In this document: piece after piece, positions 1 through 26,423 of the stretch
How positions within the stretch are numbered: the stretch's first letter is position 1
Layout of the letters: every line of letters begins with the position of its first letter
NCBI GenBank assembly: GCA_014728035.1
Contig: WJMJ01000124.1
Location: 1 to 26,423, forward strand
Length of the DNA: 26,423 nucleotides
DNA from: Promethearchaeota archaeon
GTDB lineage: Archaea > Asgardarchaeota > Thorarchaeia > Thorarchaeales > Thorarchaeaceae
Direction of reading: 5' to 3'
Position numbers and translations under genes: made by a program
The notes under the pieces: generated by a model
Databases searched by the model: none
Seen by the model: the letters and a program-made list of their open reading frames with translations, nothing else
What the model was told of the DNA's origin: nothing

Positions 1-18757: not shown

Positions 18758-19309
18758 ATGAATAAGACTCGAAGAATAAGCAGGTACATCTCATATCTTC
18801 TCAGACATCATCCTGAAAAAGCGGATTTGGAGGTAGACAAAAAAGGAGGTTGGGTCTCGGTGGAAAAATTGCTTGCACATCTAAAGATTTCTTTGGATGA
18901 TTTGAAACAGATTGTATCCACTGATAGAAAAGGAAGATATTCCTTTGAAGGTAATGAATTCAAACGAATACGTGCAAACCAAGGCCATAGTATAGATGTA
19001 GACCTAGAACTTAATACGGTAACTCCTCCGGAGCGACTCTATCACGGAACTGCATCACGAAACCTCCCAAGTATCAAACGTGAAGGTCTCAAGAGCATGG
19101 GACGACATCATGTCCATCTATCCCAGACCTTTGAAGAGGCCCGACAAGTAGGAGCCCGTCATGGAAAACCAGCTGTAATTGTAATCGATACTGCAGCAAT
19201 GGCAGAGGATGGAATCGAGTTCTGGTTATCAGAAAATGGCGTATTTCTCGTAGAAGAGGTAGCTCCGAAATATTTCATAGAAGCAGGACCTAACGCTCAA
19301 AGAGAATAA
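18758..19309 (+). CDS. kptA: RNA 2'-phosphotransferase (Tpt1/KptA)
   Basis: LRHHP, KGRY, IRANQGHS, LYHGT, RHHVHLS, GARHG. Confidence 0.95.
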   Translation: MNKTRRISRYISYLLRHHPEKADLEVDKKGGWVSVEKLLAHLKISLDDLKQIVSTDRKGRYSFEGNEFKRIRANQGHSIDVDLELNTVTPPERLYHGTASRNLPSIKREGLKSMGRHHVHLSQTFEEARQVGARHGKPAVIVIDTAAMAEDGIEFWLSENGVFLVEEVAPKYFIEAGPNAQRE

Positions 19310-20441
19310 GAGGAACATACATCTCATCCTCGGTAGTTCCACCATGATGCCCTACAACAATCTCTCGCTCATGACCAGGGAATGAATTGAGAAAGGCATG
19401 ATTATCTTTCATCATAAGAACATAATCCCCAATTCGTCCATCAAAGACAGAACTCGGTTCATCCAACCCAAACCATCCCTCTGTAACTAAATCTGTACTC
19501 TTTTTTACGTCGCAAGCATAACTAAGGTTATCATCGATATAGTTCAGAAACCTATCAACCTTCGAGGGACGTACATAACAATATCCAGACCGAGTATCAC
19601 CACAGACAGGCATGATTAGCGAGTCCATCAGTTCTGGATGGTCAGCTCCATAGACCCGGGTTTCGGGAGTTGTATCAATTAAACCATGATCTGCTGTGAT
19701 TAGAACTATTGTATCATCAGGAAGATTATGCTCAAGAAAAGTACTGATTTTCTCATCCATTTGATGAAGGTGCTGTATCGTCTTCTCATGCTGACAACCA
19801 TATTCGTGCGCTAGATGGTCGAGGTTTCCATGATATGCATAGATGAATTTCTTTCCAGAACGAGACAAGTGATACGAGAGCGTGTCAACAAGATTTCCGA
19901 GACCTTTGCAACCCACCCTATAGGAATCACCTGAGAGAAAAGTGGAATATTTGGAGTGAACGATGTCCTTGGGTTGTATCGTGATAGAACGAATCTGAGG
20001 GTTGCGTACAATAGATGGAGAACCAATGAACGGAGCAACTTCCAAATCCATCGGATGGTCATTTGCAAGTGTGATGAACGGTAGAAATTGTGTCATTACC
20101 CCCAATTGTTTCAGATAGACATACCAGCCTGTGATTCCATGCTGGAGAGGGGCTGTCGCAGTAAACAGAGACGTTATTGCAGAACCAGTACTTGCAGGAA
20201 ACACACTTGTAAGTTTGACTCTAAGATTTTCTCTAAGAGGTCCTGAGTGGATATGATGCAGGAAATAATTGTAGCCCATTCCATCAAGAACCAGTAGTAA
20301 AACGGATTTATCACACAATTCGAGTGAAACACCATCAATATCCATTGGTGTATATTGTGTTGCATTTCCCAAATATCGTGATACCGCACAGCTCAAGTTC
20401 ACAAGAGATTCATTTTGGTAATCCGGTCGAACTGACATCAA
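19290..20441 (-). CDS. Alkaline phosphatase superfamily / nucleotide pyrophosphatase-phosphodiesterase
   Basis: LDGMG, SVFPAST, DHLAH, TADHG, GHHGG...EMYVP. Confidence 0.88.
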   Translation of the reverse strand: MMSVRPDYQNESLVNLSCAVSRYLGNATQYTPMDIDGVSLELCDKSVLLLVLDGMGYNYFLHHIHSGPLRENLRVKLTSVFPASTGSAITSLFTATAPLQHGITGWYVYLKQLGVMTQFLPFITLANDHPMDLEVAPFIGSPSIVRNPQIRSITIQPKDIVHSKYSTFLSGDSYRVGCKGLGNLVDTLSYHLSRSGKKFIYAYHGNLDHLAHEYGCQHEKTIQHLHQMDEKISTFLEHNLPDDTIVLITADHGLIDTTPETRVYGADHPELMDSLIMPVCGDTRSGYCYVRPSKVDRFLNYIDDNLSYACDVKKSTDLVTEGWFGLDEPSSVFDGRIGDYVLMMKDNHAFLNSFPGHEREIVVGHHGGTTEDEMYVPLILFER

Positions 20442-20469
20442 GTAATGGTTAAACTATAACAATATCAGT

Positions 20470-21771
20470 CTAATGGAATATAGACCGTCTAGCTTTTGGT
20501 GGAATTTTACGAATGATATATGATCTCATCTCTTCTGACATCGGAAGGTATTGAATAGGTTCAGAGTCGTCAACGATTTGGATATCATATCCCAAATTTT
20601 GAAACAAACTCAGAATTTTCTTAAATTCATGTTCTGTGACAGTGATGCCCGCTTGTTGTTCCTCAAGCAATCTAAAACCGTAAGCAGTCAACCACAAAGG
20701 TGTTAGGTCTATATAATCAGGTCCGTTGATTTCACATCTGTACAACGACAAATTCTGTAACTCTTGTTTCCTGAGTCTAAGGATGTCATCAAGTCGTACC
20801 ACTAAATCTCCAATCTTTGAAATCTTATCTATATCCAGAAAAATCGTCGTTCCACAATTATCAATCTGTCTTCCTAGAGATTCGTATATCCTAGTTCTTG
20901 CAAGTTCTATGCCGCCCGAGAGAAATTCGAGGATGGATGCCAGAGGAAGATCCAAGGTTTCTAAACCAACGATATTCAGTTTTTGAAATAGATGATATCT
21001 AATCGTTGACAGCGATTTCATATCCAATTTAGATAGACATTTCTGAAAAATCGTCCAATCACTGAAAAAGAGTTTCTCACCAGCCTTAGCGCGATCAACG
21101 AGATTTAGTAGTGAATTCATCAATGCAAAGGGATAATTTCTTGCAGATAACTTCACGCTGGTAGGATGAAAACTCTCGAAACCACATTGAATAGTTGGTA
21201 ATAGGTTATTGCCATCGGAACCTCTGAATCGAGCAATTCCCTTTATATCTCTAAGTTCTCTTAGCCACTCATATTCAAGAAGTAAGGAAACGGTCTGCCA
21301 ATATGAAACTGTTGAACCTTCAATAGGAACTCCTAAACGACCAAGATCAGAAGATAGAATTTCACTAACATCAGCTACATAACCGGTTTCCTTCAATCTT
21401 TTACCTTTAGTAGAGATACTACCTGCACGCGTTTTTGCTTTTGAACCGCCCCAAGGAATACTCGTAATTTGTTCTGCATTTCTTGGATACTCCAAGACTG
21501 GACGTAGATGAGTTCTAAGATGGGAATAATCCAGGTCGGAAGATTGACTCAACGAATATATGAAGGGAGGTAAAAAGAGAAGAATCCCCTCTTTCTTTGG
21601 GACCATCAGAGCGATTCTTCTCCCATGAGTATAGAAGACCATGCCATTATTCATTTGCTCCTCAATTCTAGGAATTACTTCTCGAATTGCCTCACGAATC
21701 CTGGAGAGTAGAGTAAAGACCTCCTTTGGGAGTATCTCATACAAATCCTCGAAATTGAAACCTCTCTTCAT
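20470..21771 (-). CDS. Hypothetical protein; N-terminus weakly DUF1801/YdhG-like
   Basis: 433-aa ORF; N-terminal LLSRIREAIREVIPRIEEQM..GMVFY pattern. The rest is not recognised. Confidence 0.6.
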   Translation of the reverse strand: MKRGFNFEDLYEILPKEVFTLLSRIREAIREVIPRIEEQMNNGMVFYTHGRRIALMVPKKEGILLFLPPFIYSLSQSSDLDYSHLRTHLRPVLEYPRNAEQITSIPWGGSKAKTRAGSISTKGKRLKETGYVADVSEILSSDLGRLGVPIEGSTVSYWQTVSLLLEYEWLRELRDIKGIARFRGSDGNNLLPTIQCGFESFHPTSVKLSARNYPFALMNSLLNLVDRAKAGEKLFFSDWTIFQKCLSKLDMKSLSTIRYHLFQKLNIVGLETLDLPLASILEFLSGGIELARTRIYESLGRQIDNCGTTIFLDIDKISKIGDLVVRLDDILRLRKQELQNLSLYRCEINGPDYIDLTPLWLTAYGFRLLEEQQAGITVTEHEFKKILSLFQNLGYDIQIVDDSEPIQYLPMSEEMRSYIIRKIPPKARRSIFH

Positions 21772-21988
21772 ATCAGCTCTTCCAATCTCAATAATAGTTG
21801 GTAAAAAGTATTAATGTTGTTCCTCAAGGTTGCAAACAAATATCGAACAAATATTATGTAATGATAGAAGTAAATCAATTCGTGAAACCGGATATCTATA
21901 CTACATTCTTTAGGTTAGAAATATATACCATATTTCAGATTATTTTTGCAAATAAGATTTAAATCTTCTAACAGGATGAGAATCAAAC

Positions 21989-22729
21989 ATGACAAGTGGT
22001 AGAAAGAATTATGCAACGGGATTCCTAGTAGTAATTCTGATTCTTATCATAGTTCCCACAATCATATTTGTTGGTCCTGAACTTGCTCCAGATGCACCAA
22101 AAAGAAATGAATCCATCTCGGGAAGGGGAACAAATCTATATATAGCCAAATTAGAAGCAGGTACTTGGACAGTAACTGTGTCAGCCGATCCTTTTTGGGG
22201 GTTGCATATCGATATTCACATAACAGGCGGAAACGTGCTCGTACCTTTCGTCATTGCAACTGCTGAGAATAGTTACACTGTGAGATTTGATTTGACTCAT
22301 CCCACAGCAGTGCATATAAGAGTAATAGAGAGCTCCACCTATCACGACTCACATGGATTCTATAGCATCAGAATTTCAGGAGGAGATGGCGCTAATCTAC
22401 CATTCCCCATTGTACTCCCATTTTTTTCAATTTTTTTGATAATTCCTTCTTTGTTCTGTATCTCCATAATCATCCTCGCCAAAATAGGTGCTAAAGGGCA
22501 TAAGCATACTTCAGAAACAATACAAAGAACCAGCACATCAACAGAACACGATACAACAACTAGAATTCCCTCACAGATCGATTTCGATTACATGGCACCT
22601 CGATTGCCTTCAAGATGTCCAAATTGTGGAGCTAGTCTATCAGCTATGAATGTTGATTGGATAGGCCCCCTTGAAGCTATTTGCCTACACTGTGAAGCCG
22701 TAGTTAAGGCAAAGTTCGAACATCTCTAA
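21989..22729 (+). CDS. Two-TM membrane protein with a beta-rich loop domain and C-terminal zinc ribbon
   Basis: Hydrophobic segments near the N-terminus and at about aa 140-165; CPNCGA...CLHC. Confidence 0.75.
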   Translation: MTSGRKNYATGFLVVILILIIVPTIIFVGPELAPDAPKRNESISGRGTNLYIAKLEAGTWTVTVSADPFWGLHIDIHITGGNVLVPFVIATAENSYTVRFDLTHPTAVHIRVIESSTYHDSHGFYSIRISGGDGANLPFPIVLPFFSIFLIIPSLFCISIIILAKIGAKGHKHTSETIQRTSTSTEHDTTTRIPSQIDFDYMAPRLPSRCPNCGASLSAMNVDWIGPLEAICLHCEAVVKAKFEHL

Positions 22730-22836
22730 GGACTGTCGATGATACACCATATCTACGCATATCGACATATTCCTGTTGTCTGGAAGGGTACTGGATTCCG
22801 GGTTGGGACTGGAAGATAACTGCATATATCTGGCGA

Positions 22837-23217
22837 GTGGTACGGGTTCCACTAGGAATGAACGGAAAAAGTGCGCTCTGTACAGTCCCAATACAATGGC
22901 CTTGTTCAGTACAGACACTCAAGAATGAACTCAGATATGCCACTCCGTTCGCGAGGTCTCGTAGTCTGAACATCCGGATAAAGAGGTCGATACCAGTCTT
23001 TGCGTTCATTGATGGTGAGAGCTATGGACCATTCAGAAAGAACAGTCGCGCAAAGCTTCCGATACCTGTCGCATTACATCTGATATGGAAAGACCTTGCA
23101 AAGTCCCGTGAAACTGGACCAAAGATAGCTGCCAACTGGTTTGTAAAGGACTGGAAAAGATTTTTTGAGCAGGGAGTATCTAATCCTACCATGCAAAGGG
23201 TAGCAATCAGCTACTGA
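22837..23217 (+). CDS. Protein with a GINS B-domain-like segment; possibly 5'-truncated
   Basis: IRIKRSIPVFAFIDGESYGPFRKNSRAKLPIPVALHLIWKDLA resembles the Gins51 C-terminal B-domain pattern. The frame is open upstream to 22708. Confidence 0.55.
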   Translation: MVRVPLGMNGKSALCTVPIQWPCSVQTLKNELRYATPFARSRSLNIRIKRSIPVFAFIDGESYGPFRKNSRAKLPIPVALHLIWKDLAKSRETGPKIAANWFVKDWKRFFEQGVSNPTMQRVAISY

Positions 23218-23221
23218 AAAC

Positions 23222-23238
23222 TTGGACATTGTTGGACA
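23222..23238 (+). promoter_or_regulatory. Tandem TTGGACA heptamers with 10-bp period upstream of the TATA box (operator/iteron-like)
   Basis: TTGGACA at 23222-23228 and 23232-23238. GTTGGACAA (23231-23239) has an inverted copy TTGTCCAAC at 23365-23373. Confidence 0.4.
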
Positions 23239-23247
23239 AGATCTGAT

Positions 23248-23388
23248 AGGAGTTTATATGGAGTGATCTGGAATAGAGATTTGGTCTACAGACACAGGAG
23301 CCCTGACCAGGACCGAGCCAGTTCCAGTACCGTTTCTGGACGGACAAAGCTCGGGTGTCTAAGTTTGTCCAACTAAAAATGAACGGTA
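23248..23388 (+). repeat. Direct repeat copy 2 (TATA box 23253-23260 + structured leader)
   Basis: 139/141 identical to 1-141; ends 3 nt before GGAGG (23392-23396). Confidence 0.97.
23283..23388 (+). ncRNA. Putative structured leader RNA, copy 2
   Basis: Same five helices as copy 1 (offset +23247). Both inter-copy mismatches fall outside these helices. Confidence 0.45.
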
Positions 23389-23405
23389 ACAGGAGGGATA
23401 GAGGG

Positions 23406-25124
23406 GTGAGTGGAAACTGTCCAGCAGGCAGGTCGTGTAAGGACTGTGTGTATGTTAAGATGTGTGGAGGATGCCTTGGTGATGCCTGCGTTCACATGCG
23501 TACAAGAAAAAGAGGCTCTGCCCACTCCACAGCCAAGTGTCTATTCTGTGAGATGATGAGAATAGATGATACCTGTCTAACACAAAATCCTCCGCCACCG
23601 AAAAAATTCGATCTGATTCCACCTCATGTTCTCGAACAAACCATCGAAGAATGGCAGATTCACATGGATGAGATGACCGAGATGCCAGAGGAACCAGACT
23701 GGCCCCTACTCATACCTGAAGTTTCGAACATCTCTGAAACTACACATAGATTGGGTGTTTGGCCCGATGAGGGGGACTTTGGTATCAAGAAGTTCGACCC
23801 CATCGCTTGGGACATGACCGGGAATCTCTTTGACAAGATACAGCGAATCTGGTGGGTACGAGAGACCGACTCGGACAGACCAGAGGATTGGCACGAAATA
23901 CTTGGTCCTCACGATAACTGGATCAACAACATACTATTCGTTGACCGACTCCCTGACAGACTTGCGATGCAGACCCCACCCTCTGCCCTGATGGTGGCCT
24001 ATCTCAACAGACTCTACGCCTACTACTGGAAGATAGTGTACGATGAGGATGCTCCGAGAATCTGGCTCATGACTCACGGATATCCGAGCTACATAGATTG
24101 GCCCCCAGCATGGCACTGGAACCTTGGTATCAGGATGTTGTGCAGTCTACAGGCATACATCGGGTCACAGGGATGGGACTTCATGGGGACCTACGACCCG
24201 GTATGGTATCCCGACAAGTCACGTAAGACAACACAACCGCTAAGAGTTCCCTTTGTACCCATGAAGGAAGGAGCAAGACTACTCTTCAAACCAGACTCAA
24301 TATCTCACGGACCGACCGAGATGGACTGGTATCCCTTTCCCGGAATCGTACCTTTTGTGCCAGGAGCAGACACGAACCAGCTCTCATGGTTCACCAAACA
24401 CATCGTCCAGATGGGGTATACTACATTAGCGATAGATGCTGTGAACTCTATAGCACACGAGAACTTCCGAGGACTTCGTGAGGCAGTCTCAGCAGTACAC
24501 CGCGCTGGAGCAAAGCATGTCATCATCTACGGACCGTGGCCTCTACATCCTCCGAGGAAGTTCATGCCAATCCGCAATGTATCATACATCCCCACCTCTC
24601 TTCACATGAACATGACCAACAATCCTCGGCGATACTGGCGAAAGAAGGGAGTAAAGACCGAGTACTACCAGAAGACACCAAACCACCGTATAACCTCACT
24701 CCCAGAGGTAGTAGTTCGAGAAGATCTGGAGATATGCGATTGCCCAGCCTGCAAAGCCGGGGAGACCAAAGAGGTGGACCCGCGCTCGATATGGCGATGG
24801 TGGCATATGCTCTTTGCAGCGGTCAAATGGGAGAAACGAGTAAAGAAGAAATTAGCCCAAGGTGATGTACTTGAACCCACCTTTGATAACACCCGACTCT
24901 GGTATCAGGGACCATCATACACGGTCTTTCGTAAGTGTCTGCACTATCCGCCGGAGTATCAGTGGGAGAAGATACCAGCTATCCTCGAAACCCTAGTCTT
25001 CAATGACACGAAGATGGAGATTCAATTCCCAGATGGCGAAACCGCATTGATTGAAAAGATACGGTGGACGGATTGGGACGAGGGACACACCTGGTGGTAC
25101 AAGTTTCCCAAGTTGGAGGAGTGA
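23406..25124 (+). CDS. Cys-rich DUF4417-like / tRNA-guanine transglycosylase-like TIM-barrel protein
   Basis: N-terminal Cys cluster (CKDC..CGGC..C..CLFC); THGYPSYIDWPPAWHWNLGIRM resembles the DUF4417 PDFSLYxDxP..WNxYR motif; C-terminal CDCPAC-x17-H resembles the TGT Zn site. GTG 23406 follows GGAGG; the longest ORF starts at 23355. Confidence 0.6.
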   Translation: MSGNCPAGRSCKDCVYVKMCGGCLGDACVHMRTRKRGSAHSTAKCLFCEMMRIDDTCLTQNPPPPKKFDLIPPHVLEQTIEEWQIHMDEMTEMPEEPDWPLLIPEVSNISETTHRLGVWPDEGDFGIKKFDPIAWDMTGNLFDKIQRIWWVRETDSDRPEDWHEILGPHDNWINNILFVDRLPDRLAMQTPPSALMVAYLNRLYAYYWKIVYDEDAPRIWLMTHGYPSYIDWPPAWHWNLGIRMLCSLQAYIGSQGWDFMGTYDPVWYPDKSRKTTQPLRVPFVPMKEGARLLFKPDSISHGPTEMDWYPFPGIVPFVPGADTNQLSWFTKHIVQMGYTTLAIDAVNSIAHENFRGLREAVSAVHRAGAKHVIIYGPWPLHPPRKFMPIRNVSYIPTSLHMNMTNNPRRYWRKKGVKTEYYQKTPNHRITSLPEVVVREDLEICDCPACKAGETKEVDPRSIWRWWHMLFAAVKWEKRVKKKLAQGDVLEPTFDNTRLWYQGPSYTVFRKCLHYPPEYQWEKIPAILETLVFNDTKMEIQFPDGETALIEKIRWTDWDEGHTWWYKFPKLEE

Positions 25125-25127
25125 AAC

Positions 25128-26129
25128 GTGACGGGTGGTAGCGGCTTAGATCCTTACTATGACAAGGATCCACCCAAGCTGAGTAAGAACAATGGTGAGT
25201 CGAAGCCAGAACGGGAGATCTATGAAGAGACAGAGGACATGATTCCCAAGACCTACAAGGATTCGGTCAGGCCAAAAAGGATAGAAATCGTCCCCTCAGA
25301 TAGTCCGTATCACAAAACGAAGAAGGTATACTCCTATGACTGTGAGCACTGCGGGACAGAGATTGTCACAAGTACACGGAAGAAACACAAGCATGCTTTA
25401 TGTGATAAAGACTGTCAATTCGAGTGGCAGAAGTATGGAAAGCCACCATCTAAACTTTCACCGGAGGGGAGAAAGAGTCTATCAAGAAAGACCAGAGAGA
25501 GATGGGAAGACCCTGAACATAGGGCAAAACGATTGAAAGCACATGTCAAAGCAGTGAAGTCTCCGGAATATCGTGCAAAGATGTCCAGAATACAAAAAGA
25601 AGTTTCCAGTCGTCCTGAATGGAAAGAGAAACAATCCAGAGCTCACAAAGGAAAGAAACGTCCTCCCGAGGTAGGTAGAAAAGTATCAGCCGCAAAGATG
25701 GGACATCCTGTATCTGAAGAAACACGAAGAAAACTATCAGAGGCTATGAGTGGGGATAAACATCCACAATGGAAAGGCGGCATAAGCTCTAAGACTTAAA
25801 GATTCTATCGTAGTAAAGAGTGGCGATAATAGAGAGAACGATGTAGGAAGAGAGATAACTATTCATGTCAGGCATGTGGCTGGACAGAAGAGGAATTAGG
25901 AGAATCACTTTATGGTCATCACATCGAACCATTGCGGGTCACCAAACACAAGTGAACGGTTTATCCTGATGAGCTGGTAGCCAGTCTATGCAGTGTGTGT
26001 CATGCGCCAACAGAGGCCCAAGAAGGCGATATGAAATATCCAATAAATGGAAGAGGAGAAGAAGCAAAACCAGAGAGGCTCAAAGAACCGCGATACGGTC
26101 AGAGCTCTCTGGATGAGTTATTCGATTAG
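25128..26129 (+). pseudogene. Zn-finger + NUMOD3 + HNH homing-type endonuclease interrupted by four in-frame stops
   Basis: ORF 25128-25799 (CEHCG..CDKDC; NUMOD3-like SEETRRKLSEA; HPQWKGG) continues in frame as RFYRSKEWR**RERCRKRDNYSCQACG...GHHIEP...*...LCSVCH...QSSLDELFD*. Stops at 25797, 25827, 25830 and 25953. Confidence 0.88.
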
Positions 26130-26423
26130 ACACCGTATCTATGTCTGTCAAGGAACTCCTGTTTTTTGGAGGGGTTCCAGGATTGGACGCCCTGGACGTA
26201 CCCCGTTACTCGGCTGAATACCTCCACACCAACATATCCGCACCGCGGACAGGTTATTCGAGTGAGGTCCTCGATGGAGTCAAACTTGGTGGTGCGCCAG
26301 TCGATGCCGGCCTGATAGGAGCAGGAGGGGCACTGCATAACGTCTTTAGTGAAGCTGAAGTAGGAATTAAGAGTGTCCTTGGCGATTTTCTTGGTAAGGG
26401 CCCAAAGAGCGTCGGGGTCAGGG
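26126..26423 (-). CDS. nrdD: Anaerobic (class III) ribonucleoside-triphosphate reductase, C-terminal part; 5' end outside the window
   Basis: Frame open to the window edge: PDPDALWALTKKIA..YFSFTKD..CPSC...CPRCG..EVFSRVTGY..WNPSKKQEFLDR (Zn site and glycyl-radical motif). Confidence 0.92.
   Translation of the reverse strand, partial: PDPDALWALTKKIAKDTLNSYFSFTKDVMQCPSCSYQAGIDWRTTKFDSIEDLTRITCPRCGYVGVEVFSRVTGYVQGVQSWNPSKKQEFLDRHRYGV

What the first reader, a model, noticed from the sequence alone, without database searches (positions are those of the whole stretch)
23406..25124. Divergent TGT/DUF4417-like enzyme with Cys clusters: candidate new nucleic-acid base-modification protein under a structured leader
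Seen: an N-terminal cluster of 9 Cys, a DUF4417-like core motif, later barrel-like strands (GIVPFVPG, TLAID, HVIIYG), and CDCPAC...H. Known: TGT and DpdA base-exchange enzymes use a TIM barrel plus a CxCxxC..H Zn site, and DpdA inserts 7-deazaguanines into viral or island DNA. Inference: a highly diverged base-exchange or modification enzyme on an element with nucleotide-supply (nrdD) and nuclease genes. Its pseudoknotted leader ends 3 nt before the SD, which raises a riboswitch-like possibility. I cannot confirm the TGT catalytic Asp residues, and no que/fol genes are in the window.
Basis: partly seen in the sequence, partly recalled or inferred. Interest (0 to 1): 0.75.

Follow-up and report, generated by a model that had tools for sequence, protein, structure and literature searches.

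The report
Primase-linked TGT-fold protein, degraded copy
The gene encodes a real, previously undescribed Asgard (Thorarchaeota) protein with the fold and zinc site of the tRNA/DNA base-swapping enzymes but without their catalytic aspartate; it travels in a small mobile cassette with a primase and a homing nuclease, and its supposed riboswitch leader is a 190-base repeat found dozens of times in the genome.

Summary
The ORF 23406-25124 encodes 572 aa with 9 Cys in the first 57 residues and an invariant CxCxxC...H site.

The TGT fold call is right. The AlphaFold2 model (pTM 0.90) matches ArcTGT best (Z 13.8), then TGT, DpdA and QTRT2. Chained profile comparisons give E 1.6e-22 and 2.1e-16.

- **Base exchange.** The Asp nucleophile position is Ile395 (29 of 31 members). 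The base-recognition Asp is His224. No family member hits Pfam TGT or DUF4417. A true DpdA lies elsewhere in the genome.
- **Leader.** 23198-23387 is a 190-nt dispersed repeat with at least 41 matches in the genome. It is absent from homologous loci, folds no better than shuffles, and has no Rfam hit.
- **nrdD on an element.** nrdD is chromosomal.

The family is confined to one Thorarchaeota family (9 of 301 Asgard genomes searched). It sits in a four-gene cassette: small protein, PriS-like primase, this protein, then an HNH nuclease. A same-genus genome has the empty site.

The window copy is a relic. Its primase lacks the 5' half, its HNH gene has four stop codons, and the protein carries D402N.

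The function is inferred: a remodelled nucleic-acid enzyme, or a primase partner. The scan flagged this family once before, on another genome.

The parts
22729..23197 (+). 3' remnant of the cassette's PriS-like AEP primase gene. It matches only residues 164-322 of the 326-aa homologue. The catalytic DxD and SGxRGxH motifs are lost. The ORF called at 22837-23217 takes its last codons and its stop from the repeat.
   Evidence: tblastn of P0068 and P0095 against the window; alignment A2; NCBIfam PriS hit on the intact homologue; the left edge coincides with the insertion edge against G001.
23198..23387 (.). 190-nt dispersed (MITE-like) repeat.
   Evidence: At least 41 matches in G000 at up to 99% identity, many at contig ends. 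Sharp boundaries in alignment A5. About 20 copies in G001. Fold z-score 0.18. No Rfam match. In intact loci the primase and target genes overlap by 4 nt.
23406..25124 (+). Gene for the 572-aa Cys-rich TGT-fold protein (P0002). An SD-like AGGAGG lies at 23391-23396.
23418..23576 (+). N-terminal Cys cluster, residues 5-57: 9 Cys plus His30. It offers about eight conserved ligands, enough for two metal sites (Zn and/or Fe-S).
   Evidence: Alignment A1 and column counts. The same module occurs in the distant relatives P0062, P0065, P0066 and P0067.
23679..24881 (+). TGT-like (beta/alpha)8 barrel, residues about 92-492, with an insertion at about residues 234-310.
   Evidence: Model m5255cc64a51f. 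VIA-align Z 13.8 to 1iq8_A over model residues 92-492.
24588..24590 (+). Codon for Ile395, the position aligned with the TGT/ArcTGT/DpdA Asp nucleophile.
   Evidence: Transitive hhalign map at confidence 9 of 9. Ile in 29 of 31 and Val in 2 of 31 sequences.
24609..24611 (+). AAC codon for Asn402, where 29 of 31 family members have Asp. It is one of 9 departures of the window protein at conserved sites.
24735..24806 (+). Zinc-site motif C444-x-C446-x2-C449-x17-H467.
   Evidence: Invariant in 31 of 31 sequences. Aligned to the ArcTGT zinc ligands.
25128..26123 (+). NUMOD3 + HNH homing-endonuclease gene of the cassette. Here it is a pseudogene with four in-frame stops (TAA 25797, TAA 25827, TAG 25830, TGA 25953) and no frameshift.
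   Evidence: Pfam NUMOD3. tblastn with the L003 and L010 HNH proteins covers 25128-26120 in one frame. Sequence read.
26126..26423 (-). 3' end of the chromosomal nrdD gene. It is the host flank, not part of the cassette.
   Evidence: Pfam NRDD 2.1e-20. 81% identical to G001 at the empty site.
1..141 (.). A second, partial copy of the 190-nt repeat at the start of the contig.

Best explanation
Window 23406-25124 encodes a member of an undescribed, Thorarchaeota-restricted protein family.

**Architecture.** An N-terminal Cys-rich metal-binding module of about 60 aa is followed by a TIM barrel descended from the archaeal tRNA-guanine transglycosylase (ArcTGT) catalytic domain. The structural CxCxxC...H zinc site is intact.

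**Active site.** It is rebuilt. The covalent Asp nucleophile is Ile. The guanine-reading Asp is His. A new set of invariant polar residues sits at the C-terminal ends of the barrel strands: E105, D136, D180, D184, H237, N239, N347 and E352 (all 31 of 31), with H224 and D344 in 30 of 31.

**Cassette.** In intact loci the gene is translationally coupled (4-nt overlap) to an upstream PriS-like archaeo-eukaryotic primase whose catalytic motifs are invariant. A small protein of about 95 aa precedes the primase, and a NUMOD3- or HTH-type HNH endonuclease follows the target. Together they form a patchy, mobile four-gene cassette of about 4.2 kb (in L004) that often lies beside nrdD.

**Mechanism (inferred, about 0.4).** The protein keeps the TGT way of gripping a nucleic acid and holding a flipped-out base in the barrel pocket. 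It carries out chemistry other than Asp-mediated base exchange, either modifying or hydrolytically removing a non-guanine base. It acts with the primase on DNA of the element or at its homing site. The HNH nuclease provides mobility.

**This copy (shown).** The window copy is a decaying relic. The left part of the cassette is deleted up to primase residue 164. A 190-nt dispersed repeat has been inserted between the primase remnant and the gene. The HNH gene has four stop codons. The protein departs from the family at 9 of 144 conserved sites, including D402N and G466W.
For: **Fold.** The model has pLDDT 84.7 and pTM 0.90. VIA-align against 48,161 chains ranks ArcTGT 1iq8 at Z 13.8, TGT at 10.8, DpdA at 10.4, QTRT2 at 10.4 and Cap10 at 10.2. 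Generic barrels score 10.2 or less.

**Homology.**
- hmmsearch of the family profile over 1.84 billion proteins finds only this family plus three distant proteins.
- hhalign of the family against those relatives gives E 1.6e-22 over 340 columns, N-terminal Cys module included.
- hhalign of the relatives against ArcTGT+DpdA gives E 2.1e-16 over 279 columns.

**Residue map**.
- Zn ligands are kept in 31 of 31 sequences.
- Nucleophile Asp maps to I395.
- Base-recognition Asp maps to H224.

**Partner.**
- The upstream protein hits NCBIfam PriS at 5.8e-10. It has an invariant [DE]xD, SGxRGxH and D..R..R motif set.
- Its 39 clusters share contigs and adjacent locus tags with the target family.
- Gene order is conserved in L003, L004, L010 and L012; L011, cut at the target's start, keeps target then HNH.

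**Mobility.**
- The family is found in 9 of 301 Asgard genomes, all in one family, and not in the same-genus G001.
- The empty site in G001 is 330 bp against 3.3 kb in the window.
- GC is 0.48-0.51 inside against about 0.39 outside.

**Relic state.**. The repeat is shown.
Against: - No biochemical data exist for any member.
- The map for the general acid/base Asp has low confidence. Invariant D180 lies at the end of a barrel strand (beta-3 if the eight modelled strands are numbered in order) and could play that role.
- Nearly invariant D402, or D/N405, might reach the pocket and act as an alternative nucleophile.
- The direct profile comparison of the family against TGT is weak (E 1.5e-4, probability 51%).
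- The substrate (DNA, RNA, nucleotide or protein) is unknown.
- The cassette has no recognisable integrase, so its mode of mobility is itself inferred.
- Distant relatives in Brockarchaeota and Thermoproteota lack a neighbouring primase. The primase link may therefore be specific to the Thorarchaeota branch.
Confidence: 0.6

Rival explanations
1. Non-catalytic partner of the primase. The TGT-fold protein is a pseudo-enzyme, as QTRT2 is to QTRT1. It serves as the large, metal-cluster-bearing, template- or nucleotide-binding subunit of the PriS-like primase, a functional analogue of PriL.
For: - The nucleophile Asp is lost.
- QTRT2 is among the top structural matches.
- The primase and target genes overlap by 4 nt and co-occur strictly.
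- The PriS-like protein has no PriL-like or helicase partner in the cassette.
- The N-terminal Cys cluster could hold an Fe-S cluster, as PriL does. This is inference from general knowledge.
Against: - Invariant or near-invariant residues, mostly polar or charged, follow all eight barrel strands (E105, D136, D180/D184, H224, P319/G320, D344/N347/E352, G376, Y394). This looks like a working pocket rather than a relaxed one.
- The distant relatives share the same architecture but have no primase next to them.
Confidence: 0.25
2. The protein is a highly diverged DpdA/TGT-type base-exchange enzyme that inserts a 7-deazaguanine (or another base) into DNA of a mobile element.
For: - TGT-superfamily fold and intact Zn site.
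- DpdA is among the structural matches at Z 10.4.
- The gene is on a mobile cassette with a nuclease.
- The host genome encodes ArcTGT and a true DpdA, so preQ0 is probably available.
- D402 (29 of 31) and D180 (31 of 31) are conserved acidic residues near the pocket in sequence.
Against: - The three Asp that are invariant in TGT and DpdA (PMC10164549), and kept even in Cap10 (bioRxiv 10.1101/2025.04.06.647259), map here to N175 (low confidence), H224 and I395 (high confidence).
- The family has no hit to the DpdA models of PADLOC or NCBIfam, or to Pfam TGT.
- hhalign of the family against DpdA gives E 0.075.
- There is no deazaguanine-synthesis gene in any of the cassettes read.
Confidence: 0.1
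3. A radical-SAM-like enzyme. The N-terminal CX3CX2C (C7-x3-C11-x2-C14 in most members; CGKSCSNC in the relatives) would bind a [4Fe-4S] cluster that drives radical chemistry in the barrel.
For: - CX3CX2C spacing is present in 16 of 26 sequences that cover the N-terminus, and in relatives P0065, P0066 and P0067.
- The Atlas structure search lists HydG, HemW and coproporphyrinogen-oxidase-like radical SAM proteins at TM 0.30-0.34 by the query.
Against: - The window protein and 9 others lack C7.
- There is no Pfam Radical_SAM, Fer4 or SPASM hit at E<=10.
- The barrel is demonstrably TGT-derived.
- No radical SAM protein is in the top 50 PDB structural matches.
- The Cys module lies outside the barrel, not in the loop after the first barrel strand.
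Confidence: 0.05

Closest known systems
Archaeosine tRNA-guanine transglycosylase (ArcTGT/TgtA), catalytic domain (PDB 1IQ8)
   Same: - Best structural match: Z 13.8, 275 residues aligned.
- Closest by profile comparison through the distant relatives, E 2.1e-16.
- (beta/alpha)8 barrel with the CxCxxC...H zinc site in the same place.
   Different: - No Asp nucleophile (Ile395), no base-recognition Asp (His224) and no DSGxF motif.
- No C1, C2 or PUA tRNA-binding domains.
- An added N-terminal Cys-rich module, an insertion of about 75 residues after beta-4, and a C-terminal extension of about 80 residues.
- Encoded on a mobile cassette with a primase, rather than as a housekeeping gene. The genome has its own ArcTGT on contig C44.
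DpdA, the DNA preQ0 insertase (PDB 7UI4; PMC10164549)
   Same: TGT-superfamily barrel, Z 10.4. Both are associated with mobile or defence-type DNA contexts.
   Different: - DpdA keeps Asp95, Asp130 and Asp256, which are needed for exchange. This family does not.
- The family has no hit to the DpdA models.
- A bona fide DpdA is encoded elsewhere in the same genome (NCBIfam 5e-127).
QTRT2, the non-catalytic subunit of eukaryotic TGT (PDB 6FV5)
   Same: TGT fold, Z 10.4. It is a precedent for a family member that, to my knowledge, keeps the Zn site while acting as a partner subunit rather than a catalyst.
   Different: QTRT2 pairs with a catalytic TGT paralogue. Here the coupled partner is an AEP primase. 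The pocket residues of this family are strictly conserved.
Cap10 of type IV CBASS (PDB 9NTN; bioRxiv 10.1101/2025.04.06.647259)
   Same: A TGT-fold enzyme put to a new use outside tRNA modification, Z 10.2.
   Different: Cap10 retains the catalytic Asp248 and the base-reading Asp residues. It works with a QueC-like Cap9 and a CD-NTase, and none of these is present in this cassette.
Unnamed archaeal proteins of about 360-440 aa (P0062, P0065, P0066, P0067; Brockarchaeota and Thermoproteota loci L075 and L076)
   Same: They share the N-terminal Cys module, the TGT-like barrel and the CxCxxC..HNL site. By the profile alignment they also lack the Asp nucleophile, with Ser or Ala in its place. One is followed by a LAGLIDADG endonuclease.
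   Different: They are shorter: no insertion of about 75 residues and no C-terminal extension. They keep the base-recognition Asp. No primase is adjacent.

Membership tests
TGT superfamily (fold level) | (beta/alpha)8 barrel most similar to TGT, ArcTGT and DpdA | tested here: met
   The top four of 48,161 chains are ArcTGT (Z 13.8), TGT (10.8), DpdA (10.4) and QTRT2 (10.4). Chained hhalign gives E 1.6e-22 and 2.1e-16.
TGT superfamily (fold level) | Structural zinc site CxCxxC...H after the last barrel strand | tested here: met
   C444, C446, C449 and H467 are invariant in 31 of 31 sequences. They align to the ArcTGT ligands.
Catalytic transglycosylases (TGT/ArcTGT/DpdA) | Asp nucleophile at the end of beta-8 (ArcTGT D249, TGT D280, DpdA D256) | tested here: not met
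   It maps to Ile395 at hhalign confidence 9 in both steps. The position is Ile in 29 of 31 and Val in 2 of 31 sequences. This rests on sequence-profile mapping; no 3D superposition was possible.
Catalytic transglycosylases (TGT/ArcTGT/DpdA) | Asp that reads the Watson-Crick edge of guanine or 7-deazaguanine (ArcTGT and DpdA D130, TGT D156) | tested here: not met
   It maps to His224 at confidence 7 and 5. The position is His in 30 of 31 sequences. The distant relatives keep Asp here.
Catalytic transglycosylases (TGT/ArcTGT/DpdA) | General acid/base Asp in the DSGG(F) motif (D95/D102) | tested here: inconclusive
   It maps to N175 at low confidence (2 and 3), across a gap where the SGxF residues are deleted. 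Position 175 is N in 17 and D in 11 sequences. Invariant D180 follows the modelled strand 175-179.
Pfam TGT (PF01702) | Match to the family HMM at the gathering score | tested here: not met
   0 of 31 members hit at E<=10. Only the distant relatives P0065 and the L075 protein give sub-threshold hits, at E 0.016 and 0.036.
Pfam DUF4417 (PF14386) | Match to the family HMM | tested here: not met
   0 of 31 members hit at E<=10. The only trace is relative P0066 at E 0.054, 13.4 bits against a cut-off of 28.9.
DpdA | Match to the curated DpdA models (NCBIfam NF041059, PADLOC DpdA) | tested here: not met
   The target has no hit. The same models score a different gene of this genome at 5e-127 and 3e-117.
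Riboswitch or structured cis-regulatory leader | Stability above background, conservation upstream of orthologues, or a match to a known RNA family | tested here: not met
   Fold z-score 0.18. No Rfam hit at E<=1. Orthologous loci have a 4-nt gene overlap (L004, L010, L012) or a 47-nt gap (L003) instead. The stretch is a 190-nt repeat with at least 41 matches in the genome.
Archaeo-eukaryotic primase (the neighbour gene, PriS-like) | Catalytic motifs I ([DE]xD), II (SGxGxH) and III (hD...R) | tested here: met
   They are invariant in 33 homologues. NCBIfam PriS scores 5.8e-10. In the window only the C-terminal half survives, with motif III and without motifs I and II.

The most novel reading that the evidence does not exclude
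The intact cassette encodes a new kind of primase-coupled DNA base-processing machine. A metal-cluster-bearing TGT-fold enzyme has swapped its Asp nucleophile for a different catalytic set. It flips out and modifies or excises a non-guanine (or modified) base in DNA, working with a dedicated AEP primase and an HNH nuclease. The purpose would be either to mark or protect the element's DNA or to attack foreign modified DNA. This would be a chemistry and a partnership not known for the TGT superfamily.
Probability: 0.2. Interest if true: 0.8.

Novelty: new variant of a known kind. Interest (0 to 1): 0.55.

Why it matters
All characterised active members of the TGT superfamily that I compared keep the same Asp-based pocket. 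These are tRNA TGT, ArcTGT, DpdA and Cap10.

This is a well-conserved branch, so far seen only in Asgard archaea. It keeps the barrel and the zinc site but has replaced the nucleophile and the guanine-reading residue. It has gained a Cys-rich metal module and is hard-wired to an archaeo-eukaryotic primase on a mobile cassette.

If it is catalytic, it extends the chemistry of the fold. If it is a primase subunit, it is a new solution to the PriL role. Either outcome bears on Asgard mobile elements and DNA replication, both of which are poorly known.

For annotation, the work shows three things. The gene should not be named DpdA or TGT. The 'leader' is a high-copy repeat that also breaks the assembly. 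The window holds a decayed copy, so experiments should use intact loci such as L012 or L004.

Tried and rejected
- **Direct sequence searches found nothing useful.** Pfam, PHROGs, PADLOC, NCBIfam and PDB sequences gave no real hit. The PET-hydrolase rows are chance, at E about 1.
- **Foldseek.** The PDB search gave no hit at E<=1e-3; ArcTGT appeared only at probability 0.99 with TM 0.33. Foldseek against BFVD was weak, with TGT- and DpdA-like phage proteins among the top rows.
- **Direct hhalign** of the family against a single ArcTGT sequence, or against ArcTGT/DpdA/ArcS alignments, was not significant. Homology became significant only through the four distant relatives.
- **Global hhalign mode** failed.
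- **Complex prediction** of the L012 primase with its TGT-fold partner returned 'no answer' (runs 0.69, 0.00, 0.00). It is not used as evidence either way.
- **Folding the C-terminal 83 residues alone** gave pLDDT 64. That is too poor to search, so the C-terminal extension remains unassigned.
- **Atlas search of the N-terminal 95 residues** gave no usable hit.
- **IMG/VR scan** with the family alignment found no relative, so there is no support for a viral origin.
- **No integrase or transposase** was found in the flanks of L012, which hold LRR proteins and ORFans. The 109-nt (L012) and 170-nt (L004) direct repeats are noted but not explained.
- **No tRNA gene** is in the window.
- **No sigma-70-like promoter or terminator** is near the start. 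That scan is of little meaning in an archaeon.
Full report
**1. The observation.**

The ORF is real. The frame opens at 23355, but the homologues begin four or five residues before the first Cys. The start is therefore GTG 23406 (MSGNCPAGR...), preceded by AGGAGG at 23391-23396.

The product, P0002 (572 aa), has nine Cys at residues 5, 11, 14, 20, 23, 28, 45, 48 and 57. C444-x-C446-x2-C449-x17-H467 is invariant in 31 of 31 aligned homologues.

Direct database searches are empty. There was no Pfam family even at E<=10, no PDB sequence hit, and nothing real in PHROGs, PADLOC or NCBIfam. All 31 family members were scanned against Pfam at E<=10, and none touches TGT or DUF4417. The 'DUF4417-like motif' is therefore not supported as a sequence match.

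**2. The family.**

A search of 5.8 billion proteins found 53 relatives at 44-67% identity. Most are about 560-575 aa, the rest truncated or partial. All are 'hypothetical', and nearly all come from Candidatus Thorarchaeota MAGs.

An exhaustive profile search of 1.84 billion cluster representatives found only this family, its fragments, and three distant proteins: P0062, P0065 and P0066.

Among 301 Asgard genomes sampled, the gene is in 9. All 9 belong to one taxonomic family (8 of 76 there, besides the window's own genome). Its presence is patchy across genera, and it is missing from the same-genus genome G001. It was not found in IMG/VR viral contigs.

**3. Fold and homology.**

With the 31-sequence alignment, AlphaFold2 gives pLDDT 84.7 and pTM 0.90. 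The model shows eight parallel strands at residues 100-104, 133-136, 175-179, 218-222, 313-315, 340-344, 371-376 and 392-396.

Foldseek is weak. VIA-align against 48,161 PDB representatives gives this order:

| Match | PDB | Z |
|---|---|---|
| ArcTGT | 1iq8 | 13.8 (275 aligned, model 92-492) |
| Bacterial TGT | 3unt | 10.8 |
| DpdA | 7ui4 | 10.4 |
| QTRT2 | 6fv5 | 10.4 |
| Cap10 | 9ntn | 10.2 |
| Generic TIM barrels | various | 10.2 or less |

Sequence evidence agrees once an intermediate is used:
- The family profile against the four distant relatives gives hhalign probability 99.5% and E 1.6e-22 over 340 columns. This span includes the N-terminal Cys module and the zinc site.
- Those relatives against an alignment of Thorarchaeota ArcTGT and DpdA sequences give 98.7% and E 2.1e-16 over 279 columns.
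- ArcS and DpdA alone score much worse.

So the barrel descends from an ArcTGT-like catalytic domain.

**4. It is not a canonical transglycosylase.**

[quoted passage not shown] These are the general acid/base D95, the base-reading D130 and the nucleophile D256, and D95A and D256A abolish exchange (PMC10164549). Cap10 keeps the equivalent set.

Carrying ArcTGT positions through the two significant alignments gives the map below:

| ArcTGT feature | Position in P0002 | Alignment confidence | Residue in the family |
|---|---|---|---|
| Zn ligands | C444, C446, C449, H467 | 9 for the Cys | 31 of 31 kept |
| Nucleophile Asp | Ile395 | 9 and 9 | Ile 29, Val 2 |
| Preceding Asp of DFFD | Val392 | 9 and 9 | V/I/L |
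| Base-reading Asp | His224 | 7 and 5 | His 30 of 31 |
| General acid/base Asp | Asn175 | 2 and 3, across a deletion of the SGxF residues | N 17, D 11 |

Invariant D180 directly follows the modelled strand 175-179 and could take over the acid/base role. D402 (29 of 31) and D/N405 lie in the short helix after the last strand.

The merged-profile alignment that pairs N405 with the nucleophile misplaces strand 7, so I do not trust it.

In place of the TGT set, the family has invariant or near-invariant residues, mostly polar or charged, behind every strand. These include E105/S107, D136/D143, D180/R181/D184, H224/S228/Y229/H237/N239/R243, P319/G320/Q325, D344/N347/H351/E352 and R409. That pattern indicates a working pocket with a different make-up.

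I could not inspect the geometry, because model coordinates are not exposed to scripts.

**5. The surroundings.**

Intact loci share a conserved order: a small protein of about 90-105 aa, a protein of about 326 aa, the target, then an endonuclease of about 270-415 aa.

- **The 326-aa protein is a PriS-like archaeo-eukaryotic primase.**
  - It hits NCBIfam PriS at 5.8e-10 and has a faint precomputed Pfam DNA_primase_S hit.
  - The motifs [DE]xD, SGxRGxH and D..R..RxP.S.H are invariant in 33 homologues.
  - Its 39 clusters are all Thorarchaeota and lie on the same contigs as the target family, with adjacent locus tags.
  - In L004, L010 and L012 its stop overlaps the target's start by 4 nt.
- **The small protein** is fused to the primase in P0076.
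- **The endonucleases** share an N-terminal MSGGS..DPYYQRDPPK motif and a C-terminal HNH domain. Their DNA-binding middles differ, being either NUMOD3 or HTH.

The cassette lies beside nrdD-thioredoxin-thyA in the window and in L002, L003, L009 and L010. It lies elsewhere in L004, L011 and L012. In L004 the whole unit is bracketed by a 170-nt direct repeat 4,225 nt apart.

**6. The window copy is a relic.**

G001 is a same-genus genome without the gene. It matches the window up to 22732 (the end of the 246-aa membrane/zinc-ribbon gene) and again from 26063 (the nrdD 3' end). Only 330 bp lie between these points in G001, against 3.3 kb in the window. So 22733-26062 is an insertion and nrdD is host DNA. 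The raised GC of 0.48-0.51 inside the insertion fits a foreign origin.

Inside the insertion:
- The primase survives only as residues 164-322 (22729-23211), without motifs I and II.
- The HNH gene (25128-26123) keeps its frame but has stops at 25797, 25827, 25830 and 25953.
- The target ORF is intact but departs from the family at 9 of 144 highly conserved sites. That is the third highest count of 31 sequences. The departures include D402N (AAC at 24609-24611) and G466W, next to the zinc His.

**7. The 'leader'.**

The stretch 23218-23410 folds at -48 kcal/mol, against -48.7 +/- 3.8 for shuffles (z 0.18). It has no Rfam match.

Positions 23198-23387 recur at least 41 times in this genome at up to 99% identity. 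Many copies sit at contig ends, including positions 1-141 of this window. About 20 further copies at 70-79% identity occur in G001.

An alignment of copies shows sharp boundaries. The left edge lies inside the end of the primase remnant.

Orthologous loci have no such spacer. It is a MITE-like repeat insertion, not a riboswitch.

**8. What it most likely does.**

Shown:
- It has the TGT-superfamily fold and zinc site.
- The canonical nucleophile is lost.
- It is strictly coupled to an AEP primase and an HNH nuclease in a patchy, insertable cassette.

Inferred (about 0.4): the protein still uses the TGT way of docking a nucleic acid and receiving a flipped-out base. It performs different chemistry on a base that is not read like guanine. 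It acts with the primase on element or target-site DNA, and the HNH enzyme provides homing.

Rivals, with my confidence in each:
- A non-catalytic, PriL-like or QTRT2-like primase subunit (0.25).
- True base exchange with relocated catalytic residues (0.1).
- Radical-SAM-like chemistry from the CX3CX2C spacing (0.05). That spacing is not conserved in the window protein.

The complex prediction for primase plus partner gave no verdict. It is not used as evidence.

**9. Comparison and novelty.**

The closest known family is ArcTGT. Membership of the fold superfamily is met. Membership of the catalytic TGT/DpdA family fails on two of three defining Asp residues. Membership of Pfam TGT, Pfam DUF4417 and the DpdA models fails outright. 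The genome carries a genuine ArcTGT, a genuine DpdA and another orphan TGT-like gene elsewhere.

I found no paper describing a TGT-like protein coupled to an AEP primase. That is a limited library search, not proof of absence.

I rate the family a new variant of a known kind. It is of moderate to good interest as a family, but this particular copy is degraded and should not be the one studied. The scan had already flagged this family once on another genome (note e1-5611823), where the gene carries two in-frame TAG codons. I saw the same thing in G177 and in the 440-aa call in L009.

Noticed in passing
window 23198-23387 and 1-141; G000 contigs C121, C163, C141, C83 and others: A 190-nt dispersed repeat with at least 41 matches in this genome at up to 99% identity. 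Many copies lie at contig ends, so it probably breaks the assembly. About 20 diverged copies are in the same-genus genome G001. It has no Rfam family and no coding capacity, and it looks like a recently active MITE.
   Followed up: partly
window 25128-26123: The NUMOD3-HNH homing-endonuclease gene keeps one reading frame over 996 nt but has four nonsense codons, all clustered in the HNH half. This pattern of inactivation, without any indel, is odd.
   Followed up: partly
G177:C17:869-2578 (L043) and L009:1262-2584: Other copies of the target gene carry two in-frame TAG codons, or are called as a 440-aa N-terminally shortened ORF. So decayed copies, or conceivably recoded ones, recur in Thorarchaeota.
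   Followed up: no
L004:8212-8381 and 12437-12606: A 170-nt direct repeat (96% identical, 4,225 nt apart) brackets the whole four-gene cassette. The right copy covers the last 30 codons of the HNH gene, and the left copy is an orphan HNH tail. This may be a footprint of how the cassette inserts or duplicates.
   Followed up: partly
L012:9708-10703, L004:11702-12526, L003:2756-3715, L011:1743-2993, L010:14771-15718, window 25128-25799: All cassette endonucleases begin with the same motif, MSGGS..DPYYQRDPPK, although their DNA-binding middles differ (NUMOD3 or HTH). It may be a docking peptide for a cassette partner.
   Followed up: no
P0076 (452 aa, Thorarchaeota MAG): The small upstream cassette protein and the PriS-like primase are fused into one polypeptide, or read through, in one genome. 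This links the small protein to the primase.
   Followed up: partly
G000:C25:141993-142532 (L006) and G000:C84:49387-50046 (L007): The same genome encodes a bona fide DpdA (NCBIfam 5e-127) and a further orphan TGT-like protein of 376 aa with a CDCKGC...H site. With ArcTGT and the target, that makes four TGT-superfamily paralogues.
   Followed up: partly
L053:723-2695: The distant relative P0066 (360 aa, same Cys module and barrel) is immediately followed, with overlap, by a LAGLIDADG endonuclease gene. This is a second, independent pairing of this protein type with a homing-type nuclease.
   Followed up: no
L075:4746-5720 and L004:5447-6439: An AIR-synthase-related (PurM/HypE/ThiL-like) gene lies next to the Brockarchaeota relative. 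One also lies about 2.3 kb upstream of the first cassette gene in L004, there beside a 568-aa radical SAM gene. With only two cases, this may be coincidence.
   Followed up: no
L002:14339-14962, L003:7023-7646, L009:8375-8998: A short (207 aa) thymidylate-synthase-family gene sits next to nrdD and a thioredoxin-like gene in several Thorarchaeota. Its length is unusual for ThyA.
   Followed up: no
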